From positions 19,927 through 83,926 of the forward strand of contig CAZJNI010000004.1 of the NCBI GenBank assembly GCA_964547465.1: DNA of 64,000 nt. Reading direction: 5' to 3'. Below the pieces are notes generated by a model, which had not been told where the DNA came from, did no database searches, and saw only the letters and a program-made list of their open reading frames with translations. How positions within the stretch are numbered: position 1 is the first letter of the stretch; each line of letters starts with the position of its first letter. A program made the position numbers and the translations under genes. This document shows positions 1 through 64,000 of the stretch, piece after piece. This DNA comes from an uncultured Gammaproteobacteria bacterium. GTDB taxonomy: Bacteria; Patescibacteriota; Microgenomatia; Daviesbacterales; UBA10151.

Positions 1-457
1 AAACAATTTTTCCAGCTTTATCTCCAGTAATAAAAGAGAAACTGTTGCTCCGTATAGCAAATTTAGTATTTCTGTCCCCAGATTAAAAATTGATAATTTA
101 TCCGTGGATGTTGATAGTAATGATTTGTCTAATGGTTTAGCACACCTGCCGGGTACTTCTTTACCGGGTGAGAAAGGCAATGTTTTTATTTCAGGACATT
201 CTGCCTTAAGTCCAATATTTAGTTTTAAAACAGCTGCTTTTGCTAAACTGCAAGATTTAAAAAAAGGAGATCAAATCATTTTGCAGGCAGAAGGTACAGA
301 GTTTAGCTACCTTGTGGAGGAACTTAAAGTGGTGGACCCTAAAGATTTGTCTGTGATAAATCCTCCGGATAAAAGAGGCAGGTTTATTACTTTAATGACT
401 TGTGTCCCACCGGGATTAAACTTTAAAAGATTAGTGGTTTTGGGTAAGCTGATATGA
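1..457 (+). CDS. Sortase-family transpeptidase, 5'-truncated by window edge (open frame continues to position 2)
   Basis: C-terminal region with HLPGT-LPGEKGN-ISGH and the TLMTCVP motif resembling the sortase TLxTC catalytic Cys box. Confidence 0.55.
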   Translation, partial: NNFSSFISSNKRETVAPYSKFSISVPRLKIDNLSVDVDSNDLSNGLAHLPGTSLPGEKGNVFISGHSALSPIFSFKTAAFAKLQDLKKGDQIILQAEGTEFSYLVEELKVVDPKDLSVINPPDKRGRFITLMTCVPPGLNFKRLVVLGKLI

Positions 458-831
458 AATATTTAGGTGTAGATTTTGGATTAAGAAGAATCGGACTGGC
501 TACATCAGATGGTATTCTTTCTGCCCCTTTTAAAGTATTAGAAGTTAAGAATTTAAATGATGCTGTTTTAAAAGTTGAGGAAACTATTAGAGACGGATCT
601 TTTGATAAAGTAGTAGTCGGATTACCGGAAGGAAAGATGGGACAGGCTGTTCTCGGATTTATTAATAAATTAAGAAAAAGCGGAATAGATATTATAGAAG
701 TTGATGAAACGCTGTCTTCCAAGAAAGCTTTAGAGCAGATGATAGAATTAAATATTCCTAAGGAGAAAAGGAAAGTTAATGACGATATTGCAGCTGCCAT
801 AATTTTACAAAACTATCTAGATCAATTATGA
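454..831 (+). CDS. ruvX: Holliday junction resolvase-like YqgF/RuvX
   Basis: N-terminal LGVDFGLRRIGLA motif typical of YqgF/RuvX (RNase H-like fold), ~125 aa. Confidence 0.7.
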   Translation: MKYLGVDFGLRRIGLATSDGILSAPFKVLEVKNLNDAVLKVEETIRDGSFDKVVVGLPEGKMGQAVLGFINKLRKSGIDIIEVDETLSSKKALEQMIELNIPKEKRKVNDDIAAAIILQNYLDQL

Positions 832-1784
832 AAAAGATCATAACTTTTATAATTCTCATAATTATTATAATTTTTATATTAAGAGGTTGGTGGCAATCTC
901 AACTTGGTCCAGTTTCTTCTGATAATAAATCAGTAGTATTTGTAATAGATAAAGGTGAGGGATTTTCTCAAGTTACTGATGATTTAAAAAAAGCAAAACT
1001 GATTAAAAACCCTTTAGTTTTTTCTTTGTATGGAAAACAATCCGGATTGGCAGGAAGAATACAAGCCGGAACATTTAGACTATCTCCCTCTGAATCTTCA
1101 CAGCAAATCCTTAAGGTTTTAACTGACAATCCGCTGGATACATGGATAACCTTAATTGAGGGATGGAGAATAGAGGAGATGGCAGATGTTTTAAGTTCAA
1201 AGTTCAAAATTCAAAGTTCAAAGTTTTTAAAAATAGCCAAAGAGGGTTATATGTTTCCGGATACATATCTTTTTTCAAATGATGTGACAGAAGAGCAAAT
1301 AGCAAAAAGATTAAGAGACACTTTTGACTTAAAATTTACTAAAGATTTAAAAGATAAAATTAAAGCCAAAGGTTTAACTGAAAATCAGGGTGTAATTTTA
1401 GCATCAATTGTGGAAAGAGAAGCCAGATCAGATAAGGTAAGGCAGGAGGTAGCCTCTATTTTACTGAAAAGATTTAAAATTGGCATGGGGCTTAATGCTG
1501 ATGCCACAATCCAATATGCGCTGGGATATCAACCCCAAGAAAAAAGTTGGTGGAAAAGGCATTTAAGTCATGAAGATCTGACTATTAATTCTCCCTACAA
1601 TACATATATCCATTCAGGGTTGCCCCCAACCCCGATTTCTAATCCAGGATTATCCTCGCTTCAAGCAGTGGCTAATGCAGATCCCGCCACTCCATATTTA
1701 TATTATTATCATGATTCAAAAGGTAATTCCTATTATGCGAAGTCGCTAGACGAGCATAATGCAAATGTGGCAAATCACCCATAA
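828..1784 (+). CDS. mltG: YceG/MltG-like endolytic murein transglycosylase
   Basis: N-terminal TM helix, 318 aa, YceG-like domain architecture; start overlaps ruvX stop. Confidence 0.65.
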   Translation: MKKIITFIILIIIIIFILRGWWQSQLGPVSSDNKSVVFVIDKGEGFSQVTDDLKKAKLIKNPLVFSLYGKQSGLAGRIQAGTFRLSPSESSQQILKVLTDNPLDTWITLIEGWRIEEMADVLSSKFKIQSSKFLKIAKEGYMFPDTYLFSNDVTEEQIAKRLRDTFDLKFTKDLKDKIKAKGLTENQGVILASIVEREARSDKVRQEVASILLKRFKIGMGLNADATIQYALGYQPQEKSWWKRHLSHEDLTINSPYNTYIHSGLPPTPISNPGLSSLQAVANADPATPYLYYYHDSKGNSYYAKSLDEHNANVANHP

Positions 1785-1790
1785 CTTCAG

Positions 1791-2243
1791 ATGAAAAAGC
1801 ATTTTACTGCAACTGTTTATATTGTCTCCAAAATTGATAATGAATATAAAGTTTTGCTTCATTATCATAAAAAGCTTAAAATCTGGATTGCAATTGGAGG
1901 ACATGTTGAAAAAAATGAAAACCCGATAGAGACTGCTTTAAGAGAAGTTAAAGAAGAAACAAATCTTAAAATTAAAATTTTAAATAATAAAAAGCTTTTA
2001 AAATTAAAAGGAATAAATGAGATTATCTTGCCTGTTGCGGTAGTTGAAGAAGATGTCCCGGAATACTGGGATGAACCTTTCCACCAACATATAGATCTAA
2101 TTTATTTCGCATTTTGTGAAAATCCAAAGAAATTAAAAATGGAAGAAGAATCCAGGTGGTTTTCCAAAAAAGATTTAAAATCAGCTCATTTAAATAAAGA
2201 AGTGCTAATATTGGCGGAAAGAGCACTAGATTCTTATGTTTAA
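1791..2243 (+). CDS. NUDIX hydrolase
   Basis: Nudix box GGHVEKNENPIETALREVKEETNL (GX5EX7REUXEEXGU). Confidence 0.7.
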   Translation: MKKHFTATVYIVSKIDNEYKVLLHYHKKLKIWIAIGGHVEKNENPIETALREVKEETNLKIKILNNKKLLKLKGINEIILPVAVVEEDVPEYWDEPFHQHIDLIYFAFCENPKKLKMEEESRWFSKKDLKSAHLNKEVLILAERALDSYV

Positions 2244-2604
2244 TTTTTGGGGGAAGGTTAGAAAAGCAAATCTTAGGGGAAGAAAATTAGGATTTCCAAC
2301 TGCCAATGTATCTTTGCATAAAAATATTCCAGAAGGAATCTATATTTCTAAAATTACTTTGGATGGGAAGAAGTATCAGTCAGTAACTTTTATTGGGGTA
2401 GCAAAAACTTTTGGAGAGAAAAGATTTCATTCCGAAACTTATATTTTGGATTTTAAGAAAGAAATTTATGGTAAATGGATTTCTGTGGAACTAATTAAAA
2501 AAATCAGAGGAAATATAAAGTTTAATTCGGCAGAAGAGTTAATTAAACAAATGAAGAACGATGAAAAGATAGCAAGAAAATATTTTTACCTCTTGACTAG
2601 GTAG
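2236..2604 (+). CDS. Riboflavin kinase domain protein (RibF C-terminal domain-like, monofunctional)
   Basis: GRKLGFPTANV motif of riboflavin kinase; only ~120 aa, no FAD synthetase domain. Confidence 0.55.
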   Translation: MFNFWGKVRKANLRGRKLGFPTANVSLHKNIPEGIYISKITLDGKKYQSVTFIGVAKTFGEKRFHSETYILDFKKEIYGKWISVELIKKIRGNIKFNSAEELIKQMKNDEKIARKYFYLLTR

Positions 2605-2735
2605 TTTCCTTATGGTAAATTAAGATTAATTAAAGAGAAATTTCGGAGGCGTACGGTAACGTATGCTTCATTTTGTTGACTCGTAGATATAGAAGGATAT
2701 TGACGAGCAAGACTGCCCGGTCTGGCCATCTACTA

Positions 2736-5700
2736 ATGTCTTTACAACTTGTTGATAATAAAACTATACGTAAATCATGGAATAAAGCACCCACTTTAAC
2801 CCCACAGCTAAACTTAATAAAAATTCAACTTGATTCATATAATTGGTTTCTAACAGAAGGTATAAGAGAAGTTTTGGATGAGATTTCCCCGGTTGAGGAT
2901 TTCACCGGCAAAAATTGGTCTTTGGAACTTGGAGGTTTTTCATTTGGTAAACCCAAATATACTCCGGATTTGGCAAAAGAAAAGGGCGTCACATATGACG
3001 CTCCTTTAAAAATTGAGGCTATTTTAGTTAATAAACAAACTGGCGATAGGGGTAAGCAAGAAGTTTTCTTAGGTGATATTCCCCAGATGACCGAGAAAGG
3101 AACCTTCATTATAAATGGGGTAGAAAGAGTCATTATTAATCAATTGGTCCGCTCTCCCGGAGTATTCTTTTCTGCAACTGATGATCCAATTACCGGAAGA
3201 AGGCTTTATTCAGCAGAGGTTAGACCATATAGAGGTTCCTGGTTGGAATTTTCAATTTCCCGAACCGGTGTTTTAACTGCCAAAATAGACAGAAGAAGAA
3301 AATTTGCGGCTACAACCTTACTTCGAGCTTTAGGCTTTTCAGATTCGGAGTCAATAATGCAGCTATTTAGTGATGTGGATACAACTGAAGATAAATATAT
3401 TGAAACAACTTTGAGTAAAGATCCAACCATAAACTCTGATGAAGCTCTTTTGGAAATTTTTAGAAAAATGCGTCCAGGTGATCCGGTTGTTTTGGATAAT
3501 GCCAAAGCTTTACTTGAAGGAATGTTTTTTAACTCCAGACGTTACAATTTAACAAAAGTTGGCAGGTTTAAAATTAACAAAAGACTGGGATTGGATATTG
3601 CAAATACTTTAGAGAATTGGATTTTGACCAATAATGATATTATTGCCACTTTAAAATATTTAATTAAATTAGCAAATGGTGAAGGAAAAGTGGATGATAT
3701 TGACCATTTAGCAAACAGAAGAGTCAGGTGTGCCGGGGAACTGGTACAGCAAAACGCCTTTAGGATCGGAGTTTTGAGACTTGAGAGAATTATTAAAGAG
3801 CGAATGAGCTTAACAACAGCTGATCAAGAACCCACCCCAGGTGGGTTAATTAATGCCAAACCGGTGATTGCTGCTATTAATGAATTTTTCCGCTCATCTC
3901 AACTATCCAGCATTTTGGATCAGGTAAATCCGCTATCTGAATTAGATCATTTAAGAAGATTATCTGTGATGGGTGCAGGTGGGATAACCCGTGATAGGGC
4001 CAGCTTTTCTGTCCGTGATATTAACCATTCTCAATACGGCAGGATTGATCCTATCCGTTCTCCTGAAGGACAAAATATTGGTTTGGTAACCTATTTAGCC
4101 CTTTATGCCAGAATTAATGAGTACGGATTTTTGGAAACTCCATATAGAAGGGTCGTTTTAGAGCGGGGTAAGCCCAGAATGACTGATGATGTAGTGTATA
4201 TTACAGCTGATGATGAAGAAGATTATCATATAACGGAGGCAACAGTTAACACCGATACAAAAGGTAATATTTTAGACGATCGGGTTCCCATCAGATATCA
4301 GGGAAATTTTTTTGAAGGGGAATCTAAACAGGTCTCTTTGATTGATATCTCACCTCAACAAATCTTTGGAACCTCAGCCGCTTTAATTCCATTTTTAGCA
4401 AATGATGATGCAAACAGGGCTTTAATGGGAACTCAAATGCAGTGCCAGGCAGTGCCTCTTCTTAACCCTTCTGCTCCAATTGTTGGAACCGGGATGGAGC
4501 GAATTGTGGCGGATAATATGGGAAGAGTTGTTAGAGCACCTGAAGATGGGGTGATAGTGGCTGTTGATGGTAAAAAACTTATTCTTGAAGGTAGGAAGGA
4601 TGAGTATAAATATGAGATAAAAAAATTTATCCACTCACCTCAAGGAACTTGTTATTCTCAAAAACCGGCTGTAAAGTTAGGACAAAAGATTAAAAAGGGT
4701 GATCTGTTAGTTGATGGTGCAGCTACCCAAAATGGTGAGTTGGCTTTGGGACAAAATCTTCTGATTGCTTACATGAGTTTTGAAGGATTAGGCTATGAAG
4801 ATGCTATTGTAATTTCAGATAGATTGGTTAGGCAGGATCTTTTAACTTCAATCCATATTGAGGAATATGAGGTTGATGTGGTGGAAACAAAGCTTGGACC
4901 GGAAGAACTAACCCGGGATATTCCAAACGTATCTGAAGATGCATTGAGAAACTTAGATGAGCGGGGAATTGTCAGTATTGGTGCTGAAGTTTTGCCAAAT
5001 GATATTTTGGTTGGCAAAGTTCAGCCTAAAGGTGAGACAGAGTTGACTGCCGAAGAAAGGCTGCTTCGTGCAATTTTTGGAGAAAAAGCCAAAGAAGTAA
5101 GAGACACTTCCTTGAGAGTTCCTCATGGAGAAAGAGGTACTGTAATTGGAGTTCAAATTTTATCCAGGGAAGAGGAAGATGAGCTGGATACAGGAACATT
5201 AATGAGAATTAAGGTTAAAGTTGCCCAAATGAGAAAAGTAACTGAAGGAGATAAGCTGGCAGGAAGGCATGGAAATAAAGGGGTTATCTCTCGAATCGTC
5301 CCGGTATCTGACATGCCGCATTTAGAAGATGGAACACCGGTTGATATTATTATTTCTCCCTTGTCTGTTTTATCCCGTATGAATTTAGGACAACTTCTGG
5401 AAACTCATTGGGGTTTTGCTGCAGAAAAATTGGGTTATAAAATTGCCGCCCCGGTTTTTGAGAAAATGCCGGAGGAAATGTTAATTGCCGAGCTTAAAAA
5501 GGCAGGTTTGCCTACTGATGGAAAAGTCAGACTGATCGATGGGAGAACCGGTCAGGCTTTTGATAACACTATTGTGGTTGGTAGAAATTACATCTTAAAA
5601 CTGATCCATATGGTGGAGGAGAAAATTCATGCCCGCTCCACCGGACCATATTCTTTAGTAACTCAACAGCCTTTGGGCGGAAAAGCACAAATGGGAGGAC

Positions 5701-6077
5701 AAAGATTGGGAGAGATGGAAGTTTGGGCGCTGGAGGCTTATGGTGCTGCACATATTTTGCAGGAGATGCTGACCATAAAATCTGATGATGTGGTGGGAAG
5801 GGCTAAAGCTTTTGAGGCAATTGTTAAGGGAATAGATATTCCACAAGCTTTAATCCCTGAATCATTTAAGGTTTTGGTAAAAGAGTTGCAGGCACTAGGT
5901 TTAAATGTTGAGACACTGGGGGCAAAGATAGTTCAGGCACTGGAAGTCGAGGAAAAGAAAGTTGTTTTGGAAGAAGTGGCAGAGCTGGCGCAGGTTTTGG
6001 ATGCGAAAGAGACAGCAACAGATGAAGAACTTAGCGCTGAAGGAAGCAATTTTGAATTAGTGGAGGGGAATAAATGA
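2736..6077 (+). CDS. rpoB: DNA-directed RNA polymerase subunit beta
   Basis: Full-length RpoB homology (fork, rifampicin-region, catalytic motifs); ORF opens at 2673 but conserved N-terminus (LIKIQLDSYNWF) indicates start at MSLQ ~2736. Confidence 0.95.
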   Translation: MSLQLVDNKTIRKSWNKAPTLTPQLNLIKIQLDSYNWFLTEGIREVLDEISPVEDFTGKNWSLELGGFSFGKPKYTPDLAKEKGVTYDAPLKIEAILVNKQTGDRGKQEVFLGDIPQMTEKGTFIINGVERVIINQLVRSPGVFFSATDDPITGRRLYSAEVRPYRGSWLEFSISRTGVLTAKIDRRRKFAATTLLRALGFSDSESIMQLFSDVDTTEDKYIETTLSKDPTINSDEALLEIFRKMRPGDPVVLDNAKALLEGMFFNSRRYNLTKVGRFKINKRLGLDIANTLENWILTNNDIIATLKYLIKLANGEGKVDDIDHLANRRVRCAGELVQQNAFRIGVLRLERIIKERMSLTTADQEPTPGGLINAKPVIAAINEFFRSSQLSSILDQVNPLSELDHLRRLSVMGAGGITRDRASFSVRDINHSQYGRIDPIRSPEGQNIGLVTYLALYARINEYGFLETPYRRVVLERGKPRMTDDVVYITADDEEDYHITEATVNTDTKGNILDDRVPIRYQGNFFEGESKQVSLIDISPQQIFGTSAALIPFLANDDANRALMGTQMQCQAVPLLNPSAPIVGTGMERIVADNMGRVVRAPEDGVIVAVDGKKLILEGRKDEYKYEIKKFIHSPQGTCYSQKPAVKLGQKIKKGDLLVDGAATQNGELALGQNLLIAYMSFEGLGYEDAIVISDRLVRQDLLTSIHIEEYEVDVVETKLGPEELTRDIPNVSEDALRNLDERGIVSIGAEVLPNDILVGKVQPKGETELTAEERLLRAIFGEKAKEVRDTSLRVPHGERGTVIGVQILSREEEDELDTGTLMRIKVKVAQMRKVTEGDKLAGRHGNKGVISRIVPVSDMPHLEDGTPVDIIISPLSVLSRMNLGQLLETHWGFAAEKLGYKIAAPVFEKMPEEMLIAELKKAGLPTDGKVRLIDGRTGQAFDNTIVVGRNYILKLIHMVEEKIHARSTGPYSLVTQQPLGGKAQMGGQRLGEMEVWALEAYGAAHILQEMLTIKSDDVVGRAKAFEAIVKGIDIPQALIPESFKVLVKELQALGLNVETLGAKIVQALEVEEKKVVLEEVAELAQVLDAKETATDEELSAEGSNFELVEGNK

Positions 6078-9000
6078 ACGATCTTTTGGATTTTGAAAGT
6101 TTAAAATTAACAGTTGCTTCAGCTGAACAAATCAGATCATGGTCTTTTGGTGAGGTTACAAAGCCTGAAACTATAAATTACCGGACTTTGAAAGCTGAAA
6201 AAGACGGCCTGTTTTCAGAAAATATCTTTGGTCCTACCAAGGATTATGAGTGTTACTGTGGAAAATATAAAAGGATCAGGTATAGAGGGGTAATTTGTGA
6301 TAAGTGTGGAGTTGAAGTAACCCAATCCAAAGTCAGACGTGAGAGAATGGGCCATATTAATTTAGCCTCACCGGTTGCCCATACCTGGTTTGTTAAAGGT
6401 GCCCCATCAAAGTTGTCTTTGATCCTGGACATATCTCCTAAAAATCTGGAAGCTGTGGTTTATTTTGCTTCATATTTAATTATTGCAGTTGATCCGGAGG
6501 GAAAAGCGCAAGCTTTACAAAAATTGGATAAAGATCTGTCAGCTAAAATGGAAGAGTTTAAAAAAGTGTTAGATAAAAATATTAAGGGTCTGGAAGATTT
6601 GCTGAAAAAAGATCTGTCTGATCTTAAGAAAAAACTTGATAAGCAAAGCTTGCCTTCTAAAGAAGGGAAAGAAAAATTTGAGTTGGAAGCACAAGAGATG
6701 GAGCTTAAAGGCAGGCATGAAATTCAAAAACTACGTGATAATCATATAGTTGAGCTGGGACAGCTGGAAAATATCTATAAAGCGGTTTCGGATTTGGTTA
6801 AAAGTGTTATTCCCTCAAAGCTTTTGTCAGAGGAGGAATATTATAAACTTTCAGAATACGGAGTTTCGGAGTTTTTGAGCGTAGGGATGGGTGCAGAAAG
6901 CTTACTTGAGGTATTAAAAAAACTTGATTTGGATAAGCTTTCTGCTTATCTGCGGGATGAAGTTAGAAAATCAACAGGTCAAAAACATATTAAAGCTACC
7001 AAAAGACTTCGGATTGTTGAAGGTATGCGTTCTGCTTCGATTTTGCCTGAATGGTTAATTATCAAAGTCTTACCAATTTTGCCGCCTGATCTTCGTCCAA
7101 TGGTTCAGCTTCCTGGAGGCAGGTTTGCCACATCTGATCTTAATGATTTATACAGAAGAGTAATTAATAGAAACAACAGACTAAATAGATTAATTAATTT
7201 AGGTGCACCGGAAATTATTTTGCGTAATGAAAAGAGAATGCTTCAGGAGGCAGTCGACTCATTGATTGATGCTTCATCCAGATCATCCAGAAGGGGGGGG
7301 CCGGTACTTGCGCATAATTTAAGATCGCTTTCAGATATGTTAAGAGGCAAACAGGGAAGATTTAGACAGAACCTTTTGGGTAAGCGAGTTGATTATTCCG
7401 GAAGATCAGTGATTGTGGTTGGTCCTAAATTAAAACTGGAACAGGTGGGTTTACCAAAAGAGATGGCTTTGGAGATGTTTAAGCCGTTTGTCTTAAGAGA
7501 AGTTATTGCCAGAGGTTTGGCATCCAATGTAAAGGGAGCAAAAAATGTTTTGGAGGCACGGCTTGCTGAAGTTTGGGATATTTTGGAAGAAATTATCACC
7601 GGGCATCCGATCCTTATAAACCGTGCTCCCACTTTGCATAGATTAGGTATTCAGGCATTTTTCCCTATTTTGGTTGACGGAAATGCCATTCAGATTCATC
7701 CTTGTATTTGTGCCGGATTTAATGCTGATTTTGACGGAGATCAAATGGCAATCCATGTACCGCTGTCACAAAAAGCTCAAGATGAGGCTAAAAGTTTAAT
7801 GATGGCCAGAGAAAATATTTTCGGCCCGGCTCATGGTCAACCGATTACTGTACCGAATAGAGAAATGGCTTTGGGTTGCTATTACCTGACCTATATTTCA
7901 AATGCGGATATGGAAAAAGAAGCAATACCTTTTGTATCTGCTGATGATGCAGTCAGGGCATACAACTTAGGCAAAATCAAAGTGCAGCAGAAAATTAAAG
8001 TTAAGATAAGCGGTCAAGTTTTAGAGACATCTGTGGGGAGAATTCTTTTTAATCAGGTTTTGCCGGAAAGTATGCCTTTTCTAAACTCTGTTGTTAAAGG
8101 AATTACCATCAGAGATATTATTCTTAAAGCCACAGAAACTTTTTCGAAAGAGGAAGTTTCGGAAATTATAGACAAGATTAAAACTGTTGGGTTTATGGGC
8201 GCAACAATAGCCGGGATTTCAATTTCTATTTTTGATGCCAAAGTAGTTCCTGATAAACAAAGATATTTGGATTTGGCAGAGGAAGAAATTGAAAAAATCG
8301 AAGGAAATGTTGCCAAAGGATTAATTACTCCGCAGGAAAAATCACAACTCTCACAGATGGTTTGGATCAAAACTACTGAAGATTTGGCAAATTCAACCTG
8401 GGACTTTTTGGGACCGCAAAATCCAATCAGGATGATGGTTGAGGCAGGAGCCAGAGGCTCAAGAGATCAGGCAAAACAACTCTCTGCCATGAGAGGTTTA
8501 TCTACAGATCCAACAGGTAAAATTGTGGAGCTGCCAACAAAATCAAACTACAGACAAGGCTTATCTGTTTTTGAATACTTTACATCTGCCAGAGGAGCCA
8601 GAAAAGGAGTGGCAGATAAAGCCTTAAAAACAGCTGATGCAGGATATTTAACCAGAAGGCTTGTTGATATTGCCCATGATGTAATTATAAGGAAGGAAGA
8701 TTGCGGAACAAAAGAGGGGCTTTTGTATGATATTTCCAAAAGTTCATTTAATACAGCCAGGGAGAAGCTTTTGGGTAGAATGATTTTGGAAAATGTAACT
8801 GAAGGTAAGAGTCGCAAAGTCTTGTTTAAATCAGGAGTAATTTTAACAGAAGGATTGATACAAACTCTGATAAAATCAGGTGTAACTGAAGTTATGGCAA
8901 GGTCTCCCTTAACTTGTGCTGCAACTTATGGAATTTGTATTGCCTGTTATGGGTTTGATCTAACAACCCGGGAAATGGTTAAGATTGGTACTCCTGTTGG

Positions 9001-9793
9001 AGTTGTAGCTGCACAAGCTATTGGTGAGCCTGGAACACAGCTGACCATGAGGACTTTTCATACAGGAGGAATTGTTGGGTTGGATATTACTCAAGGCCTT
9101 CCCAGGGTTGAAGAACTCTACGAGGCAAGAACTCCTAAGGTGGTGGCCCCGCTCTCTGAAATTGCCGGAAAAGTTTCTATTTTAGAAACTGAATTGGGAG
9201 TTAGAGTTAGGGTTAGAACAACCTCAAAGCCGCACGAGGAAAGAGAATATATTATTCCTGTCACAGCCACACTGTTGGTTGAAGAAGATCAATTAATTGA
9301 TGCAGGTACTATTTTGGCATCTGGTCATATTGATGTCAAAGAAATACTGCGCGTTCAGGGACTGAAAGCAGCTCAAAGATATATTGTAGATGAGGTAAGA
9401 TCTGTTTATGAATCACAAGGAGTGCCAATTAACGAGAAGCATTTTGAAGTTATTGTTAGAAAAATGTCTGATAAGGTTAGGATTGAATCACAAGGAGATA
9501 CTAACCTTTTGCCTGGTGAAATTATAGACCAGATTAAATTTGAGGATGAAAATAAAAGAGTTTTGGCTAGTGGAGGGGAACCTTCCACAGCAGAAGTTGT
9601 AATACTCGGGATAACCAGGGCTTCGCTACAAACAGAAAGCTTCTTATCTGCTGCATCTTTTCAGGAAACAACAACTATTTTATCTGATGCAGCTATTCAG
9701 GGAAAATCTGATAAACTATTAGGCTTGAAGGAAAATGTTATAATTGGACGTCTAATCCCAACCAGTGTTGAAAGAGCTATGTTAGAAAGATAA
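6074..9793 (+). CDS. rpoC: DNA-directed RNA polymerase subunit beta'
   Basis: Zn-finger CX2C...CX2C near N-term, NADFDGD catalytic motif, 1239 aa; overlaps rpoB stop. Confidence 0.95.
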
Positions 9794-9798
9794 GGATC

Positions 9799-10302
9799 AT
9801 GCCAACCATTAATCAATTAGTTAGAAAAGGTAGAAAAGCAATTGTTAAAAAGATTAAAGCCACAGCCCTTCGCCGAAGCTTTAATGCCAAAGATAGAGCC
9901 TACACTCAAAATTTTAATCCGCAAAAGCGGGGGGTAGTTACTTTGGTTAAAACCATGACTCCAAAAAAGCCTAATTCAGCTCTTCGAAAAGTTGCCAGAG
10001 TCAGACTTTCCAACAGGACAGAGGTTACAGCATATATTCAGGGTGAAGGCCACTCGCTGGCAGAGCATGGAATTGTTTTGGTTCGGGGTGGCAGAGTTAA
10101 GGATTTGCCGGGAGTAAAATATCATTTGATTCGTGGAAAATTTGATTTGGCAGGGGTGGTCGGCAGAAAACAAGGCAGATCTATGTATGGCACAAAGAGT
10201 GGTGAAGCAGCAGTTGCGCCCAGATCTGTTGCAGCTCCAATGACAGCAGCACCTGCTGCGCCAGCAACTGGCCCCGCAAGTCCGGCAGGAGAGGCAGCTT
10301 AA
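9799..10302 (+). CDS. rpsL: 30S ribosomal protein S12 with ~35 aa Ala/Pro-rich C-terminal extension
   Basis: [11 protein letters not shown]... KKPNSALRK ... [13 protein letters not shown] motifs; tail [31 protein letters not shown] encoded by unusually GC-rich DNA. Confidence 0.9.
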
Positions 10303-10303
10303 T

Positions 10304-10780
10304 ATGCGTTCTAAAAAGATTGAAAAAAGAATTATTGATGCAGATCCAATTTATAATTCCAGGTTGTTGGCCAAATTTATCAATAAATTGATGAGAGATG
10401 GAAAAAAGAGCATTGCCCAGACAGTTGTCTATAAAGCTTTGGACGTTATCAAAGAAAAATCACAACAAGAGGCCTTAGGTGTTTTTGAGAAAGCGCTGCA
10501 AAATATTTCCCCAAAAATGGAGGTTAAACCAAGAAGAATTGGAGGAGCTTCATATCAGGTACCGATTGAGGTACGGGGGGATAGAAAAGAAGCTTTGTCT
10601 ATCCGCTGGGTATTAGCCGGAGCAAGAGCCAGATCAAATAAGGAGTTTCACACTTTTGCAGAAAAACTAGCAGCAGAACTAATGGACGCTGCGAATAACA
10701 CAGGTTCAGCTATTAAGAAGCGTGATGATATGCAAAAAGTTGCAAATGCCAACCGTGCATTTGCCCACTTCAGATGGTAA
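10304..10780 (+). CDS. rpsG: 30S ribosomal protein S7
   Basis: S7 homology, 158 aa, immediately after rpsL. Confidence 0.9.
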   Translation: MRSKKIEKRIIDADPIYNSRLLAKFINKLMRDGKKSIAQTVVYKALDVIKEKSQQEALGVFEKALQNISPKMEVKPRRIGGASYQVPIEVRGDRKEALSIRWVLAGARARSNKEFHTFAEKLAAELMDAANNTGSAIKKRDDMQKVANANRAFAHFRW

Positions 10781-11314
10781 ATGATTACCATAATTTTTGA
10801 AGTACATTCCACTACTTTTGATAATGAGAAACATCTTTCTTCTGGACATAATGATGTAGGACTTTCTCCACTTGGTGAAAAGCAAGCAAAGGAATTAGGA
10901 CAAAGATACGAGCATGAAACTTTTGATGCTATATTCTGTTCGGATTTACAAAGATCATATAAAACAGCAGAGATAGCTTTCGGAAAAAGATTTTCAATTA
11001 TTAAAGATAAGAAATTAAGAGAATGTGATTATGGAGATTTAACTGGTCATCCATCAGATGAAGTGGATTCAGCTAAAGTGGAACATATAACTGTGCCGTT
11101 TCCTAATGGAGAATCTTATGAAGACTGTTTGAAAAGAATGAAGGAATTTTTAGATGATCTAAGACAAAAATATCACGATCGTAGTACTTTTGTCCTAATT
11201 ATTGGTCATAGAGCTACACAGTATGGATTAGAATATTTGATAAATGGAAAATCTTTAAAGGAATTAGTAACAACTCCCTTTAAATGGCAACCAGGTTTGA
11301 TTTATAGATTTTAA
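10781..11314 (+). CDS. Histidine phosphatase family protein (phosphoglycerate mutase-like), divergent active site
   Basis: Alignment to dPGM/PhoE fold: EVHSTT..DVGLSPLGEKQAKELG in place of RHGES..DVDLSEKG; second His in IIGHRATQ; canonical RHG replaced by VHS. Confidence 0.5.
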   Translation: MITIIFEVHSTTFDNEKHLSSGHNDVGLSPLGEKQAKELGQRYEHETFDAIFCSDLQRSYKTAEIAFGKRFSIIKDKKLRECDYGDLTGHPSDEVDSAKVEHITVPFPNGESYEDCLKRMKEFLDDLRQKYHDRSTFVLIIGHRATQYGLEYLINGKSLKELVTTPFKWQPGLIYRF

Positions 11315-11333
11315 AAAGTGGTAAAATAGGAGT

Positions 11334-11564
11334 ATGTCACGAGTTAATCTAGAACCAAATCCCTTAGAATCTCAATCTAAGGTAGGAGAGGTAATTAAAA
11401 CAGCCGTACATACTTTAGGTAGGCCTTTCAGAGAGGCAATCCAGCGGATATTTCCTCGTAAGAGAAGTACACGTCAGACGATAATTAGAGTTTATGATCC
11501 TCTTAGAACAGTGGGTAATCATCCAGGATCAACTTTTGATTTGCCACAGAAACCAAAAGATTGA
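11334..11564 (+). CDS. Hypothetical small protein
   Basis: 76 aa ORF between phosphatase and GreA-like gene, no recognisable motif. Confidence 0.25.
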   Translation: MSRVNLEPNPLESQSKVGEVIKTAVHTLGRPFREAIQRIFPRKRSTRQTIIRVYDPLRTVGNHPGSTFDLPQKPKD

Positions 11565-11603
11565 CCCGCGCAAATTTCTTTGAAATTTGATCGGGTTGAC
11601 TTT

Positions 11604-11660
11604 TAGGATCAAAATGTTTAGAATTAACTTGTTGCCTCCCGAGAATTGAGGGAGGCTTTT
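11604..11660 (+). promoter_or_regulatory. Sigma70-like promoter (TTGACT-17-TAGAAT) immediately followed by GC hairpin + T-run (GCCTCCC-N9-GGGAGGC-TTTTT)
   Basis: Sequence inspection 11604-11660. Confidence 0.35.
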
Positions 11661-11703
11661 TAAATATTATAAGCAAAGCTTGAAATTTTAGAAGACTAAA
11701 ATT

Positions 11704-11928
11704 ATGGACAGTAAATTAAGACAGGAAAAATTAAAAATGTGGAAAGAAAATCTAGCTAATTTGGAAAAACAACTGGCAGAGATTTTAATTAAAAAAGGCC
11801 AGGCGGCACAGGAGGGCGATTTATCTGAAAACGCAGCCTACAGCATGGCAATTGAAGATTCTGAAACAGCCAGAGTCAGGATTGAAGAAGTTAAAAAAAT
11901 TATTAAAGATTTGGAAGAGAGTAAATAA
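11704..11928 (+). CDS. Stand-alone GreA/GreB N-terminal coiled-coil domain-like protein (74 aa)
   Basis: [17 protein letters not shown] matches Gre-factor NTD signature GDL(K/S)ENAEY with acidic tip residues; no C-terminal FKBP-like domain; stop overlaps fusA start. Confidence 0.5.
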
Positions 11929-14072
11929 TGGCTGTAACTAAGACCAAACGTGATTTTCCACTAGATCGTATACGTAATATTGGTATTATTGCCCATATTG
12001 ATGCCGGGAAAACTACTACCACCGAGCGAATCCTCTTTTATACAGGAAGATCCTACAAAATCGGTAATATTGATGAGGGAACAACTGTAACCGACTGGAT
12101 GGAACAGGAGCGGGAGCGTGGTATAACTATTGTTTCTGCCGCAATTACCACTTTTTGGACAGTCAAAAAAGACCAGGGATTATTTAAAGATTTAGAAACC
12201 AGAATTAACTTAATTGATACTCCGGGACACGTTGATTTTACAGCAGAGGTGGAAAGATCTTTGCGTGTTTTAGATGGAGCGGTGATTGTTTTGGATAGCT
12301 CTTCCGGCGTCCAATCTCAAACAGAGACTGTCTGGAGACAGGCTAATAAATATGGGGTACCCTTGATTGCTTTTGCCAACAAAATGGATGTGGTGGGTGC
12401 GGATTTTATGGCTACAATACAATCTGCCAGGGATAGGCTGGGAGCTAATGCTGTTGCCTATAATTTGCCAATTGGCAAAGAAAATGATTTTAAAGGTGTG
12501 GTAGATTTGCTTACTCAAAAAGCATATGAGTGGATGGGTGATGAAACAGGCGCCATGTTTAATGAGATAGAAATCCCCTCTGATATGGCAGATAGCGTAA
12601 AAATAGCCCGGGAAAAGCTGGTTGAGGAAATTTCCGGTTGCGATGATGTTTTAATGGAAAAATATCTGGGTGGGCAGGAAATGTCTGTGGAAGAGTTAAA
12701 AATAGCCCTAAGGAAAGCGGTGATTGGAAATAAAATTGTGCCTGTTATGGCAGGATCATCTCTGCGGAATAAAGGTGTTCAGCCAATGTTGGATAGTGTG
12801 GTGGAATATCTGCCATCCCCCCAGGATATTATCTCCTTTAAAGGCAAAAATCCAAAAACCGGGGAGGAAGAGGAAAGAAAATCTGATCCGAGTGCTCCTC
12901 TTTCTGCTCTAGCCTTTAAAATTCAGGTTGATCCCCATGTTGGAAAATTAACTTATATTAGAGTTTATTCAGGAACGCTAAAAAGCGGAACATATGTTTA
13001 TAATTCCACCAAACAGATTAAAGAAAGAGTCGGTAGATTGTTGTTAATGCATGCCAATGACCGGGAAGAGATAGACGAGGCATATGCCGGAGAGATTGTG
13101 GCAGCTGTTGGACTTAAAGATACAATTACCGGAGATACGCTTTGTGATGAAAATGCTTTGATCGTCTTAGAATCTATCAATTTCCCTGATCCTGTTATAT
13201 CACTCGCAATTGAGCCAAAGACAAAGTCAGATCAGGAAAAGTTAGGCTATGCCCTAAACCGTCTTGCAGAAGAAGATCCAACATTTAGAGTAAAGTCTGA
13301 CCCTGAAACCGGACAAACAATTATTGCCGGAATGGGTGAGCTGCAGCTGGAAATTTTAGTTGAAAGGATGAAAAGAGAATTTAAGGTGGATGCTAATGTG
13401 GGTCAGCCACAAGTTGCATATAAAGAGACTATTACCAAAGCGGCTGAAGGAGAAGGCAAGTATATCCGTCAAACAGGAGGCAGAGGTCAGTATGGTCATT
13501 GTTTGCTCAAGATTGAACCACTTCCTCGCGGCCTTGGTCGGGAATTTGAATCAGCAGTGGTGGGTGGAGCAATTCCCAGAGAATTTATTCCGCCAATTGA
13601 AAAAGGTGTGATTGAAAAAGAAGACACCGGAATTCTGGCAGGATATCCGCTAACAGATATAAAAGTGACTGTTTATGATGGTTCATTCCATGATGTTGAT
13701 TCCTCTGAAGTTGCATTTAAAATCGCTGCATCTTTGGGTTTATCTGAAGCTGCCAAAAAAGCAGACATGATTTTGCTTGAGCCAATCATGAAGGTGGAAG
13801 TGACCACTCCTGATGAGTTCATGGGAGATGTGATTGGGGATTTATCTTCTAAAAGAGCTCAAATTTTAGGAAGCTATAAAAGAGGAAATTATACTGTGAT
13901 TGATGCGCTGGTGCCTTTGGCAGAAATGCATGGATATGCAACAGCTTTGAGGAGTATGTCTCAAGGCCGGGCCGGATATTACATGGAAGCAGACCACTAT
14001 GACCCGGTGCCCAAAAATATTACGGAGAAAATTGTGGAAACTTCAGGATTTACCGGTCGAGTTGAGCATTAA
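11928..14072 (+). CDS. fusA: Elongation factor G
   Basis: [17 protein letters not shown] GTPase motifs, 714 aa. Confidence 0.95.
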
Positions 14073-14362
14073 TCTTTTTTATGAAGAATAAAATAATGAC
14101 TAAGCTGTTGGTAGGTTTCAGCATTTTTAGCGGTTTTTAACCCGTGGATCATCTGACTCCTGATTCTTTGCTCAACTATTTCTATAGACTCATTAGGCCA
14201 ACCTCCAGCTTTTATACCTAGGGGAATAAATTCTAAATAAGTAAATCTTCCAACAGCTATTTTTAGTTGTGACTGTATTACTGGTATTTCGCAGGTTTGT
14301 ACCCATGTTGTTCCTGTATCAGCTACAGGAATTAAATATTCTCCAAGTTCAATTTTTCCCAT
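14069..14362 (-). CDS. Hypothetical protein
   Basis: 97 aa ORF convergent with fusA; no recognisable family. Confidence 0.2.
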
Positions 14363-14437
14363 CAGAGGATTTTAACAGGAAGAAGCTGGGGAATCAAATA
14401 TTTGACAAAGAAGTAAATTTTATCTAAGCTGGAATTA

Positions 14438-15052
14438 ATGTCTAATTCAAATCAAGACAAAGGCTCGGCTCACCTTGTGGCTATATTATCAGTTGGCCTT
14501 GGAGCTCTTTTAGTTATTTCTTCTGCAATACCAGTTAACAGAAACTACAATGACGGAAAGTCTGATGTAGCCGGAGTATATCTGGCCAAAGGAGATGCCT
14601 CTAAATCCGCAATGATGGAAAAGCAGGATTTTAAGATTGCAACGTCCGGTGGCCAAACAGCTTTGGTGAATAAAAGAGTAGGAGCTTTGTCAAATTTCCC
14701 AATATCTGTTGACCCGGTCACCAAACAGCTAACTGTCACCACCCCGGCAGGATCTAAAATAGTAGCAGTTTTACCACAGCAGGCAATAGATAATATGCTG
14801 GCGTCACATGTAATGACTGATGTGATGGGAGAAAAGGTAAATAGTGAGCTGGCAAGCATTCCCAGTCTGGTAAAATTGGAGGAGAAAAACGGGGTGTTGG
14901 TTTATAAAGTTAAAGGAACAAAAACCCATAAATTGTTAGGTTTTATCCCCATAAAGACCGGAGTTGAGGCTTTTGTTTCAGCTGAAAACGGCCAGGTTGT
15001 TGAAAGCACTGATTCTCTTCTTGGCAGGATCCTCAACAGACTTGCTCCTTAA
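14438..15052 (+). CDS. Hypothetical membrane-anchored (signal/TM N-terminus) protein
   Basis: N-terminal hydrophobic segment AHLVAILSVGLGALLVISSAI then soluble domain; inserted between fusA and tuf. Confidence 0.4.
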   Translation: MSNSNQDKGSAHLVAILSVGLGALLVISSAIPVNRNYNDGKSDVAGVYLAKGDASKSAMMEKQDFKIATSGGQTALVNKRVGALSNFPISVDPVTKQLTVTTPAGSKIVAVLPQQAIDNMLASHVMTDVMGEKVNSELASIPSLVKLEEKNGVLVYKVKGTKTHKLLGFIPIKTGVEAFVSAENGQVVESTDSLLGRILNRLAP

Positions 15053-15099
15053 AGATAACCCTTGCAAAAGTATGCAATTCCCGCTAAAATAACAAGATT

Positions 15100-16284
15100 A
15101 TGGCTGAACAGAAAAAATTTGATAGAAGTAAACCACACGTTAATGTTGGGACCATGGGTCATGTTGACCATGGTAAGACAACTTTAACCGCAGCAATTAC
15201 TAATGTTTTGGCTGCCAAAGGTCTGGCAGAGAAAAGGTCAGTTGATCAAATTGACAATGCTCCAGAGGAAAAAGCCCGCGGTATTACTATTAACATTTCC
15301 CACCAGGAATATGAGACAGAAAAAAGGCATTATGCTCATATAGACATGCCTGGACACGCAGACTATATTAAAAACATGATTACCGGCGCCGCCCAAACAG
15401 ATGGCGCCATTTTAGTGGTTTCTGCTCCTGACGGACCAATGCCACAAACTCGTGAGCATCTTTTGCTTGCCAGACAGGTTGGAGTTCCGGCAATTGTGGT
15501 TTTCTTAAATAAAGTAGACATGGTTGATGATCCGGAATTACTTGATTTGGTGGAAGAAGAAGTTAGAGACTTACTTAAAAAATATGAATACGATCCGCAA
15601 TCTCCCATAATTCGTGGAAGCGCTAAAAAAGCACTTGAAGGTGACGCTGAATCTGTTAAAGCAATTGAAGAATTAATGGCTAAAGTGGATGAGTGGATTC
15701 CAACTCCAGTTCGTGATGTAGAAAAACCATTTTTAATGGCTGTGGAGGATGTTTTCTCAATCAAGGGTCGTGGAACTGTAGTAACTGGCCGTATTGAGCG
15801 AGGTAAGGTTAAAGTTAACGAGGAAATTGAAATTGTGGGTATTAGACCTACAAAGAAGTCTGTTGTAACTGGAATTGAAATGTTTCATAAAATGCTTGAT
15901 GAAGGTCAGGCCGGTGATAATGCCGGAATTTTGCTCCGCGGAATTGAAAAAGATGATGTAGAACGTGGACAAGTTTTAGCCAAACCAGGCTCAATTACCC
16001 CTCATAGCGAGTTTGAAGCAGAAGTTTATATTTTATCCAAAGAAGAAGGGGGACGTCACACTCCATTTTTCAAAGGCTACAGACCACAATTTTATATCAG
16101 GACAACTGATGTGACTGGTGAAGTGACTCTACCTGCAGGCACAGAAATGGCTATGCCGGGAGATACTGTTAAAGTTACCGGAAAATTAATTACACCGGTT
16201 GCTATGGAAGATGGTTTGAGATTTGCCATCCGGGAGGGTGGAAAAACTGTTGGAGCTGGAGTAATAACGAAAATTATTGCTTAG
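15100..16284 (+). CDS. tuf: Elongation factor Tu
   Basis: [22 protein letters not shown] motifs, 394 aa. Confidence 0.95.
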
Positions 16285-16292
16285 CTCAAGTT

Positions 16293-16366
16293 GTCATTGC
16301 GAGCCCGAAGGGCGTGGCAATCTTATTAATAAGATCCTCACGTCGCTTCGCTCCTCAGGATGACAA
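16293..16366. repeat. Palindromic MITE-like element copy A (GTCATTGCGAG...CTCAGGATGAC)
   Basis: Shares termini and central GTGGCAATCTTATT/AATAAGAT core with 6 other copies. Confidence 0.8.
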
Positions 16367-16397
16367 TATAGTATAATTTGCACATTGAAAGGGAAAT

Positions 16398-16706
16398 ATG
16401 CCAAGAGGAAGAATCAGAGTAAAACTGAAAAGTTTTGATCACCGGGTACTAGATCATACCTGTGAATCCCTTTTGGATACAGCCCTTCGAACCGGAGCTA
16501 AAATTGTTGGCCCAGTCCCCTTACCTACAAAAATTGAGCGAATTACAGTTTTAACCTCCCCGCATACAGATAAAGATAGCAGGGAAGCATTTGAAATAAA
16601 AACCCACAAAAGAATGATTGATATAGTTGAGCCTACCCAAAAAACCATAGACTCCCTGATGCATCTTGAAATCCCGGCCGGAGTTGACATAGAAGTAAAA
16701 ATGTAG
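16398..16706 (+). CDS. rpsJ: 30S ribosomal protein S10
   Basis: S10 homology [15 protein letters not shown]..., 102 aa. Confidence 0.9.
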
Positions 16707-16723
16707 TATAAAATGAAGCTAAT

Positions 16724-17287
16724 ATGGTAGAAAAGGGTCCACAGGTTACATGGAAAGAATATAATGAATGGTATCGGGCTACTCGTGATCAAAGGATTGA
16801 AGGGGAGCTAGCATATGGACAATGGCCTGAAGGAACACCACAAATCTTCATTGATTTAGAAAAGAGAATACCTTCTGAAGAAAGGTCAGATTGGCATCTC
16901 TTAGAGCTTTTTGCTGGACGACATCCGCGTAAGTGGAAATTTACAAGACCATCAATTGAAGAAATTTTAGCCAGACCTGCTGATTATGCAGCTATAAAAG
17001 AAGAAGAATCTAGAAAAAGAATAGAGGCAAGGGGAGGAAAATTATTAAAAGAGCAAGTGGAAGAGGTTTTGGATACTTTGACTGATAGAGAAAACAGAGT
17101 AATGAGGTTAAGATTTGGTTTAGAGGATGGTCGCTCTAGAACCTTAAAAGAGGCTGGTATTGAGTTTGGAATGGAAGTTAGAGGACAGGCCTATTCTGGG
17201 GAAAGAATTCGTCAAATAGAGGCTAAAGCTTTGCGGAAACTTAGACGTCCTTCAATAGTACAACCCCTTCAAGACTATTTAGCATAG
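16724..17287 (+). CDS. Sigma-70 region 4 (HTH) domain protein without region 2
   Basis: C-terminus [25 protein letters not shown]...[17 protein letters not shown] nearly identical to RpoD region 4.2; N-terminal ~110 aa unrelated to sigma regions 1-3. Confidence 0.6.
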
Positions 17288-17378
17288 AATTATTCCAGCC
17301 TGCACTTTGCTAATCCCACTTCGGGAGTGTGATTTTCAATTAAAGTGTACGATCGTACAAGTATAAAAACATCCCTTC

Positions 17379-17460
17379 GTCATTGCGAAGCCACGAAGTG
17401 GCTGTGGCAATCTTATTTCAATAAGATTCCCACGACTTACTTCGTAAGTCTCGGGATGAC
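17379..17460. repeat. Palindromic MITE-like element copy B
   Basis: GTCATTGCGAAGCCACGAAGTGGCTGTGGCAATCTTATT...AATAAGATTCCCACGACTTACTTCGTAAGTCTCGGGATGAC. Confidence 0.8.
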
Positions 17461-17746
17461 TAGTTAATATTTTTGTATAGATCCTTGAGGCTTGGATTAA
17501 ATTTACTAATTAATTTTTCTTTTGCTGCTCTATTCCAACTTTTAATCTGTTTTTCTCGCTCAATCGCAGTTTCTGGGTCATAATAAACTTCATAAAATAG
17601 AAGTTCATGAACCTGATATTTTTGGGTGAATCCTTTTACCAGATTATTTTTATGTTGCCAAACTCTTCTTAATAAGTTATTTGTGATTCCTGTGTATAAC
17701 ACTGTTCTAGTGAAGTTACTTAGGATATAGACATAATATTGTTTCA
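17460..17746 (-). CDS. GIY-YIG nuclease family protein (small, UPF0213-like)
   Basis: YYVYILSN...LYTGITNNLLRRVWQH GIY-YIG motif; ORF track extends to 17852 through a MITE copy, true start likely MKQYYVY. Confidence 0.6.
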
Positions 17747-17764
17747 TAAGATTATTATAGATAG

Positions 17765-17840
17765 GATCGCCACGCTTCGCTCGCGATGACGAGATAATAA
17801 GATTCCCACGGTCCGCCTTTGGCGGACCTCGGAATGACAA
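17765..17840. repeat. MITE-like element copy C (rearranged/right-half-rich)
   Basis: CTCGCGATGAC then AATAAGATTCCCACGGTCCGCCTTTGGCGGACCTCGGAATGAC. Confidence 0.7.
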
Positions 17841-17872
17841 TGGTGGGTGCATGCCGGCTATGCATCCTTAGC

Positions 17873-18112
17873 TCATTCAGCCAGATATCCTTTTATTTCT
17901 TCAACTCTTTGCTGAAAGTTTAAAATATCTTCAGGCCAAAGTAGAAATGAATTTCTCCTTCTTTCTCCGTTTTCTCCAACAAAAGCTGATTCTGTTATTT
18001 TTAGATATCTTTTATTATTGGAAGCAACGTAGCAATCAAAGAAGAAAGTTCTTTTACCGCACTTTAACGTAGAAGATTGAACTGGTTTCCTGATCTCTTT
18101 CTGTTTGTCCAT
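17873..18112 (-). CDS. PUR-alpha-like nucleic-acid-binding protein (DUF3276-like)
   Basis: KRTFFFD...NNKRYLKITE resembles PUR repeat/DUF3276 signature; 79 aa. Confidence 0.4.
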   Translation of the reverse strand: MDKQKEIRKPVQSSTLKCGKRTFFFDCYVASNNKRYLKITESAFVGENGERRRNSFLLWPEDILNFQQRVEEIKGYLAE

Positions 18113-18230
18113 GCCTGTATATTCACCCCCTTTCCTAAATCTCTGATTCCATAATTACATTACCCCAATAAAACCCTAATGTCAAGTAGGTCAAAATATA
18201 TCAACCCCGCTGAGCGGGGTCAATTTGCCC

Positions 18231-18259
18231 TTGCATTTGAGCTTAAGTCTTGATACAAT
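18231..18259 (+). promoter_or_regulatory. Sigma70-like promoter TTGCAT-17-TACAAT for the rplC (S10) operon
   Basis: Hexamers at 18231-18236 and 18254-18259. Confidence 0.5.
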
Positions 18260-18353
18260 TGCCTAACATGATAAGGTCAGGTTAATTTTTAACCTTAAAT
18301 TTCAGTAGATCGTGCGTCGGGTTTTTCGATACGACGATTGAAGGCGAGATACT

Positions 18354-18392
18354 GAGTGAGCGCTCCAATAAAATGGGCCTCACTCTTTTTAA
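18354..18392 (+). promoter_or_regulatory. Leader hairpin + T-run (attenuator-like) immediately upstream of rplC start
   Basis: GAGTGAG-N20-CTCACTC followed by TTTTT, 12 nt before rplC ATG; preceded by second hairpin CGTCG-N12-CGACG. Confidence 0.4.
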
Positions 18393-18403
18393 TGGATAAA
18401 TTT

Positions 18404-19210
18404 ATGATAAGTACATTACTCGGTATAAAAAAGAATATGACCAGCACTTATGATTCTCGTGGCAGAAGAGTCGGGGCAACTGTGGTTGAAATTCAGCCAA
18501 ATTTAGTTACCCAAATAAAGACTAAAGAGGGAAAAGACGGCTACGGGGGGATACAGCTCGGGTTTGGAACAAAAAGGTCTGTTAAAAAACCCCAACTCGG
18601 ACTTGGAAAAAAAATAGGGGTAGATCAACCAATCCGCTGGTTTAGGGAAGTTAAAATTGAAGGAGATCCCTCGACTTCGCTCGGGACTATTCAGCCTGGA
18701 CAAGCAATTACACTTGACCAGGTTTTTTCAATAGGAGACGCAATAAAAGTTCAGGGGACTTCCAAAGGTAAGGGTTTTCAAGGCGGAGTCAGAAGACATG
18801 GCTTCCATGGCGGATCAAGAACCCATGGTCAGTCAGATAGAATGAGAGCCCCAGGAGCGATTGGTTCCGGAACAACTCCGGGAAGAGTTTATAAAGGTAA
18901 AAAAATGGCAGGACATATGGGTAATATTTCTGTTAGCACTAAAAATTTGGAAGTTGTAGGACTGGATAAAGAGAAGAATTTATTGGTTATTAAAGGTGCA
19001 GTTCCCGGAGCAACAGGGGGACTTGTAACATTAACAAAACTTGGTCGGGTTAAAGGTTATACTCCTCCGCCGGAAGAAAAGCCGGATGAAGAAGGTGAAG
19101 GGGAAAGCGTAAAGGGTGAAGAAAAGATAGAAGGTCCACAAGAAACAGTAGCACAGCAACCAGCTGAAGAAGTAAAAACTGAGGAGGTAAAGACAGATGC
19201 CAAGAGTTAA
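18404..19210 (+). CDS. rplC: 50S ribosomal protein L3 with ~55 aa acidic/Lys C-terminal extension
   Basis: MISTLLGIKKNMTS... aligns to L3 N-terminus; ORF opens earlier at 18356 in leader; tail PPPEEKPDEEGEGES...EEVKTEEVKTDAKS. Confidence 0.9.
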   Translation: MISTLLGIKKNMTSTYDSRGRRVGATVVEIQPNLVTQIKTKEGKDGYGGIQLGFGTKRSVKKPQLGLGKKIGVDQPIRWFREVKIEGDPSTSLGTIQPGQAITLDQVFSIGDAIKVQGTSKGKGFQGGVRRHGFHGGSRTHGQSDRMRAPGAIGSGTTPGRVYKGKKMAGHMGNISVSTKNLEVVGLDKEKNLLVIKGAVPGATGGLVTLTKLGRVKGYTPPPEEKPDEEGEGESVKGEEKIEGPQETVAQQPAEEVKTEEVKTDAKS

Positions 19211-20006
19211 AAAAAATTCAAATACTACGTCATTGCGAGCCCGCGAAGCGAGGCGTGGCAATCTCATTAAAAAGATTGCTTTGTCGTCAAAGACTCCTCG
19301 CAATGACAGGAGGATTTCTACCCGAGTCAGTTTATCTGTACCAGTGTGTTCATTAGCAGGTAGAGCTGCTGGAAATTTATCACTCCCTAAAGAATTTTTT
19401 GGAGCAGAGGTTAACAAAAAACTTTTAGCTCAAGCGCTAAGAGTTTATACAACTAATCAAAAAAGTTTAACCGGTAATACTAAAACCCGAGGTGAGGTTG
19501 AAGGGTCAACTGCCAAAATTTACAGACAAAAAGGGACAGGTCGGGCCAGGCATGGTGCAATCAGGGCTCCAATATTTGTTGGAGGAGGAATTACTTTTGG
19601 TCCTAAGGAGAGGAAAGTAAGATTAGATCTCCCCCAAAAAATGAAAAAATCTGCGCTAAAGTCTGCGCTGTCCTCTAAAGTAATAGATAAATCTGTAATG
19701 GGATTGTCTGGAATCGAGAAAGCATCAGGTAAGACAAAAGAAATAGCGAAATTAATGTATCAAGTATCAAGTATCAGGTATCAAGGGAAAGATAAAAAAT
19801 CTAAGAAGATTACCAGTACATTAATTGTAACAGGAGATAAGGTAGATAATATACTTCGTGGAGCTAGAAATATTCCAGGGGTTGATATTTTAACAGTTAA
19901 TTTAATTAATGCTTATGAGGTAGCAAGACATGATTTGCTACTTATTACCAAAGAAGCTGTAGATGTTTTAAGCGGAAAGGGTAAAGCGGAAAGGGTAAAG
20001 TTATGA
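19197..20006 (+). CDS. rplD: 50S ribosomal protein L4 (true start possibly in-frame GTG ~19344 downstream of MITE copy)
   Basis: QKGTGRARHGAIRAPIFVGGGITFGP L4 core; first ~50 codons of ORF are encoded by the MITE copy. Confidence 0.85.
   Translation: MPRVKKNSNTTSLRAREARRGNLIKKIALSSKTPRNDRRISTRVSLSVPVCSLAGRAAGNLSLPKEFFGAEVNKKLLAQALRVYTTNQKSLTGNTKTRGEVEGSTAKIYRQKGTGRARHGAIRAPIFVGGGITFGPKERKVRLDLPQKMKKSALKSALSSKVIDKSVMGLSGIEKASGKTKEIAKLMYQVSSIRYQGKDKKSKKITSTLIVTGDKVDNILRGARNIPGVDILTVNLINAYEVARHDLLLITKEAVDVLSGKGKAERVKL
19229..19307. repeat. MITE-like element copy D (inside annotated 5' end of rplD ORF)
   Basis: GTCATTGCGAGCCCGCGAAGCGAGGCGTGGCAATCTCATT...CTCCTCGCAATGAC. Confidence 0.8.
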
Positions 20007-20434
20007 TAATTTTGAAAAGACCAATAATTTCTGAAAAATCTATGAGACTTGCCAAGAGTGGTTTATATACTTTTGAAGTAGATAAAAAAGCCACCAAAGA
20101 CTTAATCTCTAAAGTTGTTGCCCAAACTTTCAATGTTAAAGTTTTAGGGGTTAAAGTAGCTAATGTTAAAGGGAAAATTAAGATGCAAAAGTCGGTAAGA
20201 AAATATTTTAAAACATCCACCATAAAAAAAGCTTTTGTACAAGTTAAAAAAGGTGAGAAAATTGCCATTTTTGAAACACCAAAAGATGAGGAAGCAGTGG
20301 TGACTACAGCTGAAGGTGAACCTCAAATTATGAGGGAGAAAAAAGATTTATTGGGTAGAACAAAGGTGAGAATTGAAAAGCGCGCAGTAGGTGCTGCACC
20401 AACAACCCAGAGGAAAGTGATAACAGGCAAGTAG
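20003..20434 (+). CDS. rplW: 50S ribosomal protein L23 with ~40 aa C-terminal extension
   Basis: L23 homology in first ~95 aa. Confidence 0.85.
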   Translation: MIILKRPIISEKSMRLAKSGLYTFEVDKKATKDLISKVVAQTFNVKVLGVKVANVKGKIKMQKSVRKYFKTSTIKKAFVQVKKGEKIAIFETPKDEEAVVTTAEGEPQIMREKKDLLGRTKVRIEKRAVGAAPTTQRKVITGK

Positions 20435-20452
20435 ATTTATGATTTAGGATTT

Positions 20453-21214
20453 ATGAATATGAAAAAAATAGAAACAAAGAAAAACTTAAAAAAAATATTA
20501 AAAAAACATTCAGGTAGATCATCTGGTGGTATGGTTACTGTCCGGGGTCAGGGCGGCAGACACAAAAGATACTTTAGACAAATAGATTTTAAAAGAGAAA
20601 AATTTGGAGTTGAGGGTTTGGTTGCCGGCATTGAATATGACCCGAATAGAAATGTTGATATTGCTTTAGTTAAATATTCAGATGGTGAATATAGATATAT
20701 TCTTTCCCCAAAAGATCTAAAAGTGGGAGATAAGATTAAATCTGATCAAAAGGTTGAAGCCAAAGTAGGCAATGCTATGAAACTTAAAAATATCACAGTC
20801 GGCGCATTTTTACACAATGTTGAGTTAATGCCTGGTAGAGGTGGACAAATGGGTAGATCTGCGGGTACTGTGATACAACTTTTAGCCAAAGAAGCAGGAT
20901 TTGCGCATTTGAAATTGCCATCTGGTGAAATTAGAATGGTTCCCCTGGAATCAATGGCCACGATCGGCATGTTGGGAAATGAGGAAATGAGAGCCAGAGT
21001 AATAGGCAAAGCCGGAAGATCCCGCCATATGGGGATCAAGCCAACTGTTCGGGGTATTGCCCAGGATCCTGATTCACATCCACACGGTGGGGGCGAGGGA
21101 AGATCTGGAATAGGACGAAAGCGGCCAATGACCAAATATGGTCGTCCTGCTGTTGGTAAAACCAGGAATAAAAAGAAATGGACAAATAAGTATATTATAA
21201 AGAGGATAAATTAA
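20453..21214 (+). CDS. rplB: 50S ribosomal protein L2
   Basis: GRNxxG...HPHGGGEGR motifs. Confidence 0.9.
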
Positions 21215-21215
21215 T

Positions 21216-21521
21216 ATGAGCAGATCAACTAAAAAAGGACCATATATTGACGAAAAGTTACTTAAGAAAGTAATGGCTCAAAAAGGAGCTGCCGGTAAAG
21301 GGGGCGCCTCCGGCACTAAAGACCCTATAAAGACTTGGGCCAGAAGATCACAAATTTCACCTGAATTTGTGGGCCACAGCTTTTTAGTTCACCAGGGGAA
21401 AAATTTTGTGACGGTTTTTGTATCAGAATCTATGGTGGGACATAGGTTAGGTGAGTTTGCACCAACCAGAATATTTAGAACACATGGAACAGTTACCAAA
21501 AGAACATTGGAGAAAACATAG
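21216..21521 (+). CDS. rpsS: 30S ribosomal protein S19
   Basis: KKGPYID...[13 protein letters not shown]. Confidence 0.9.
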
Positions 21522-21914
21522 ATGGAAGTTGTAACAATACAAAAATATATGCATACTACCCCCAGAAAGTTAAGACTTGTGGCAGATATGGTTCGTAAGA
21601 TGGCACCCACTCAAGCTTTAGATATTTTAAGGATTACCCCGAAGATGGCAGCTAAAGATTTAAGCAAGGCTTTGGAAACTGTATTGGCAAATGCAAAACA
21701 ACTTGGACTGGATACACAAAATATTTCTCTTAAGTCAATTGAAATAAACGAGAGTACAAAAATGAAAAGATATAGAGCTGGCACAAGAGGCAGGGCAAAG
21801 CCTTTTAAAAGAAGAATGGCACATATTAAAATCGTCGTTACCGACGATTTAAATGTCAAAAGTCAAATGTCAAAAGTCAAAACTGAAAAAGTAGAAGAAA
21901 TGGAGAAGAAATAG
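21522..21914 (+). CDS. rplV: 50S ribosomal protein L22 with repeat-encoded C-terminal tail
   Basis: L22 homology; last 22 aa encoded by 7-nt tandem repeat. Confidence 0.9.
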   Translation: MEVVTIQKYMHTTPRKLRLVADMVRKMAPTQALDILRITPKMAAKDLSKALETVLANAKQLGLDTQNISLKSIEINESTKMKRYRAGTRGRAKPFKRRMAHIKIVVTDDLNVKSQMSKVKTEKVEEMEKK

Positions 21915-22552
21915 TGGGACAAAAGATTAATCCGGTCGGTTTCAGGATGGGTATTTCAACCAGTTGGAGATCCCGTTGGTATGCTGCGGGTGGGAAATAC
22001 AAACAGTTTGTTTTAGAAGATTTAAAGATTAGAGGGATACTTATGAAAAAATTAAAACCTGCAGGTATACAAAATGTGGAAATTGAAAGGGCTGTTAATA
22101 AATTAAAAGTGATCATTTTTGTTTCCCGTCCGGGAATTTTAATAGGCAGAGGTGGGTCAGGACTCACAGAATTGAAGAAGTTTTTACTTAGAGAACTACA
22201 GCTTAAGGATGAAGCTTTAGAGATTGTGCCAATGGAACTTAAAGCCGCGGATCTGACAGCTTATTTGGTAGCGCAATCAATTGCAGAACAGCTGATTAAA
22301 AGATTACCGGCACAAAGAGTGATGAATCAGGCTATAGATAGAGTGATGAGGTCTGGTGCCAAGGGAGTCAGGGTTGTATTGTCTGGTAGGATTGGCGGAG
22401 CAGAGATTGCCAGAAGAGAATGGAAAGCATCAGGTACAATGCCGCTGCATACATTACGTGCAGATATAGACTTTACTTCCTACCCTGCTTTGACAAAATC
22501 CGGGTTTGTTGGGGTAAAAGTTTGGATTAACAGAGGAGAAGTGGAGATTTAA
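21914..22552 (+). CDS. rpsC: 30S ribosomal protein S3 (GTG start overlapping rplV stop)
   Basis: KH domain + S3 C-terminal domain homology. Confidence 0.9.
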
Positions 22553-22553
22553 T

Positions 22554-22964
22554 ATGGCGCTGCTACAACCAAAAAGAACAAAATATAGAAAAGTTTTTAA
22601 AGGCCAAAGAGGTGGAGTTGCGACTCGGGGAAACAGTTTATCTTTTGGCACTTTTGGAATAAAGGCAATGGAGGCAGGTTGGATTAGTGCAAGACAACTT
22701 GAGGCAGCGAGACGTGCCATGGCTCATTACACCCAAAGAGGTGGACGTATTTGGATCAGGATTTTTCCTGATAAACCAATTACCAAACACCCGGCAGAGT
22801 CCCGGATGGGTTCTGGCAAGGGGGACGTGGAAGGATATGTGGCAGTTGTGAAACCCGGACAGTTAATTTTTGAAATGGGGGCTGTATCTCGTGAAATTGC
22901 AGATGAAGCATTAAGGTTGGCTTCTCATAAATTGCCAATTGATACAAGATTTGTGGAGAAGTAA
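22554..22964 (+). CDS. rplP: 50S ribosomal protein L16
   Basis: L16 homology, 136 aa. Confidence 0.9.
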
Positions 22965-22966
22965 TT

Positions 22967-23314
22967 ATGAAAAAACAAGAATTTGTACAAATTAAAGGAT
23001 TAGATATTAAAGAGTTAAAAGCCAAGGTAGTAGCGCTAAAGGATGAAATTGCCAAACTGACAATGGAAAAAAATAGAAAGATATTAAAAGATCTAAAAAG
23101 TATCTTTAAGAAAAGAAAAGATTTAGCTCAAGTTCTAACTGTTTTAAAACAGAAAGAATTATTGGGACAGTTAGAGTCAAGAGTCAAGAATCAAGAGTCA
23201 AGTGAAGAAGTAAAAAGTCAAAATAATACACCCTCCACTAAAGTGGGGCCAAAAGTTAAAGGTATAAGTAAAAAGGAAAAAGTAAAAAAAGGAAAGGAGA
23301 AATCTAGTCCCTAG
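22967..23314 (+). CDS. rpmC: 50S ribosomal protein L29 with 46 aa C-terminal extension identical to the S17 tail
   Basis: L29 core first ~65 aa; extension encoded by 163 bp direct repeat. Confidence 0.8.
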   Translation: MKKQEFVQIKGLDIKELKAKVVALKDEIAKLTMEKNRKILKDLKSIFKKRKDLAQVLTVLKQKELLGQLESRVKNQESSEEVKSQNNTPSTKVGPKVKGISKKEKVKKGKEKSSP

Positions 23315-23335
23315 ACTCTAGTAACTAGTCACTAA
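23173..23335. repeat. 163 bp perfect direct repeat, copy 1 (3' end of rpmC + junction)
   Basis: Identical to 23648-23810. Confidence 0.9.
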
Positions 23336-23338
23336 CTT

Positions 23339-23779
23339 ATGATAGGTCGTGTTACATCAACAAAAATGCAAAAAACAGCGGTTGTTTTAATAGAAAGAAT
23401 AGCAATGCATCCTTTGTATAAAAAAACTTATAAAAGATCTAAAAAGTATTTAGTGGATGATCCAATAGGAGTTAAAGACGGGGATTTGGTGGAGATTATA
23501 AAAGTTAGCCCTATATCTAGAAATAAACATTGGAGGATTATTAAAGTTGTAGGTAAGAATCTGGCCGAGATTGCGGAAGAGAAGCTAAAGGCTCAAGCTG
23601 AAAAGGTGATTTCAGAAGTAATGCCGGAAGAGAAAGTAGAGTCAAGAGTCAAGAATCAAGAGTCAAGTGAAGAAGTAAAAAGTCAAAATAATACACCCTC
23701 CACTAAAGTGGGGCCAAAAGTTAAAGGTATAAGTAAAAAGGAAAAAGTAAAAAAAGGAAAGGAGAAATCTAGTCCCTAG
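23339..23779 (+). CDS. rpsQ: 30S ribosomal protein S17 with long C-terminal extension
   Basis: S17 core (TKMQKTAVV...HWRIIKVV) then extension whose last 46 aa equal the L29 tail. Confidence 0.85.
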   Translation: MIGRVTSTKMQKTAVVLIERIAMHPLYKKTYKRSKKYLVDDPIGVKDGDLVEIIKVSPISRNKHWRIIKVVGKNLAEIAEEKLKAQAEKVISEVMPEEKVESRVKNQESSEEVKSQNNTPSTKVGPKVKGISKKEKVKKGKEKSSP

Positions 23780-23810
23780 ACTCTAGTAACTAGTCACTAA
23801 TTATATGGTT
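23648..23810. repeat. 163 bp perfect direct repeat, copy 2 (3' end of rpsQ + junction)
   Basis: Identical to 23173-23335. Confidence 0.9.
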
Positions 23811-24173
23811 CAGCATAGAACAAGATTAAATGTGGCAGATAATAGCGGTGCAAAAGCTCTGCAGGTTATTCAGCCTCTTGGTGGATCTGGTAAAAGAAAA
23901 GCCACAATTGGCGAGATTGTGGTAGCAGTTGTAAAAGGGGCAGATCCTAATGGTCAAGTAAAAAATCATGAGGTGGTAAGAACTGTGATAGTTAGAACTA
24001 AAAAAGAGATAAGACGTGATGATGGTTCCTATATCAAATTTGACGACAACGCAGGGGTAGTGATAGATAATGATGGTAATTTACGCTCAAGCAGAATTTT
24101 TGGACCAATTGCCAGAGAAATCAGGGATAAAGGTTTTACAAAAATTGTTTCACTTGCCCAGGAGGTATGGTAG
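23805..24173 (+). CDS. rplN: 50S ribosomal protein L14
   Basis: L14 homology, 122 aa. Confidence 0.9.
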
Positions 24174-24508
24174 TGAAAAAATTAAAAATTAAAAATTTAA
24201 AATTAAAAATTAAGAAAGGAGATAAGGTCAAAATTTTGCTTGGTAAAGATAGAGGTAAGGAAGGATCAGTCGCTTATGTTTTAGGGAAAAGTAGAAAGGT
24301 ATTTGTTGAAGGAGCAAATCTTTACAAAAGACATGTCAAAAAAATGCAAGAGGTTAAAGGAAGAATTATTGATATACCAAAACCAATGAGTATCTCTAAT
24401 GTTGCTCTGATATGTCCTAATTGCAAAAAGATCACAAGGATAGGATACAAAAAGCTAGGAAATGATAAGGTAAGAATCTGTAAAAAGTGTAAGAAGGAGA
24501 TTAAATGA
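24167..24508 (+). CDS. rplX: 50S ribosomal protein L24 with C-terminal CxxC...CxxC zinc-ribbon extension
   Basis: KOW motif [16 protein letters not shown]; tail CPNCKK...CKKCKK; N-terminus encoded by (AAAAATT)x5 repeat. Confidence 0.85.
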
Positions 24509-24514
24509 AATAAG

Positions 24515-24563
24515 CGGACGATCTGAAGGAGATCCTTCGTCGCTAATTGCTCCTCGGGATGAC
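24515..24563. repeat. MITE-like element, right-half copy E
   Basis: ...CCTTCGTCGCTAATTGCTCCTCGGGATGAC. Confidence 0.6.
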
Positions 24564-24594
24564 AAACAAATTTAAGAAATTGTAATTTGTTTGT
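24562..24594 (+). promoter_or_regulatory. Perfect 11-bp-stem hairpin (ACAAACAAATT-N11-AATTTGTTTGT) ending 3 nt before rplE ATG
   Basis: Sequence inspection. Confidence 0.4.
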
Positions 24595-24597
24595 CAA

Positions 24598-25164
24598 ATG
24601 ACTATGGATAGACTTAAGGAAAAATATTTAAAAGAAATAAGAGCTAAACTGCAACAGGAGCTGGGTATTAAAAATGCACTGGCTGTTCCACAGGTGGAAA
24701 AAGTGGTTATCAGTATTGGTTTAGGTGAGGCAAAAGAGAATAAGGATGTATTAGAAAAAGCTAAGGTTTATTTAACAGCTTTGGCTGGACAAACACCGGT
24801 TGTGACTCTGGCCAAAAAATCAATTGCATCTTTTAAGGTATCAGTCGGTCAACCAATTGGGATGATGGTTACATTAAGAGGGACAAGAATGTATGCCTTT
24901 TTGGATAAATTGATAAATATAGTTTTACCAAAGGTAAGAGATTTTAAAGGAATTTCTCAAAGCTCTTTTGATAGCATGGGAAATTTAAATATTGGTTTGC
25001 GGGAACAGACTGTTTTCCCGGAAGTTGATTATAAAACAGTTGATAAAGTTAGAGGGTTAGCAGTTACTATTACAACAACAAGCAAAAATCAAGAGCAAGG
25101 CAAAAAGCTTTTAGAGCTTTTAGGAATGCCTTTTAGAAAGGACAGTCAAGTCGCTAGAGTCTAG
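24598..25164 (+). CDS. rplE: 50S ribosomal protein L5
   Basis: L5 homology, 188 aa. Confidence 0.9.
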   Translation: MTMDRLKEKYLKEIRAKLQQELGIKNALAVPQVEKVVISIGLGEAKENKDVLEKAKVYLTALAGQTPVVTLAKKSIASFKVSVGQPIGMMVTLRGTRMYAFLDKLINIVLPKVRDFKGISQSSFDSMGNLNIGLREQTVFPEVDYKTVDKVRGLAVTITTTSKNQEQGKKLLELLGMPFRKDSQVARV

Positions 25165-25183
25165 GTTCTAGTCACTATAATTT

Positions 25184-25363
25184 ATGGCAAAGGTGAGCAA
25201 TATTGTTAAAAAGAAATTTAAATACGAAGTACAAAAACACAGCCGGTGTTCACGTTGTGGTAGAGCTCGTTCGTATCTTCGAAAATTTGGACTTTGCAGA
25301 TTATGCTTTAGAGAACTTGCTCATTTAGGGCAATTGCCCGGAGTAAAGAAAGCGAGTTGGTAA
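25184..25363 (+). CDS. rpsZ: 30S ribosomal protein S14 type Z (zinc-binding), 59 aa; absent from ORF track
   Basis: [59 protein letters not shown] with CxxC...CxxC, in canonical rplE-rpsH position. Confidence 0.85.
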
Positions 25364-25367
25364 GACT

Positions 25368-25742
25368 ATGGATCCAATATCAGATGCGCTAATTAGAATA
25401 AAAAACGGTTATTTATCCGCAAGCCAGAAGGTGGATGTGAGATATTCAAAACTTACTTTACAAATTATCAAATTACTTGAGAAAGAAGGATTTGTAGAAA
25501 AAGTTTCCCAAAAAGATCATGCAATAGAAGTAATACTTAAATATACAAACAGACAGCCTGCATTAACTGATGTAAAAAGAGTTTCTAAACCGTCCTTGAG
25601 AGTTTATAAAGGTGTAAAGCAGCTGCCAAGAGTTTTAAATGGCCTGGGATTTGCAATAATCTCTACACCTAAAGGCATAATGAGCGAAAAAGAGGCAAAA
25701 AAACAAAATGTAGGAGGAGAAGTATTAGCACTTATCTGGTAA
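25368..25742 (+). CDS. rpsH: 30S ribosomal protein S8
   Basis: S8 homology, 124 aa. Confidence 0.9.
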   Translation: MDPISDALIRIKNGYLSASQKVDVRYSKLTLQIIKLLEKEGFVEKVSQKDHAIEVILKYTNRQPALTDVKRVSKPSLRVYKGVKQLPRVLNGLGFAIISTPKGIMSEKEAKKQNVGGEVLALIW

Positions 25743-25746
25743 TTTT

Positions 25747-26328
25747 ATGAGTAGAATTGGAAATGCACCTATTTTAATAGTTTCCGGGGTAACAGTTGAA
25801 AAGACCGGGAAAACTGTGTTGGTTAGTGGACCAAAGGGAAGCCTAAAAATTGATGTACATCCGTCAATCACTGTTGAGATTGAGAAGGATAATGTGATTA
25901 TAAAAAGAAAAGGTGAGCAAAAAAATATTAAGGCTCTGCATGGTTTGGTTAGAAGTTTAATTGCGAATATGATCGTCGGTGTGACTGAAGGATGGACTAA
26001 AAATTTGGAGCTGGTGGGTGTAGGTTTTAGGGCACAGACTGCTGGAAACAAATTGGTATTAAACGTAGGTTACTCACACCCGGTAGAAATCGATAGCCCT
26101 GAAGGTATTAGTTTTGAAGTAGCGGATAATATCAAAATCAAAGTAACTGGAATTGATAAACAGTTAGTAGGTCAGATTTCTGCAAATATTAAAAAGGTTA
26201 GAATACCAGATGTTTATAAAGGTAAGGGTATAAGATATGAGGGCGAATATATCAGAAAGAAGTTAGGAAAAACCGGTAAGATAGGAGCAGCTGGTGTTGG
26301 GGCGGGAGGGGCAGCTGGAGGCAAATGA
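25747..26328 (+). CDS. rplF: 50S ribosomal protein L6 (Gly/Ala-rich C-terminal tail)
   Basis: L6 homology; tail [15 protein letters not shown]. Confidence 0.9.
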
Positions 26329-26329
26329 T

Positions 26330-26662
26330 ATGAACAGAGTGCATAGAATAAAGCGACATAAAAGAATACGTAAATATCTTGCTGGAACAGCTAGCTTTCC
26401 CCGTCTGGCAATTTTTAGATCCAGCAAACATATTTTTGCTCAAGTAATTGATGATGGCAGTGGAAGAACTTTAATCGCTCTATCTGATGATAAGGAAACT
26501 GGTACCAAGGTTGAGAAAGCTTATAAAGTGGGAAAGAAATTAGCAGAAAAAGCATTAGAGAATAAAATTACATCTGTTGTATTTGATAGAGGTGGATTTT
26601 TGTATCATGGTAGAGTGGAGATGATTGCAAAAGGCGCCAGAGAAGGAGGACTGAAGTTTTAG
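26330..26662 (+). CDS. rplR: 50S ribosomal protein L18
   Basis: L18 homology beginning [15 protein letters not shown]; ORF track start 26294 overlaps rplF. Confidence 0.85.
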
Positions 26663-26691
26663 CGCAAAGCGCCCCTCGCGCAAAGCGCCCC
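26656..26691. repeat. Tandem GC-rich 15-mer (GCGCAAAGCGCCCC)x2 between rplR and rpsE
   Basis: Each unit can form GCGC-AAA-GCGC mini-hairpin. Confidence 0.6.
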
Positions 26692-26694
26692 AAA

Positions 26695-27213
26695 ATGGAT
26701 AATAATAGAAATAATTTTAATCAAAGAAATAGAGGTGGAAATAGAGGGTTTCAATCCCCCCAGCTGGATAGTGAGTATTTTGAAAGGGTAGTGCAGGTAA
26801 ATCGTGTATCCAAAAAAACTAAAGGTGGAGATAAAAGGTCTTTATCGGTTTTGGTGGTTGTTGGTGATAAAAAAGGCAAAGTAGGTGTTGGACTGGGAAA
26901 AGCTCAAGAGGTTCAATCAGCAGTTAGGAAAGCTACCACATATGCAAAAAAACATATGATAGAAGTGCCTTTAAAAGGAAGGACGATTCCACATCAAATT
27001 TTAATTAAAAAAGGAGCGGCACAAGTTCTTTTGAAACCAGCCCCGGTTGGAACTGGTGTGATAGCAGGAGGGGCAGTCAGGGTGGTTGTTGAGGCAGCAG
27101 GGATTCATGATATAGTTTCTAAGGCTTTAGGTACAGAAAATAAAGCTTCAAATGTCTATGCAACAATGGAGGCCTTAAGCAAGCTAAGATCAGTAAAGGA
27201 TATTAAGAGATGA
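26695..27213 (+). CDS. rpsE: 30S ribosomal protein S5
   Basis: S5 homology, 172 aa. Confidence 0.9.
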
Positions 27214-27644
27214 AACTACACCAGTTAATAAAAGTTATACATAAATCCAAAAAAAGAATAGGTCGGGGGTTGGGATCTGGTAGAGGTAAAACTTCAGGTA
27301 GAGGCACAAAGGGTCAAAAAGCCAGAGGAAAAATCCCGGTAGGATTTTCTGGAGATTTATCTTTATATAAAAAACTGCCTTTGAAAAAAGGTCAGGGAAA
27401 CCCTAAAATTTCACAAAAACCAAATGTTATAAATTTATCTGCTCTTAATATTTTTAAATCAAAAACAGTTGTCACTTTAGAGGAGTTGATTAATGCAAAA
27501 ATTTTGACGGAGAAAAACAGCAAAAAGGGGGTAAAGATTTTGGGTAATGGTGAGATTAATGTTGCATTAATAATTAAAATTCCTGTATCCAAAACTGCCC
27601 AACAAAAGATAGAGAAAAAAGGTGGAAAGGTGGAGAATGTCTAA
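27210..27644 (+). CDS. rplO: 50S ribosomal protein L15 (directly follows rpsE; no rpmD/L30 gene)
   Basis: L15 homology [21 protein letters not shown]. Confidence 0.85.
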
Positions 27645-28932
27645 TTTATTATCTCCAATAATATCTGCTTTTAAAATTGCTGAACTTCGAAGAAAAATTA
27701 TAATTACTACGATTATAGTAATAATTTTTAGACTTGTTGCGCATATTCCGGTTTCAGGAGTTGATCTGGTAGGTTTGCAACAATTATTTTCCTCAAATCA
27801 ACTTTTAGGATTATTGGATATTTTCTCCGGTGGGACTTTGGCAAATTTTTCCATAATTTCCCTGGGTTTAAATCCTTATATTAATGCCTCAATTATTTTC
27901 CAGCTATTAACTATGATTATTCCCTCCCTCGAAACTTTATCCAAGGAAGGGGAATATGGTAGACAGATGATTAATCAGTATACAAGATATCTGACAATTC
28001 CCTTAGCTATTGTTCAATCAGTTGGGATGTTTGCTTTACTGAAAAATCAAGGAGTAATTAGCAACATTGCTCCAATACAGATTGCATCAATAATCGTTGG
28101 AATGACTGCCGGGACTATTTTTTTGATGTGGTTGGGGGAATTGATTACAGAGTATGGAATCGGTAATGGAATATCTCTTTTAATTTTTGCCGGAATAGTT
28201 TCCAGGATGCCGGTGGTTTTTACACAAACTGCTTCAGTTTTTGACCAATTGCAAACCTTGAATGTGTTAATTTTTGGGGCTTTAACAGTTTTAGTTATTG
28301 GAGCTGTGGTGTTTATGAATGAAGGTAGAAGACAAATACAGGTTCATTATGCCAGAAGATTTGTTGGTGGGCGACAGGGAGAAAGCGGTGCTCAAACTTA
28401 CCTTCCTTTAAGGGTTAATCAGGCAGGAGTTATCCCGATTATTTTTGCAGTTTCTCTGGTTTTGGTTCCTTCTTTTGCCGGCCAGTATTTATCTAATGTA
28501 GATCAGAGGCAACTTGCTTTTTTGGGCAGATGGTTGGCCGGCAATTTTGGCCCCACTAATCTTATTTATAATTTAGTTTATTTCTTATTGGTGGTTGGTT
28601 TTACCTTTTTCTATACAGCAGTTATTTTTAATCCGGTTAAAGTGTCTGATGAAATAAAAAAATATAATGGATTTATCCCCGGGATCAGACCGGGGGTTGC
28701 CACTGCCGCATACCTTAATTACATTATGGTGCGAGTAACTTTGGCAGGAGCTATCTTTTTGGGAACGGTGGCCATATTGCCATCAATCGCCACTCAAGTT
28801 ACCGGCATTACCACCTTAGTTTTAGGAGGAACAGGGCTTTTGATTGTGGTATCGGTGATTATGGATACAGCCAAACAATTTGAATCAAAACTTATTGAGA
28901 GAAGCTATGAGGTATTTGCAAAAAGATCATGA
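27622..28932 (+). CDS. secY: Preprotein translocase subunit SecY
   Basis: 10 TM topology, SecY homology, 436 aa. Confidence 0.9.
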
Positions 28933-29441
28933 AAATATTATTAATTGGCCTGCAGGGTAGTGGAAAATCCACTCAAGCTAAATTGTTATCTGAATATTTA
29001 AATCTTCCTGTTATATCAACTGGTGATATTTTTAGAAAACAGGCATCAATCAATGAAATCATCAGAACTACTTTGCAGGAGGGCAAGTTGGTGGATGATA
29101 CAACAACCAGTAAAGTTGTTAAAGATAGATTAAATGAAAAAGATTGCCAAAATGGTTTTATTATGGATGGATATCCCCGGACTGTAGAGCAAATGAAGAT
29201 TTTTGATCCGGGCTTTGATAAAGTCTTTTATTTAGATGTTCCACAGGATATGGTAATTAAGAGACTAAGCCAAAGGGGGAGAGAAGATGACACAAATGAA
29301 CTGATTAGACGCAGATTGGATCTATATTACAAACAAACGCAACCTTTATTGGATTATTATAAAAGTTTGGGTAAATTAGTGGAAGTGGATGGATCAGGAG
29401 ATATACAAACAATTCAAGATGAAATCAAGAAATCGTTATGA
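28929..29441 (+). CDS. adk: Adenylate kinase (short form, no zinc lid)
   Basis: P-loop [11 protein letters not shown], 170 aa. Confidence 0.85.
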
Positions 29442-30180
29442 GCTGGAGTTGATGAGAAAGTCTGGCAAGATTGCCTCATCTGCTCTGAAAAAAGCCACAG
29501 AGGCAATCAAGACGGGTGTAACTGAATTGGAAGTGGATAAAGTAGCGCAGGATGAGATTTATAAATTGGGTGGAAATTTGTCTTATAAGACTGTACCTGG
29601 GTACAACTATGCTACCTGTATAACCGTTAATGAACAGGTGGTGCATGGAATACCAACAGAGCGAAAGTTTAAGAGTGGAGATTTGGTAAGTATAGATTTG
29701 GCAGTTGAGTATAAGGGTTGGCATACAGATTGTGCATGGTCAGTGTTAGTGGGTCATGAGTCAAGTGTCAAGGGTCATGAAGAGAAAAAAAAATTTTTAA
29801 GCGTTGGAGAGCAGGCTCTTTGGGAAGGAATTGATAAAGCAATTGAAGGAAATAGCATTGGAGATATTTCAAATACTATTCAAAGTAGAGTTGAGGGTGC
29901 AGGCTACAGCGTAGTCAGGAGTTTGGTAGGTCACGGGGTTGGGAAAAGCCTGCATGAAGAACCGGAAATACCAGGGTTTGGAAAAGCGGGAGTTGGGGTA
30001 AGGTTAAAAGAAGGTATGACTTTGGCACTGGAGGTAATTTACACAAGCGGAAATCCGGAAGTGGTTTTAGAAGAAGATGGATGGACATTTTCCACATCAG
30101 ATGGTTCCTGGGGGGGTTTATTTGAAATGACAATAATTGTAGGAAAAAAGGAAGCTAAAGTATTAACCCGCCTTCGTTGA
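29419..30180 (+). CDS. map: Methionine aminopeptidase type I
   Basis: MAP pita-bread fold metal ligands (D..D..H..E..E pattern), ORF opens at 29389; start likely internal Met overlapping adk end. Confidence 0.85.
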   Translation: MKSRNRYELELMRKSGKIASSALKKATEAIKTGVTELEVDKVAQDEIYKLGGNLSYKTVPGYNYATCITVNEQVVHGIPTERKFKSGDLVSIDLAVEYKGWHTDCAWSVLVGHESSVKGHEEKKKFLSVGEQALWEGIDKAIEGNSIGDISNTIQSRVEGAGYSVVRSLVGHGVGKSLHEEPEIPGFGKAGVGVRLKEGMTLALEVIYTSGNPEVVLEEDGWTFSTSDGSWGGLFEMTIIVGKKEAKVLTRLR

Positions 30181-30263
30181 AACTACGGCGGGCAAGCAGA
30201 TTGGCGTAATTCTATGGGTTGTATCTTGAAGCTAAATTTGTTAAAATACTTTGACCTTAAAAG

Positions 30264-30503
30264 ATGAATGATGTAATAGAGGTAGAAGGTAAGATTAAAG
30301 AGGTTTTGCCCAACACTCTGTTTAGAGTGGAAATAGAAAGAAGTGCGGATGTGCCTGAACTTATTGGACGGATAATATTGTGTCATATTTCGGGAAAGAT
30401 GAGAATGCACTATATCAGGCTTTTGGAAGGGGATAGAGTCAGGATACAAATGAGTCCAAAATATGATTTGGACAAAGGGAGAATTACCTTTAGGTTAAAA
30501 TAA
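30264..30503 (+). CDS. infA: Translation initiation factor IF-1
   Basis: S1-like OB fold, IF-1 homology 79 aa. Confidence 0.9.
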
Positions 30504-30504
30504 T

Positions 30505-30621
30505 ATGAAAGTAGCAGCCAGTATTAAAAAAAGATGTAAAGCGTGTAAAATAGTCAAGAGAAGTGGCATTTTGTATGTCATTTGCCCTCGTGATCCAAGA
30601 CACAAACAGAGGCAAGGATAA
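30505..30621 (+). CDS. rpmJ: 50S ribosomal protein L36 (38 aa); absent from ORF track
   Basis: [38 protein letters not shown]; C..C...C..H zinc ribbon. Confidence 0.85.
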
Positions 30622-30627
30622 TTATGA

Positions 30628-30658
30628 ATTTACAATTTACAATTTACAATTTACAATT
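30628..30658. repeat. (ATTTACA)x4 tandem heptamer in rpmJ-rpsM intergenic region
   Basis: Direct inspection. Confidence 0.8.
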
Positions 30659-30673
30659 CGGAGGTAATTATTA

Positions 30674-31099
30674 ATGGCTCGTATAGCTGGTGTGGATCTT
30701 CCTGAAAATAAAAGATTGGATATTGGTTTAACCTATATATTTGGGATAGGCCCGTCAAACGTAAAATTAGTCTTAAAAGAGACTGGGGTTGATCCGGCAA
30801 AAAGAATAAAAGATTTAACAGAAGATGAAGTTGGGAAGCTGCAAAAGGGAGTTGAGAAATTTAAAGTAGAGGGAGACCTGCACCAGGAAGTTTCTCAAAA
30901 TATCAAAAGACTGGAAGATATCGGCAGTTACAGGGGACTGCGACACAGGAAAAATTTACCATCCAGAGGTCAAAGAACCAGATCTAATGCCAGAACAAAA
31001 AGAGGAAAGAGAAAAACAATTGGTGCAATGAAAAAAGTTGAACAGGCAACACGCCCCTCCGATGGAGGTAAAACAGAAGGAGTCAAACCAAATGCCTAA
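30674..31099 (+). CDS. rpsM: 30S ribosomal protein S13
   Basis: S13 homology, 141 aa. Confidence 0.9.
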
Positions 31100-31484
31100 A
31101 AAAATAAGGAAAATTAAAAAAGCAACATCTGATCGAAAATACGGTAATGGTAGAGTATATGTGACAGCAACTTTCAACAATACTTTAGTTACCTTAACCG
31201 ATTCATCAGGTAATGCCCTGGCCTGGGGTAGCTCTGGTGGGGCTGGTTTTAAGGGAGCAAGAAAAGCAACACCATTTGCGGCAATTTCTGCTATGGAACA
31301 AGTTTCTCAAAAGGCCAAGGCTTTGGGTATAAATTCAGTTGAACTTTATATTAAAGGACCAGGACCAGGCAGGGATGCCACGGTTAAGGCTTTAAGAGGT
31401 GGTGGTATAAATATTACCATGATTGCAGATGTGACACCTATTCCACATAATGGCCCAAGGCCAAAAAAGAGGAGAAGGGTCTAA
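31092..31484 (+). CDS. rpsK: 30S ribosomal protein S11
   Basis: S11 homology from [10 protein letters not shown]; ORF track opens at 31038. Confidence 0.9.
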
Positions 31485-32086
31485 TGGCAAGATATACTGG
31501 TCCAAAGAGAAGATTATCAAGAAGAGAAGGTCTAGCCCTTTTTGGAAAAGATGCAAAGGCCTTGGAGCGAAAAGGAGCAATCCCACCTGGAATGCATGCA
31601 GGCAGAGGAAGAAGAAGAGTATCAGAATATGGCATACAACTTCGGGAGAAACAAAAAGCTAAAAGAATTTATGGATTGCTTGAGCGACAGTTTAAAAATT
31701 ACATTGAAAAGGCCAGTAAAGTCAAAGGTGCAACCGGATTGGCTTTGTTGGAGCTTTTAGAAACCAGACTTGATAATATAGTATACAGGTTAGCTTTTTC
31801 CAAAAGCAGGGCTGGAGCAAGACAATTGGTTTCTCATGGCCATATCAAAATTGATGGGAGAAAAATGGCAATACCTTCCTACAGCGTTAAAGTAGGTCAG
31901 ACTATTGCATTATCGCAGCAATTATCAGATAATACACAGGTTAAAAAGAGTCTGGAGGATATGGAGACCTTGCCGGAGTGGCTTGAAAGACAGGCTACAG
32001 TAGGCAAGGTTTTAAGAAAGCCGAGCAGGGATGAGATGGAACAATCAGTTGACGAGCAGTTAATTGTTGAGTTCTACAGTCGATAA
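31484..32086 (+). CDS. rpsD: 30S ribosomal protein S4
   Basis: S4 homology, 200 aa. Confidence 0.9.
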   Translation: MARYTGPKRRLSRREGLALFGKDAKALERKGAIPPGMHAGRGRRRVSEYGIQLREKQKAKRIYGLLERQFKNYIEKASKVKGATGLALLELLETRLDNIVYRLAFSKSRAGARQLVSHGHIKIDGRKMAIPSYSVKVGQTIALSQQLSDNTQVKKSLEDMETLPEWLERQATVGKVLRKPSRDEMEQSVDEQLIVEFYSR

Positions 32087-32094
32087 TAAAATAT

Positions 32095-33006
32095 ATGGTT
32101 AAGTTTAAGATAAAAACAGAAAAAGAGTCAGATAATTTTGCCCAAATTGCAATTGAACCTCTAGAGGTTGGTTTTGGTCATACCTTGGGGAATTCTTTGC
32201 GAAGAGTACTCTCAACATCTTTAGATGGTGCTGCAATTACATCTGTTAAGATAGATGGAGTTTCGCATCAGTTTTCAACAATTGATGGAGTTTTGGAGGA
32301 TGTAATTGAAATATTACTTAATGTTAAAAAGATTCGTCTAAAAATAGATTCAGAAGGTAAGGTTAAACTATCCCTTAAAGTATCTGGAAAGAAAGAAGTT
32401 AAAGCTGGTGATTTTGAGATTGAAGGCGCAGCAGAAGTTATCAATTCCGAGCAACACATCGCCACCCTAACAGATGCAAAATCAAAACTAAATATGGAGA
32501 TGGTAGGTGAAGCGGGAAAAGGTTATTCTTTAGCTGAAGAGAGAAAAAGTAATGAAATAGGGGTTATTGCAGTAGATGCCTTATTTACTCCAGTTGTGGC
32601 GGTTAATTATTCGGTTGATCCAACCCGTGTTGGAAGAAGGACAGACTTTGATAAACTAACTTTAGATGTTACAACTGATGGTTCACTTACCCCACAGGAA
32701 GCTGTAAATGAGGCAGCTAAGATATTGTCAGAGACATTTAAAAAAATCTATGAACCGGATCTAGAAGAGGAAATAGAAGAAACCTCCCCTGCCATATCAG
32801 AGGAAGTCTTAAAGATGACTATTGAGGAGTTGGATTTGCCAGTTAGAATTACAAATGCACTAAAGGCAATAGAAATAAATGTATTGGAAGATTTGATAAA
32901 TATTCCAAGGGCACAGCTTTTAAAAGCCAAAAATTTGGGTACAAAATCCATCAGCCTTATTTCTGAGAAATTAGTCGAGAGGGGGCTGACGCTTCGTGAG
33001 GCATAG
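32095..33006 (+). CDS. rpoA: DNA-directed RNA polymerase subunit alpha
   Basis: Alpha NTD + CTD homology, 303 aa. Confidence 0.9.
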   Translation: MVKFKIKTEKESDNFAQIAIEPLEVGFGHTLGNSLRRVLSTSLDGAAITSVKIDGVSHQFSTIDGVLEDVIEILLNVKKIRLKIDSEGKVKLSLKVSGKKEVKAGDFEIEGAAEVINSEQHIATLTDAKSKLNMEMVGEAGKGYSLAEERKSNEIGVIAVDALFTPVVAVNYSVDPTRVGRRTDFDKLTLDVTTDGSLTPQEAVNEAAKILSETFKKIYEPDLEEEIEETSPAISEEVLKMTIEELDLPVRITNALKAIEINVLEDLINIPRAQLLKAKNLGTKSISLISEKLVERGLTLREA

Positions 33007-33526
33007 AGTCTATGGTAAAAAACTTGGAAGAAATAAAAATGAACGAACTGCACTATTTAAAAGTTTAGTACAGTCACTTTTTACATACGGAACCATTGAA
33101 ACTTCTGAACAAAAAGCCAAAGCAGTTAAGGGTTTAGTTGATAAGGTTATAAACCTTGCTAAAAGTAAAAACACACAAAGATTACTCCAGAGCTATCTCA
33201 TTAATAAAAATTTACAGGAGAGATTAATTAAAGAAATTGCCCCAAAATTAGATGATCGAATTTCAGGATATACCACAATGCTTCGATTAGGTGAAAGAGC
33301 GGGAGATAGATCAACTAGAGTGAAAATTAGTCTTATTCACAGTGAAGAGTTAAAGCCATTAGAAAAGGGTACAGGTAGTAGGGTACAGGGTATAGTTAAA
33401 AAAACAAACGAAAAAGGAAAAGTGATTTCGGATAAAAAGGACGAGGAAAAAGGTAGAACTGGACAATCTGTTAGAAAAACTTCAACAATAAGGAAAGGGA
33501 TTTCAAGATTGTCCAAAACAAAATGA
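32996..33526 (+). CDS. rplQ: 50S ribosomal protein L17 with ~55 aa C-terminal extension
   Basis: L17 core; extension contains (GGGTACA)-type heptamer repeat. Confidence 0.85.
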   Translation: MRHRVYGKKLGRNKNERTALFKSLVQSLFTYGTIETSEQKAKAVKGLVDKVINLAKSKNTQRLLQSYLINKNLQERLIKEIAPKLDDRISGYTTMLRLGERAGDRSTRVKISLIHSEELKPLEKGTGSRVQGIVKKTNEKGKVISDKKDEEKGRTGQSVRKTSTIRKGISRLSKTK

Positions 33527-33948
33527 GTACAAATTCATTGTCAGCTAAAAAAATCATAAGGAAATGGCATTTAATTGATGCAAAGGATAAAGTATTGGGA
33601 AGATTGTCAACTGAAATTGCAAAAATTTTAATGGGGAAAAACAAACCTTCTTTTGTTCAATATTTAGATACTGGGGATTTTGTGGTAGTTACAAATGCGG
33701 AACTAGTTAAAGTGTCCGGTAAAAAATCCCAAACTAAAAGATATGTAAATCATTCAGGGTTTCCAGGAGGACTCCGGGTTGAGATATTTGATAAATTGAT
33801 AAAAAGACGGCCGGAGTACGTAATAGAACATGCGGTTTCAGGAATGCTTCCCCATACAAAATTGGGTAAACAAATGATAAAAAAATTAAAAGTTTTTGCA
33901 GGAGATGTTCACCCATATACAAAACAGGTGGAAGGAGTAGTTAAATAA
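33523..33948 (+). CDS. rplM: 50S ribosomal protein L13
   Basis: L13 homology, 141 aa. Confidence 0.9.
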   Translation: MSTNSLSAKKIIRKWHLIDAKDKVLGRLSTEIAKILMGKNKPSFVQYLDTGDFVVVTNAELVKVSGKKSQTKRYVNHSGFPGGLRVEIFDKLIKRRPEYVIEHAVSGMLPHTKLGKQMIKKLKVFAGDVHPYTKQVEGVVK

Positions 33949-34343
33949 TGGAAACCAAATTCATTTCAGCAGTTGGAAGAAGAAAAGAAGCAATTGCTAG
34001 AGTAAGATTAACAGAGGGTAAAGGTCAGATAGTTGTTAACGGAAAACCGATTGTTGAATATTTTTCAGGTGCGGTTTTTCAAAAACTTTATCAAAAACCC
34101 CAGGATATAACAAAAACTTCAGCCAAATATAACATGTCTGTAAAAGTAGCAGGTGGAGGGAGAGTTTCACAGCTTGATGCTGTTATACACGGAATTGCCA
34201 GGGTTTTATCCAAAGCAGACCCGGCCTTGCGAACAACATTAAAAAGAGAAGGTTTACTAACCAGAGATGCCAGAGTTAAAGAGAGAAGAAAATTTGGTTT
34301 AGCAGGTAAAGCCAGGGCCAAAAAACAATCCCCAAAACGGTAG
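33948..34343 (+). CDS. rpsI: 30S ribosomal protein S9
   Basis: S9 homology ending ...KKQSPKR. Confidence 0.9.
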   Translation: METKFISAVGRRKEAIARVRLTEGKGQIVVNGKPIVEYFSGAVFQKLYQKPQDITKTSAKYNMSVKVAGGGRVSQLDAVIHGIARVLSKADPALRTTLKREGLLTRDARVKERRKFGLAGKARAKKQSPKR

Positions 34344-34541
34344 TTAGAAATCCGCTCTATGAGGTCCGAGATCTTTAAGAACACTATTTAAAAACCAACA
34401 TTCTTGGGAAGGATGATTTCCTACTCCGACAGGATGATCTCCATTGGAGCATGGACAGTTCCACCAGGTTACATGCGTACTGCGCTTGCCTTCCTTATAT
34501 CTAATCTTCTTAAGCCGTCTTATTATTTCACTATTTTTCAT
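34344..34541 (-). CDS. hicA: HicA-like toxin (mRNA interferase)
   Basis: MKNSEIIRRLKK...GKRSTHV...GNHPSQE...LNSVLKDLG matches HicA pattern (GSHH...HP..E...LR.ILKQ.G). Confidence 0.55.
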   Translation of the reverse strand: MKNSEIIRRLKKIRYKEGKRSTHVTWWNCPCSNGDHPVGVGNHPSQECWFLNSVLKDLGPHRADF

Positions 34542-34552
34542 CTGGAATAAGC

Positions 34553-34948
34553 TTAGGAGTTTATGAAAGCACCATTTCTATAATTTTGATTGAATAATAA
34601 GAATGCAGGCAGATTAATCTTAGAGATAAGTGGGGTTAAAGGTCTTGACCGTTCGGATTGTAATTTTGCTAAAGTTTGTTCTTTATGAATAATTTCCGCA
34701 TAGATCTTCCAGTATTTTTTAGGAGCTGGTCTATTCAGTAATTTTACAGATAATTTGTTTTCTAAAACATTACTAAGATAAGACTGTGTTACATCTTGAA
34801 TGCACTCTCTGGCTTTTTCTAATGTCTTGGCACTGATAATAAGGCCGAACTCTAAGCATACGGCAATATATTTTCCTTTATCTTCGTATATAAATACGCG
34901 AGCTCTACCAGATACAAAAGTATTATTAAAAATTAATTGATTTTTCAT
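34553..34948 (-). CDS. hicB: HicB-like antitoxin (UPF0150/RNase H-like fold N-domain)
   Basis: FIYEDKGKYIAVCLEFGLIISAKTLEKARECIQD resembles HicB N-domain; immediately upstream of hicA on same strand. Confidence 0.5.
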   Translation of the reverse strand: MKNQLIFNNTFVSGRARVFIYEDKGKYIAVCLEFGLIISAKTLEKARECIQDVTQSYLSNVLENKLSVKLLNRPAPKKYWKIYAEIIHKEQTLAKLQSERSRPLTPLISKINLPAFLLFNQNYRNGAFINS

Positions 34949-35027
34949 ATTTATCCCCTAGTCACCGAAGTATATCACAAACGAATCAAAAATAATTCCT
35001 TCATTCACTCAACCGCTTATCCCATAG

Positions 35028-35055
35028 TTGACAAGAGAAAATTTTCTGTTATAAT
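35028..35055 (+). promoter_or_regulatory. Near-consensus sigma70 promoter TTGACA-16-TATAAT driving the T-box operon
   Basis: TTGACA 35028-35033, TATAAT 35050-35055. Confidence 0.6.
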
Positions 35056-35062
35056 AAAGTTA

Positions 35063-35389
35063 CAACTGAATATTAAAAAACTGAGATAGAGAAATAGTAG
35101 ATTAAGTTAGGGTCATTTGAGAGTAGACGGTTGGAGCAAGTCTACCAAGTAACTTAATTGAATTACCCTCTGGAGTTGTAAGCCAAAAGCTTTGCCGGGT
35201 GCGAACCGTAATATTGCATGAGTGTGTCGAAGAAATCGGAGCACTCGAGAAGAAGCATTTTTGCTAAAATTTCGAGTCCCGCCACACAGCGGGATTTTTA
35301 AATGGCAATAATGGAAACAAGGTGGTACCGCGAGAAACCTCGCCCTTGTCTATCTAAGAAATTAGGTGGACATAGGCGAGGTTTTTTTT
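35063..35389 (+). ncRNA. T-box riboswitch leader (tRNA-sensing) with terminator/antiterminator
   Basis: Canonical T-box sequence AACAAGGTGGTACCGCGAG with 7-nt UGGUACC bulge flanked by helices CAAGG/CCTTG and GCGAG/CTCGC; mutually exclusive terminator AAACCTCGCC-N30-GGCGAGGTTTTTTTTT ending at CDS start. Confidence 0.7.
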
Positions 35390-36325
35390 ATGGAAAAAAA
35401 TATGGAAATATTTAAACCTAAAAATATTAAAGATTTAATAAAGAGATTTGGTCTAAGAGCTACAGCAAAGCTCGAACATTCTAATGCAAAAGAACTTCCA
35501 GGTTTCGACATAGAGATTGGAGAAGAACTAAGTAAAAATGTAATTGATACATCAAAACTCTTACACCCTAGGTGGAAAATCTCGCAAGAAACCCGAGAAA
35601 TATTTATAGAAACATTTAGAAGATTAGATATCCAAAAAGTTCATTCAGAATGGCTACTAGATGTAAAAGAGACGACAAATCCTTTAAGAGTTATTAGAAA
35701 TTATCATTCGCCGCACTTTTTACCCAGAGGTAATGGATATCATTTTCCTTCATTAGCAAATGTTTGGATTAATTCCAGATTTATATTATTAAGACATTAT
35801 GGAGAAGGTCCTGATGATTATTCAGGGTTGGATTCTTACTTTGAAGAGCAGCTAAATCAAACAAATTGCTGGGCTAGAATTAACGGTAGAGAATTAGAAG
35901 TTACGTTTAATGAAACTGGTGCAATTTCACAGATTATTATTGGTAATAAACCGAAGAACTTCAGCATTATTGACAAAGATAAAATACAGTTGCTTTGCCA
36001 AAGAGGCACATTATCTTTAAAAGGAACACAGGATTATTTTTCTAGAATTGTTAGTACAGATAATATTCTGCTTATAGTTGAGGATGGAAGAATAATTCTG
36101 GAAAGATTCAAGAGGGATGATCTAGAGCATCCGATAGATAAAGTAGTTATGCCTATACAAATAGATCGTAAGGGAATTCTCTCTATACTTTTCGACCCAA
36201 GAACTCTAAAAGATCCGATCAATGCGCCACCTGAACTGGATCGTTGGTACCTTATGAACTCTTTTGAAGTTTGTGGGATAACATGGGGACAAAAACCAGA
36301 AGGAAATAAAAGGAAAAAAATATGA
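35390..36325 (+). CDS. Hypothetical protein (no recognisable family), first gene of T-box operon
   Basis: ~312 aa; ORF track start 35366 lies within terminator stem, so start placed at MEKNMEIF. Confidence 0.4.
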   Translation: MEKNMEIFKPKNIKDLIKRFGLRATAKLEHSNAKELPGFDIEIGEELSKNVIDTSKLLHPRWKISQETREIFIETFRRLDIQKVHSEWLLDVKETTNPLRVIRNYHSPHFLPRGNGYHFPSLANVWINSRFILLRHYGEGPDDYSGLDSYFEEQLNQTNCWARINGRELEVTFNETGAISQIIIGNKPKNFSIIDKDKIQLLCQRGTLSLKGTQDYFSRIVSTDNILLIVEDGRIILERFKRDDLEHPIDKVVMPIQIDRKGILSILFDPRTLKDPINAPPELDRWYLMNSFEVCGITWGQKPEGNKRKKI

Positions 36326-37149
36326 AAAAAGAAAATTTAGAAAAACAAAATGGTTCTGATCCATTTGGCCTTAGGGGTTTTGATTTTAATGGTCGGGTTC
36401 CTGAGAAGTCAGAGATGTTTGATGTGGAAGAAGCCAAGACCTACATAGAGGGTTGTGATTACCCAGAGTCGGTAGATGATTTACTATTGGCTTTAGAGAT
36501 GCAGAGATTATTTGGCCCGGTGGGTATTCGTACTATGAGAACATTAGATGCAATGTGCGGCCCGGGAAGACTAGGCAGAGAGCTTTTGAATTTGGGTGCC
36601 CAACATGTGATATTTCATGATGGAGACGAAACAATGATTACACATGCCAGAACTCAAGCCTTTAATGTTATGGAGTCTGGACAAAGCATAGGTTTTGTTA
36701 CATCAGATGTAGATAATATACCACTTCAAGATAATCTGTTTGATTTGGTTATTTGCCACAATGCTACTCACCAGCTCTCAAACTTAGACAGGTTAGGTAC
36801 AGTTATGAAAGAATTTTTGCGTATAACTGCACCTTTAGGACATATAGTTATAGCTGATTACCAGAGAGCAACAACATCTGAATTTTTTAAAGCATTAGAA
36901 GAGCGTTTACAATGGACTAAACCGGAAATAGTGCCACTTCTAATTCCGTCATTCACAGCTGCTTTTTCAAAGGAAGAATTCAGTAATACTCTAAGATCAA
37001 TATCCGGCATAAAGCGTTGGTCGGTAACCGATGCTCAACCCCCAGTTTTAAATCGTAAGTGGCGAGAACGAGTAGATGCAGATTTTGTTAAGGGACATTT
37101 AATGGATTTTAGTCCAATATCACAAAGAGTTATTGTTCAAAAGGAGTAA
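36322..37149 (+). CDS. Class I SAM-dependent methyltransferase
   Basis: Motif I LDAMCGPGRLGRELL, motif FDLVICHNATHQL; start overlaps upstream stop. Confidence 0.6.
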   Translation: MKKENLEKQNGSDPFGLRGFDFNGRVPEKSEMFDVEEAKTYIEGCDYPESVDDLLLALEMQRLFGPVGIRTMRTLDAMCGPGRLGRELLNLGAQHVIFHDGDETMITHARTQAFNVMESGQSIGFVTSDVDNIPLQDNLFDLVICHNATHQLSNLDRLGTVMKEFLRITAPLGHIVIADYQRATTSEFFKALEERLQWTKPEIVPLLIPSFTAAFSKEEFSNTLRSISGIKRWSVTDAQPPVLNRKWRERVDADFVKGHLMDFSPISQRVIVQKE

Positions 37150-37151
37150 AT

Positions 37152-38255
37152 ATGAAACAAAACAAATCAAAAATTATAAGGGCAGAAGTGATTGGAAGTA
37201 TGTTAAGACCTAAATTTTTATTAGATGCTCAAAGTCTAATAAAAAAAGGTAAAATCACGCTTGCAGAATTTGTCAGCTTAGAGGATAAAGCAGTCAAACA
37301 AGCTGTTGCTATCCAGAAAAAATCAGGGGTTGATGTGGTGACAGACGGAGAAATGCGAAGGCCGGTATTTTGCCATAATTTTGTAAAAGCTGTTGATGGA
37401 TTTGAATGGAATATCAAAGGCAACACAGTTATTTGGTTTGATATGCAGGGAAATAAAATAATAGATCCGGTCACAGTTGGGGTAGTAAAAAAATTGCAGA
37501 AAAAACATGACATCTCTGTTGATGAATTTTCTTTTCTTAGAGCTATCACAGATAAATCTACTAAAGTAACTATCCCAAGTCCAACTATGATGAGTTATTA
37601 TTTTGTACCAGGGATTTCTGACAAAATTTATCCATCTCCCTTAGAGTATCTAAAAGAAGTTACGCAGATATTAAAAGAGGGTGTAGCTGAATTGGAACGG
37701 ATTGGTGTTACCTACATACAAATAGATGCACCGGAGTTTGGTATGTTACTGGATCCGATTCAACAGGAATGGTTTAAGGCCAAAGGATTAAATCCAGATA
37801 CATTAGTAAATGATGGCATTGAAATGATAAATAAAGTGTTAGAAGATTTTTCTGGAACAAAAGGTCTTCATATATGCAGGGGTAATGATAAAAATCGTTT
37901 CATGGCCAGAGGTGGGTATGAAAAAATAGCTAAGATAGTTTTCAAAAAAGCTAAAGTGGATAGGTTATTACTTGAATTTGATAGTGATAGAGCTGGTGAT
38001 TTTTCTCCGCTACGTCATGTGCCAAAAGACAAAATAGTAGTATTGGGTCTAATATCTACAAAAACACCAAAGCTAGAAAAGATGCAAGAGATTATAAGAA
38101 GAATGGATGAGGCAGCTAAATTCGTACCAAAAGAACGGTTGGCAATAAGTACTCAATGTGGATTTGCCTCTGTAGCCAAGGGAAATAATTTGTCATTTAA
38201 GGACCAAGAAAATAAATTGAGACTTGTATCGAAAGTAGCTAGGCAAATATGGTAA
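37152..38255 (+). CDS. Cobalamin-independent methionine synthase C-terminal-domain-like (core-MetE/UroD-fold) protein
   Basis: VIGSMLRP...VVTDGE N-terminal signature and putative Zn ligands in LHICRGN and STQCGF. Confidence 0.6.
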   Translation: MKQNKSKIIRAEVIGSMLRPKFLLDAQSLIKKGKITLAEFVSLEDKAVKQAVAIQKKSGVDVVTDGEMRRPVFCHNFVKAVDGFEWNIKGNTVIWFDMQGNKIIDPVTVGVVKKLQKKHDISVDEFSFLRAITDKSTKVTIPSPTMMSYYFVPGISDKIYPSPLEYLKEVTQILKEGVAELERIGVTYIQIDAPEFGMLLDPIQQEWFKAKGLNPDTLVNDGIEMINKVLEDFSGTKGLHICRGNDKNRFMARGGYEKIAKIVFKKAKVDRLLLEFDSDRAGDFSPLRHVPKDKIVVLGLISTKTPKLEKMQEIIRRMDEAAKFVPKERLAISTQCGFASVAKGNNLSFKDQENKLRLVSKVARQIW

Positions 38256-38306
38256 GGGTAAGCTAAGAACCCCTCATTTAAAATGATATGAATCATTAGA
38301 GTAATT

Positions 38307-38738
38307 TTACTTTTTAAAATAAACTGTTATAAATATTCCAACAATTGACATGATCATGCCAATTATTTGGAACAAATTTAGCTTTTCATGCCAGATTAAA
38401 AATCCAAATAAAATTCCATAAATTATTAGCGTGACATAAAAAAGTATAGTGAATAAAGATTGTGGAGCACCCAGAGTATAGGCTTTGATAATTCCATAAT
38501 TTCCAATTCCTATTAACGCTCCAATACCAAAAGCAATCGGCAAATATTTCGCTCCTAAAATTAAAGATTTATTAGAGGAAGTTAAAAGATGAAGGGCCAA
38601 CATAATTAAAAATCCAATAAATGAAGCATATGCATTTACTAAAAATACAGATACGTCTTTAGGCAAAAACTTGGAAAGAGTTTGATAAGTTACAAATAAA
38701 AGTGGTGTAGCAATTGCCAAAATCTTCCAGTCAAACAT
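38307..38738 (-). CDS. Small 4-TM membrane protein (DMT/EamA-half, ArnE/ArnF-like)
   Basis: 143 aa, four predicted TM helices. Confidence 0.35.
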   Translation of the reverse strand: MFDWKILAIATPLLFVTYQTLSKFLPKDVSVFLVNAYASFIGFLIMLALHLLTSSNKSLILGAKYLPIAFGIGALIGIGNYGIIKAYTLGAPQSLFTILFYVTLIIYGILFGFLIWHEKLNLFQIIGMIMSIVGIFITVYFKK

Positions 38739-38794
38739 AAAGTGATTATATCACTTGGCAGTAGTTGATCTATCGTGGTATATTAGAACACATG

Positions 38795-40213
38795 GCAAAG
38801 GTTACAATTAATGATCATATATTTAGAGGTTATGATTTGCGGGGAGTTTCGGGAGTAGATTTATCTGAAGAATTAATGGAACTTTTGGGTAGGGCGTATG
38901 CAACCTTTCTATACCAGCGAAGAATTTGGGAAGTAGTAGTGGGAAGGGATAATAGGACTACCAGCGAAGCATACACAAAAGCGTTTGTGAAGGGTTTACT
39001 GGACAGCGGTATAGATGTAGTAGATATAGGTTTGGCTTTAGCCCAAATTGTTTATTTTGCTCAATACCCTCTTAGGTTTAAAGGAGCAGCTATGATTACA
39101 GCTTCTCATAACCCTGCAGAGTATAACGGTATAAAAATGGCTGTGGGATTTTCTGATACTATGACTGGTAAGGAGATTCAACAGCTAAAAGAGATTGCAA
39201 AAGGTGGACAATTTAAAGCATTTAACCGTAAACCAAAATATATTAGACAAAATATTTTTCCAGAGTATAAAAAAGATATTTTAAGAAGAGCTGGAAAAAT
39301 TGGTAAATTTAAAATAGTAGTTGATACCATCTATGGTACTGCCGGAATGTTTTTACCTGAAATTTTAAGAGAGGCTGGATGTGAAGTTATTGAGCAGCAT
39401 ACAGAACTTGACGGTACTTTTCCCTTGGGTACTGCAGATCCAACAGAGCGGGAAGTACAAGAAAGAGTTGCAGAACGGGTTAAAAAAGAAAAAGCAGATA
39501 TTGGATTTTCTTATGATACAGATGGGGACAGGATGGGAATTGTAGATTCTGCAGGAAGACTTATTTGGAATGATACTTTAGTTTCCATATTTGCCATGGA
39601 TGTTTTAGATTTTATGCCCGGTGCAAAAATTGTTTTTAATGTTCTATGTTCTAAGCAAACTAGGGATGTGATAGAAGCACATGGTGGCCAACCAATAATT
39701 TGGGTTACAGGGCATTCATTTATTAAGGCCAAACTAAAAGAAGAAAGAGCGCCCTTTGCAGGAGAATTATCAGGTCACATGTTTTTTGCAGATAATTTTT
39801 ATGGACATGATGATGAAGCATATGCAACACTGCGACTTTTAGCTTATCTGACAAGAGTAGGAAAAACACTAGATCAAGTTGTGGATGAGCTACCAAAATA
39901 TCATTCAAGTCCTGAAATTAAAGTTGGTTGTCCGGACGCTATTAAATTTAAGCTTGTCTCTGATGGAATTGCTAAAGATATTAAGGCCGCTTATCCAACA
40001 GCCTCTTATGTTGAGATAGATGGTGTTAGATTTGATACAGAAGATTTGATGGCAGTAATTCGCGCTTCTCAAAATGGGCCATATTTAACAGTTAAATATG
40101 AGGCGAAAGAAGCAGAGGAGTTTATAAAATTAAAGAAAGTTTTATCTGAAATTTTACATAAATATCCGGAAATTGATTTTAAAGATGGTGTTAATACAGA
40201 CGCCTTGCAATAA
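38795..40213 (+). CDS. Phosphomannomutase/phosphoglucomutase (alpha-D-phosphohexomutase)
   Basis: Active-site TASHNPAEYNGIKM; ORF opens at 38765. Confidence 0.75.
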   Translation, partial: AKVTINDHIFRGYDLRGVSGVDLSEELMELLGRAYATFLYQRRIWEVVVGRDNRTTSEAYTKAFVKGLLDSGIDVVDIGLALAQIVYFAQYPLRFKGAAMITASHNPAEYNGIKMAVGFSDTMTGKEIQQLKEIAKGGQFKAFNRKPKYIRQNIFPEYKKDILRRAGKIGKFKIVVDTIYGTAGMFLPEILREAGCEVIEQHTELDGTFPLGTADPTEREVQERVAERVKKEKADIGFSYDTDGDRMGIVDSAGRLIWNDTLVSIFAMDVLDFMPGAKIVFNVLCSKQTRDVIEAHGGQPIIWVTGHSFIKAKLKEERAPFAGELSGHMFFADNFYGHDDEAYATLRLLAYLTRVGKTLDQVVDELPKYHSSPEIKVGCPDAIKFKLVSDGIAKDIKAAYPTASYVEIDGVRFDTEDLMAVIRASQNGPYLTVKYEAKEAEEFIKLKKVLSEILHKYPEIDFKDGVNTDALQ

Positions 40214-40237
40214 TAGGAATAGTATGGTTTAATAATA

Positions 40238-40380
40238 TTTGCATCAAGAGACCGTGTACTCGAACGTAAGTGAGTAGTACATGGCGGCAACCGGAAAGAA
40301 ACGGTGCCAAGATCCTAAAATGGATAGATGTGCTTTGCCCTAGGCGAGAAACTTAAAACCTCTCGCTGGAGAGGTTTTTT
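40238..40380 (+). ncRNA. SAM-I (S-box)-like riboswitch with intrinsic terminator abutting metK start
   Basis: GCATCAAGAGA...GGCGGCAACC-GGAAAGAAAC-GGTGCCAAGATCC...GGATAGATGTGC resemble S-box P1/P3/P4 conserved blocks; terminator AACCTCTC-GCTGG-AGAGGTTTTTT. Confidence 0.5.
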
Positions 40381-41493
40381 ATGGCTAAGAATGGTATAAC
40401 AACATTTACATCTGAATCAGTTTGTAGCGGTCATCCGGATAAGATTTGTGACCAAATCTCCGATGCAATTTTGGATGCAGTATTAGCCCAGGATCCCCAG
40501 GGCAGAACTGCCATTGAATGTCTGGCAGGAAACGACAGATTAATTATTGCCGGGGAAATAGGAGCCAAAGCTAAGATAGATTTTAAAAAAATTGCCAGAG
40601 AGCAAATAAAAAGATTAGGCTACACTGACTCTAAATTTAATTTTTCAGATAAGTCTCCAATTGAAGTATTTGTTCATGAACAATCCCCGGAAATTGCAGT
40701 AGGGGTAAAGAAAAAAGGTGCCGGTGATCAGGGAATGATGTTTGGGTATGCCTGTCGGGAAACAGCTGCTTTAATGCCCTTGCCGATAATGATGGCACAT
40801 GCCCTAACTAAAAGAATGGATATTGTAAGGGAGGAAAATATTATTAAATATTTAAGGCCTGATGGAAAGTCTCAAGTGACTATAGAATACAAAGACGGAA
40901 AACCCAGTAAAGTTACCCAAGTTGTTATAGCAGTACCACATAAAGAATCTATAAATTTGACCCAAGTTAAAGATGATGTATATAATTTTATAGTTATACC
41001 TGTTTTAGAAATGTTTGGTTACACCCTTAAAAAGGGTGATTTAGTTGTTAATGGAACCGGGATTTGGCATCATGGAGGACCGGCATCTGATTGCGGATTA
41101 ACCGGCAGAAAGATTGTAGTTGATACGTATGGCGGATATGCCAGAGTTGGAGGAGGTTGTTTTTCCGGTAAAGAGCCATCAAAAGTAGATAGGGGAGGAG
41201 CATATGCCGCCAGGTTTTTGGCCAAAAATATTGTAGCTCATAAGTTGGCAGATAGAGCAGAGGTGAGACTGGCATATTTTATTGGGGCCAAAAAACCAAC
41301 TATGGAAGATGTGGAAACTTTTGGCACAAATAAAAAATCTCATAAAGTCATAATTTCTTTCATGAATAAAATTTTGGATACGTCAGTTTCAGGAATATTA
41401 GAAGGTTTAGATTTGCAGCGCCCAATATATTTACCAACAGCCGCTTATGGTCACTTTGGCCGTGAAGAATTCCCCTGGGAAAGAATAGTTTAA
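40381..41493 (+). CDS. metK: S-adenosylmethionine synthetase
   Basis: GHPDKICDQISDA, GAGDQGMMFGYA, DCGLTGRKIVVDTYGG, GGGCFSGKEPSKVDRGGAYAAR motifs. Confidence 0.9.
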   Translation: MAKNGITTFTSESVCSGHPDKICDQISDAILDAVLAQDPQGRTAIECLAGNDRLIIAGEIGAKAKIDFKKIAREQIKRLGYTDSKFNFSDKSPIEVFVHEQSPEIAVGVKKKGAGDQGMMFGYACRETAALMPLPIMMAHALTKRMDIVREENIIKYLRPDGKSQVTIEYKDGKPSKVTQVVIAVPHKESINLTQVKDDVYNFIVIPVLEMFGYTLKKGDLVVNGTGIWHHGGPASDCGLTGRKIVVDTYGGYARVGGGCFSGKEPSKVDRGGAYAARFLAKNIVAHKLADRAEVRLAYFIGAKKPTMEDVETFGTNKKSHKVIISFMNKILDTSVSGILEGLDLQRPIYLPTAAYGHFGREEFPWERIV

Positions 41494-42266
41494 GAAAATT
41501 GTAAAATCATTGGTAAGTGATCTGAAATCTTTACATTTGGTACCTTAAAATCCTTTACTAAAATATCTGGGCTAACAAAAGTGTAATCAGCAAATTTTTC
41601 ATGACCTGGGAAAAAACTACTTCTGGTCGTAGAGATTTTGTATTCCTTGATTAAGTTAGTCATATTTTTCTCTAAAAGTTTTATACTTTGAGTATTCATA
41701 TCTAGATTTAAATCACCACAGAAAATTTTTTCTCCAGGCCTTTTATCTAAAAAATCATTAATCTGATCTGATTGGGAAATTCTGGAAGGAGTATCTCCCT
41801 TACCTTCTTTAGTCCAGATACCATGAAGATTACAAATAGTGAGTAAATTATTTTTTACTTTTATAGTTACATAAAGAATTGCTCTAGGAAAGCTATTCCA
41901 ATCCTTAGGATTAAAGGTTTCTTTTCTGCCGAAAACAAAGAAATGACCACTTGAATCTACTGTTATTTTTTTATTTACAAAAATAGCTTGTCCCCAAGAA
42001 AGATCAAAGTTTATAAAATTTGGTTGAAAACTTCCAGATATATAATTATCTATTGTTGAGACAAAATACACATTGTAATCTTTTAAAACCTTAGAGATCT
42101 CTGCATATAAATTAATTCTATATCCAAAAGAATTAATCTTACTAGAATTTGTCTTAAATACTTCTTGAAAGGAAAATACATCAGTATCTTCAGAGTTTTG
42201 TTTAATAAATTTTATTAGAGGCTTGAATTGTTTGCCACCCCAAGTATTTAAAGAGATTAATTTCAT
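41490..42266 (-). CDS. Endonuclease/exonuclease/phosphatase (EEP) family protein
   Basis: EEP fold motifs (SLNTWGG...FQEV...); ORF track N-terminus to 42365 overlaps tRNA gene, start placed at MKLISLNTW. Confidence 0.55.
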   Translation of the reverse strand: MKLISLNTWGGKQFKPLIKFIKQNSEDTDVFSFQEVFKTNSSKINSFGYRINLYAEISKVLKDYNVYFVSTIDNYISGSFQPNFINFDLSWGQAIFVNKKITVDSSGHFFVFGRKETFNPKDWNSFPRAILYVTIKVKNNLLTICNLHGIWTKEGKGDTPSRISQSDQINDFLDKRPGEKIFCGDLNLDMNTQSIKLLEKNMTNLIKEYKISTTRSSFFPGHEKFADYTFVSPDILVKDFKVPNVKISDHLPMILQFS

Positions 42267-42286
42267 GTTAAAATTATACGATATAT

Positions 42287-42357
42287 CGGGGAGTAGTATA
42301 GTGGTAACACGCCGCGCTGGGGGTGCGGCATCGGGAGTCCGATTCTCCCCTCCCCGA
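42287..42357 (+). tRNA. tRNA-Pro (anticodon GGG), atypical T-loop TCCGATT
   Basis: Hand-folded cloverleaf: acceptor CGGGGAG/CTCCCCG, D-arm AGTGGTA loop, anticodon stem CCGCG/TGCGG loop CTGGGGG, T-stem GGGAG/CTCCC, discriminator A. Confidence 0.55.
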
Positions 42358-42443
42358 CACAACATGCTATGTATCCATACGTAAGTACGCTAAATAATTT
42401 TGGGGTATTGACACCTTTGGGATATATTTGGTAATTTAAATTT

Positions 42444-43511
42444 ATGGCACAAACTACAGATAATAACGAAGCCAAAAAAGCAGCCATTTCTGCTGCCATG
42501 GCTCAAATCCAAAAAACTTACGGAACCGGTTCTATTATGAGGCTTGGGGAAAGGGCAGAGAAAATGACTACCCAGGTTATCCCCACAGGTTCTATTGCAG
42601 TTGATTTAGCTTTGGGGGTTGGTGGTTTGCCAAAGGGTAGAATTGTAGAAATATATGGTCCGGAGGCCGGTGGAAAAACTACCCTATGTTTACATGTTAT
42701 AGCAGAGGCACAGAAAAAAGGCGGTGTGGCAGCGTTTATAGATGCGGAGCATGCCCTGGATCCTCAAAGAGCTCAAAAAATTGGTGTTAATTTGGATGAT
42801 CTTTTAATTTCCCAACCGGACACTGGCGAGCAGGCTTTAGAGATTGCAGAGTCTTTAATAAGATCCGGAGGGATAGATGTGTTGGTGATAGATTCTGTGG
42901 CAGCCCTGGTTCCCAGGGCAGAATTAGAAGGCGAAATGGGAGATGCGGTGATGGGAATGCAGGCAAGATTAATGTCACAAGCGCTTCGTAAGCTAACCGG
43001 TGCAGTTTCCAATACTAACACTATTATAATTTTTACAAATCAACTAAGACAAAAAATTGGAGTAATGTTTGGAAATCCTGAAACAACCACAGGTGGTTTG
43101 GCACTTAAGTTTTATTCATCAATAAGACTGGACGTAAGGAAAATTGAAAATATTAAAGTGGGAGATATGGTAGTTGGTTCAAGACACAGAGTAAAGGTTG
43201 TAAAAAATAAGGTTGCTCCCCCATTTAGAATTGCAGAGTTTGATATGGATGATAATGGTATTTCTCATGAAGGGGAGCTTTTAGATGTAGGGATAGAGTT
43301 GGGAATTTTACAAAAATCTGGAGCATTTATAAAATGGGAAGAGTTAATGTTGGGACAGGGACGAGCGGCGGCAATAGATTTTCTTAAAACTAACAAAAAG
43401 GAAGCAGAAAAATTAGAAAAAGAAATAAGAGAAACATGGGGAAAGGAAAAAAAGAGTGATTTGGTGGTTGGTCAGGAAGAAGAAGGATCCGCTATAATTG
43501 AAGAATCCTGA
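42444..43511 (+). CDS. recA: Recombinase RecA
   Basis: Walker [10 protein letters not shown], RecA core homology, 355 aa. Confidence 0.95.
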
Positions 43512-44002
43512 TGGATTCCCTGGCATTTAAATTACTTCTGAATAAACTCTACAGACTTATCTCTATCAGAGCTAGATCGGAAAAAGAAATCAGAGATTAT
43601 TTAAGGGTAAAGGGTAAAGGGTTAAGGGGAAAGAAAATAGAGATAAATGATAAGATGATTGAGTATCTAATAGATACCCTAAAGCAGCAAAATCTTATTA
43701 ATGATTTAGGGTTTGCTAAAGCTTGGGTGGAATCAAGGAGCAGGAAAAAAGGGATGAGAGTTATCCGGCAGGAGTTATTTCAAAAAGGAATTGACAGGGA
43801 AATTGTGTCAAGTATCATGGGTCAAGTGTCAAGTATAGAAGAACAGAAAACAGCAGAAAAATTGCTTGAAAAAAAATTAAGAGTTTGGAAAAATTTACCC
43901 AATTTAGAATTTAAGAAAAAGGCATATGATTTCTTACTAAGAAGAGGATTTGAATATGGAATAGTGAAAGATGCCATTGAAAATATTATAAAAAAGATGT
44001 AA
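43511..44002 (+). CDS. recX: Regulatory protein RecX
   Basis: Helical repeat protein directly downstream of recA, RecX-like 163 aa. Confidence 0.65.
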   Translation: MDSLAFKLLLNKLYRLISIRARSEKEIRDYLRVKGKGLRGKKIEINDKMIEYLIDTLKQQNLINDLGFAKAWVESRSRKKGMRVIRQELFQKGIDREIVSSIMGQVSSIEEQKTAEKLLEKKLRVWKNLPNLEFKKKAYDFLLRRGFEYGIVKDAIENIIKKM

Positions 44003-44115
44003 AATACCATCAGAGAATCAGATAAGAGTGAGCAAAATATGAAGAAATTAATTCTCAATTTTTTAACTCCTCAAAACTTCGAGTAATCGAAGGGTATTTC
44101 CTGGTTCTCAGTGTT

Positions 44116-44200
44116 GTCATTCCGAGCGAATGAAGTTCGCGTGGGAATCTTGATTAATAGGGATTGCCACGTCGCTCGAGGACTCGCTCCTTGCAATGAC
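44116..44200. repeat. MITE-like element copy F (immediately upstream of rny)
   Basis: GTCATTCCGAGCGAATGAAGTTCGCGTGGGAATCTTGATT...CTCGCTCCTTGCAATGAC. Confidence 0.8.
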
Positions 44201-44211
44201 AGAGAGGAAGT

Positions 44212-45561
44212 ATGCAGCGATCATTTGGTCCTAAAAATTTTAGTCCACAGACTAATCCATCTTCTGGTGGAAACTTCTCAAGCAGAGAGGCAGATTTAGC
44301 CAAAAGAGAAGGAATTTTAGAAGAACGGGAAAGACAGATTTCCCAAAAAGATAAAAATTTGGATGAAAAATTAGACCAGATTGAGAAAGTAAGGATAGAT
44401 CTTTTAGAAAAATTAGAGAAAGCTTCCAAAATGTCTTTAGAGGAAGCGAAAAAAATTCTTTTAGAACAAGTGGATAAAGATTTGGCAGTTGAAATTTCCA
44501 AACGGGTTAAAGAAGCAGAAGAAGAAATAAAATTATCTGCGGATGAAAAATCAAAAGAGATATTGGCCGAGGCAATGCAGCATGGTTTTACAGATGTAAT
44601 TTCTGAATTTACCACCTCAAGAGTTAACCTTCCCGATGAAGAAGTTAAGGGTAGAATTATTGGTAAAGAGGGTAGAAATATCAGGACTTTTGAACAAGCA
44701 ACCGGAGTTGATGTAATTATGGATGATGAGACGCCAAATACGTTAATCATTTCCTCCTTTGATTCTGTTAGGCGGGAGATTGCCAAGGTTGCGCTGGAGC
44801 GACTAATTGCAGATGGAAGGATACAGCCGCAAAGAATTGAGGAGATTGTAGCGAAAACAAAAGAGGATTTTGAAAAAATTATGCTCCAGGCCGGAGAAAA
44901 ACTTTGCGGCGACGCCGGTGTTTATAATCTACCGGTAGATTTGGTGAAAGTTTTGGGAAGGTTTAAATATAGATTTTCGTTTGGACAAAATTTAATACAA
45001 CATACCTTGGAAGAAACCAGAATTGGTGTAGCTTTAGCGCAAATGATTGGAGCGGACGCTAATGTAGTACGTCTTGGTTGTTTACTGCATGATATAGGAA
45101 AAGTTGTGACCGAGGGAGATGAAGGAACACACGTTGATAAAGGAGTACAGATTGCCAAAAAATTCGAAATGCCGGAGGCAGTTGTCAATTGTATTGCAGA
45201 GCATCATGAAGATAAACCATTCTCATCAATAGAATCAATTTTAGTTTATATCGCTGATGCGATATCCGGTGGAAGACCGGGAGCCAGACATGAAAATGTT
45301 GAGGATTATATAAAGCGAATGGATGATATAGAAAAGATTGCCACTTCATTTGAAGGAGTAGACAGGGCATTTGCGCTGCAAGCCGGGCGTGAGGTTAGAG
45401 TTATCGTTATGCCGGATAGAATCTCGGATGATGAATTGCCAAAACTGGTACACGATATTGCGACGAGGATTGCCAAAGAAGTTATGGTACCTGGAGCAGT
45501 TAAAATAACTGCCATAAGAGAAATAAGAGCAACAGAAACAACAATGACTTCACCCCAGTGA
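44212..45561 (+). CDS. rny: Ribonuclease Y (KH + HD domains) lacking the usual N-terminal membrane anchor
   Basis: KH motif IIGKEGRNIR, HD motif LLHDIGK; no TM helix at N-terminus. Confidence 0.8.
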   Translation: MQRSFGPKNFSPQTNPSSGGNFSSREADLAKREGILEERERQISQKDKNLDEKLDQIEKVRIDLLEKLEKASKMSLEEAKKILLEQVDKDLAVEISKRVKEAEEEIKLSADEKSKEILAEAMQHGFTDVISEFTTSRVNLPDEEVKGRIIGKEGRNIRTFEQATGVDVIMDDETPNTLIISSFDSVRREIAKVALERLIADGRIQPQRIEEIVAKTKEDFEKIMLQAGEKLCGDAGVYNLPVDLVKVLGRFKYRFSFGQNLIQHTLEETRIGVALAQMIGADANVVRLGCLLHDIGKVVTEGDEGTHVDKGVQIAKKFEMPEAVVNCIAEHHEDKPFSSIESILVYIADAISGGRPGARHENVEDYIKRMDDIEKIATSFEGVDRAFALQAGREVRVIVMPDRISDDELPKLVHDIATRIAKEVMVPGAVKITAIREIRATETTMTSPQ

Positions 45562-45579
45562 AAATTGTAAAATGAGTTA

Positions 45580-46677
45580 ATGCGTGCAATTTTTACCAAA
45601 GACCTTTCCTACCCTGCTTTAGTTTTTTTGATTTGGCGACTAATAATTCTAGGATTTCAAATTTTTATCCAGCCTTTTTATAAAATAACTCCTGACTCAT
45701 TGTCTTTATGGGATAGATTGTTTACCTCATGGACTATGTATTGGGATGCTGGGCATTACTTAGGTATTGCCGTCTCAGGTTATCAATTTCCTCAACAAGC
45801 CTTCTTTCCTTTGTGGCCCCTACTAATTAAGTCATTCACCATGTTGGGATTATCCCATCATTGGGTAAGCTATCTGTTAACTTTTATTTTAGGTCTTGCT
45901 AATTTTATCCTACTTTATTTATTGGCTGGGAAATTAATTGATAGGCAAAAAGCCAAGTGGGCTCTAATTATTTTTGCCTGTTACCCTGCAACTATTTTTT
46001 TGCATGCTGGCTATAGTGAAAATTTATTTTTATTTTTAACAATGTCTTCCTTTCTATTCTTTGAAAATAAAAAATACTGGCTTTCTGCGATAATGGCAGG
46101 ATTAAGTGGTTCTAGCAGAATGGTCGGTATAGCTATAAGTGTATCCTTCTGGTTTACTGGGATAATTTTTACAAAAAAGCTGTTGATGAGTTTAACGGGA
46201 TTATTTGGTCTAATAGCTTATATGAGCTATTTATATTTTAATCATGGAGATTTCTTATTTTTTATCAAAGGACAACAAGCTTGGTGTGAGGCAGCCGGTC
46301 GTTGCCAATTCACTTTCCCTTTAATGCCACTATTACAATATGGCTGGTTATTATTTTCTGGGGCTATCAGAGTTAATCTTTTATCATTTAGATTTATTGA
46401 TTGGTTTAGTAGCGTGGTATTTTTAGGCTCCCTATTTTTAGTTTGGAAAAAATTACCTATCCGCTACTTTGTTTATTCTTTAGTGGTGTTGTTAATGCCT
46501 CTTTTATCAGGGACTACTACCTCAATGGTCAGAATGACTTTGGTTGCTTTTCCAATTTTTTTAGTTTTACCATATTTATTAAAAAATAAAAAAGTAATAA
46601 TTGGAGTAGCTCTATTACTGTTGCTTCTAGAGTTAAGATTTGTAGCCCTTTTCACCGGTCGGATTTGGGTAGCCTAG
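45580..46677 (+). CDS. Polytopic membrane glycosyltransferase, PIG-V/Mannos_trans_2-like (GT-C fold)
   Basis: WDAGHYLGIAVSGY motif, ~10 TM segments. Confidence 0.45.
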   Translation: MRAIFTKDLSYPALVFLIWRLIILGFQIFIQPFYKITPDSLSLWDRLFTSWTMYWDAGHYLGIAVSGYQFPQQAFFPLWPLLIKSFTMLGLSHHWVSYLLTFILGLANFILLYLLAGKLIDRQKAKWALIIFACYPATIFLHAGYSENLFLFLTMSSFLFFENKKYWLSAIMAGLSGSSRMVGIAISVSFWFTGIIFTKKLLMSLTGLFGLIAYMSYLYFNHGDFLFFIKGQQAWCEAAGRCQFTFPLMPLLQYGWLLFSGAIRVNLLSFRFIDWFSSVVFLGSLFLVWKKLPIRYFVYSLVVLLMPLLSGTTTSMVRMTLVAFPIFLVLPYLLKNKKVIIGVALLLLLLELRFVALFTGRIWVA

Positions 46678-46741
46678 GTTGGTAGACAATAAAGGATAAG
46701 TAGACCTTTACAAAGTTCCAAACATCTGCTAATTTAGTGCT

Positions 46742-47014
46742 ATGACTAAAAATCAACTTATAGAAAAAGTTGCCAAAAAAGCAAATCTTACTAAAGGTGC
46801 ATCAGCAGATGCAGTCAATTCTACATTTAATTTAATTAAAGATGGTTTGGTGAGAGGAGAGAAAGTTGTCATTACCGGATTTGGCACTTTTCTAATTAGA
46901 TCCAGAGCAGCTCGTCGTGGACGCAATCCTCAAACCGGAGAAACAATTCAAATCCCCAACAAAAAGACCCCGGGTTTCACTGCAGGAAAAACCCTTAAAA
47001 GATTAATTAAATGA
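46742..47014 (+). CDS. hup: DNA-binding protein HU
   Basis: HU/IHF signature GFGTF...RSRAARRGRNPQTGETIQIP. Confidence 0.85.
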   Translation: MTKNQLIEKVAKKANLTKGASADAVNSTFNLIKDGLVRGEKVVITGFGTFLIRSRAARRGRNPQTGETIQIPNKKTPGFTAGKTLKRLIK

Positions 47015-47496
47015 TAGCTCGCCAGCTAAAGCTTAAAGCCGTAATCTTTGATTACGCCGGTACTATTTATAATCCATTTACGAAGCAACTGTATCCTCAA
47101 ACTATAAACGTTTTAGAGTCTTTAACCAAAAAAGGTATAAAGTTGGCATTAGTGAGCAGATCTTCTGACTTAGAAGAAAGGTTATCAGAATTTAAGCATC
47201 TAAATTTAAAAAGATATTTTAAGGTTTTGGAAGCAGTTCCAGTAGAAAACGAGAAAGAATTTACTCACTTATTAAAAGAATTACATGTGAAAGCTGAAGA
47301 ATGTTTAGTTGTTGGAGATAGGGTTAAAAGTGAGATTCTGGAGGGAAATAAAATTGGAGCAATAACAGTTTGGGTACTTCAAGGAGAATTTCTGGATGAG
47401 AAGCCTGAATCTGAATTAGAAAAGCCAGACTATACAATTTCTTCGTTGAACGAGTTACCTAAAATACTAGCTAGTTGTATGGATACATATGAGTAA
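47011..47496 (+). CDS. HAD-like hydrolase (divergent motif I DYAGT)
   Basis: FDYAGTI and VVGDRVKSE motifs. Confidence 0.4.
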   Translation: MIARQLKLKAVIFDYAGTIYNPFTKQLYPQTINVLESLTKKGIKLALVSRSSDLEERLSEFKHLNLKRYFKVLEAVPVENEKEFTHLLKELHVKAEECLVVGDRVKSEILEGNKIGAITVWVLQGEFLDEKPESELEKPDYTISSLNELPKILASCMDTYE

Positions 47497-47773
47497 ACCG
47501 TTAAGTGATAAAAATATTCAAATACCCAATGATATTTTAAAAAAACTCCTTACTCCTTCAGAAACTCGTATGTTGAAAAATCGCTTTTTAATAAAAAATC
47601 TTTTGGAAGAAGGTTTATCAATCAGAAGAATTGCCGAGAAAGTTAAAGTAGGAACAGATACGGTAGTTCGGGTGGCCAGAATAATTGAGAGGGGTAATTT
47701 GAAAGTTTCAAAGAAAGCAAAAAAATCGTCATTTAAAACCTCAACCCCATGGATTTTTGGAAAAAATGAGTAA
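47489..47773 (+). CDS. TrpR-like YerC/YecD family DNA-binding protein
   Basis: LLTPSETRMLKNRFLI...EGLSIRRIAEKVKVGTDTVVRVARIIERG. Confidence 0.5.
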   Translation: MSKPLSDKNIQIPNDILKKLLTPSETRMLKNRFLIKNLLEEGLSIRRIAEKVKVGTDTVVRVARIIERGNLKVSKKAKKSSFKTSTPWIFGKNE

Positions 47774-47778
47774 ACTTA

Positions 47779-48582
47779 ATGGATCCTAAAAATATTATTA
47801 AACAATTGGTACGACAGTTGAACCAAAACCCTTTAGTATCTGGATTTGTGCTAGTTGGTTCGCAAGCAAGAGAAGAAACTTATGTTGCTGATCAATATTC
47901 AGATTTGGAAGCTTATATTATAGTGAAAGATGAAAATGTTGAAGATTTCCAAAAACAATTACCGGATTTAGTTAGTAAATCAGGCCAGGTTATCTTTTCG
48001 TATAAAAATAGATGGGCCGGCTTTTCTACCGTTTTTGAAGATTTATTTAGATTAGAACTTCCAATAGCAAAACAATCTGAACTTATCCTTATATTTTCCA
48101 GGCCAAAGGCTCAAATTGTGAAGATTTTAATCGATAAAACAAATGGTCAATTAAAGAAAACGCTTAATGATCGTCCCCAAACTATAGATTATCAACAACT
48201 ATTTCAAGATCAGGTTGAAGATTTTTGGTATATGGTAATTGTAGCAGTACAATACTTTAAAAAGGGAGAAGTATATAACAGTAGAAGCGCTCTTCAAATA
48301 CTAATATCCTCTTTAATTAAATTATTAGAGCTCCTACAAGATCCTAAAATAGTCCTGTTAGAAACTAATAAACGTATTGAACAATTTTTATCAGTTGAAC
48401 AAATTGCCCTTCTCAAAGAAGTTAGCCCGGCTTATGATAGTGACCAAATAAAGCAATCATTAAAAATGATCATTAATGCTTTTTCGAATCTTTCAAAAGA
48501 AGTAGCTGATAAATATAATTATCAGTATAGAAAAGATATCGAAGATAAGATTAAATCTAAACTCCTGGACTCATTAAGTTAA
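47779..48582 (+). CDS. Nucleotidyltransferase (Pol-beta superfamily; ANT(6)/AadK-like)
   Basis: VGSQAREETYVADQYSDLEAY NTase GS...D.D-like motif, 267 aa. Confidence 0.35.
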   Translation: MDPKNIIKQLVRQLNQNPLVSGFVLVGSQAREETYVADQYSDLEAYIIVKDENVEDFQKQLPDLVSKSGQVIFSYKNRWAGFSTVFEDLFRLELPIAKQSELILIFSRPKAQIVKILIDKTNGQLKKTLNDRPQTIDYQQLFQDQVEDFWYMVIVAVQYFKKGEVYNSRSALQILISSLIKLLELLQDPKIVLLETNKRIEQFLSVEQIALLKEVSPAYDSDQIKQSLKMIINAFSNLSKEVADKYNYQYRKDIEDKIKSKLLDSLS

Positions 48583-49793
48583 AAAGGATTTTTGGATAAA
48601 TTTGTATTAAAAAATAAATTGACTAAATTTTTTGGCAGATGTATTCCTGTCAAAAACGGATAAATTAATAGGAATCCAAACCCCATTAGAAAAAGTAAAA
48701 TAAAGATTAATTTTCTCCTTTTTTTATCATAAAAATCTTGACCTAGCTGATATCCTAAGCTAAGGCATAAAAATGGAACCGAAGGAGAGAAATGATATAA
48801 AAACATAATACGGGGAGATAATGCCCAGGGAAGCCAGAAAACTAGAAAACCGGAAATAATCAATATCAAAGCAAAAGATTTTTTTTTAATTGCTTCATAT
48901 GCAGTTAAAATTGTAGCAATTGATCCCACCCAAAAAACAACAGGATTACCAGAGGCAAAAATATTGGCAATATAATTTTTGTAATAATCAACAAAATACC
49001 AAACAGGATATAAATTTAGCGGCCATGACCACCATGATGAGGAATAGCTGTGGGTTGCCTTAAGATGAGTTTGATACCACCAGATTTGCCGATGAAGCTC
49101 TACAAAATCACTCCATTTATAGCCTATTAGGAAATATGGCGTATAGCTTAAGAGATAAATAATTGGGGGAATTAAAATAAAATAAATTAAATTCTTAAAT
49201 TGGCGCTGATAAATGAGAACTGGGGAATACATTAATAATAAGAAGATCCCCGGCCATTTAGTAGCAAAAGCAACTCCCAAAAATAAGGCCGAAAGGATAT
49301 ACCTTTTTTGAACAAAAAAGATAACGCTTATTAAAATAAAAGCTACTAAATATGCATCATTCATTCCTGTTCTGGATTGGACAAAAACTAATCCATCAAT
49401 TGAAAAAGCAAAAGAAGAAATAAGTGCTGCCTCTTCAGTTTTAAAAAGAAGCAATGCTAATTTATAAACTAAAAATACCGATAAAATACCAAGTAAAGTT
49501 CCAGGTAGTCTCCAGGCCCAGGCATCGGTAGTATGTAGTACAAACATTGAGATAGTCATTAACTCCTTTTCAATTGGAGGATGTAGCCATTCAAAAGCAA
49601 CTCCCGGGTCAGATTTCCCCCAGGGACTCCAAGCATCTTTATTTCCCTTTAAATATTCTTTGGCAGTGTAAGCATGGTAGACTTCATCAAAAACGTAATT
49701 TTTGGGATAATCAAGACGAAATAATCGTAAAAAGGCTGTTAATATTAAGATAGCAATCAAAATATTTTTTGGTTTAAGAAATTTCTTTAGCAT
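48579..49793 (-). CDS. GT39/PMT-family phospholipid-carrier-dependent glycosyltransferase (GT-C)
   Basis: Loop-1 DE motif FDEVYH, >10 TM helices. Confidence 0.65.
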   Translation of the reverse strand: MLKKFLKPKNILIAILILTAFLRLFRLDYPKNYVFDEVYHAYTAKEYLKGNKDAWSPWGKSDPGVAFEWLHPPIEKELMTISMFVLHTTDAWAWRLPGTLLGILSVFLVYKLALLLFKTEEAALISSFAFSIDGLVFVQSRTGMNDAYLVAFILISVIFFVQKRYILSALFLGVAFATKWPGIFLLLMYSPVLIYQRQFKNLIYFILIPPIIYLLSYTPYFLIGYKWSDFVELHRQIWWYQTHLKATHSYSSSWWSWPLNLYPVWYFVDYYKNYIANIFASGNPVVFWVGSIATILTAYEAIKKKSFALILIISGFLVFWLPWALSPRIMFLYHFSPSVPFLCLSLGYQLGQDFYDKKRRKLIFILLFLMGFGFLLIYPFLTGIHLPKNLVNLFFNTNLSKNPF

Positions 49794-50997
49794 AATTTTT
49801 TAGAAAAGAGCTTTTGTAATATATCAGAATTAAGAAAGTAAAACCAACCAAGTTAATGATTGTAAATAAATTATAGTTTGCTGCCAAGAATTTGAATACG
49901 GGAGATGGAGAAAAGGTCGGATTAGGATAGACGAAATTATAATAATAGTATACATACCAAAGATTAATAAAATGGACTAGAGATAATAATATATAAATAG
50001 CAATTAGTTTTATTGAATTTTTAATTGAGGCAGCAATTAATAAAAAGGCGAAAAAAGGGAATAAATATCTTTGGTGAATACGTGTTAAAAACAAGAAAAA
50101 GGCCATAGAAGATAATGCAATTGCCAGGTAATAAATTTTATTTTGATTAATTGAAACTTTTTTAAGCGGTAGAATAATTATCAGTAATGCTACACTAAAT
50201 AATATTAATCCCCAGATTTGGTAAGTTATTCCCAGAAAAATAGTAGAGTCTGGCACCCAAAATCCAGCAAAAGACCAGAAATTATACGAAAACATTGAAG
50301 TATAAGGGTAAGTGCTGGCACTTTTTTGTAAAAGGTGATAAAGGCCTAAGATAGGATCTTTAAGAAAAAAGGGAACGGATGATAAAATCATTAAGATTGG
50401 AATTACTAAAATTGAGAAAGATTGTTGTTTCGGGAAATTTTTAATAAGATAGATTAATGATACTGGAAAAATTGCCAATCCTTGTGGTTTAATTAAGGCA
50501 GAAAAGGCCAAAAAAATACTAAAACGATAGGGTTGTTTTAACTCTAACAAAGGATAGACGGAATAAACTAAGAAAAATGCCAAGATTCCATCCACTTGTC
50601 CCCAAACAGAGGAATTAAAAATTAAAGCAGGGTTTAATAAGTATAAGATTACAGCCATAAAAGCTGCCTTCTTTTGATAATTGGAGACAATTTTGTAAAT
50701 ATAATAAGCGGTTGCCAGGTCAAATATATTAGTAAAAAGCTTCAGATAAAATTCAAAACTTAAACTAAATATTGATATATGAGGGAATAATACAGTAAAC
50801 GATTTACCCAAAAACCAAAGCATATAAAGATATCCTGGAAAATAATCAGCAAAATAATTTGGAGCATAAAAATGGATAGGAGTAACTTCGACTAATCTTG
50901 CGCTCCAAGCCTGCCAACTATTCATATCAATTTTAAAACTGGGAAGGAAAATTAAAGTTATTCTAACTAAGAATATTAAAATTAAAATTCTAATCAT
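49774..50997 (-). CDS. Polytopic membrane protein, GT-C-like glycosyltransferase
   Basis: ~11 TM helices, overlapping start with downstream GT39 gene. Confidence 0.4.
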   Translation of the reverse strand: MIRILILIFLVRITLIFLPSFKIDMNSWQAWSARLVEVTPIHFYAPNYFADYFPGYLYMLWFLGKSFTVLFPHISIFSLSFEFYLKLFTNIFDLATAYYIYKIVSNYQKKAAFMAVILYLLNPALIFNSSVWGQVDGILAFFLVYSVYPLLELKQPYRFSIFLAFSALIKPQGLAIFPVSLIYLIKNFPKQQSFSILVIPILMILSSVPFFLKDPILGLYHLLQKSASTYPYTSMFSYNFWSFAGFWVPDSTIFLGITYQIWGLILFSVALLIIILPLKKVSINQNKIYYLAIALSSMAFFLFLTRIHQRYLFPFFAFLLIAASIKNSIKLIAIYILLSLVHFINLWYVYYYYNFVYPNPTFSPSPVFKFLAANYNLFTIINLVGFTFLILIYYKSSFLKNYAKEIS

Positions 50998-51012
50998 GCT
51001 ATTTATATATAC

Positions 51013-52263
51013 TTAAATATGCAAAAACCATAAAGTTCCTAACAGATTAATTATTACTGATAAGATAAATAATATTATAACTAAGAAAGGAGGGAAATCA
51101 CGCATGACGATAGCTAAAAGTATGATTAATCCCGGAATAATATCTAATATATATCTATAACCAAATTGCACCCAACCTGTACTAAAATAGTTTAACAGAA
51201 AGATAATTATAGATAGAGAACTAATAATTACTGATCCGTTAATTAATCTACTCTTGATAGAATGCCAATATTTCTTTCTAACAATAGCTATAGTTAAAAT
51301 AAGAAGTGGCGACGTAAATAGGATACTATCTCCTTCTTTATTAAAAATAAAATAAGGGAACCTGTTAAAGACAGAAGGGATGTTAATAAACATGTAATAA
51401 AAATTTTTTGGGATATAAATTGGGTTAAATGTACCAAATTTTTCTCTGTCTGCGGCAAAATGTAGAGCAATTTTATGTAGTGAGTGTCCATTATCAAAGT
51501 AGGAACCAAACCTTAGGTAGTTATAGTATGAGTTTAATCCAAAAATAAAAATAAAGACTAAAGTGAAAATAGATAGATTCTGAATAAGATAAATTTTATT
51601 TTTATTTTGAAGATAGGATATGAAGATAAAAGTCAAAAATATTGGAATATTAAACATGAGTAACTCTCTGCTTATAACAGCAAATCCAAAAAATACTGAA
51701 GCTAAAATTAATTTTGTTATGCTTGTAGAGTGTACGAAAAAAGTTATGAAATAAAGTGAAAGTAGAAAAAAGAGAATTGAAATAACTTGAGAAGTAAACC
51801 AGACAGAACCATTTGTAGATAAATAAAAATGTACGGTACCAAAAGCAAAAAATAAAGAAAGAAAAATTTTTTGATGGTTTGATAATATAACAAGTTTCAA
51901 TTTATTCAGTTGTTCAAGTACAAGAAATAAAATAAGGGGATTAAATGATGCAATAATTGCAGTATATAAAACATCACTTATGTTTTTACCAAACAAAGTT
52001 ACAAATGGTAAGATAGGTAATACAGTACTCGGACCCCAGTACATATAAACCTTTCCATTAAATACTGTTAAATCATTCAAATAAGGGGGAGAAGATACAA
52101 AAGAAAGGCTTCCGTGTAAAAATGCTTCAGCAAGATAGCTAAAATAATTGTAGATAGTAACAGGAAATTTGAATTGAAATCTACCTGCAAATAACAAATA
52201 AACAAACAAAACAAATGCGAAAATAAGCAAAGGATATGGTAATTTGAATTGATTTAACTTCAT
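51013..52263 (-). CDS. Polytopic membrane protein, GT-C-like glycosyltransferase (paralog of 52260-53456)
   Basis: Shared N-terminal block YLAEAFLHGSL...VYMYWGPSTVLPILPFVTLFG. Confidence 0.4.
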   Translation of the reverse strand: MKLNQFKLPYPLLIFAFVLFVYLLFAGRFQFKFPVTIYNYFSYLAEAFLHGSLSFVSSPPYLNDLTVFNGKVYMYWGPSTVLPILPFVTLFGKNISDVLYTAIIASFNPLILFLVLEQLNKLKLVILSNHQKIFLSLFFAFGTVHFYLSTNGSVWFTSQVISILFFLLSLYFITFFVHSTSITKLILASVFFGFAVISRELLMFNIPIFLTFIFISYLQNKNKIYLIQNLSIFTLVFIFIFGLNSYYNYLRFGSYFDNGHSLHKIALHFAADREKFGTFNPIYIPKNFYYMFINIPSVFNRFPYFIFNKEGDSILFTSPLLILTIAIVRKKYWHSIKSRLINGSVIISSLSIIIFLLNYFSTGWVQFGYRYILDIIPGLIILLAIVMRDFPPFLVIILFILSVIINLLGTLWFLHI

Positions 52264-53456
52264 TTTGAGTAAAATACCATATTAATGAAATATAAATTGA
52301 TTAAAAATCCAGCTATAGCCAAAGTTAAGAATTTATAAGAAACATTTTTTTTGAATGAATAAAGTAATGCTATAAATAGCATTGGATAAAAATCGATGGC
52401 ATAGCGGTACCCGTATTGCCAGCCGCCATTGGTAAAACTTCCAAAGATAGCAAACATCATAAGTAAAGTTGTAATTCCAGCAAATTTAACCCTTTTATCT
52501 TTCCAGTTACTAAATAAAATCCAGATAAAAATTGAAGAGGTAAATAAGATGCTTAGTCCTGAACCGTCAACTCTTAAATATGGAAATTGCATTATATGTG
52601 TTCCTGGAATAAAAATAGGTTCAGGCATTTTCAAGAACATAGTATAAAGATTTGCCGGAATATGAATTAAACTCCACACACCCAACGTCCTATTGGCAAC
52701 AACTGGTCCACTATTCCATTCCTGCATAGAATAACCAGTTTCTAAAAAATTCCCAAATCGAGCAGAATTATAAATTCCTATTAAGATAAGAGATATAATT
52801 ATAGGTAAAAGTAATAAAGTGAGGTTTTTAAATTTTATTTTTTTAGATAAATCGCAGTAGGATAAGTTTAGTATAAAAAATATTACTGTAAAGATTAAGG
52901 AGATCCTTGTGATGAAAGCTAGCGCTAGATAGATACCGATAATTAGCCATGATCTATTAAAAAAATAAGCCTCTAGACTTAAAAGAGTTAGGGTAAAACC
53001 AACAATTTGTGCAAAGTACCAGGACCATGGTATTAAAGCAATCCCTAAGTATGCAGTAGAAAATAAAATTGCAAAACTTATTATAATAGATTTAGTTAAA
53101 TTACCACTTATTTTTTTAGCAATTCTGATAAGCAATAATACATTCAGTAGGTTTAAAAAAAATAACAAATATCCCTGTCTTATATGATCACCAAATATAT
53201 AAACAAACGGCATGAGTAAAATTGCAGGAAAAGGACCCAATGGCCAGTATTGACGATTTTTGTATAAGGCAGCATCAAAAGTATTTGAGAGAAAATAAAG
53301 CTTGCCTTGAAGGAAAGAAGAAGCGAGGCTTACAAATTGTTCTTGTTGGGGTGAAGTAAAAAGGTCGTAATAAACAAATAATAGAACCCCCAAAATACAG
53401 AAGAATAATATTATAATTCTCTTCATGAATAAAGTATTAGTTATTTTAGGTCCCAC
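52260..53456 (-). CDS. Polytopic membrane protein, GT-C-like glycosyltransferase (paralog)
   Basis: SLASSFLQGKLYF...QYWPLGPFPAILLMPFVYIFG parallels upstream paralog; 5' end overlaps miaA 5' end divergently. Confidence 0.4.
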   Translation of the reverse strand: MGPKITNTLFMKRIIILFFCILGVLLFVYYDLFTSPQQEQFVSLASSFLQGKLYFLSNTFDAALYKNRQYWPLGPFPAILLMPFVYIFGDHIRQGYLLFFLNLLNVLLLIRIAKKISGNLTKSIIISFAILFSTAYLGIALIPWSWYFAQIVGFTLTLLSLEAYFFNRSWLIIGIYLALAFITRISLIFTVIFFILNLSYCDLSKKIKFKNLTLLLLPIIISLILIGIYNSARFGNFLETGYSMQEWNSGPVVANRTLGVWSLIHIPANLYTMFLKMPEPIFIPGTHIMQFPYLRVDGSGLSILFTSSIFIWILFSNWKDKRVKFAGITTLLMMFAIFGSFTNGGWQYGYRYAIDFYPMLFIALLYSFKKNVSYKFLTLAIAGFLINLYFINMVFYSK

Positions 53457-54432
53457 TTCAACAGGGAAAACAGACTTGGCATTAACTTTGGCTAAAAAAT
53501 TTAATGGGGAGTTAGTATCGTGTGATTCCAGACAAGTATATGTGGGACTTGATATAGGGACCGGGAAGATGCCTGGAGTAGATTTAAGATTTAAGAATAA
53601 GGATTTAAGAATAAAAAAGGGAAATAATTGGTGGGAAATAGGTGGAATAAAAATCTGGATGTATGATGTAATATCCCCAAAAAGGCAGTATACAGTTTTT
53701 GATTATGTAAAAGATGCAAATAAGGCAATAGATAAGATTATAAAAAAAGGAAAGCAACCTATTATAGTTGGGGGAACTGGTTTGTATCTGAAGGGGTTGC
53801 TATATGGTTTTCCTAATTTAGGAATTCCGGTAGATAAAAAGTTAAGAAATAACTTAGAAGAGTTAACTTTAGAAGAACTTCAAAAAAACCTTCAAGGATT
53901 TTCTATTCAAAGATGGGAAAAGATGAATAGTTCAGATAGGCAAAATCCCAGAAGATTAGTTAGGGCGATAGAGCTAACTATTTCGTCATTGCGAGGAGCA
54001 AGGCGACGAAGCAATCCATTAAACATATTGCCACGGCCCTTCGGGCCTCGCAATGACATATTAAAAATTGGATTAACTACCTCAAGGGAGATTTTATACA
54101 AAAGAATTGATGAAAGAGTAGTATCTAGAATAAATGAAGGAATGATTGATGAGGCAATAAGACTATATAAAGATGGATTAAGTCTGAAAAGAATGAGACA
54201 GTTAGGGCTTGAGTATGGAGTAATGGCGGATTTTCTGGAAATCAAAATAAGCAGAGATCAATTAATTGAAACTCTGAAGGTAAAAATTCATCACTTTGCC
54301 AAACGTCAAGAAACATGGTTTAAAAAAGAAAAAGATATTAATTGGTTTGATATAGCTAAAAAAAATTATATAAATAAAGTGGAAAATTTGGTGGCTAAAT
54401 GGTATTATCAGGCAAATGCCACGCAAGATTGA
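53425..54432 (+). CDS. miaA: tRNA dimethylallyltransferase with in-frame MITE-derived insertion
   Basis: P-loop GPTSTGKTDLAL, DSRQVY motif; 335 aa. Confidence 0.85.
   Translation: MNKVLVILGPTSTGKTDLALTLAKKFNGELVSCDSRQVYVGLDIGTGKMPGVDLRFKNKDLRIKKGNNWWEIGGIKIWMYDVISPKRQYTVFDYVKDANKAIDKIIKKGKQPIIVGGTGLYLKGLLYGFPNLGIPVDKKLRNNLEELTLEELQKNLQGFSIQRWEKMNSSDRQNPRRLVRAIELTISSLRGARRRSNPLNILPRPFGPRNDILKIGLTTSREILYKRIDERVVSRINEGMIDEAIRLYKDGLSLKRMRQLGLEYGVMADFLEIKISRDQLIETLKVKIHHFAKRQETWFKKEKDINWFDIAKKNYINKVENLVAKWYYQANATQD
53985..54057. repeat. MITE-like element copy G located in-frame inside miaA
   Basis: GTCATTGCGAGGAGCAAGGCGACGAAGCAATCCATT...GCCACGGCCCTTCGGGCCTCGCAATGAC. Confidence 0.8.
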
Positions 54433-55384
54433 TATTTCACACAAGACTGTAATATTTATTACAGTTTTCATTTTGGGTCTTTGGATAATCTATTTAATTA
54501 AAGATTTGCTTGTTATTCTTTTTGTGGCAATTATTTTGATGTCTGCCCTGGAGCCTCTAGTGAATTTTTTTACCAAACTTAAACTTCCCAGGGCATTGGG
54601 TATTGCAATAACCTACATTATTATAATAACAATACTAGCGGGGATATTAGCAGTCATATTACCGCCTTTAATTGAGCAAAGCAGTAAATTAATTGTGACA
54701 CTACCTCCTCTTTTGGGACAAGTTTTTAATATTACCAATATAGATAAATCAGTATTTCAATCGGAATTAACCTCACTTTCAAAAAATGCATTTTCAATTA
54801 CTCTTTCAGTATTTGATAATTTTCTAACAATAATATTTCTCCTGGTTATAACTTTTTATCTTCTGCTGGAACATAATAATTTAGAAAATAGAATTGCTGC
54901 TTTATTTATAGGTCAGGAAGAAAAAATAAGAAGTTTAACTATCCAGATTCAGGAAAAATTAGGATCCTGGCTTAGAGGACAGTTAGTTTTAAGTTTAATA
55001 ATTGGAACCTTCTCCTATATAGGGCTTATTATTTTGAATGTTCCTTATGCCTTGCCTTTATCATTAATGGCAGCGATTATGGAGGTTATCCCGGTTATCG
55101 GACCGATAATCTCATCAGTTCCGGCAATACTGGTTGCATTGACTATTTCTCCCCTGTTGGGTTTGGGAGTTACCGTTATGTATTTTGTAATACAGCAATT
55201 AGAAAATAATTTGATAGTACCCCAGGTGATGAAAAAGGCAGTTGGTTTGAATCCCCTAGTAGTTATTTTAACTATTGCGGTGGGAGGTAGGCTTTTAGGA
55301 TTTGCCGGAGCTTTACTTGCAGTGCCGATTGCTGTTGTTTTGCAAATTATTGCAACCGAAGTAATTAAAGCTAGAAAAAGTTAA
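54416..55384 (+). CDS. AI-2E family transporter (PerM/UPF0118)
   Basis: 8-TM AI-2E architecture, 322 aa. Confidence 0.7.
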   Translation: MPRKIDISHKTVIFITVFILGLWIIYLIKDLLVILFVAIILMSALEPLVNFFTKLKLPRALGIAITYIIIITILAGILAVILPPLIEQSSKLIVTLPPLLGQVFNITNIDKSVFQSELTSLSKNAFSITLSVFDNFLTIIFLLVITFYLLLEHNNLENRIAALFIGQEEKIRSLTIQIQEKLGSWLRGQLVLSLIIGTFSYIGLIILNVPYALPLSLMAAIMEVIPVIGPIISSVPAILVALTISPLLGLGVTVMYFVIQQLENNLIVPQVMKKAVGLNPLVVILTIAVGGRLLGFAGALLAVPIAVVLQIIATEVIKARKS

Positions 55385-55391
55385 ATTTTTT

Positions 55392-55715
55392 GCCTAGGAA
55401 GAGGGTAAGCCAGATTCTGTTTCAAGATGATCATTTATCTAGACTGTGATTTTTAATGTCACATCTTCCGCCAGTCGGCGGATGCTCCTTATTTAAACTA
55501 TTAAGCGAGCAGCTTAGTTTTTTCTAGGATTGCAGCGGGGAGGATTGCCACGTTTCACCCGAGCTTGACCCCGGTTCGTCACTGTTGCTCTATACTCTGT
55601 CTTACGACCGTCCGACTTACGCCGGACACCCTGCTCTATGCTGTCTGGACTTTCCTCCCGTTCAAATTTCTTTTAGAAATTTGCGCGGGCGATCATCCTT
55701 CTTCCTAGGCCGATA
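55392..55715 (-). ncRNA. rnpB: RNase P RNA (bacterial type A-like, compact)
   Basis: Minus strand contains GGAGGAAAGTCCAGAC...CATAGAGCAGGGTG (CR-I/P4), GGGTGAAACGTGG (CR-II-like), AACAGAATCTGGCTTA (CR-V/P4 3' strand); P1 GGCCTAGGAAGAAGG/CCTCTTCCTAGGC; upstream TTGAAT-17-TAAAAT promoter at 55722-55751 on minus strand. Confidence 0.75.
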
Positions 55716-55745
55716 CATTTTACTATATAATCAAGCTAGATTCAA

Positions 55746-57296
55746 ATGCTTTCACAAATTTTATCTGGTGCAAATATTGGATTAGATGCTGTTTTAATAA
55801 CTGTGGAAGTTGATGTTTCTTCAAGCGGCCTGCCACATTTTATTATGGTGGGACTTGCTGATAGAGCTGTTGAGGAGAGTAAAGAAAGAGTTAGATCAGC
55901 CATTAGAAATTCCGGTTCAAAGTTCCCAGATCATAAAATTACTGTAAATTTAGCACCAGCTGATTTACCAAAGATGGGTCCTCATTATGATTTACCGATT
56001 GCTTTAGGTGTGCTTTTAGCATCAGGTCAAATCCCCCAAAAAAGTATTTTTAACATTGAGGAAACTTTAGTTCTAGGGGAACTGTCGCTAGATGGAAGCC
56101 TGCGTTATACACACGGGATTTTACCAATTGCGCTTCTTGCAAAAAAAATGGGGTTTAATACAATTTTTGTTCCAAAAGATAATGCAAAGGAAGCATCAGT
56201 GGTTGAAGGGTTGAGAGTCTTTGCTTTTGATTCACTGGCACAACTAATGAAAGTGTTTTTATCTCAAGAGGAAATAAAACCTACGTCTCCGGAAAAATTA
56301 AATTTAGATGACGATTTGATATTTGACTACGATTTTTCACAGGTTAAAGGTCAAGAACAATCGAAACGAGCGCTAGAGGTTGCAGCAGCAGGCGGACATA
56401 ATATTTTACTTAAAGGTCCTCCTGGTGCCGGAAAAACCATGTTGGCTAGAGCTTTTAGCTCCATTTTGCCTCCCCTGGATTTTGAAGAGGCACTCGAGGT
56501 TACAAAAATATATTCAATCGCAGGGCTTATGGAGGGCGGAAAGTCTCTAGTGACTAGACGCCCCTTTCGGTCTCCACATCACACAGCTTCATATATAGGT
56601 TTAATTGGAGGGGGGAATAATATAAGACCTGGTGAAATTTCACTCGCTCATAGAGGAGTCTTATTTTTGGATGAGATACCAGAATTCCCCAGACATGTTT
56701 TGGAAGTTTTACGCCAACCACTGGAAGATCATAAAGTGACAATCTCCAGAGCATCAGGTTCGCTTACCTTTCCTGCAAAATTTATTTTACTGGCTGCACA
56801 AAATCCCTGTCCATGCGGATTTTTAGGAGATTTAAAAAAAAGTTGTATTTGTATGCCGGGACAGATTGCTAAATATAAGAAAAGAATTTCAGGACCACTG
56901 CTGGATAGGATTGATATTTATTTGGAAGTACCTGCAGTTGAGGTAGAAAAACTCTCGTCAATAAATTTGTCAGAAGACTCGAAAACTATCAGGGATAGGG
57001 TAACCAAGGCAAGAGGAGTACAAAAACAAAGGTATAAAGGCCCGCCTGGCGGTGAGGCAAGTAGAATTTTAACTAATTCTGAAATGACAAATCAGGATAT
57101 AAAGGAGTTTTGTACATTAACTGCTGATTCGCTGGATTTGTTGAAAAAAGCAATTTCATCGCTTAATCTTTCTGCCAGAGGTTATCACAGAGTTTTAAAA
57201 CTCGCCAGGACTATTGCGGATTTGGCTCTATCTGAAAATATTTTGACAGAGCATATAGCAGAAGCACTTCAGTATAGATCTAGAGAAGAATTTTAA
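55746..57296 (+). CDS. comM: YifB/ComM family Mg-chelatase-like AAA+ ATPase
   Basis: Walker A GPPGAGKTM, ChlI-like domain, 516 aa. Confidence 0.8.
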   Translation: MLSQILSGANIGLDAVLITVEVDVSSSGLPHFIMVGLADRAVEESKERVRSAIRNSGSKFPDHKITVNLAPADLPKMGPHYDLPIALGVLLASGQIPQKSIFNIEETLVLGELSLDGSLRYTHGILPIALLAKKMGFNTIFVPKDNAKEASVVEGLRVFAFDSLAQLMKVFLSQEEIKPTSPEKLNLDDDLIFDYDFSQVKGQEQSKRALEVAAAGGHNILLKGPPGAGKTMLARAFSSILPPLDFEEALEVTKIYSIAGLMEGGKSLVTRRPFRSPHHTASYIGLIGGGNNIRPGEISLAHRGVLFLDEIPEFPRHVLEVLRQPLEDHKVTISRASGSLTFPAKFILLAAQNPCPCGFLGDLKKSCICMPGQIAKYKKRISGPLLDRIDIYLEVPAVEVEKLSSINLSEDSKTIRDRVTKARGVQKQRYKGPPGGEASRILTNSEMTNQDIKEFCTLTADSLDLLKKAISSLNLSARGYHRVLKLARTIADLALSENILTEHIAEALQYRSREEF

Positions 57297-57356
57297 ATTT
57301 TTAACCCACGAGAAATCCGGCCCAAAGGCCGGATCTTTCGTGATGGTGAACGCGTT

Positions 57357-57506
57357 CACCAGACAATTCTACCCACCAATTCTAAACATTGAGGTGCCAC
57401 AAACTGGGCATTTACCTTTTGAGGCTTTTTTACCATTTTTCATGGTAACTCCTTGTACATCTTGCGCATCCCTTTTGGTGCGGCATTTGACGCAATACAT
57501 TTGCAT
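57357..57506 (-). CDS. Small Cys-containing protein (49 aa), not in ORF track
   Basis: Strong SD GGGAGGTG 8 nt upstream of ATG; MQMYCVKCRTKRDAQDV...APQC; followed by GC hairpin ATCCGGCC-CAAA-GGCCGGAT. Confidence 0.3.
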
Positions 57507-57524
57507 AACTTGATTCACCTCCCT

Positions 57525-57827
57525 TCAAAAAAAATTTAGATTCACAATATGATTATTTATTAAAAAATATAGAATAATTTGTGCTCCAATTGCAGCTCCT
57601 GAAAAAGTTAATATCTTTAAAAGATCTTGATGAAGATAGATTACATCGGTAGCTGGCTCGCTTCGCGAAGTGGGTAGCTGGCTCGCTTCGCGAAGTGGGT
57701 AGTCGGTAGTATGGGTAGCTACAGACTGCTTGCTACTAGCTACTGATTCCCGACCATAAAATTGCTGACGGAGAATTTTCAGGCGTTTTTCTAAATCTGA
57801 CTGTTTTTTAGTTTGTTGAATAGCCAT
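57525..57827 (-). CDS. Small single-pass membrane protein containing frame-shifting 25-nt tandem repeat
   Basis: C-terminal TM ILTFSGAAIGAQIILYFLI; repeat 57649-57698. Confidence 0.3.
   Translation of the reverse strand: MAIQQTKKQSDLEKRLKILRQQFYGRESVASSKQSVATHTTDYPLREASQLPTSRSEPATDVIYLHQDLLKILTFSGAAIGAQIILYFLINNHIVNLNFF
57649..57698. repeat. 25-nt direct tandem repeat x2 (GGTAGCTGGCTCGCTTCGCGAAGTG) containing palindrome CTTCGCGAAG
   Basis: Direct inspection. Confidence 0.85.
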
Positions 57828-58014
57828 ACTAGTTTTCCCGCAGGATCAAATCGATTAGATTTGAGCCTAACACGCACAAACATGCTTGTCAAGCACCAAT
57901 TGAACCTAAAACTATGAGATAATCGTTTTATAATTAAATACCTGCCTAACGGTGCACTACTGTTGCACAATACATTTATCATACGGTCGTAGCATAAATG
58001 TATTAAGAGCAAGG

Positions 58015-59874
58015 CTATTGATATCCTTTTGCTTGTAGATTAAATAAGGTAGCATATTGGCCATTTAGTTTCATTAACTGCTGATGAGAACCTGATTCTA
58101 CAATTTGTCCGTTATCAATTACATAAATCTTATCTGCATTCCTGACTGTAGAGAATCTGTGAGAAATAATAATTACTGTCCTATCTTTAGATAGTTTCTC
58201 AACCCTATTGAAAATTTCCGCTTCTGCTTTAGCGTCAATTGCTGCAGTTGGTTCATCTAATATTAAAATTGGAGCATTTCTAAAAAATCCTCTTGCTAAG
58301 GCAATCTTTTGCCACTGACCAATTGATAACTCCACGCCTCCTTTAAAAGTCCTACCCAGCATTTGCTCATATCCTTGTTCTAATTTCCTGATCATTGGAT
58401 CTGCGCCTGAAGAAACTGCAGCCTCTACCACTTTTTTAATGTCTTCCTTCGCTTGAGTTTTACCAAAGTGAATATTTTCCCGAGCTTTATATTCATATTT
58501 AACAAAATCTTGGAATAGTACCCCTAAAGCTTTATACCAGTCTTTCAAATCAAGTTTTTTTAGATCTATACCATTTATTAATATTTCACCCTGGTCTACG
58601 TCATAAAAACGACAAAGTAGTTTAATAATTGTAGTCTTACCAGACCCATTTTCACCTACTAATGCTATCTTTTCTTTAGGATTAATAGTTAAGTTGAAAT
58701 TCTTAAGTATAGTTTTTTTACTACCAGGATAAGCAAAAGAGACATTTTTGAATTCAATTATGGGAGACTTATAGATATTAATTTTAATTGGTTTCTCGAA
58801 CTGTTTAATTTTGGGAGGAGCATCTAAAACTTCAAATATGGAAGAGGTATATAAACTTTCACTAAAAAGTCTGACTAAGTTTCTAAAAAGTCCACCAATG
58901 CCATTTTGTAAGTTAGTTATAACAGTTGTATAGTAGCTGATGTCGCCTACACTAATTCTTCTGGCTACGGCTTCCAAGACTATAAAAAGCAAAATGCCAA
59001 TAAAAGTAATGCCACTCAAAATATTAAATAAAGAATTAATTCCTAAATATTTAGTTGCTAAGTTTTTATTCTCTTTATACATATCCTCTTGGATATTTTT
59101 TATATCCAGCAAAAATTTCTTTGGTAGTTGAAACAGCCGCATTTCTTTAACATAATCTCTTTCTTGTAGTAAAGAAGATACATACCAGAACTTTTTTCTA
59201 TGAGGACTTTGAGCATCCCAAATACCCCAGGATAACTGCGATTCCTTAATCCTACTTATAAGTTCTGGTATGGCAACAATCAGAACGACTACTATTAAAA
59301 TAGGCGCGAGTGTGGCTAGTATTACTATTGCACCAATAACTTGTATCAACCCCTGAAAAGAAAAAAGCAAATAATCCATTAAATTTAGAGGTCGCCAACT
59401 GTATGCATCCCTTACTTTTTCTAAAGTATTTTTAAATTCACTGTCTTCAAAATAGGCAACATCAAGATTAGATATTTTTGATAAAACTATCTGATATAGA
59501 GAGATTGGAATTTTGGTATATAACAGTCTATGTAGGTAATCCTGTGTTGAAAAAGCCAATGATTGGACTGTATATACTAAAAATGCCACCGCAAAAAGCA
59601 GAATAAACTTACTGAAGTCTATACTACCTTGCGAAATAGATGAAACTACCTGATCGATTACTAATTTGAAAATATAAGCAAAGGCAAACGGTACTAAGGC
59701 AGGGATAGTAACGGCTATGGCATTTGATATGAGAAGCCATTTATCTATAGACCATAGAAGTCCGAGTAGTCTCCAAGATGTAGCTACTGTTTCTCTGAAT
59801 CTGCCTATTTTTTTTAAATAATTGAACTTGAAACTCACAAACTGATGGTAGCACAAATAGCCTCGTTGTAACAT
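58015..59874 (-). CDS. ABC transporter permease/ATP-binding fusion (exporter, MsbA-like)
   Basis: 6-TM domain + NBD with Walker A GENGSGKTT and signature LSIGQ. Confidence 0.8.
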   Translation of the reverse strand: MLQRGYLCYHQFVSFKFNYLKKIGRFRETVATSWRLLGLLWSIDKWLLISNAIAVTIPALVPFAFAYIFKLVIDQVVSSISQGSIDFSKFILLFAVAFLVYTVQSLAFSTQDYLHRLLYTKIPISLYQIVLSKISNLDVAYFEDSEFKNTLEKVRDAYSWRPLNLMDYLLFSFQGLIQVIGAIVILATLAPILIVVVLIVAIPELISRIKESQLSWGIWDAQSPHRKKFWYVSSLLQERDYVKEMRLFQLPKKFLLDIKNIQEDMYKENKNLATKYLGINSLFNILSGITFIGILLFIVLEAVARRISVGDISYYTTVITNLQNGIGGLFRNLVRLFSESLYTSSIFEVLDAPPKIKQFEKPIKINIYKSPIIEFKNVSFAYPGSKKTILKNFNLTINPKEKIALVGENGSGKTTIIKLLCRFYDVDQGEILINGIDLKKLDLKDWYKALGVLFQDFVKYEYKARENIHFGKTQAKEDIKKVVEAAVSSGADPMIRKLEQGYEQMLGRTFKGGVELSIGQWQKIALARGFFRNAPILILDEPTAAIDAKAEAEIFNRVEKLSKDRTVIIISHRFSTVRNADKIYVIDNGQIVESGSHQQLMKLNGQYATLFNLQAKGYQ

Positions 59875-59932
59875 CTTTAGGTATCCTCATTGACAATTTA
59901 TTTATTCATAGGGTATATTAAAAGAGTAACTT

Positions 59933-60400
59933 ATGTATTCGGATTGGGTTGGTCCGGCTATTGCCGGATTATTGGTACTTTGGTTGGGGGTCTTGACTTA
60001 TTTTATTTGGAAACAGGGAAATTTTTTAAAATCTCTTTTTCCAAAGAGTGGAGAAAGAGACATCAGAAAAAAGTTTGAAGAGGTTTTGAAGGTAATTGAT
60101 GGCTTTGATAAAAAGCTTGGAGAAACGAAGATAGAATTATCTGATTTAAGGAAAGAAGGTTTTTCGCACATTAGCCATTTTTGGCTCTTGCGGTATAATC
60201 CTTATGAGGATACAGGAGGAGATCAAAGTTTTTCTGCTGCTTTACTTGATAGGGAGGGTAACGGATTTGTTTTAACAAGCTTGCATGCCAGGTCTGCGAC
60301 GCGGGTTTTTGCAAAAGGAATTGAGAAAGGTAAAGCGCTTAAGTATCAACTGTCAAAAGAGGAAGAAGAAGTTGTAAGAAAAGCGATGGAAGAAAAATGA
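59933..60400 (+). CDS. DUF4446 family protein
   Basis: N-terminal TM then RYNPYEDTGGDQSFSAALLD..GNGFVLTSLH..R..AK block characteristic of DUF4446. Confidence 0.5.
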   Translation: MYSDWVGPAIAGLLVLWLGVLTYFIWKQGNFLKSLFPKSGERDIRKKFEEVLKVIDGFDKKLGETKIELSDLRKEGFSHISHFWLLRYNPYEDTGGDQSFSAALLDREGNGFVLTSLHARSATRVFAKGIEKGKALKYQLSKEEEEVVRKAMEEK

Positions 60401-61578
60401 GTAATATTTTACAAACATTTCAAAAATTAACTAATATACAAAAGACTTTAACGCTAATAATTTTCGCAACAGTTTTGTATAGCGCTTCAACTACACTATC
60501 ACTGTCTCTTTTTAGTAAGTTGATTAAAAACCCAACACCAAAAACTGTAGAGGTAACATCGAAAGTCCCCGGCCCGGCAAATGCAATGGTGGAAGATCCA
60601 AATGAACCAAAGACGGAAATTTGTCCTCTAAATGGTAGTATGCATACCCAAAAAGCTAAAGATTCTTGGAGCAAAAGAAGACCTTTGGCAGTGATGGTTG
60701 AAAATCATTCCGAAGCCAGGCCACAATCAGGTTTATCTTCTGCGGATGTGGTATATGAGGCTGTGGCAGAAGGTGGGATAACCAGGTTTATGGCTTTATT
60801 TTATTGTAATCTTTCTGATGTCCAAGTTGGACCGGTTAGGTCTGCCAGGACTTATTATTTGGATTGGCTGTCTGAATACGATGCTTTATATGCCCATGTT
60901 GGTGGTGCTAATACTCCTGGTCCTGCTGATGCGTTGTCGCAGATCATTAAATATGACATTAAGGATTTGAACCAATTCTCAATTGGCTTTCCGGTTTTTT
61001 GGAGAGATTATCAGAGGTTAGGTCATAGCGTTGCAACAGAGCACACGATGTATTCCACCACTCAAAAACTTTGGGAGGTGGGAGCAAAAAGAGGATGGAC
61101 AAATGTGGATCAGGATAAAGTTTCCTGGGATAAAAACTTCGTTCTTTGGAAATTTAAAGAGGATAAGAGTGGTGGTAATACAAGCAAAATAACAGTTAAC
61201 TTTTGGGAGAGTCAGCCTAGTTATACAGTTGAGTGGGATTATGATGTTTTAACTAACACTTATAAAAGGAAAAATGGAGAGCCTCATATGGATTTGAATA
61301 ACAAAAAACAACTTGAGGCAAAAGTAATTATTATTCAGTTTGAAAAGGAATCTAATGCAAATGATGGTTATCCTGGAAATGTTCATCTGCTCTATGGCAC
61401 AATCGGTTCAGGTAAAGTTTTAGTTTTCCAGGATGGTAATGTTGTGGAAGGAAAATGGACTAAATCGTCTAGGAAGGGAAGAAGCAAATATATTGATTCA
61501 GTCGGAAAAGAGGTTGAACTTAATAGAGGTCAAATTTGGATCCAAACTGTCCCGGAGGGATCAGAGCTAACTTATTGA
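60397..61578 (+). CDS. DUF3048 domain protein (secreted/lipoprotein-like)
   Basis: PLAVMVENHSEARPQSGLSSADVVYEAVAEGGITRFMALF matches DUF3048 N-domain. Confidence 0.5.
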   Translation: MSNILQTFQKLTNIQKTLTLIIFATVLYSASTTLSLSLFSKLIKNPTPKTVEVTSKVPGPANAMVEDPNEPKTEICPLNGSMHTQKAKDSWSKRRPLAVMVENHSEARPQSGLSSADVVYEAVAEGGITRFMALFYCNLSDVQVGPVRSARTYYLDWLSEYDALYAHVGGANTPGPADALSQIIKYDIKDLNQFSIGFPVFWRDYQRLGHSVATEHTMYSTTQKLWEVGAKRGWTNVDQDKVSWDKNFVLWKFKEDKSGGNTSKITVNFWESQPSYTVEWDYDVLTNTYKRKNGEPHMDLNNKKQLEAKVIIIQFEKESNANDGYPGNVHLLYGTIGSGKVLVFQDGNVVEGKWTKSSRKGRSKYIDSVGKEVELNRGQIWIQTVPEGSELTY

Positions 61579-61632
61579 TGAAATCATAACTGCCTAGAAA
61601 GGTGGTGACAGAATAGATCTGTCCAAAATATT

Positions 61633-62223
61633 ATGCTTGAGGAATTATTTGTCTCAAGAGTCCGGGTAAAAATATTGCAGCTTTTTTTAACCAATCCAGC
61701 GGATTCTCTTTTTCATGTCCGGGAGATTGTCAGAAGAGTATCTGAAGAGATTAATGCAGTCAGACGTGAATTGGCAAGAATGGAGAAGTTTGGAATGGTT
61801 TCATCTGAATGGAGAGCTAATAGAAGGCTTTATAAATTCAGAAGAGACTATATTTTTTACAAGGAACTTCTTTCCCTGGTCGCGAAAACTTCTGGACTCG
61901 GAGGCAATTTAGTAAAAAATAAAGGAAAACTTGGTAAAATTAAATTTTCATTTATTTCAACAAGATTTTTGAAAGGTACTCAATCTAGCTCAGAAGATGT
62001 GGATCTTTTAGTTGTCGGGAATATTGTTTTACCTGAACTTCAATCAATAATTGCAGATGAACAAGCAAAAAGGGAAGCTGAAATTAATTATTCATTTATG
62101 GATGAGGCGGAGTTTAAGTTTAGGGTGAAAAGACGTGACCCGTTTATTTTAAGAGTTTTGCTTCAACCAAAAGTGATGCTTTTGGGGGACGAAGACGAAC
62201 TGTTAGAAGGGGTAGCAATATAA
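61633..62223 (+). CDS. Hypothetical protein with N-terminal winged-helix-like region
   Basis: 196 aa; VRVKILQLFL..EIVRRVSEEINAVRRELARMEKFGMV resembles wHTH. Confidence 0.3.
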   Translation: MLEELFVSRVRVKILQLFLTNPADSLFHVREIVRRVSEEINAVRRELARMEKFGMVSSEWRANRRLYKFRRDYIFYKELLSLVAKTSGLGGNLVKNKGKLGKIKFSFISTRFLKGTQSSSEDVDLLVVGNIVLPELQSIIADEQAKREAEINYSFMDEAEFKFRVKRRDPFILRVLLQPKVMLLGDEDELLEGVAI

Positions 62224-62243
62224 TTTTTAGCTAAACTATAGTT

Positions 62244-63536
62244 ATGGCTTCCAGGAAACTTTTGTGGTTCATTGTTTTTATTATTCTGTTTTCAATTTTT
62301 TTTGATCTTCCTAAACTTCCGGAATTAAAAATACTTGATAAAAAAATAAGCCTTGATTTTCCTTTAAAATTAGGGCTTGATCTGCAAGGTGGGACACAGC
62401 TTATTTTGCAAGCTAAGATGGATAAGATAAATCCGCTAGATCGGGATAGTGCCTTGGAATCTGCTAAAAATATTATTGAAAGAAGAGTTAATTTATATGG
62501 CTTATCCGAGACAGTAATTCAAACATCTAAATTAGGAGAAGAGAGAAGAATATTAGTAGAACTTCCAGGATTAAAAAATGCATCTTCTGCTGCAGAGTTG
62601 GTTGGCCAAACAGCACTGTTGGATTTTCGTGAGGTAGATAAGGATGCTTCTCCTTCCAGTATATTAACTTTGGATAATACCAAGGATAGTGGTTTGACTG
62701 GTAAAGATCTTAAAAAAGCTGAAGTTACTTTTGGCTCGTCAGGTCAAAGGACCGGACCACAGGTAGCGTTATCATTTACAGATAATGGAGCAAAAAAATT
62801 TGCTGATATTACCAAAAGAAATATTGGAAAACCTCTGGCTATTTTTTTGGATGATTTATCTATTTATCCTTTTGTTGGAACAGCTCCCATTGTTCAGCAA
62901 GAGATTTTGGGAGGGAATGCAGTAATAACTGGTGATTTTACAACCGCTCAAGCTAAAAATTTGGCAATTCAACTTAATGCAGGAGCCCTGCCTGTGCCAA
63001 TTTTAGTTTTGGAACAAAGATCCATTGGCCCAACTCTTGGGCAAGAGTCTGTTGAGAAAAGTTTAATAGCCGGAGCAATTGGTATTTTAATTGTTATGCT
63101 TTATATGGGCTTTTATTATGGATTTTTAGGTCTTATTGCCGATCTTGCCTTAGTTGTCTATGCTTTGATTGTTTTAGCAATTTTTAAAACCGGGCTTTTC
63201 ATATTGCCACCTGTTACCTTAACCTTGGCCGGAATTGCCGGATTTATATTATCGGTCGGGATGGCAGTGGATGCAAATATTTTAATATTTGAAAGAATGA
63301 AAGAAGAAATCCGCTGGGGGAAAGGTAAAACTTTGGCTTTGGAGCTGGGTTTTAAAAGAGCCTGGTCATCTATTTGGGCTTCAAATGTTTCGTCATTAAT
63401 GACTGCAGCAATTTTGTATGGAATGGGTACTACATTGATTAAAGGTTTTGCCATAACTTTGGCAATTGGAGTTTTGGTATCCATGTTTACAAGCTATGTG
63501 GTAACAAGAACATTTTTAAGATTACTCGTTAAATAA
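62244..63536 (+). CDS. secD: Protein translocase subunit SecD
   Basis: LGLDLQGGTQLILQA motif, 6-TM C-terminal domain. Confidence 0.85.
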   Translation: MASRKLLWFIVFIILFSIFFDLPKLPELKILDKKISLDFPLKLGLDLQGGTQLILQAKMDKINPLDRDSALESAKNIIERRVNLYGLSETVIQTSKLGEERRILVELPGLKNASSAAELVGQTALLDFREVDKDASPSSILTLDNTKDSGLTGKDLKKAEVTFGSSGQRTGPQVALSFTDNGAKKFADITKRNIGKPLAIFLDDLSIYPFVGTAPIVQQEILGGNAVITGDFTTAQAKNLAIQLNAGALPVPILVLEQRSIGPTLGQESVEKSLIAGAIGILIVMLYMGFYYGFLGLIADLALVVYALIVLAIFKTGLFILPPVTLTLAGIAGFILSVGMAVDANILIFERMKEEIRWGKGKTLALELGFKRAWSSIWASNVSSLMTAAILYGMGTTLIKGFAITLAIGVLVSMFTSYVVTRTFLRLLVK

Positions 63537-63537
63537 T

Positions 63538-64000
63538 ATGGCTAAACAATTTAAATCCAGCAAACCTCATTTTGAATATTTAAGGAAAAAATTTGGTCAA
63601 AGGCACAGAAATTTACAAGATAAATTTTGGGATAAACACGGACAGGCCCTAAAACATTTAGCACTAGGTTCATTGGGAGGATTAATATTATTATCTCCCC
63701 CGCAACCTAATTTACCTGCCCCTAATTTAGTTGCCAGTAAAGAAGGCATTTTAGAAGGCTTTGATGAAAATGTTTTACTTGCCTCACAACTTGAAGGTGT
63801 TGTACCTCCTAAGGTACAACCTTTGAGTGACGACGAAGAAAAGAAAGTAATTGAAATATTGTCAAAAAATTTCAATATGAAGGTTTTATCTCAACTTGAG
63901 GGTATAAGATTAAATAGAAATTATGGTTTAATTGGAGGAGAGCAACATTTATATAGATATGCTGGGGATAATTTGTATGCACATGCAGAAACTACAGTTG
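63538..64000 (+). CDS. Hypothetical membrane-anchored protein, 3'-truncated by window end
   Basis: Open frame from ATG 63538 to window end without stops; TM LALGSLGGLILL; not SecF-like. Confidence 0.3.
   Translation, partial: MAKQFKSSKPHFEYLRKKFGQRHRNLQDKFWDKHGQALKHLALGSLGGLILLSPPQPNLPAPNLVASKEGILEGFDENVLLASQLEGVVPPKVQPLSDDEEKKVIEILSKNFNMKVLSQLEGIRLNRNYGLIGGEQHLYRYAGDNLYAHAETTV

Follow-up and report, generated by a model that had tools for sequence, protein, structure and literature searches.

A conserved stand-alone Gre N-terminal coiled-coil encoded upstream of fusA in Candidatus Daviesbacteria

Current models of Gre, Gfh, DksA, and related factors have these proteins hold RNA polymerase (RNAP) by a globular domain while a coiled-coil probes the active site, and every characterized bacterial secondary-channel factor is made up of a coiled-coil and a globular RNAP-binding domain (PMC4598747). 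In GreA and GreB (PDB 1grj for Escherichia coli GreA; Pfam families PF03449 plus PF01272), the coiled-coil is N-terminal and antiparallel, its tip carries the motif G-D-L-x-E-N-A-x-Y with two acidic residues (D41 and E44 in E. coli), and the C-terminal FKBP-like domain binds the beta' rim helices. The coiled-coil also has a basic patch, which touches the RNA 3' end. For Mycobacterium tuberculosis Gre, both tip mutations (D43N/E46R) and a C-domain mutation (S127E) have been tested, and S127E abolished RNAP binding (PMC3132773). The Gre-like inhibitors Gfh1 (from Thermus) and Rv3788 (from M. tuberculosis), which have acidic tips, also act via the secondary channel, and they too have two domains and bind in a C-domain-dependent manner. 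Rnk is likewise a two-domain protein, with a shortened coiled-coil. Small factors that reach the active site via the secondary channel include TraR (73 aa) and DksA, and TraR illustrates that about 70 aa can suffice; however, these proteins belong to a sequence family unrelated to Gre, dock on the rim helices by a zinc-binding globular part, and have a DxxDxA tip.

Here, we describe a gene that encodes the coiled-coil part of a Gre factor only. It lies directly before fusA in a 64-kb stretch of DNA, referred to as the window (Table 1). The sequence-only reading of this DNA had proposed that the 74-aa product, which we call mini-Gre, is a Gre N-terminal domain that lacks the FKBP-like domain, and both parts of the proposal hold. 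The Pfam profile GreA_GreB_N (PF03449) matches it significantly, at E=6.1e-8 and 33.2 bits where the gathering cut-off is 24.5, and the match aligns residues 6-69 to positions 4-68 of the 71 in the profile. A local HMM made from 149 Microgenomates GreA proteins, all full length, scores mini-Gre at 60-63 bits (E about 2e-20), and the alignment covers HMM positions 4-67 of 149. Mini-Gre thus begins at helix 1 and ends at the boundary between the Gre N- and C-domains, and its coiled-coil is full length, equal to that of its homologs GreA and GreB and unlike the shortened one of Rnk. The NCBIfam greA models align to mini-Gre by their N-terminal halves only, with scores far under the full-length cut-offs.

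The missing half was searched for at several scales. Neither Pfam nor NCBIfam detected a C-terminal domain in the protein, and the three downstream frames hold fusA only and no Gre C-domain, as the sequence-only reading had expected. In the 64-kb window, no Gre C-domain was found by tblastn with E. coli GreA or by a sensitive C-domain HMM run with filters off (--max), and PF01272 was absent from 80 related loci totaling 1.1 Mb. A split or frameshifted C-domain nearby was therefore ruled out, since the downstream frames, the tblastn search, and the --max HMM search were empty in the window and 91 loci. Mini-Gre is confirmed as a stand-alone Gre N-terminal coiled-coil without the FKBP-like domain by which Gre factors bind RNAP. 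Further, it shows no match to DksA/TraR (PF01258) in Pfam at E<=1, and there are no cysteines among its 74 residues.

Table 1. Features of the mini-Gre locus, in coordinates of the window
Feature	Position	Strand	Basis or detail
Promoter-like element, TTGACT (-35), 17 nt, TAGAAT (-10)	11596..11624	+	Consensus scan, 10 of 12
Leader hairpin, GCCTCCC-(9 nt loop)-GGGAGGC, then TTTTT	11634..11661	+	Folds as a 7-bp stem
Mini-Gre gene (Gre N-terminal coiled-coil only, 74 aa)	11704..11928	+	ORF, ATG start
Family-specific K-x3-W motif codons, K9-L-K-M-W13, near the open end of the hairpin	11728..11742	+	
Tip-motif codons, G38-D39-L40-S41-E42-N43-A44-A45-Y46	11815..11841	+	D39 = 11818-11820, E42 = 11827-11829
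Mini-Gre/fusA junction: purine-rich GGAAGAGAG, TAA stop 11926-11928, fusA ATG 11928-11930	11913..11930	+	Read from sequence
fusA (EF-G, 714 aa), downstream partner	11928..14072	+	

An AlphaFold2 model computed from a 29-sequence alignment is a single helical hairpin (pLDDT 87) with helices at residues 3-36 and 44-72. The loop between them, E37-N43, bears D39 and E42, the counterparts of E. coli D41 and E44, at the predicted hairpin tip, where mini-Gre has GDLSENAAY (residues 38-46). The top PDB match of the model is E. coli GreA (1grj, rmsd 1.3 A over 60 columns), and GreB and Gfh1 were also found; the E-values from Foldseek are weak, helical hairpins being generic, and many unrelated hairpins fit the model equally well. 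No PDB sequence was matched by the mini-Gre family profile at E<=0.01. The protein also differs from canonical GreA in its N-terminal residues, where it has K-x3-W instead of TxxG: in the alignment to the GreA HMM, K9 stands in place of the Gly of that motif and W13 in place of a core Leu (E. coli L14). The Trp is kept in every family member, divergent paralogs included. Mini-Gre has 14 Lys and Arg residues in total, of which K30 and K31 are kept in the close clade.

Full-length relatives place the gene apart from ordinary greA. Of the two closest full-length groups, one (the A3 clade) belongs to Candidatus Shapirobacteria, whose greA genes sit at loci unrelated to the str operon, whereas mini-Gre lies within that operon before fusA; the other closest full-length protein (P0146) is from an unrelated MAG, and its neighbor, ComEC, provided no anchor for synteny. 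Because Shapirobacteria keep a two-domain GreA at unrelated loci, a normal GreA was present in the Microgenomates ancestor, and the idea that a syntenic full-length greA was truncated in situ was rejected. An exhaustive profile search of 1.84 billion representatives returned 53 proteins at E<=1e-3, about 35 of them short and stand-alone, and two-domain Gre factors entered only from E=6.5e-6. Among these 53 matches, no two-domain Gre had an N-domain that stood out as close to the minis, and in none was a mini-type domain fused to another domain. A phage origin was rejected, given that viral contigs hold no relatives.

Conservation, a point that the sequence-only reading had left to be checked, proved to be extensive. 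A search of 5.8 billion clustered proteins yielded 276 clusters related to mini-Gre. The best 120 of these are mostly 72-84 aa long (three have 97-103 aa), all have PF03449 as their sole domain, and those named by organism are Candidatus Daviesbacteria; NCBI annotates most homologs as hypothetical proteins. A scan of GTDB species genomes gave 117 relatives, from which 80 loci were kept, and in 72 of the 80 a homolog of 70-86 aa is found directly upstream of fusA, always within the Candidatus Daviesbacteria clade. The rpoC genes of these loci are just 61-87% identical to that of the window, yet rpsG-[mini]-fusA is retained in all 72. Among these str-operon homologs, overall identity to the mini-Gre of the window falls as low as 41%, the tip G-D-L-x-E-N/D is kept in every one, and K9, W13, A34, G38, D39, L40, E42, N43, A44, and A45 are invariant. 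Comparison of the window gene with 14 loci shows saturation at synonymous sites (pS 0.66-0.96), and dN within the close clade is 0.12-0.19 for mini-Gre, compared with 0.20-0.23 for S7 and about 0.10 for EF-G. By these measures, mini-Gre is a real gene under strong purifying selection.

The sequence-only reading had also allowed for a decayed greA remnant, and one could further suspect a spurious ORF, given that the gene is short and that its homologs are mostly annotated as hypothetical. We give this explanation almost no credence. The related clusters are numerous and the best of them mostly of one length, synteny and the ten invariant positions extend across the clade, dN is smaller than for S7 with synonymous sites at saturation, and no frameshifted C-domain follows the gene; the strength of purifying selection and the invariant tip exclude decay.

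The taxonomic labels of the loci need some care. By title, the 80 comprise 31 Daviesbacteria, 7 Microgenomates/Patescibacteria groups, 3 entries named "bacterium", and 39 "uncultured Gammaproteobacteria". The last of these labels looks like a placeholder, because the rpoC and EF-G of those 39 are 61-89% identical to those of the window. The NCBI lineage runs from the Patescibacteria group through the Microgenomates group to Candidatus Daviesiibacteriota. As a separate observation on public records, the 39 MAGs with Gammaproteobacteria titles (from a binchicken/co-assembly series; L013, L014, L016, L017, and 35 others) have rpoC, S12, EF-G, and EF-Tu 61-97% identical to those of Daviesbacteria. 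We found no literature that pairs GreA with Daviesbacteria, Patescibacteria, or Microgenomates.

Related loci have the conserved order rpoC-rpsL-rpsG-[mini]-fusA-tuf, and the beta and beta' genes of the window occupy 2673..6077 and 6074..9793. In the window, base A11928 is common to the mini-Gre stop codon and the fusA start codon, an overlap that the sequence-only reading had described correctly, and the purine-rich GGAAGAGAG within the last mini-Gre codons is a possible ribosome-binding site for fusA. Across the 72 loci, the two genes overlap in 12, are 0-6 nt apart in 35, 7-20 nt apart in 5, and more than 20 nt apart in 18, with a second mini-gene between them in the remaining 2; these distances were projected from tblastn coordinates and may be in error by a few nucleotides. 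The overlap or gap of at most 6 nt in 47 of the 72 loci supports the view, suggested by the junction in the window, that mini-Gre is co-transcribed with fusA, and the two are probably also translationally coupled. A Gre-EF-G fusion protein made through readthrough or frameshifting was ruled out, as the junction ranges from overlap to more than 100 nt.

A linkage to fusA that is so tight and conserved, with frequent start/stop overlap, would also be expected if mini-Gre had been recruited to a role outside RNAP that explains its place before fusA, for example as a chaperone or partner for EF-G or the ribosome. A helical hairpin is a generic interaction module, as the many equally good unrelated matches to the model remind us. 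We nevertheless consider such a role improbable. The part of the protein that is most conserved is exactly the Gre catalytic tip, and the gene adjoins rpoB-rpoC as well as fusA. Some genomes have a second mini-gene or more than 100 nt between mini-Gre and fusA, unlinked paralogs exist away from fusA altogether, and a leader terminator of the greA type precedes mini-Gre.

This leader, like the existence of a lineage-specific family with paralogs, goes beyond what the sequence-only reading had noticed. We infer that the promoter-like element in Table 1 is active as a promoter. The hairpin would then be close to the 5' end of the predicted transcript, because its stem starts about 9 nt past the -10 box, and together with the U-run it looks like a terminator or attenuator. 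We analyzed 71 leaders, namely the window and 70 loci with enough upstream sequence. A hairpin followed by a T-run is present in 57 of them, compared with 0.26 on average and never more than 2 after shuffling, and 54 of these 57 also have TTGAC-N16-18-TAnnnT ahead of the hairpin, with TTGAC invariant in a MAFFT alignment. The -10 box mostly ends 8-9 nt ahead of the stem in the 57 leaders that have a hairpin. What is conserved is the pairing and not the stem sequence, given that 34 different stem-pair sequences occur. The promoter-plus-hairpin module is found a single time in the 64-kb window, and the leader has no match in Rfam. Three loci are without the leader, and in these the mini-gene comes directly after rpsG.

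Leaders of this kind are familiar from Gre-family genes. The greA and rnk families are among those most often preceded by premature terminators in Proteobacteria, bacilli, and Clostridia (PMC2965389), and two-thirds of E. coli greA transcripts end in the leader (PMC2836576). Autoinhibition by E. coli GreA requires catalytically active GreA together with cis-acting leader sequences (PMC6829880). In the E. coli greA leader with GraL (PMC2836576, PMC6829880) and in the greA/rnk leaders (PMC2965389), a strong promoter and, within tens of nucleotides of it, an intrinsic terminator precede the Gre-family gene, and the conserved promoter and promoter-proximal hairpin of mini-Gre resemble this arrangement. 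The likeness is one of layout only: there is no sequence similarity, and the mini-Gre unit also includes fusA. Because the hairpin starts almost at +1, the mini-Gre leader has no room for an antiterminator. The leader may instead serve fusA and tuf, or it may just terminate the upstream operon.

On the basis of homology, fold prediction, the local absence of the C-domain, conservation, synteny, and leader structure, we favor, with moderate confidence, the reading of mini-Gre as a minimal cleavage factor of the secondary channel that is produced together with EF-G; from the same observations we infer RNAP binding, stimulation of cleavage, coupling to fusA, and autoregulation. The hairpin would enter the RNAP secondary channel and bring D39 and E42 to the active site, where, like that of GreA, the tip would help to coordinate Mg2+ and so promote endonucleolytic cleavage of RNA that is misincorporated or backtracked. 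Docking by a bare hairpin is hard to account for, because known factors bind via the globular domain and the S127E mutation abolishes binding. The missing anchor could be compensated by the conserved K9, W13, and K65-I66-I67 at the open end, which might stabilize the hairpin or contact the channel rim, by high cellular abundance, or by both. A high abundance is proposed because mini-Gre and fusA appear to be co-transcribed within the rpoBC-rpsLG-fusA-tuf cluster and are probably coupled in translation. Transcription from its own promoter would run directly into the hairpin and U-run, as at greA leader terminators, and this could permit autoregulation.

Isolated GreA N-domain fragments, which have been studied in vitro, have the same polypeptide extent as mini-Gre. 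In work attributed to Koulich, Nikiforov and Borukhov in 1998 (J Mol Biol 276:379), the isolated E. coli GreA N-domain reportedly keeps a weak cleavage-inducing activity, with the C-domain giving binding. Those fragments were laboratory truncations with poor affinity for RNAP, whereas mini-Gre is a natural gene, selected throughout a lineage and with conserved substitutions of its own. It keeps the catalytic tip and the regulatory layout typical of greA but is without the defining domain; therefore, mini-Gre should not be filed as a canonical Gre factor, yet it most likely works like one.

Additional mini-genes bear on how the family may have diversified. Unlinked copies occur in four assemblies that also hold a str-operon copy, and those beginning MNDLQKxKLEMW retain the acidic tip. 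Four loci have tandem pairs in which GDLSEN is kept by one partner, while its neighbor carries VGYLSENAYK, with the tip Asp replaced. A second, divergent mini-gene with the tip GDWHENAEYEDAE or GDWEENAEYEDAQ lies between the main mini-gene and fusA in two genomes (L062:2717-2986, L073:10194-10454), and this tip type is also found in P0137, P0139, P0141, P0144, and P0149. The altered tips (VGYLSEN, GDWHEN) suggest functional specialization among channel binders, for which Gfh1 and Rv3788 offer a possible analogy.

The same paralogs could be taken to mean that mini-Gre itself is a modulator or competitor, whose hairpin would sit in the channel, adjusting or obstructing catalysis, or would vie with a two-domain GreA in the same cell, as Gfh1, Rv3788, and Rnk do with Gre factors. 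Intact acidic tips do occur without cleavage activity in Gfh1 and Rv3788 (PMC4598747, PMC3132773), and the ancestor had a two-domain GreA of the kind that Shapirobacteria retain elsewhere. If such a GreA is co-resident, mini-Gre may modulate rather than carry the main cleavage function. However, a competitor without an anchoring domain would be expected to lose against the full-length factor, and the invariance of the tip across the 72 str-operon copies is more in keeping with catalysis than with plugging. Further, no Daviesbacteria two-domain Gre was found among the best 240 full-length CPR GreA clusters, a weak test: two CPR GreA profile searches had no Daviesbacteria-named GreA in the best 120 of 1,804 matches and the best 120 of 5,613, respectively, and this is a weak negative. 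We regard a role as modulator or competitor as unlikely, if worth keeping in view.

If mini-Gre is indeed a minimal cleavage factor, Gre factors may work in a far smaller form than the textbook description. A natural factor that consists of the coiled-coil only, is found lineage-wide, and is strongly selected would define the minimal secondary-channel factor, would point to an alternative docking mode, and would offer a compact tool for probing backtracking and proofreading. It would also be a concrete case of ultra-small CPR genomes trimming core machinery. Should the genomes also carry a normal GreA, mini-Gre would be a lineage-specific accessory regulator, which is less striking and still uncharacterized. 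A broader reading joins these threads, and we offer it as tentative, possible rather than probable. Daviesbacteria would have lost two-domain Gre entirely, and the 74-residue hairpin would carry out cleavage and proofreading, docking independently of a C-domain via its K9/W13 open end. The scaffold would have radiated into a set of channel factors, comprising unlinked copies, tandem partners without the Asp as possible antagonists, and the GDWHEN copies, while the main gene would be autoregulated by its greA-like leader terminator and dosed together with EF-G.

Several smaller observations concern the surroundings of these genes. Extra unlinked mini-gene copies were recorded at L081, L082 (= L009), L089, and L091, and also at L067, L069, L078, and L086. 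At L009:2131-3634 (= L082), a tandem mini-gene pair is immediately preceded by a CBASS-type pair of CD-NTase and Cap15 genes together with an HTH gene and a PLD-like gene. A link of the unlinked paralogs to defense islands was rejected, because CD-NTase/Cap15 occurs at one locus and is absent from the shared neighbors of the 8 paralog loci; the neighbors these loci have in common are only partly conserved chromosomal genes.

In the str operon of the window, positions 10781..11564 between rpsG and mini-Gre contain a gene for a 177-aa histidine phosphatase (His_Phos_1) and an ORF of 76 aa that is not conserved. This segment looks like a strain-specific insertion, because L001-L003 have mini-Gre directly after rpsG. 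The 76-aa ORF (orf76, 11334..11564) was rejected as a partner or C-domain substitute, as it has no Pfam match and is unlike the ORF at the same place in L004. The S12 protein of the window (9799..10302) has 167 aa with an Ala/Pro-rich, low-complexity C-terminal tail, and its orthologs in L001 and L004 have 154-156 aa. Two ORFs occupy the spacer between fusA and tuf (14069..15052), one of 97 aa (minus strand) and one of 204 aa (plus strand); the content of the spacer varies among related loci, and in L004 it includes GIY-YIG and glycerol-3-phosphate dehydrogenase genes. Finally, in L001, a JGI contig, rpoC is called as two genes of 873 and 312 aa (1253-4945), probably owing to an assembly error or frameshift, since the similar contigs L002 and L003 have a single gene of 1,230 aa.

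Follow-up and report, generated by a model that had tools for sequence, protein, structure and literature searches.

What is the short palindromic sequence that recurs at seven sites in the 64,000-nt stretch of DNA analysed here (the window), does it work as DNA or as RNA, and which protein serves it? The initial annotation described a novel, lineage-specific and MITE-like family. We consider it probable that the repeats are DNA-level hairpins, a two-tier variant of the CGTC-tagged REPs and Ssn-related motifs (SRM), and that their cognate protein is most likely a 95-aa GIY-YIG nuclease encoded among them. The system is a structural variant of one first described in 2025, not a new class. What is new here is a two-tier hairpin that lies outside the published SRM pattern; a hypervariable inner hairpin; a host from the CPR; and pairs inserted in frame in rplD and miaA.

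All seven sites exist, by motif counts and by covariance model, but the repeating unit is not the ~80-nt palindrome first proposed. It is a hairpin of 26-39 nt, half the described element. Thirteen such units occupy the seven sites of the window as five inverted pairs (16293-16364, where an end at 16366 had been given; 17379-17460; 19229-19307; 44116-44200; and 53985-54057), one direct pair and one single unit, with 9-12 nt between paired units. Of the other two sites, 17765-17838 (c3) is a direct tandem with both units on the minus strand, not a palindrome, and 24531-24563 is a single unit (u9), for which a truncated partner may be present at 24513-24530.

Run over the window, a covariance model derived from the units themselves (R1) recovers 13 units, each at 38.9 bits or more, with the next best match at 8.6 bits. 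Simple motif counts agree: GTCATTGCGAG occurs 10 times with at most one mismatch (0.34 expected), and GTGGCAATCTTATT seven times with at most two (0.82 expected). A whole-window repeat finder returned only the inverted pair of copy 7 (I23) and one arm match between copies (I17); it did not group the copies because their variable inner hairpins disrupt ungapped alignment. A literal literature search for GTCATTGCGAG found unrelated primer sequences only.

Each unit has the form YGTC-AT-NNN-GAG-[variable inner hairpin]-CGTG-NNN-AT-C. At the 5' end is an unpaired (C/T)GTC tag (CGTC in four units, TGTC in eight, AGTC in one); GTCAT is invariant in all 13, and a C follows the stem directly in 12. 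In 315 shell matches elsewhere, among the matches listed, GTC is preceded by T in 66% of cases and by C in 27%. The outer stem has 5 bp, of which the first two are A-T and then T-A in 13/13 window units, and in 146 and 147, respectively, of 147 units from other genomes. A conserved 3x4-nt internal loop, GAG/CGTG, separates the two tiers. The inner hairpin, which spans 6-19 nt in window units and 8-29 nt elsewhere, has a stem of 2-8 bp and a loop of mostly 3 nt, the GAA triloop being the commonest closure in the window. No two of the window's 13 inner hairpins are alike, which gives no sign of a recent copy-and-paste burst; this counts against the explanation that we favour.

Covariation shows where pairing is selected. 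Pairing in the outer helix reaches 98% among the window units, three of its five pairs vary on both sides, and its score was reached by none of 500 shuffles. All five modelled pairs of the inner stem also vary on both sides, which bears out the claim that the variable inner stem-loops keep pairing. A wider set, drawn from 100 species loci, comprises 147 distinct units. Pairing in their outer helix is complete (100%), with double changes in 209 cells and wobble in about 11; nearly all stem changes exchange one Watson-Crick pair for another, and wobble pairs make up ~1%. The termini and the central stem had been taken as separate parts, but the pairing partner of the conserved terminus, ATTGC, is the central GCAAT of its own unit. 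Where the two units of a pair differ, as in copy 1 (ATTGC/GCAAT versus ATCCT/AGGAT) and copy 6 (ATTCC/GGAAT versus ATTGC/GCAAT), pairing within the unit is kept and pairing end to end is lost. This supports selection for pairing within each unit rather than across the ends of an 80-nt element; the conserved structure is the single hairpin, in place of the cruciform or multi-stem fold previously suggested.

The loops have a DNA character. Triloops make up 62% of inner-hairpin loops, and 32% are C-GNA-G. GNA triloops are exceptionally stable DNA mini-hairpin loops, for example in d(GCGAAGC). In four of the five inverted pairs, one unit has a perfect stem and the other is of the GGAGC..GCGAC class. 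In c1, in the tuf-rpsJ spacer, the left half u1 (16293-16322, plus strand; R1 46.6 bits; DNA fold z -2.25) has a perfect CCC-GAA-GGG inner stem; the right half u2 (16333-16364, minus strand; 47.8 bits), with outer stem ATCCT/AGGAT, is of the GGAGC..GCGAC class and shows both tandem G.A and a mini-hairpin, GCGAAGC. With nearest-neighbour DNA parameters, five units of this class fold no better than shuffled sequence (z ~0).

The initial annotation overlooked the GIY-YIG gene that lies between copies 2 and 3. This gene (17460-17747, minus strand), the only one of its kind in the window, encodes a 95-aa single-domain protein (MKQYYVYIL...) that matches PF01541 over residues 3-76 (E=1.1e-16) and contains no other domain. 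The NCBI annotation gives 130 aa because the open reading frame reads through copy 3, which adds 35 codons. Homologues are mostly 95-98 aa long and are named GIY-YIG nuclease family protein. The match to the UPF0213 structure 1ZG2 is weak (E=0.005), NCBIfam models gave no match to the 95-aa protein, and an exact-sequence look-up of the 130-aa frame and of S10 gave none either. Residues Y7, Y18, and E65 occupy the positions of catalytic Y6, Y17, and E64 in Neisseria meningitidis SsnA (offset +1), and are conserved in eight homologues from the CPR, Bacillota, and Bacteroidota; the two tyrosines are those of the GIY and YIG motifs, and the glutamate binds metal in that enzyme.

Repeat units flank this gene on both sides, ending at its stop codon and resuming 18 nt upstream of its ATG. 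The resulting cassette (17379-17838, minus strand, delimited by R1 units and open reading frames) runs from GTCAT..ATC units through ssn to an inverted unit (GAT..ATGAC), so that the gene is bracketed by inverted-orientation units, insertion-sequence-like. Outermost downstream, on the strand opposite the gene, is u3 (17379-17412, plus; 47.6 bits; z -3.70). Next, u4 (17425-17460, minus; 41.0 bits; z -3.88) abuts ssn so closely that the G of the TAG stop codon doubles as the G of the GTCAT tag. Upstream, both on the gene strand, are u6 (17765-17790, minus; 39.2 bits), the shortest unit, whose inner part is GCGAAGC alone, and the outermost u5 (17801-17838, minus; 45.3 bits; z -4.65); together these form the direct tandem c3. 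The cassette lies within a 1.65-kb island between rpsJ and rplC; the corresponding gap in a relative (L247) is 215 nt.

This layout matches that of the Ssn family, site-specific nucleases that cut single-stranded DNA only (Chenal 2025, Nat Commun; PMC11893778). Ssn nucleases bind NTS/SRM hairpins (CGTCATTCCCGCGMAVGCGGGAATCYRG) as single-stranded DNA only, and cut upstream; the base that matters most for binding is the C after the palindrome, whereas cutting depends most on the 3 nt ahead of it (PMC11893778). The likenesses are several: a GIY-YIG protein of small size and one domain (95 aa, against 94 aa in N. meningitidis), with catalytic Tyr/Tyr/Glu at equivalent positions; bracketing of the gene by repeats, described there as NTS-ssnA-NTS; oriented (C/T)GTC-AT...AT-C flanks, with GTC before the palindrome and C right after; and many orphan copies per genome, distributed widely across phyla (PMC11893778). 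That paper defines family members by CDD domain cd10448 (GIY-YIG_unchar_3) or a BLAST E value below 1e-10 to N. meningitidis SsnA, with a length under 150 aa and hairpin repeats within 500 bp on both sides. By its length, domain, catalytic positions and flanking layout, the 95-aa protein is a putative Ssn-like enzyme.

The differences lie mostly in the repeat. NTS has a continuous stem of 8-9 bp, whereas the window hairpin is two-tier, with a 5-bp outer stem and the GAG/CGTG internal loop. The published SRM pattern, HGTCWYN(0-2)YYVSBRHN(0-5)WNVSBRGN(0-2)RNCYNB (PMC11893778), matches none of the 13 units, nor anything else in the whole window; the inner part of the units is too long and its composition different. 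Intragenic copies account for two of the seven window sites, versus 2% in N. meningitidis, and the host, Candidatus Daviesbacteria, belongs to the CPR, a group not mentioned for Ssn (PMC11893778). Giving the Neisseria enzyme a new stem sequence while keeping the hairpin abolished its activity (PMC11893778); that the window nuclease tolerates a variable inner hairpin is our assumption.

Does the pairing of gene and repeat extend beyond this locus? Among the matches listed, only 3 of 240 loci chosen by motif contain the nuclease gene (1 of 120 viral, 2 of 120 genome). Most copies are therefore orphans, and a route that starts from the motif is unfit to measure association. The measurement was instead made from the protein side, with 80 metagenomic homologues at 50-74% identity. 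An R1-type unit lies within 150 nt of the gene in 34 of these 80 loci, and on both sides in 26. The other 46 have no R1-type unit beside the gene; other motif variants may be present there. Placement is strongly oriented: upstream units are on the gene strand in 26 cases and opposite in 5, and downstream units are on the opposite strand in 30 and on the gene strand in 4. Moreover, 65 of the 85 R1 matches fall within the 16% of sequence adjoining the gene. The unit-ssn-unit layout also occurs in independent loci (L241, L243, L244/245, L140 from Oscillospiraceae, L075, and L212 from Lacinutrix). A protein search of viral contigs found only distant GIY-YIG genes of large phages (30-39% identity), which were not used.

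The family is not confined to one lineage, as had been supposed. The exact shell GTCATTGCGAG..GTGGCAATC is present in at least 120 stretches of a species-genome collection and at least 120 of a viral collection (IMG/VR); among the matches listed, hosts include Proteobacteria, Bacillota, Bacteroidota, Chloroflexota, Planctomycetota, CPR, and others. Because the published pattern misses this widespread two-tier variant, Ssn-related motifs are probably undercounted at present. Related genomes differ in the sites occupied: copies 1 and 4 are missing from relatives L246 and L247, while a pair lies between rpsS and rplV in L246, a site left empty in the window. The cassette likewise occupies different operons, rpsJ-rplC in the window and dnaK-dnaJ in L241. 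Such differences are signs of mobility. Together with the inverted orientation, they provide evidence for deciding between mobile Ssn cassettes and domesticated systems that restrict single-stranded DNA.

The initial annotation was right to see a dispersed small palindromic repeat family of the REP type, but not in calling it novel: the repeats fit both the SRM (PMC11893778) and the CGTC-tagged REP superfamily (Di Nocera 2013, PMC3733652). The superfamily comprises families CGTC-1 to CGTC-4, among them dRS3 of Neisseria and RPE-4 and RPE-6 of Rickettsia; its units carry an unpaired CGTC tag, with TGTC or CCTC allowed, and A-T pairs at the first two stem positions; they form inverted dimers, many of them heterodimers; and in-frame intragenic dimers encode 20-30 aa. 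The repeats here share the CGTC/TGTC tag, the A-T/T-A first stem pairs, a short tail beginning with C, the predominance of inverted (hetero)dimers, the preference for the 3' ends of genes, and in-frame dimers (inserts of 26 aa in rplD and 24 aa in miaA). They differ in the two-tier stem with mostly 3-nt loops, where CGTC-1 to CGTC-4 have a stem of 8-9 bp and a loop of 4-5 nt, and in a spacer of 9-12 nt, where most CGTC dimers have 20-100 nt (PMC3733652). They differ also in having an adjacent Ssn-like gene; the 2013 description found neither a transposase nor another associated enzyme, and no RAYT flanked by CGTC REPs (PMC3733652). From that description until the 2025 Ssn work, CGTC-tagged REPs had no known enzyme partner.

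Could the hairpins act as RNA instead? RNA-level roles have often been suggested for REPs, and the initial annotation proposed terminators, mRNA-stability modules or small RNAs. Such hairpins would fold as RNA too; copies 1 and 5 lie just past the tuf and rplX stop codons, and copy 6 is in the rny 5' leader. CGTC REPs cluster less than 20 bp from the 3' ends of open reading frames and may be transcribed (PMC3733652). We nevertheless judge action as terminators, 3' mRNA stabilisers or small RNAs unlikely. No T-run follows copies 1, 4 or 5; terminator-like matches in the window (9, versus 6.7 +/- 3.0 expected) are at chance level, and the only ones at a copy are inside copy 2. At the gathering threshold, Rfam matches only RNase P and tRNA in the window, and the best permissive match on a unit, a miRNA model, scores 22.6 bits against a gathering score of 90. 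Stem changes are Watson-Crick swaps with ~1% G-U, so that both DNA strands stay palindromic, unlike in typical RNA families; the loops are GNA triloops of the DNA type, not GNRA or UUCG; and units occur on both strands relative to transcription, some of them inside coding sequence. The Ssn enzyme that has been characterised shows no RNA binding (PMC11893778), and an RNA role would not explain why the units lie so close to a DNA nuclease gene and in so regular an orientation.

There are also three DNA-level alternatives. A classical MITE is an insertion sequence that has lost internal sequence but keeps its terminal inverted repeats, and a DDE transposase moves it in trans; such elements would account for dispersed pairs of ~72-85 nt with inverted ends (GTCATTGCGAG / CTCGCAATGAC), sometimes within genes. 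This origin is scarcely credible, however: none of the five pairs is flanked by a target-site duplication, the flanks sharing no duplicated bases; the unit is one hairpin, found singly and as a direct tandem as well as in inverted pairs; covariation reflects selection on pairing within the unit, not on terminal repeats; and no transposase gene, DDE or other, adjoins any copy, the only gene bracketed by units being the GIY-YIG nuclease. Alternatively, most copies might be passive sites for host factors or recombination (phage or transposon attachment, nucleoid-protein binding), to which the nuclease is irrelevant. The dRS3/NTS repeats are known targets of a phage recombinase in Neisseria (PMC11893778), and many IMG/VR contigs contain the shell. 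None of the seven window sites, however, adjoins an integrase or a prophage boundary, and although orphans predominate, an unsystematic look at the 240 listed loci noticed no other recurrent neighbour; we give this reading very little weight.

REP and REPIN elements reportedly depend on RAYT transposases, in accounts credited to Nunvar (2010) and to Bertels and Rainey (2011). The window repeats resemble them in their hairpin units, inverted doublets, short spacer, and single-copy enzyme gene flanked by its own repeats; both also lack target-site duplications and involve recognition of hairpins in single-stranded DNA, which for the window nuclease is argued by analogy. The repeats might then be ordinary REPINs served by an IS200/IS605-type RAYT encoded elsewhere, with the GIY-YIG gene an unrelated neighbour; the evidence on RAYT is limited to the window. 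We regard this as highly improbable. The tag is (C/T)GTC where REP/RAYT systems have GTAG, and the flanked gene is GIY-YIG, not HUH/Y1; the published absence of RAYT genes flanked by CGTC REPs (PMC3733652) points the same way. Furthermore, the GIY-YIG association is repeated, under a strict orientation rule, in dozens of independent loci.

We return, then, to DNA hairpins with a probable cognate GIY-YIG nuclease, and infer by analogy that the 95-aa protein binds and nicks single-stranded DNA and has a role in spreading the units. Like characterised Ssn enzymes, it would bind the folded hairpin only in single-stranded DNA, as exposed in replication, DNA uptake or repair. Only the strand reading GTCAT...ATC would be recognised, and the nick would fall 5' of the tag, a few nucleotides away. 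On this view, the dispersed pairs and lone units are orphan sites for recognition, and it was probably the cassette that spread them, as RAYT transposases spread REPINs. The combination of conserved shell and variable core hints at which parts of its substrate the nuclease reads, and may prove useful for Ssn-based single-stranded DNA tools.

A bolder proposal, which we hold only tentatively, treats the unit-ssn-unit cassette as an autonomous transposon: driven by the GIY-YIG nuclease, it would move through single-stranded DNA hairpins, and the dispersed inverted pairs would be its non-autonomous, REPIN-like offspring. To our knowledge, transposition by Ssn has never been shown. In such a transposon, the nuclease would read the conserved shell and leave the inner hairpin free, so that copies could diversify yet stay recognisable; diversification might proceed by within-strand template switching, which would keep the arms perfectly complementary. 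That would explain how one shell comes to be present across most bacterial phyla and within essential CPR genes. If true, a GIY-YIG transposon would be the mechanistic counterpart, on a different enzyme fold, of IS200/IS605 and REP/RAYT.

The remaining copies lie in or next to genes, as first noted; the tuf, rplX, rny, rplD, and miaA contexts were each checked. Copy 1 begins 8 nt past the tuf stop codon, and u9 (24531-24563, minus; 38.9 bits), in copy 5, comes after that of rplX. Copy 6 is in the recX-rny intergenic spacer (3/3 frames checked): u10 (44116-44149, plus; 46.5 bits), the left half, has the outer stem ATTCC/GGAAT, and u11 (44162-44200, minus; 40.4 bits), the right half, ends 11 nt before the rny ATG. 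Within genes, only copies in frame and without a stop codon would survive, which would account for the extra codons of two genes: 26 for L4, in its N-terminal tail, and 24 for MiaA, in its linker. Copies do extend reading frames, as the initial annotation held; the 130-aa GIY-YIG frame is a third case. Copy 4 lies in frame at rplD codons 11-36, as u7 (19229-19263, plus; 41.6 bits), its left half, and u8 (19274-19307, minus; 41.6 bits), its right. Copy 7 lies in frame in miaA, as u12 (53985-54016, plus; 43.2 bits), on the left, and u13 (54026-54057, minus; 44.2 bits; z -3.25).

In-frame palindromes are known from Rickettsia, where they occur in protein-coding genes (Ogata et al. 2000, as cited in PMC3733652). 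As there, the palindromes here are in essential genes, and the peptides are at tolerant surface or linker positions. Most RPE families are ~100-150 nt long and restricted to Rickettsia, whereas here the host is a CPR bacterium, with 24-26 aa added to its L4 N-terminal tail and MiaA linker. Because CPR genomes are very small, it is striking that in-frame copies are tolerated in rplD and miaA, where selfish DNA shapes essential proteins. Alignment of MiaA with PDB entries suggests that the insert replaced the native linker rather than adding to it; across 120 orthologues this linker is hypervariable and often repeat-derived, so the insertion boundaries are not exactly definable. For L4, the closest orthologue (P0242, 80% identity) is without the 26 rplD codons.

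The repeats of the window are real and, judged from their sequence, are a structural variant of the CGTC-tagged REP and Ssn-related motif (SRM) hairpins, accompanied by a putative Ssn-type nuclease gene. With at most one mismatch, GTCATTGCGAG has 10 occurrences in the window where 0.34 would be expected; with at most two, GTGGCAATCTTATT has 7 where 0.82 would be. Each site was read, giving a unit of 26-39 nt with the form YGTC-AT-NNN-GAG-(variable hairpin)-CGTG-NNN-AT-C. The seven sites of the initial annotation stand, but its ~80-nt element does not: the true repeat is about half as long. Thirteen units were extracted and aligned (alignment A1), and a covariance model built on A1 (R1) was run over the window without filters. 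This check bore out the copies, regaining exactly these 13, with scores of 38.9-47.8 bits; the match ranked next reached 8.6 bits. R1 and site reading together resolve five inverted pairs (copy 1, 16293-16364; copy 2, 17379-17460; copy 4, 19229-19307; copy 6, 44116-44200; copy 7, 53985-54057), two units in direct tandem (copy 3, 17765-17838, minus strand), and a single unit (copy 5, 24531-24563).

The two termini of the 80-nt element had been proposed to pair with each other, with a further stem at its centre. Double-sided changes within single units contradict this: ATTGC pairs with GCAAT inside one unit, and the outer-stem variants ATTCC/GGAAT, ATCCT/AGGAT, and ATCGC/GCGAT alter both sides within the unit, even where the partner unit retains ATTGC/GCAAT. 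The outer helix is 98% paired in A1, with double-sided change in 3 of 5 pairs. The variable inner stems do keep pairing, as had been claimed, with double-sided change in all 5 modelled inner pairs. None of 500 shuffles reached the observed A1 covariation, and shifting the 3' partner by 1-3 columns lowered pairing from 89.6% to 27-55%. The pattern extends to other species: at 100 of their loci, 147 distinct units show 100% pairing of the outer helix, 209 double-change cells, and only ~11 wobble cells. The helix figure is biased upwards, because these units were aligned by fitting to the model and their loci picked by the commonest shell, the conserved outer sequence of the unit.

A conserved tandem G.A (GGAGC...GCGAC) is present in about 45% of these 147 units, and four of the five window inverted pairs join one G.A-class unit to one perfect-stem unit. 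DNA folding against shuffled sequence gave z scores of -1.8 to -4.7 for perfect-stem units and ~0 for the G.A class, the latter being expected because nearest-neighbour parameters credit tandem G.A little. Inside the constant shell, inner hairpins are extremely diverse: no two of the window's 13 are identical, and 315 shell matches contain 238 distinct inner sequences. A perfect hairpin is possible in 307 of the 315; of these, 62% have triloops and 32% have C-GNA-G loops, which are exceptionally stable DNA mini-hairpin loops, as in d(GCGAAGC).

The neighbourhood described in the initial annotation was incomplete, missing a GIY-YIG gene between copies 2 and 3. Read from an internal ATG (17747), this minus-strand ORF (putative ssn, 17460-17747) yields a single-domain GIY-YIG protein of 95 aa (PF01541, E=1.1e-16); the NCBI annotation is 130 aa long, as the reading frame continues back through copy 3. 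Most homologues have 95-98 aa. Residues Tyr7, Tyr18, and Glu65 occupy the positions of catalytic Tyr6, Tyr17, and Glu64 of the Neisseria enzyme, and the gene is the single one of its type within the 64-kb window. The order on the gene strand is unit, unit, gene, unit, inverted unit, so the outermost GTCAT tags point outwards, as insertion-sequence ends do. The G of the ssn stop codon, TAG, is also the G of the adjoining unit's GTCAT tag.

This association recurs elsewhere. R1-type units abut the gene in 6 of 6 independent homologue loci (47-74% identity), drawn from CPR metagenomes, an Oscillospiraceae MAG, the cultured flavobacterium Lacinutrix venerupis, and one viral contig. In a second sample, of 80 metagenomic loci with homologues at 50-74% identity, a unit lies within 150 nt of the gene in 34 and on both sides in 26; the other 46 have no R1-type unit beside the gene. 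Orientation in this sample is strongly skewed: upstream of the gene, 26 units are on its strand and 5 on the opposite one; downstream, 30 are on the opposite strand and 4 on that of the gene. Moreover, 65 of 85 R1 matches fall within the gene-adjacent 16% of sequence. Loci selected by motif contain the gene in only 3 of 240 cases, as would be expected if each nuclease gene is accompanied by many orphan units. On one CPR contig (L241), two GIY-YIG genes (1030-1371 and 5001-5297) bracket the hrcA-grpE-dnaK operon; R1-type units occur only at the gene between dnaK and dnaJ, and the other gene's partner may be a different motif.

Two described systems frame these observations. Di Nocera et al. defined a superfamily of CGTC-tagged REPs whose tag (CGTC or TGTC) is unpaired, whose first two stem positions are A-T, and whose tail is short; members include Neisseria dRS3 and Rickettsia RPE-4 and RPE-6 (PMC3733652). 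Most form inverted dimers, many of them heterodimers, and some in-frame intragenic dimers encode 20-30 aa; as those authors stressed, no dedicated enzyme was known (PMC3733652). Chenal et al. characterised SsnA, a 94-aa single-domain GIY-YIG protein (CDD cd10448) that binds the NTS hairpin CGTCATTCCCGCGMAVGCGGGAATCYRG, acting on single-stranded DNA only, on one strand only, and nicking a few nucleotides upstream (PMC11893778). The C just 3' of the palindrome is the most important base for binding, and the three bases 5' of it matter most for cutting; ssn genes are typically motif-flanked (NTS-ssnA-NTS), a likeness to insertion sequences and REP/RAYT that the authors note (PMC11893778). Like NTS, the window units have an invariant GTC, A-T then T-A first in the stem, and C after the stem (12 of 13). 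However, none of the 13 matches the published degenerate SRM pattern, and where CGTC-1 to CGTC-4 have stems of 8-9 bp and loops of 4-5 nt, they have a 5-bp outer stem, an internal loop, and a variable inner hairpin. The hairpins are no new class, although they were initially called novel (PMC3733652, PMC11893778). Their value lies in a pan-bacterial two-tier variant that escapes the published search pattern; the strictly inverted arrangement of units on either side of ssn; cassette and pair insertions into conserved operons; and in-frame copies within essential genes of a CPR bacterium.

ALTERNATIVES

A role in RNA, as terminator, mRNA stabiliser, or small RNA, had also been suggested for the units, and is probably not their function. 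No T-run follows them, terminator-like matches in the window are at chance level, and there is no Rfam match; stem changes are nearly all from one Watson-Crick pair to another, and the loops are of DNA type. The characterised Ssn enzyme, too, ignores RNA (PMC11893778). A secondary effect on transcripts is possible at copies 1 and 5. The defining features of a classical MITE fail: none of the five inverted pairs has the target-site duplications that a "MITE-like" label implied, and the bracketed gene is GIY-YIG. Those of a RAYT-served REPIN fail likewise, given the tag (C/T)GTC and, again, the GIY-YIG gene.

Distribution shows the family to be widespread. The exact shell GTCATTGCGAG-N(8-30)-GTGGCAATC occurs in at least 120 stretches in IMG/VR and at least 120 in a one-genome-per-species collection. 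Hosts among the matches listed include Alpha-, Gamma-, and Deltaproteobacteria, Neisseriaceae, Rickettsiales, Oscillospiraceae and other Bacillota, Bacteroidota, Chloroflexota, Planctomycetota, Thermodesulfovibrionales, Melainabacteria, Leptospirales, Elusimicrobia, and many CPR lineages. This breadth overturns the description of the family as lineage-specific. The window's own closest MiaA, L4, and GIY-YIG homologues bear source names that place it in a Candidatus Daviesbacteria genome. Unlike the inverted pairs of the window, units on some IMG/VR contigs form head-to-tail arrays of 3 to at least 9 copies, spaced ~40-55 nt (L005, 11380-11522; L019, 2668-2859 and 12664-12784).

Comparison with relatives suggests mobility. 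The rpsJ-rplC junction is normally tight (215 nt in relative L247), but in the window it holds a 1.65-kb island comprising a 187-aa ORF with sigma-70 region 4 only (16724-17287), the ssn cassette, and a DUF3276 ORF (17873-18112, minus strand). Relative L246 has a 71-aa ORF at this junction, and a 23S_rRNA_IVP gene between tuf and rpsJ. Copies 1 and 4 are absent from both relatives; conversely, in L246 a pair with no counterpart in the window separates rpsS from rplV, and the L241 cassette lies between dnaK and dnaJ.

Two inverted pairs lie within genes. One such pair makes up codons 11-36 of rplD and measures 78 nt between TCA and GAC, both included; the gene's start codon, at 19197, overlaps the rplC end and follows a good Shine-Dalgarno sequence. 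The 26 codons are cleanly absent from the closest orthologue listed (P0242, 80% identity), and an SLR...PRND peptide of like origin occurs in the N-terminal tail of 20 of 120 Daviesbacteria L4 orthologues. The miaA pair (72 nt) lies between RAIE and ILKIGL, in a linker that is hypervariable (~14-60 aa) among 120 orthologues, 4 with both-end and 32 with one-end unit signatures. Both window inserts use one common reading frame (S-L-R ... P-R-N-D). TCA-to-GAC length is divisible by 3 nt in four of the five inverted pairs (81, 78, 84, and 72 for copies 2, 4, 6, and 7; 71 for copy 1), two of them intergenic; the binomial p is ~0.045, and either chance or selection during passage through coding sequence could account for it.

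Daviesbacteria MiaA linkers (P0121-P0240, aligned to window 53950-54070) also contain the recurring peptides IPAYAGMT, ISPRRSPYGHLRG, TDFTSEESLRA, and DINTTAVGLMST, whose likely origin is in several other families of repeats; the first of them, IPAYAGMT, is the canonical NTS-type hairpin read on its other strand. This suggests that the linker is a hotspot where different small palindromic elements gather in frame.

Rfam and tRNA searches of the window yield just two genes, RNase P RNA class A (55390-55708, minus strand; bacterial, 123 bits) and tRNA-Pro(GGG) (42287-42358, plus strand). An exact 164-nt duplication (23172-23335 and 23637-23800) gives L29 (22967-23314) and S17 (23339-23779) identical 46-aa C-terminal tails (ESRVKNQESSEEVKSQNNTPSTKVGPKVKGISKKEKVKKGKEKSSP); both proteins are shorter in L246 (90 and 129 aa), and the duplication could be real and recent or a MAG assembly artefact. 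Finally, a loose purine-rich repeat, ..GATGTTTTAAG-(GGTAAAG/CGGAAAG)n.., occurs at 19950-20000 (rplD 3' end), 43583-43633 (inside recX), and 1173-1223; its copies are 61-75% identical to the reference and encode K/G-rich peptides.

Follow-up and report, generated by a model that had tools for sequence, protein, structure and literature searches.

Comparison of the window, the 64,000-nucleotide stretch of DNA analysed here, with related loci indicated that the junction between rpsJ and rplC is an operon boundary of variable content. We consider it rather probable that the three non-ribosomal genes in the 1.7 kb separating rpsJ from rplC are independent items and not one island: a gene for an RpoD region 4-like protein (hereafter sigma-tail), an element built around a GIY-YIG nuclease gene and a PUR-repeat gene. 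The genes of the junction are as follows.

16398-16706, plus strand: rpsJ, ribosomal protein S10, alias NusE (Pfam Ribosomal_S10, E 1.6e-35).
16724-17287, plus strand: sigma-tail protein, 187 aa (Pfam Sigma70_r4, PF04545, E 7.7e-12, residues 115-174).
17460-17747, minus strand: predicted GIY-YIG nuclease, 95 aa, single domain, UPF0213/COG2827 type (Pfam GIY-YIG, E 1.1e-16).
17873-18112, minus strand: DUF3276 (PUR-repeat) protein, 79 aa (Pfam, E 4.5e-9).
18404-19210, plus strand: rplC, ribosomal protein L3 (Pfam Ribosomal_L3).

The three domain assignments, proposed in an earlier note on this DNA, were borne out by Pfam, with 45 bits against a cut-off of 24.1 for Sigma70_r4, 36.9 bits against 23.1 for DUF3276 and coverage of profile positions 1-76 of 78 for GIY-YIG. 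The S10 protein shares 90-96% identity with S10 of Candidatus Daviesbacteria genomes, and by this sequence measure the window lineage is Candidatus Daviesbacteria (Microgenomates, CPR). The rpsJ-rplC gap measured 191-3977 nt, with a median of about 790 nt, in 36 Daviesbacteria-type species loci and 3-250 nt in loci from outside the group. The split, which the earlier note had called unusual, is rare outside the Daviesbacteria; within them it is found everywhere and its cargo differs by species, comprising sigma-tail genes, DUF3276, GIY-YIG, toxin-antitoxin pairs, DUF2283 or an Hsp70-like gene. Every Daviesbacteria locus combines the split with an rplC promoter and leader, even where the gap is only about 190 nt and free of genes. 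On this comparative sequence basis, the Daviesbacteria S10 operon is predicted to be cut between rpsJ and rplC, with rpsJ going with tuf and rplC standing under its own promoter. In the literature search, a CPR ribosome paper was found not to discuss this split in gene order.

The earlier note had read the gap differently, as a single mobile accessory island of 1.6 kb, bounded by MITE copies, that had been inserted between rpsJ and rplC with all three genes. The closeness of the repeats to the genes, the GIY-YIG gene in the gap and the rarity of the split beyond the Daviesbacteria lineage speak for such an island; nevertheless, the comparative data largely refute it and we regard it as very improbable. 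Repeat A lies upstream of rpsJ, repeats B and C flank the GIY-YIG gene only and repeat D lies beyond rplC, so the gap as a whole is not repeat-bounded; copy C, taken for a full repeat, actually consists of two tandem half-modules. The sigma-tail, GIY-YIG and DUF3276 genes were each found independently of the others in relatives, and the gene-free gaps described above have the split, promoter and leader without any insert. The GC profile showed no deviation across the gap and no island signature, no integrase-like ORF was present among the gap ORFs and the sole tRNA of the window is at 42287. Hence none of the marks of a genomic island was found at this locus, be it terminal repeats, unusual composition, an integrase, a tRNA as target or joint inheritance. 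Conservation of the genes at the site, which the earlier note had named as evidence against its own proposal, was found in part: the sigma-tail gene directly follows rpsJ in homologues 44-64% identical and the DUF3276 gene recurs in seven or eight other species. Of the suggested mobility, the part that stands concerns the GIY-YIG gene and the repeats, which look mobile, but not the whole gap as one mobile island.

The restart of the rplC operon from its own promoter and an attenuator-like leader, also put forward in the earlier note, was upheld by the conservation of both elements in relatives.

18231-18259, plus strand: rplC operon promoter read from the sequence, TTGCAT (18231-18236), 17 nt, TACAAT (18254-18259).
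18300-18391, plus strand: conserved structured rplC leader with an intrinsic terminator at its end (GAGTGAG..CTCACTCTTTTT).

About 35 Daviesbacteria loci share both the pattern TTGCAWTT..GTTAMAAT ahead of rplC and the leader, among them loci whose gap is some 190-270 nt long. In the leader, 94% of the alignment cells were paired as compared with at most 50% with slid partners, and eight pairs carried compensatory changes. The covariance model found held-out copies in six further Daviesbacteria loci and one copy in the window, and the matches of the search came from Daviesbacteria loci only. Conservation, covariation and an intrinsic terminator in the 5' UTR of a ribosomal-protein operon are structural features of an autoregulatory leader, and the rplC leader is accordingly described here as attenuator- or riboregulator-like. 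In E. coli, the S10 operon leader is the site of L4-mediated attenuation. Both are structured 5' leaders with an intrinsic terminator ahead of rplC-rplD and the genes that follow, but the Daviesbacteria leader is located after rpsJ and not before it, differs in sequence and structure and gave no match in Rfam 15, either at E<=10 (positions 16250-19350) or at the gathering score (whole window).

The DUF3276 gene, which lies shortly before the rplC promoter and is encoded on the other strand, appears from its distribution to be a long-term resident. The gene has the same position and strand in loci L090 (85% identity), L091, L096, L097, L103, L105, L106 and L130. A profile built from eight orthologues matched PDB entries 3nm7 (E 3e-5) and 3n8b (E 4e-4), which we take to be bacterial Pur-alpha-like PUR-repeat proteins of Borrelia. 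The DUF3276 protein resembles these chains as a small, single-repeat nucleic-acid-binding protein, whereas the fixed position of its gene, divergent from the rplC promoter, sets it apart. One further site may belong to this gene.

18195-18223, minus strand: promoter-like TTGACC-17-TATATT (with TG) facing the DUF3276 gene, a consensus match only.

This site overlaps an 11-bp hairpin (18200-18224).

At the rpsJ end of the gap, two putative signals frame the sigma-tail gene.

16684-16712, plus strand: possible internal promoter of the sigma-tail gene, TTGACA-17-TATAAA, read from the sequence.
17312-17336, plus strand: probable terminator, a hairpin with a U-run (AATCCCACTTCGGGAGTGTGATTTT), closing the tuf-rpsJ-sigma-tail unit.

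The sigma-tail ATG is placed 17 nt past the rpsJ stop codon, as it is in L001, L085 and L089, which makes co-transcription with tuf-rpsJ probable. A second source of transcription may be the TTGACA-17-TATAAA site at the end of rpsJ, whose TTGACA forms the V-D-I codons of S10 and which ends 11 nt before the ATG. The two hexamers co-occur in the window, L001, L085 and L090; the promoter scan passed over the site since its -10 hexamer ends in A. The terminator hairpin is predicted to fold weakly (-13 kcal/mol, z -1.55), and in L085 the homologous gene is followed by the very same sequence.

The RpoD similarity lies mainly in the C-terminal half of the sigma-tail protein. Residues 91-186 matched positions 281-369 of the 370-position RpoD profile of NCBIfam (E 1.4e-28), all NCBIfam matches lay within residues 85-187, and Pfam gave neither a Sigma70_r2 hit at E<=0.1 nor a region 3 hit. 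We divide the protein into a family-specific helical N-domain (residues 1 to about 104) and an RpoD-like region 4.1/4.2 (about 105-187). In the AF2 model region 4 reached pLDDT values above 90 except for one block of lower confidence, which coincides with a 7-aa insertion (MEVRGQA) that interrupts the turn of the helix-turn-helix and that the L103 ORF shares. The best local Foldseek match was SigA domain 4 (TM 0.78, 67% identity). The region 4 similarity reported in the earlier note thus survived the profile and structure searches. Its description of a protein lacking regions 2 and 3 agrees with the Pfam result, but must be softened for region 3, into which an alignment anchored on region 4 runs with moderate confidence. 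Like region 4 of RpoD/SigA (PF04545), the segment from about 105 to 187 aligns with the last 90 or so RpoD residues at up to 65-68% identity, keeps the motif VLxLRFGLxDGRxRTL together with a second 13-residue motif and has a predicted fold that superposes on SigA domain 4. The recognition residues of RpoD (ERIRQ) are retained in the window protein and not in most of its relatives. The protein differs from RpoD/SigA by its N-terminal domain, which is unrelated or only remotely related, by the absence of regions 1 and 2, and hence of -10 binding and DNA melting, and by the insertion in the window copy or, in the rest of the family, another recognition helix (RSxRTVxRIE).

The family was defined here by the pattern W..[YF]..W ... 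G.WPEGTP..F.DL..K.T.EERLL..IFG..P..EEI..R followed by Sigma70_r4, mostly in proteins of 143-216 aa, and alignments placed the window protein within this definition. It is rare: the N-domain profile retrieved only nine proteins among 5.8 billion, and the exhaustive search 40 cluster representatives among 1.84 billion, of which one was spurious, leaving about 39. The match to the 7361-aa protein P0125 was rejected as an artefact of its repeated EEEILAQ stretch. The 25 representatives inspected have the same layout of N-domain and region 4, most of them within 143-216 aa. Directly after rpsJ, the sigma-tail gene was found in L001-L004, L085, L086 and L089, amounting to at least five distinct loci, and the homologues keep this position with different downstream cargo or none. 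Shorter Sigma70_r4 ORFs occupy the same slot in other Daviesbacteria (L095, L100, L103), and three family members (L087, L088, L170) lie away from rpsJ. Among the 36 species-representative loci, however, only three or four have a Sigma70_r4 ORF after rpsJ and the N-domain family is present in none of these; the distribution is patchy, and the designation of conserved resident is therefore valid for a sub-lineage only. No contig matched in an exact-sequence look-up of the 187-aa protein, nor did the first scan of genome contigs with the family alignment give a match. In the metagenome scan, matches to ordinary RpoD crowded out all others, one of the search patterns having been taken from region 4, and the only near-full-length match, L049, proved to be a normal rpoD. 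Three further ideas on the protein were discarded: for a phage origin, the phage-database matches cover residues 91-186 only and the listed records carry no annotation; for membership of a defence system, there was only generic region 4 similarity to MzaA; and for an N-domain derived from a degenerate second copy of region 4, there was a single hhalign alignment with a probability of 1%. The literature search found nothing on stand-alone region 4 proteins.

The sigma-tail protein has no region 2 and therefore is no sigma factor and cannot open promoters; with region 4 recognised and region 2 missing, its sequence argues that it is not a functional initiation factor. Split sigma factors are known from B. 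subtilis (SigO-RsoA) and phage T4 (gp55/gp33), and the sigma-tail could likewise supply region 4, perhaps with a degenerate region 3, to a separate partner bearing region 2. The nearly canonical region 4, the extension of the anchored alignment into RpoD region 3 and a Foldseek alignment of about 195 columns to whole SigA chains are in keeping with such a division. Nonetheless, we think it unlikely: tblastn with full RpoD detected no region 2 in the 64-kb window, no region-2 coding sequence was found in the related loci and the family is irregularly distributed even between closely related species. Alternatively, the ORF might be a decaying, functionless fragment of a duplicated rpoD, as the limitation of the RpoD match to the C-terminal 95 residues and two insertions of the window copy that are missing in relatives would allow. 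This is highly unlikely given that homologues only 33-64% identical maintain an open frame, the two-part layout and for the most part a length of 143-216 aa, and that conserved motifs are present in both halves, the structure is confidently predicted and the distance to rpsJ is conserved. We rather envisage the sigma-tail as a small regulator that probably acts via the beta-flap or via DNA. Its region 4 would sit on the tip of the RNA polymerase beta-flap and there compete with NusA or the primary sigma factor; alternatively, its helix-turn-helix would bind -35-like DNA. The 7-aa insertion could abolish DNA binding by the window copy. The window also contains an ORF of 1134 aa (2673-6077) that is probably rpoB, the gene of the beta subunit. 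The interface of region 4 and the beta-flap is targeted by T4 gp33, AsiA, Rsd, phage G1 gp67 and WhiB-type factors. As proposed for the sigma-tail, these are small proteins controlling initiation through that contact, but none of them is a copy of region 4. Some proteins of this interface appear as partners in the PDB matches of the sigma-tail.

The GIY-YIG protein starts at the methionine of MKQYYVY and not at the first ATG of the ORF, and a TATAAT box precedes the ATG by 7 nt. The residues YVYIL...LYTGIT..RRV...EREKQIK can be read in its sequence and include the Y..Y(T/I)G, Arg and Glu positions, and the protein matched PDB 1ZG2 (UPF0213 protein BH0048) with an E of 0.005. More than 2283 homologues were found at E<=1e-10, mostly of 97 aa, those listed being mostly 87-131 aa. 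The protein shares the catalytic fold family with UPF0213/COG2827 (1ZG2) and with homing endonucleases such as T4 Seg and I-TevI and, as theirs do, its gene invades spacers of conserved operons (dnaK-dnaJ, rpsJ-rplC). In contrast to the homing endonucleases, which carry a separate DNA-binding domain, the 95-aa protein is a bare catalytic domain in which no such second domain was found.

Repeats with a GTCAT tag surround this gene. Allowing up to one mismatch, GTCATTGCGAR occurs 10 times in the window against 1.05 expected, and the modules form five pairs with two extra single modules.

16293-16364, unstranded: module pair A, MITE-like, in the tuf-rpsJ spacer (fold -34.5 kcal/mol, z -3.3).
17379-17460, unstranded: module pair B (fold -39.8 kcal/mol, z -7.3).
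17765-17838, minus strand: two tandem modules, C2 (17765-17790) and C1 (17801-17838), upstream of the GIY-YIG start.
19229-19307, unstranded: module pair D, in frame in the Lys-rich N-terminal extension of rplD (ORF from MPRVKK at 19197).
44116-44200 and 53985-54057: further module pairs.

Pair A lies just upstream of a conserved TATAAT..GCACATTGAAAGG before rpsJ, by inspection a -10-like box and Shine-Dalgarno region. The right module of B, at 17425-17460 on the minus strand, shares one base with the stop codon of the GIY-YIG gene (TA/GTCATCCCGAG). Stem flanks of the C modules carry compensatory changes (ATTCC/GGAAT and ATCGC/GCGAT versus ATTGC/GCAAT). GTCAT modules were found at the ends of all 11 GIY-YIG genes examined, including those at unrelated sites (dnaK-dnaJ), and of the 53 motif hits counted over 476 kb, 23 lie in the 3.3 kb adjoining these GIY-YIG genes, which is an enrichment of about 110-fold. 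The module begins at the GIY-YIG stop codon or up to 6 nt after it, and in two loci the overlap is of one base. From these sequence comparisons, the GIY-YIG unit is delimited as about 380 bp consisting of a hairpin module, the 95-aa nuclease gene and an inverted hairpin module, and the repeats belong to the GIY-YIG gene. Compared with L171 and L174, which have a simple inverted pair, the arrangement in the window is more elaborate: two direct modules, the gene and then a full pair.

The pairs without a gene look like MITEs of the GIY-YIG unit, sharing with it the same inverted GTCAT..AATC modules as terminal repeats and being present in multiple copies. In the between-species comparison, the tuf-rpsJ spacer was filled in four (the window, L096, L099 and L102) and empty in four (L104, L108, L101 and L001). 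The module flanks are mostly T/GTCAT...ATGAC/A, with no evident target-site duplication. The mobility of the unit and its modules is something we infer from comparative anatomy alone. A location in intergenic spacers of highly expressed operons (tuf-rpsJ), stable folds and terminator-like scores of some copies would suit REP-like host elements that serve as terminators or mRNA stabilisers and lie near GIY-YIG genes by coincidence. We find this explanation improbable in the face of the module enrichment at GIY-YIG gene ends, the conserved junction of module and stop codon and the same bracket at unrelated loci. Moreover, two module pairs lie in frame inside coding regions, those of rplD and miaA, positions at which they are unlikely to act as terminators.

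It is possible, although less likely than not, that the GIY-YIG gene and its hairpin MITEs constitute an undescribed bacterial selfish element of about 380 bp, mobilised or homing, with a bare nuclease as its sole protein and with gene-less pairs spread across Microgenomates, even in frame within the essential genes rplD and miaA. The nuclease would recognise or cleave the module hairpin or cruciform. It would then either mobilise the modules or, following cruciform cleavage, the GIY-YIG gene would be copied by repair into existing module pairs and thus home. To our knowledge, GIY-YIG enzymes are known only as nucleases and no joining activity has been described for them. The closest parallel is the REPIN-RAYT system, in which REP doublets are associated with a single-copy HUH tyrosine transposase (PMC3116915, PMC3337134). 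In common with it, the modules are short GC-rich hairpins with a conserved 5' terminal tag, arranged as inverted doublets in intergenic DNA; these hairpins also border a small nuclease gene, and gene copies are few and gene-less doublets many. The gene here, however, encodes a GIY-YIG protein of 95-97 aa and not an HUH/Y1 transposase, it sits inside the doublet, and the tag is GTCAT in place of GTAG or CGTC. A second parallel is offered by the Rickettsia palindromic elements, reportedly described by Ogata and colleagues in 2000, in that in-frame palindromes are tolerated in protein-coding genes, here rplD and miaA. The two differ in lineage, in sequence and in the GIY-YIG gene linked to the modules, and we know of no enzyme linked to the Rickettsia elements. 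Our literature searches found no link between UPF0213/COG2827 proteins and repeats, nothing on GIY-YIG genes with REP-like repeats or on bacterial GIY-YIG transposons and nothing on palindromic elements of CPR.

A junction that is highly conserved in bacteria, rpsJ-rplC, thus appears to have turned into an operon boundary in one CPR lineage, and with its own promoter and riboregulator-like leader it would provide a natural case of the re-wiring of a ribosomal-protein operon. The sigma-tail family offers a rare natural case of an RpoD region 4 that stands alone and is probably co-expressed with NusE and EF-Tu. Should the protein dock to the beta-flap or to -35-like DNA, it would represent host-encoded modulation of initiation in organisms where the regulatory repertoire appears small, and would be a ready-made probe of the flap interface. 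The pairing of GIY-YIG gene and hairpins, if the proposed reading is true, could represent a new class of minimal element that moves or homes, and would account for many of the short breaks between contigs and of the spurious SLRG..PRND peptides seen in CPR assemblies.

The S10 protein encoded in the window is 90-96% identical to that of Candidatus Daviesbacteria genomes (Microgenomates, CPR). Synteny comparison of 80 genome loci and metagenome contigs (L numbers), addressing whether rpsJ and rplC are contiguous elsewhere, revealed a gap of 3-250 nt between the two genes in loci outside the Daviesbacteria lineage. Within it, represented by 36 Daviesbacteria-type species loci, the gap spans 191-3977 nt with a median of about 790. 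The features of the window in and around this gap are as follows.

15100-16284, plus strand, tuf
16293-16364, no strand, palindromic repeat A
16398-16706, plus strand, rpsJ
16724-17287, plus strand, 187-aa ORF (sigma-tail), Pfam Sigma70_r4
17379-17460, no strand, repeat B
17460-17747, minus strand, GIY-YIG gene, Pfam GIY-YIG
17765-17838, minus strand, repeat C, two tandem half-repeats
17873-18112, minus strand, 79-aa ORF, Pfam DUF3276
18404-19210, plus strand, rplC

Pfam bears out the three domain assignments of the earlier note: Sigma70_r4 is the sole match in the 187-aa protein (E 7.7e-12, residues 115-174), the gene at 17460-17747 matches GIY-YIG (E 1.1e-16) and the 79-aa ORF matches DUF3276 (E 4.5e-9). 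That three non-ribosomal genes occupy the gap also stands; that repeats bound them does not. Nor is their interpretation as a single island supported, since gap content varies by species among Daviesbacteria-type loci (sigma region 4 ORFs, DUF3276, GIY-YIG, toxin-antitoxin pairs, DUF2283, an Hsp70-like gene, an SPFH protein) and a promoter (TTGCAWTT, N, GTTAMAAT) and a conserved leader upstream of rplC are retained even in the shortest gaps. This makes the rpsJ-rplC split an ancestral trait of the lineage, and the gap reads as a boundary of two transcription units where accessory genes collect and not as a recent insertion. In two more distant Daviesbacteria-type genomes the gap is filled by an Hsp70/actin-like ATPase gene of ~480 aa (L124 5449-6891, L128 4200-5636).

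The rplC leader lies at 18300-18391 of the window and upstream of rplC also in L001, L089-L133 and L143. In an alignment of 31 leaders, RNAalifold predicted 18 pairs, and eight of these show compensatory changes. The structure taken from a single-sequence fold was paired in 94% of cells, versus 24-50% with partners slid, and 8 pairs were changed on both sides; the observed values were reached by none of 500 shuffles. The leader ends in an intrinsic terminator, GAGTGAG-hairpin-CTCACTCTTTTT. Conserved structure, covariation and terminator together support its earlier description as attenuator-like. In addition, column 12 of the alignment shows covariation both with column 56 and with column 77, as would be expected of a switch between two structures, and an alternative pairing is possible. 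A covariance model recovered six leaders that had been held out, each of them from a Daviesbacteria locus, and one copy in the window, with no match in the other CPR orders sampled; Rfam gave no match at E<=10. We consider it a candidate new ribosomal-protein leader, Daviesbacteria-specific among the sampled loci.

The repeats are built from a module, GTCAT[TC][GC]CGA followed by a GC-rich hairpin whose loop is usually GAA and then G[TG]GG[CG]AATC, the stem flanks of which show compensatory changes (ATTGC/GCAAT, ATTCC/GGAAT, ATCGC/GCGAT). The window contains 10 occurrences of the motif, against a chance expectation of 1.05. Each "MITE" consists of two inverted modules around a short AT-rich spacer, and the folding energies of pairs A and B are -34 to -40 kcal/mol (z -3.3 to -7.3). 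Modules were found at the ends of 11/11 GIY-YIG genes examined, eight in rpsJ-rplC gaps and three at unrelated sites (a deoC-like gene beside an FAD-oxidase gene, between unknown genes, and dnaK|dnaJ, one of the other conserved spacers that such bracketed units occupy). The 3.3 kb adjoining these 11 genes account for 23 of the 53 motif hits found in 476 kb, an enrichment of about 110-fold. Three module-bracketed units are:

L175, 2395-2824
L171, 2458-2831
L174, 2445-2852

In the simplest of them (L171, L174), a module, 17-20 nt, the gene, its stop and an inverted module make up about 380 bp in total, and a -10-like box lies 7-10 nt before the GIY-YIG ATG, within the 17-20 nt. The same-strand module 3' of the gene starts at the stop codon or up to 6 nt beyond, with a one-base overlap in the window and L090, and the inverted module of the simplest units likewise abuts the stop. 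We accordingly assign the repeats to the GIY-YIG gene. Four species have the tuf-rpsJ spacer filled and four have it empty; no target-site duplication was evident. The GIY-YIG protein consists of nothing but a catalytic domain, of UPF0213 type (match to 1ZG2), and has >2283 homologues at E<=1e-10, mostly of 97 aa; those with a source name are from Microgenomates, and many occupy contigs of about 1 kb, which would be expected of an element that breaks assemblies. We found no description of a GIY-YIG/hairpin-repeat association in the literature and the unit, the mechanism of which we infer, appears undescribed before. Its closest analogue is the REPIN-RAYT system, although the enzyme class differs.

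Two module pairs lie in frame within genes. Pair D (19229-19307) falls in the N-terminal, Lys-rich extension of rplD (ribosomal protein L4), the ORF of which opens at 19197 with MPRVKK, a start common to all relatives; L4 of Daviesbacteria generally begins MP[RV]VKK, overlapping the rplC end, and comparable inserts occur in rplD of L090, L116, L101 and L097. Pair F (53985-54057) is inside miaA (53425-54432) and encodes the peptide ISSLRGARRRSNPLNILPRPFGPRNDI; the IPPT domain and the alignment to a solved MiaA structure continue straight across it.

The DUF3276 gene keeps its place, just upstream of the rplC promoter, and its strand in eight other species (54-85% identity), and is faced by a promoter-like site. 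PDB 3nm7 and 3n8b, which we take to be Borrelia Pur-alpha-like proteins, were matched by a profile built from eight orthologues, and for this reason the label "PUR-like" holds. Several species conserve a short palindrome, GCATGCCGGC(CGGC), in the stretch that separates the GIY-YIG unit from the DUF3276 stop (window 17838-17872; downstream of DUF3276 in L096 and L130); it could be a DUF3276 terminator or an insertion target.

In the sigma-tail protein, residues 91-186 match the last ~90 RpoD profile positions (E 1.4e-28), at a score far below full-length cut-offs. The AlphaFold model has a mean pLDDT of 81, and >90 over region 4 save one block (70) at an insertion in the HTH turn; its closest local structural match is domain 4 of S. 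aureus SigA (TM 0.78, 67% identity), so that the proposed region-4 similarity is confirmed by profile and structure alike. Neither Pfam nor RpoD profiles gave a region 2 match. A helical domain specific to the family makes up the N-terminal ~104 residues, and its profile found just 9 proteins among 5.8 billion and 40 cluster representatives, one an artefact, among 1.84 billion. The layout of N-domain, linker and region 4 recurs in 25/25 representatives inspected, most of them 143-216 aa, and the family appears undescribed before. The N-domain alone had no match to RpoD; a region-4-anchored profile alignment continues, at moderate confidence, into RpoD region 3.0/3.1, and the domain is possibly a degenerate region 3. 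Some members of 316-336 aa (P0002, P0004 from L086, P0130; proteins from the family searches) carry an extra ~150-aa domain with the motif ..GREIVTI.DDKWEGGYQALLLDVDGKWH..EYARL.DP.A.., N-terminal in P0002 and P0004 and apparently C-terminal in P0130, a variable placement that suggests domain shuffling.

The family gene begins 13-19 nt past the rpsJ stop in five distinct loci (window, L001-4, L085, L086, L089). It is followed by an 85-aa ORF, DUF2283 and a 99-aa ORF in L001, by GIY-YIG in L085 and by nothing in L089. Shorter ORFs passing the Sigma70_r4 cut-off occupy the same slot in three other species (L095, L100, L103), and an L117 ORF matches weakly. The distribution is patchy, with any region-4 ORF after rpsJ in only 3-4 of 36 species-representative loci. 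Three members lie elsewhere (L087, L088, L170); the L088 and L170 genes share a promoter-like upstream sequence and adjoin toxin-antitoxin genes, upstream in L088 (sequence reading) and as HicA/HicB downstream in L170. Toxin-antitoxin-like pairs that adjoin sigma-tail genes or occupy the rpsJ-rplC gap (L088 1-590, L170 1052-1557, L001 6529-7028, L129 3156-3816) comprise Phd/RelE-like, HicA/HicB, an 85-aa ORF with DUF2283 and a PIN/RHH-looking pair (by eye only); accessory or defence hot spots have neighbourhoods of this kind. In the window, TTGACA (the V-D-I codons of S10), 17 nt and TATAAA (16684-16712) lie in the last rpsJ codons, 11 nt before the sigma-tail ATG; the two boxes co-occur in four loci with an ORF directly after rpsJ, three of these ORFs being family members, and may form an internal promoter whose mRNA would be almost leaderless. 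GIY-YIG genes likewise have their -10-like box 7-10 nt ahead of the start codon. A hairpin with a U-run 3' of the gene, identical in L085, is thermodynamically weak.

Lacking region 2, the sigma-tail protein is unable to function as a sigma factor. Region 4 of sigma-70 binds -35 DNA in isolation, and the tip helix of the beta-flap is capped by region 4. Given these properties and the missing region 2, the sigma-tail protein would most likely either compete with the primary sigma factor or NusA for the beta-flap or bind -35-like DNA. Most members have the recognition helix RSxRTVxRIE, equal in length to VTRERIRQIE of RpoD; the window copy carries a 7-aa insertion, MEVRGQA, in the HTH turn, followed by RpoD-like sequence, and shares this insertion with the region-4-only ORF of L103. 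The variability of the helix across the family would fit either diversified DNA targets or an absence of DNA constraint. Beyond generic region-4 similarity, we found no relationship of the protein to phages or defence systems. The locus is a lineage-specific operon boundary with three independent residents.

Follow-up and report, generated by a model that had tools for sequence, protein, structure and literature searches.

A CPR protein family that joins a group-1-like sigma region 4 to a domain with a motif resembling the RNA polymerase beta flap-tip helix

The contact between sigma region 4 and the flap tip of the RNA polymerase beta subunit is a switch: it sets promoter escape and recognition of the -35 element, and numerous regulators of phage and host origin act on it. 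To our knowledge, every known manipulator of this contact binds one side of it. On promoter DNA, the -35 contact residues of sigma-70 are R584, E585, R588 and Q589 (E. coli numbering), as established by genetics and structures. Stand-alone Sigma70_r4 proteins are already known. The E. coli beta flap-tip helix (FTH) is taken here to be TPEEKLLRAIFGEK, residues 896–909. In the holoenzyme, sigma region 4 clamps the FTH through contacts with E898, L901, I905, F906 and G907, and this interface is targeted by T4 AsiA, Rsd, T4 gp33 and Thermus phage gp39, which reprogram or inhibit initiation (PMC6755090). Chimeras of sigma-4 and the beta flap tip have been engineered for crystallography as mimics of the holoenzyme contact, and in the sigmaA4-beta-tip constructs the FTH docks on sigma-4 either within the same molecule or, swapped, between two molecules (PMC10245118). 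In split sigma factors, the sigma domains sit on separate polypeptides, and a sigma-4 without sigma-2 can work in initiation (PMC7826278).

Here we analyze a gene in a window of 64,000 nt (the whole stretch of DNA under study), which covers the rpoBC-rpsLG-fusA-tuf-S10-spc ribosomal region. To judge by the names given to its EF-Tu and S10 clusters, the organism is a Candidatus Daviesbacteria (Microgenomates, CPR). The gene (16724..17287, + strand) is a complete CDS of 187 aa plus stop with an ATG start. Sigma70_r4 (PF04545) is its single Pfam domain (aa 115–174, E = 7.7e-12, 45 bits against a cut-off of 24.1). Region 2 (PF04542), whose absence a preliminary description of this DNA had anticipated for such a profile search, was not detected in the 187-aa protein at E ≤ 1, nor was region 3 (PF04539), and there was no Pfam match to a GerE domain either. 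NCBIfam RpoD models cover aa 91–186 alone, corresponding to the last ~90 RpoD positions (E = 1.4e-28). With B. subtilis SigA as the tblastn query, the sole match in the window lies at 16994–17281 (56% identity over SigA 282–370, E = 5e-24), and hhalign pairs aa 96–187 with SigA 287–371 at 99.8% probability. A complete sigma region 4, comprising 4.1, 4.2 and the C-terminal tail typical of group-1 sigmas, was thereby delimited to 17036..17284 (+) by Pfam, NCBIfam, tblastn, hhalign and Foldseek. It is preceded by a charged linker helix (aa 88–104; 16985..17035, +) that, according to hhalign and the AlphaFold2 (AF2) model, runs into a remnant of sigma region 3.2/4.1. Region 3 itself gave no signal by Pfam or hhalign; Foldseek alignments to full sigmaA chains were colinear over the whole query with an rmsd of 18–20 Å. 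The remaining N-terminal domain (aa 1–87; 16724..16984, +) is family-specific, has no Pfam, PDB, PHROG or PADLOC match and is modeled by AF2 as all-helical (pLDDT 88).

The protein is a sigma region 4 without region 2, and with no region 3 detected by Pfam or hhalign, joined to a non-sigma N-domain. The preliminary description had reported region 4 without region 2 and a protein unable to initiate transcription by itself, and both statements stand: Pfam finds region 4 only, the RpoD models are confined to the C-terminal ~90 aa and, because region 2 is absent, the protein cannot act alone as a sigma factor. An upstream frameshift or assembly error that hides regions 2–3 was ruled out. The rpsJ gene (S10/NusE; 16398..16706, +) ends only 17 nt upstream of the ORF, so a corrected frame could not restore these regions, and the relatives begin identically (MVEQGPQVTW).

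Such a protein could in principle supply the -35-reading subunit of a split sigma factor in trans, like SigO-RsoA, with a region-2-only partner or in place of the host region 4; it has a complete region 4 and no region 2, and split factors do exist (PMC7826278). We regard this as highly improbable here. When all ORFs of the window and of 15 related loci were screened with a sigma 2-3 HMM, there was one chance match only, to a HicA-like toxin gene (34344..34541, −) beside a HicB-like gene, and that candidate partner was rejected. There is no conserved neighboring gene, and an FTH supplied by the protein itself would block docking on the polymerase flap. The rpoD gene was not found in the 64-kb window by tblastn with SigA or with a sigma HMM.

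The preliminary description had presented the protein as an orphan. A word-indexed search recovered seven full-length relatives at 44–61% identity (P0002–P0006, P0008 and P0022), the window ORF being 52–68% identical to its closest family members. An HMM search with the N-terminal ~100 aa returned 40 representatives at E ≤ 1e-3, 17 of them at E ≤ 1e-10, where a representative stands for a cluster at 50% identity. Scans of genome contigs for more loci yielded one locus and a metagenome scan none; the broad N-domain alignment was too diverse for a search pattern to be derived. Most members come from CPR/Microgenomates metagenomes, and the family is unannotated. Nearly all members have 130–230 aa and one layout, in which a charged linker of variable sequence connects the N-domain to a sigma region 4 that is group-1-like and often keeps the group-1 tail HPSRS..L.DYLE. 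The window ORF matches the family N-domain HMM with E = 2.3e-24, although the third motif (T.EERLL..IFG) is degraded. An aromatic helix, W-x-x-Y-x-x-W (16751..16771, +), and the conserved loop GQWPEGTP (16817..16840, +) contain positions that are nearly invariant across the family: W10 and W16 in the helix, and G32, P35 and T38 in the loop. Among the variants, P0173 and P0175 are GC-rich and consist of the N-domain only, and three members carry an extra domain of ~140 aa, located N-terminally in P0002 and P0004 and C-terminally in P0156 (35% identity, E = 1e-17). Genes of close relatives have dN/dS values of 0.12–0.37 in both halves, and the family is under purifying selection. The two-domain anatomy of the family is, in our judgment, very probably correct, and a protein that belongs to a conserved family of about 40 clusters is not an orphan.

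No relatives were found in IMG/VR, BFVD (E ≤ 1e-3), the INPHARED phages or the PLSDB plasmids, and PADLOC (MzaA) and PHROG matches were limited to the sigma-4 part. A phage, plasmid or defense origin was rejected, having no support in any of these resources.

The N-domain had been described as unknown. That remains accurate with respect to known domains, since none of 23 members has a Pfam match in this region and no PDB profile match was significant, but in its family version the domain contains a segment that appears to replicate the beta flap-tip helix closely. The best-conserved N-domain motif, T-x-E-E-R-L-L-x-x-I-F-G-E, resembles the FTH. An N-domain HMM built from 42 sequences, with RpoB not among them, matched the window RpoB at aa 789–806 only (TELTAEERLLRAIFGEKA; 5037..5090, +; i-E = 1.4e-4). 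These residues align with the flap tip in RpoB chains of the PDB, in the 2LY7 flap domain and in the 6IDO RpoS-FTH chimera, which identifies them as the flap tip; they would be the element of the same genome that the family N-domain imitates. RpoB was the best non-family match among the 1746 ORFs (147 kaa) of the window and related loci. Alignment to flap sequences by hhalign gave 87.8% probability (P = 3.3e-6) over 18 columns, compared with P = 0.0085 or worse for any part of RpoD. The strict motif occurs in 18 of the 42 members and, elsewhere in the 147 kaa of ORFs, only in RpoB. When 30-aa segments of P0002 and P0153 were compared with 177,635 distinct PDB sequences, the FTH was the matching element in 43 of 43 and 22 of 22 matches, respectively; all of these were RNA polymerase beta subunits or sigma4-FTH chimeras (best E = 0.009). 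Conservation falls on T896, E898, E899, K/R900, L901, L902, I905, F906 and G907, each kept in 27–35 of the 42 members, while FTH positions 903 and 904 are variable. These data suggest that the family N-domain nearly copies the flap-tip helix. The FTH is a short amphipathic helix and the match spans just 18 columns, so convergence or coincidence might conceivably account for the likeness.

Were the likeness coincidental, the family could be ordinary helix-turn-helix (HTH) regulators, in which the sigma-4 fold binds DNA and the N-domain dimerizes or senses a ligand. Sigma70_r4-like HTH domains are widespread among regulators, the recognition helix of the family, S-x-R-T-V-x-R, is of a generic type, and P0156 has a weak GerE match, below threshold at 17.7 bits against a cut-off of 23.5. 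This explanation seems improbable to us, however, because the motif search of the whole PDB returned flap-tip helices exclusively, the conservation sits on known contact positions, and the sigma-4 half has features specific to group 1, among them region 4.1 and the HPSRS..L.DYL tail.

Two other origins of the N-domain were considered; the first is not supported and the second was rejected. Colinearity in MAFFT and Foldseek had suggested that it corresponds to sigma region 2.3-3.1. A degenerate form of that region received an hhalign P of 0.14, and the N-domain HMM scored 0–4 bits on RpoD without region 4, equal to shuffled control sequences. Derivation from a duplicated sigma 4.1 (hhalign P = 0.0085) was discarded for two reasons: the spacing from T to FG fits the FTH and not 4.1, and the match to the flap is better by a factor of about 1000.

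Column-by-column comparison showed that the sigma-4 half of the family retains the RpoD-like region 4.1, the RFGLxDGRSRT loop, the ALxKLRxP helix (ALxKLRHP in the tail) and often the C-terminal tail. The positions equivalent to E. coli 584–589 are replaced by a generic S-x-R-T-V-x-R-I-E helix, with the family consensus P/x, R, T, V, R/G, R. In the window copy, position 584 is G and the residues E585, R588 and Q589 are retained; a 7-aa insert directly precedes these positions. An AF2 model computed with eight sequences was poor (pLDDT 63); with 36 family sequences, the prediction was all-helical with 11 helices (pLDDT 88.2, pTM 0.65). In a Foldseek search of the PDB, the C-terminal half of this model superposed on sigmaA domain 4 at 1.1–2.4 Å. 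Several engineered sigmaA4-beta-flap-tip chimeras were among the matches, and the complex of S. aureus sigmaA domain 4 with phage G1 ORF67 was among the closest.

The window copy is atypical of the family and mosaic in its makeup. Outside two patches, its nucleotide identity to the closest relatives is 0.7–0.9; within them, it drops to 0.3–0.47. The first patch is the FTH-like helix (aa 49–66; 16868..16921, +), which reads IPSEER[SDWH]LLELFAGR, the family consensus T.EERLL..IFGE being interrupted by the bracketed 4-aa insert. L901, L902 and G907 are kept in this segment, and the equivalents of I905 and F906 are F and A; a phmmer search of the PDB with the window segment returned no match. A second insert in the same patch, RKWKFTR, arose from a partial tandem duplication of the EEILTRP codons (...KWKFTRP|SIEEILARP). 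The second patch spans the turn of the HTH and the first part of the recognition helix, where a 21-nt insertion encoding EVRGQAY (17174..17194, +), unique to this genome among the protein-search matches, is followed by RpoD-like sequence. The preliminary description had counted this insertion as 6 aa; its net size is 7 aa. In the second patch, 17–18 of 22 residues match RpoD and 9–11 of 22 match the closest relatives. The RpoD-like recognition helix (17195..17245, +) has lost the R584 equivalent in the column-by-column alignment, and the last 60 nt of the gene are ~92% identical to L007. An RpoD-like patch between family-like flanks suggests a short gene-conversion tract of ~60 nt from rpoD in the recognition helix.

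The preliminary description had found the domain near-identical to RpoD region 4.2 and had raised the possibility of a recent partial rpoD duplication. A 15-residue stretch of the recognition helix is indeed identical, but for the domain as a whole the likeness was overstated, and a recent duplication does not fit an old, conserved family in which only this ~60-nt patch appears secondarily RpoD-like. Judged on its sequence, the window copy is a remodeled family member with inserts in both functional helices. A broken FTH-like motif combined with a 7-aa insert in the HTH turn means that it may work differently or may be decaying. That the gene is a decaying remnant, or an assembly chimera in this genome, would fit with its status as a singleton and with three lineage-specific insertions and two low-identity patches that coincide with both functional helices. 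Nevertheless, we give this explanation very little credence: the frame is intact, the start and the C-terminal tail are conserved, dN/dS against the relatives is 0.25–0.30 and the AF2 model is confident. The family-like sequence on both sides of the RpoD-like patch, including the 3′ 60 nt shared with L007, is likewise not what a simple mis-join would produce.

In the Daviesbacteria subclade, the gene always lies directly 3′ of rpsJ, with a spacer of 13–17 nt (L001–L009 and the window). P0022 and P0003 follow rpsJ immediately with the same 17-nt spacer as in the window, and P0002 and P0004 are encoded 13 nt behind the S10 C terminus. These spacers are conserved (TATAAA...) and no terminator-like site is present within them, so co-transcription with rpsJ is probable. 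Terminator-like hairpins first appear ~100 nt past the stop of the gene, within a palindromic repeat (17375..17450) that has them on both strands and is the probable end of a tuf-rpsJ-X transcript. The palindromic repeats near the gene were also considered as a binding target and were dismissed, being missing from all related loci; no DNA target site was found. In other Daviesbacteria with identical S10, the gap between rpsJ and rplC holds either a 105-aa sigma-4-only protein or a 98-aa membrane protein. The sigma-4 of the 105-aa proteins (L016, L017 and L023) aligns to the family with an hhalign E of 6.8e-10, compared with 3.4e-5 to RpoD. Given these alternative occupants, the rpsJ-rplC gap is a variable slot and a recurrent home of sigma-4-type genes in Daviesbacteria. 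Elsewhere the gene has other surroundings. The order in a Microgenomates MAG (L012) is nusA-infB-x-hicB-[gene]-rpsO-pnp; in L010 the gene lies upstream of a hicB-hicA pair; in L011 and L015 it adjoins transposases; and in L024 it stands alone, with divIC, an integrase gene and a PIN gene nearby. No conserved partner gene was found across the related loci, and there is no conserved neighborhood outside Daviesbacteria.

Settings of this kind bear on the idea that the protein is a decoy, a soluble imitation of sigma-4 and the flap tip that absorbs phage or toxin attackers of sigma-4 (comparable to AsiA or phage G1 ORF67) and thereby protects host transcription. Members do occupy variable slots beside toxin-antitoxin genes, transposases and integrases, the sigmaA domain 4-ORF67 complex is among the closest structural matches, and the non-DNA surfaces of the sigma-4 half are RpoD-like while the -35-reading residues have changed, as expected for a protein that acts off promoters. 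On the other hand, toxin-antitoxin neighbors are common throughout CPR genomes, we know of no anti-sigma factor from a CPR phage, the PADLOC match (MzaA) is confined to the sigma-4 part, and the window lacks a defense-island context. We consider a decoy improbable.

Our tentative preference is for a sigma-4 head that caps itself and works off the polymerase, binding DNA as a regulator or competitor, a reading that is possible but short of an even chance. It is proposed by analogy with the engineered chimeras, in which the tethered FTH docks on sigma-4. One chain would combine an N-domain bearing an FTH-like helix with a copy of the housekeeping sigma region 4. The tethered helix would dock in the groove of its own sigma-4, either in cis or swapped between two copies, which would make the sigma-4 head free-standing and stable in the absence of polymerase. 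With its altered recognition helix, this head could then bind -35-like or related DNA and so regulate or compete at such sites; in the Daviesbacteria lineage it would be produced from a gene transcribed together with rpsJ. The preliminary description had suggested that the protein could bind -35 elements, the beta-flap tip or anti-sigma factors. Because the family N-domain contains an apparent replica of the flap-tip helix, self-docking is likelier than binding to the polymerase's own flap tip; -35-like DNA and proteins that bind sigma-4 may still be ligands. The docking, DNA binding and regulatory role proposed for the family are all inferred from its sequences and the structural model.

A natural chimera of both interface partners might instead act in trans, as a wedge between host sigma and flap or as the phage-factor decoy described above, with its dose tied to the ribosomal-protein operon via rpsJ (NusE); taken together, these possibilities seem rather unlikely to us. 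As a two-sided wedge or anti-sigma, the protein would use its FTH-like helix to grip the host sigma region 4 and its sigma-4 half to cap the real flap tip, and the result would be uncoupling of sigma-4 from the flap and shutdown of -35-dependent initiation. The two halves closely replicate the two partners, the N-domain-only proteins P0173 and P0175 imply that the N-domain can work without a tethered sigma-4, and co-transcription with rpsJ would tie the dose to growth. Swapped intermolecular docking of the FTH in an engineered chimera (PMC10245118) points the same way. A covalently tethered partner should, however, out-compete partners in trans, one cis contact would be traded for two trans contacts with no obvious gain in energy, and the altered recognition helix of the family would be left unexplained. 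A wedge is unlikely on balance.

An incomplete search of the literature, including that on CPR bacteria, turned up no natural protein in which sigma region 4 is joined to a flap-tip replica, which is absence of evidence only. If the family does replicate both partners, it would be the first known cellular protein to imitate both sides of the sigma-4/flap-tip contact, a new mode of regulating or protecting initiation, and a ready-made natural counterpart of an engineered structural-biology tool. It also brings a defined candidate function to the large pool of unannotated CPR proteins.

Among the closest parallels is region 4 of the group-1 sigmas. Residues 105–187 are 56% identical to B. subtilis SigA 282–370, and identity to S. 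aureus sigmaA domain 4 is 66–67%, with region 4.1, the HTH and the C-terminal tail shared and a fold rmsd of 1.1–2.4 Å. Unlike group-1 sigmas, the protein gave no sign of regions 1.2–3.1, and the family changes the -35-contacting positions 584–589. Compared with the beta flap, the family motif corresponds to TPEEKLLRAIFGEK with identical spacing and conserved contact positions, but the match extends over ~18 residues, the rest of the flap domain is missing and the motif is interrupted in the window copy. AsiA, Rsd, gp33 and gp39 are phage or stationary-phase factors with no kinship to the family in sequence or fold; they bind one side of the interface, whereas the family appears to imitate both. 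SigO-RsoA differs in having a partner gene, of which none was found here, and an ECF-like sigma-4 where this one is group-1-like, and the present protein has an additional FTH-like domain. The 105-aa sigma-4-only proteins (L016, L017 and L023) share the rpsJ-rplC position and a related sigma-4, but they have no N-domain with the WPEGTP and FTH-like elements. In architecture, the family resembles the engineered sigma4-beta-flap-tip chimeras (7KUF/7KUG, 8CWR/8CWT, 8D5V, 3T72 and 6IDO), which are among the top structural and sequence matches and likewise consist of region 4 and an FTH joined by a linker. The chimeras are artificial and carry the FTH at the C terminus, whereas the family is natural, places its FTH-like helix N-terminally within a helical domain of ~87 aa, and has a docking that is predicted.

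The S10 operon in the window is split by two opposite-strand genes, with the sigma-4 gene (the N-domain plus sigma region 4 gene directly after rpsJ) on one side and rplC on the other. The insertion (17460-18112, minus strand) comprises genes for a GIY-YIG nuclease (E 2.7e-16) and for a protein with DUF3276 (E 4.5e-9). Positions 18195-18224 carry a promoter-like site and a hairpin, and the 284-aa rplC ORF occupies 18356-19210 on the plus strand. The C-terminal extension of this ORF is long, acidic and lysine-rich (PPPEEKPDEEGEGES...KTEEVKTDAKS), which is atypical for L3. In other Daviesbacteria with an identical S10 (loci L016, L017 and L023, at 2836-3153 / 1393-1710; L018-L022), the rpsJ-rplC gap is filled by one of two genes, encoding a 105-aa protein with sigma-4 alone or a predicted membrane protein of 98 aa. 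The gap is a variable slot in Daviesbacteria.

An imperfect palindromic repeat of approximately 75 nt (GTCATTGCGA...GGCAATCTTATT/AATAAGAT...) is present in four copies within 3 kb (16293-16365, 17375-17450, 17790-17850 and 19225-19290), placed around rpsJ, the sigma-4 gene, the GIY-YIG gene and the rplC/rplD junction. Its core 12-mer occurs six times compared with 1.2 expected, and the repeat was found in none of the 25 related loci. Copies of it overlap the 5' ends of the GIY-YIG and rplD ORFs as mechanically called; the true starts of both are probably further inward.

Nucleotide identity between the sigma-4 gene and its relatives is far lower in 17165-17225 and 16865-16945 than elsewhere in the gene. 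One of these patches is RpoD-like and carries a 21-nt insert, and gene conversion from rpoD is a possible origin; the other contains a partial tandem duplication of the EEILTRP codons. An unannotated domain of ~140 aa, absent from the window, is fused to the family protein, N-terminally in two members and C-terminally in a third (P0002 aa 1-160, P0004 aa 1-160 and P0156 aa 196-336; L008, L009), at 35% identity (E 1e-17). Two GC-rich proteins found in JGI samples, P0173 and P0175, both named "hypothetical proteins", lack the sigma-4 domain; they have the N-domain, in which the flap-like motif is weaker (TTRERITGAVFGD).

The only Rfam gathering-level matches in the window were a class A RNase P RNA (55390-55708, minus strand, 123 bits) and tRNA-Pro(GGG) (42287-42358, plus strand). 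At 34344-34948 on the minus strand, a HicB-like gene (UPF0150, weak) is paired with a HicA-like one; the HicA-like ORF matched sigma region 2.2-2.3 with an E of 0.002 in a set of 1746 ORFs, a match attributed to chance.

Toxin-antitoxin-type genes immediately adjoin several family members in other genomes: an 85-aa plus DUF2283 pair, HicB/HicA and HicB-like genes (L001 10529-11028, L008 1114-1613, L010 1052-1557, L012 5480-5719 and L013 213-452). This could reflect a functional link or merely common residence in variable slots. In the Microgenomates MAG JACQJR010000001.1 (L012, 2001-11992), the family member sits behind a HicB-like gene within the nusA-infB-...-rpsO-pnp cluster, again a housekeeping information-processing operon.
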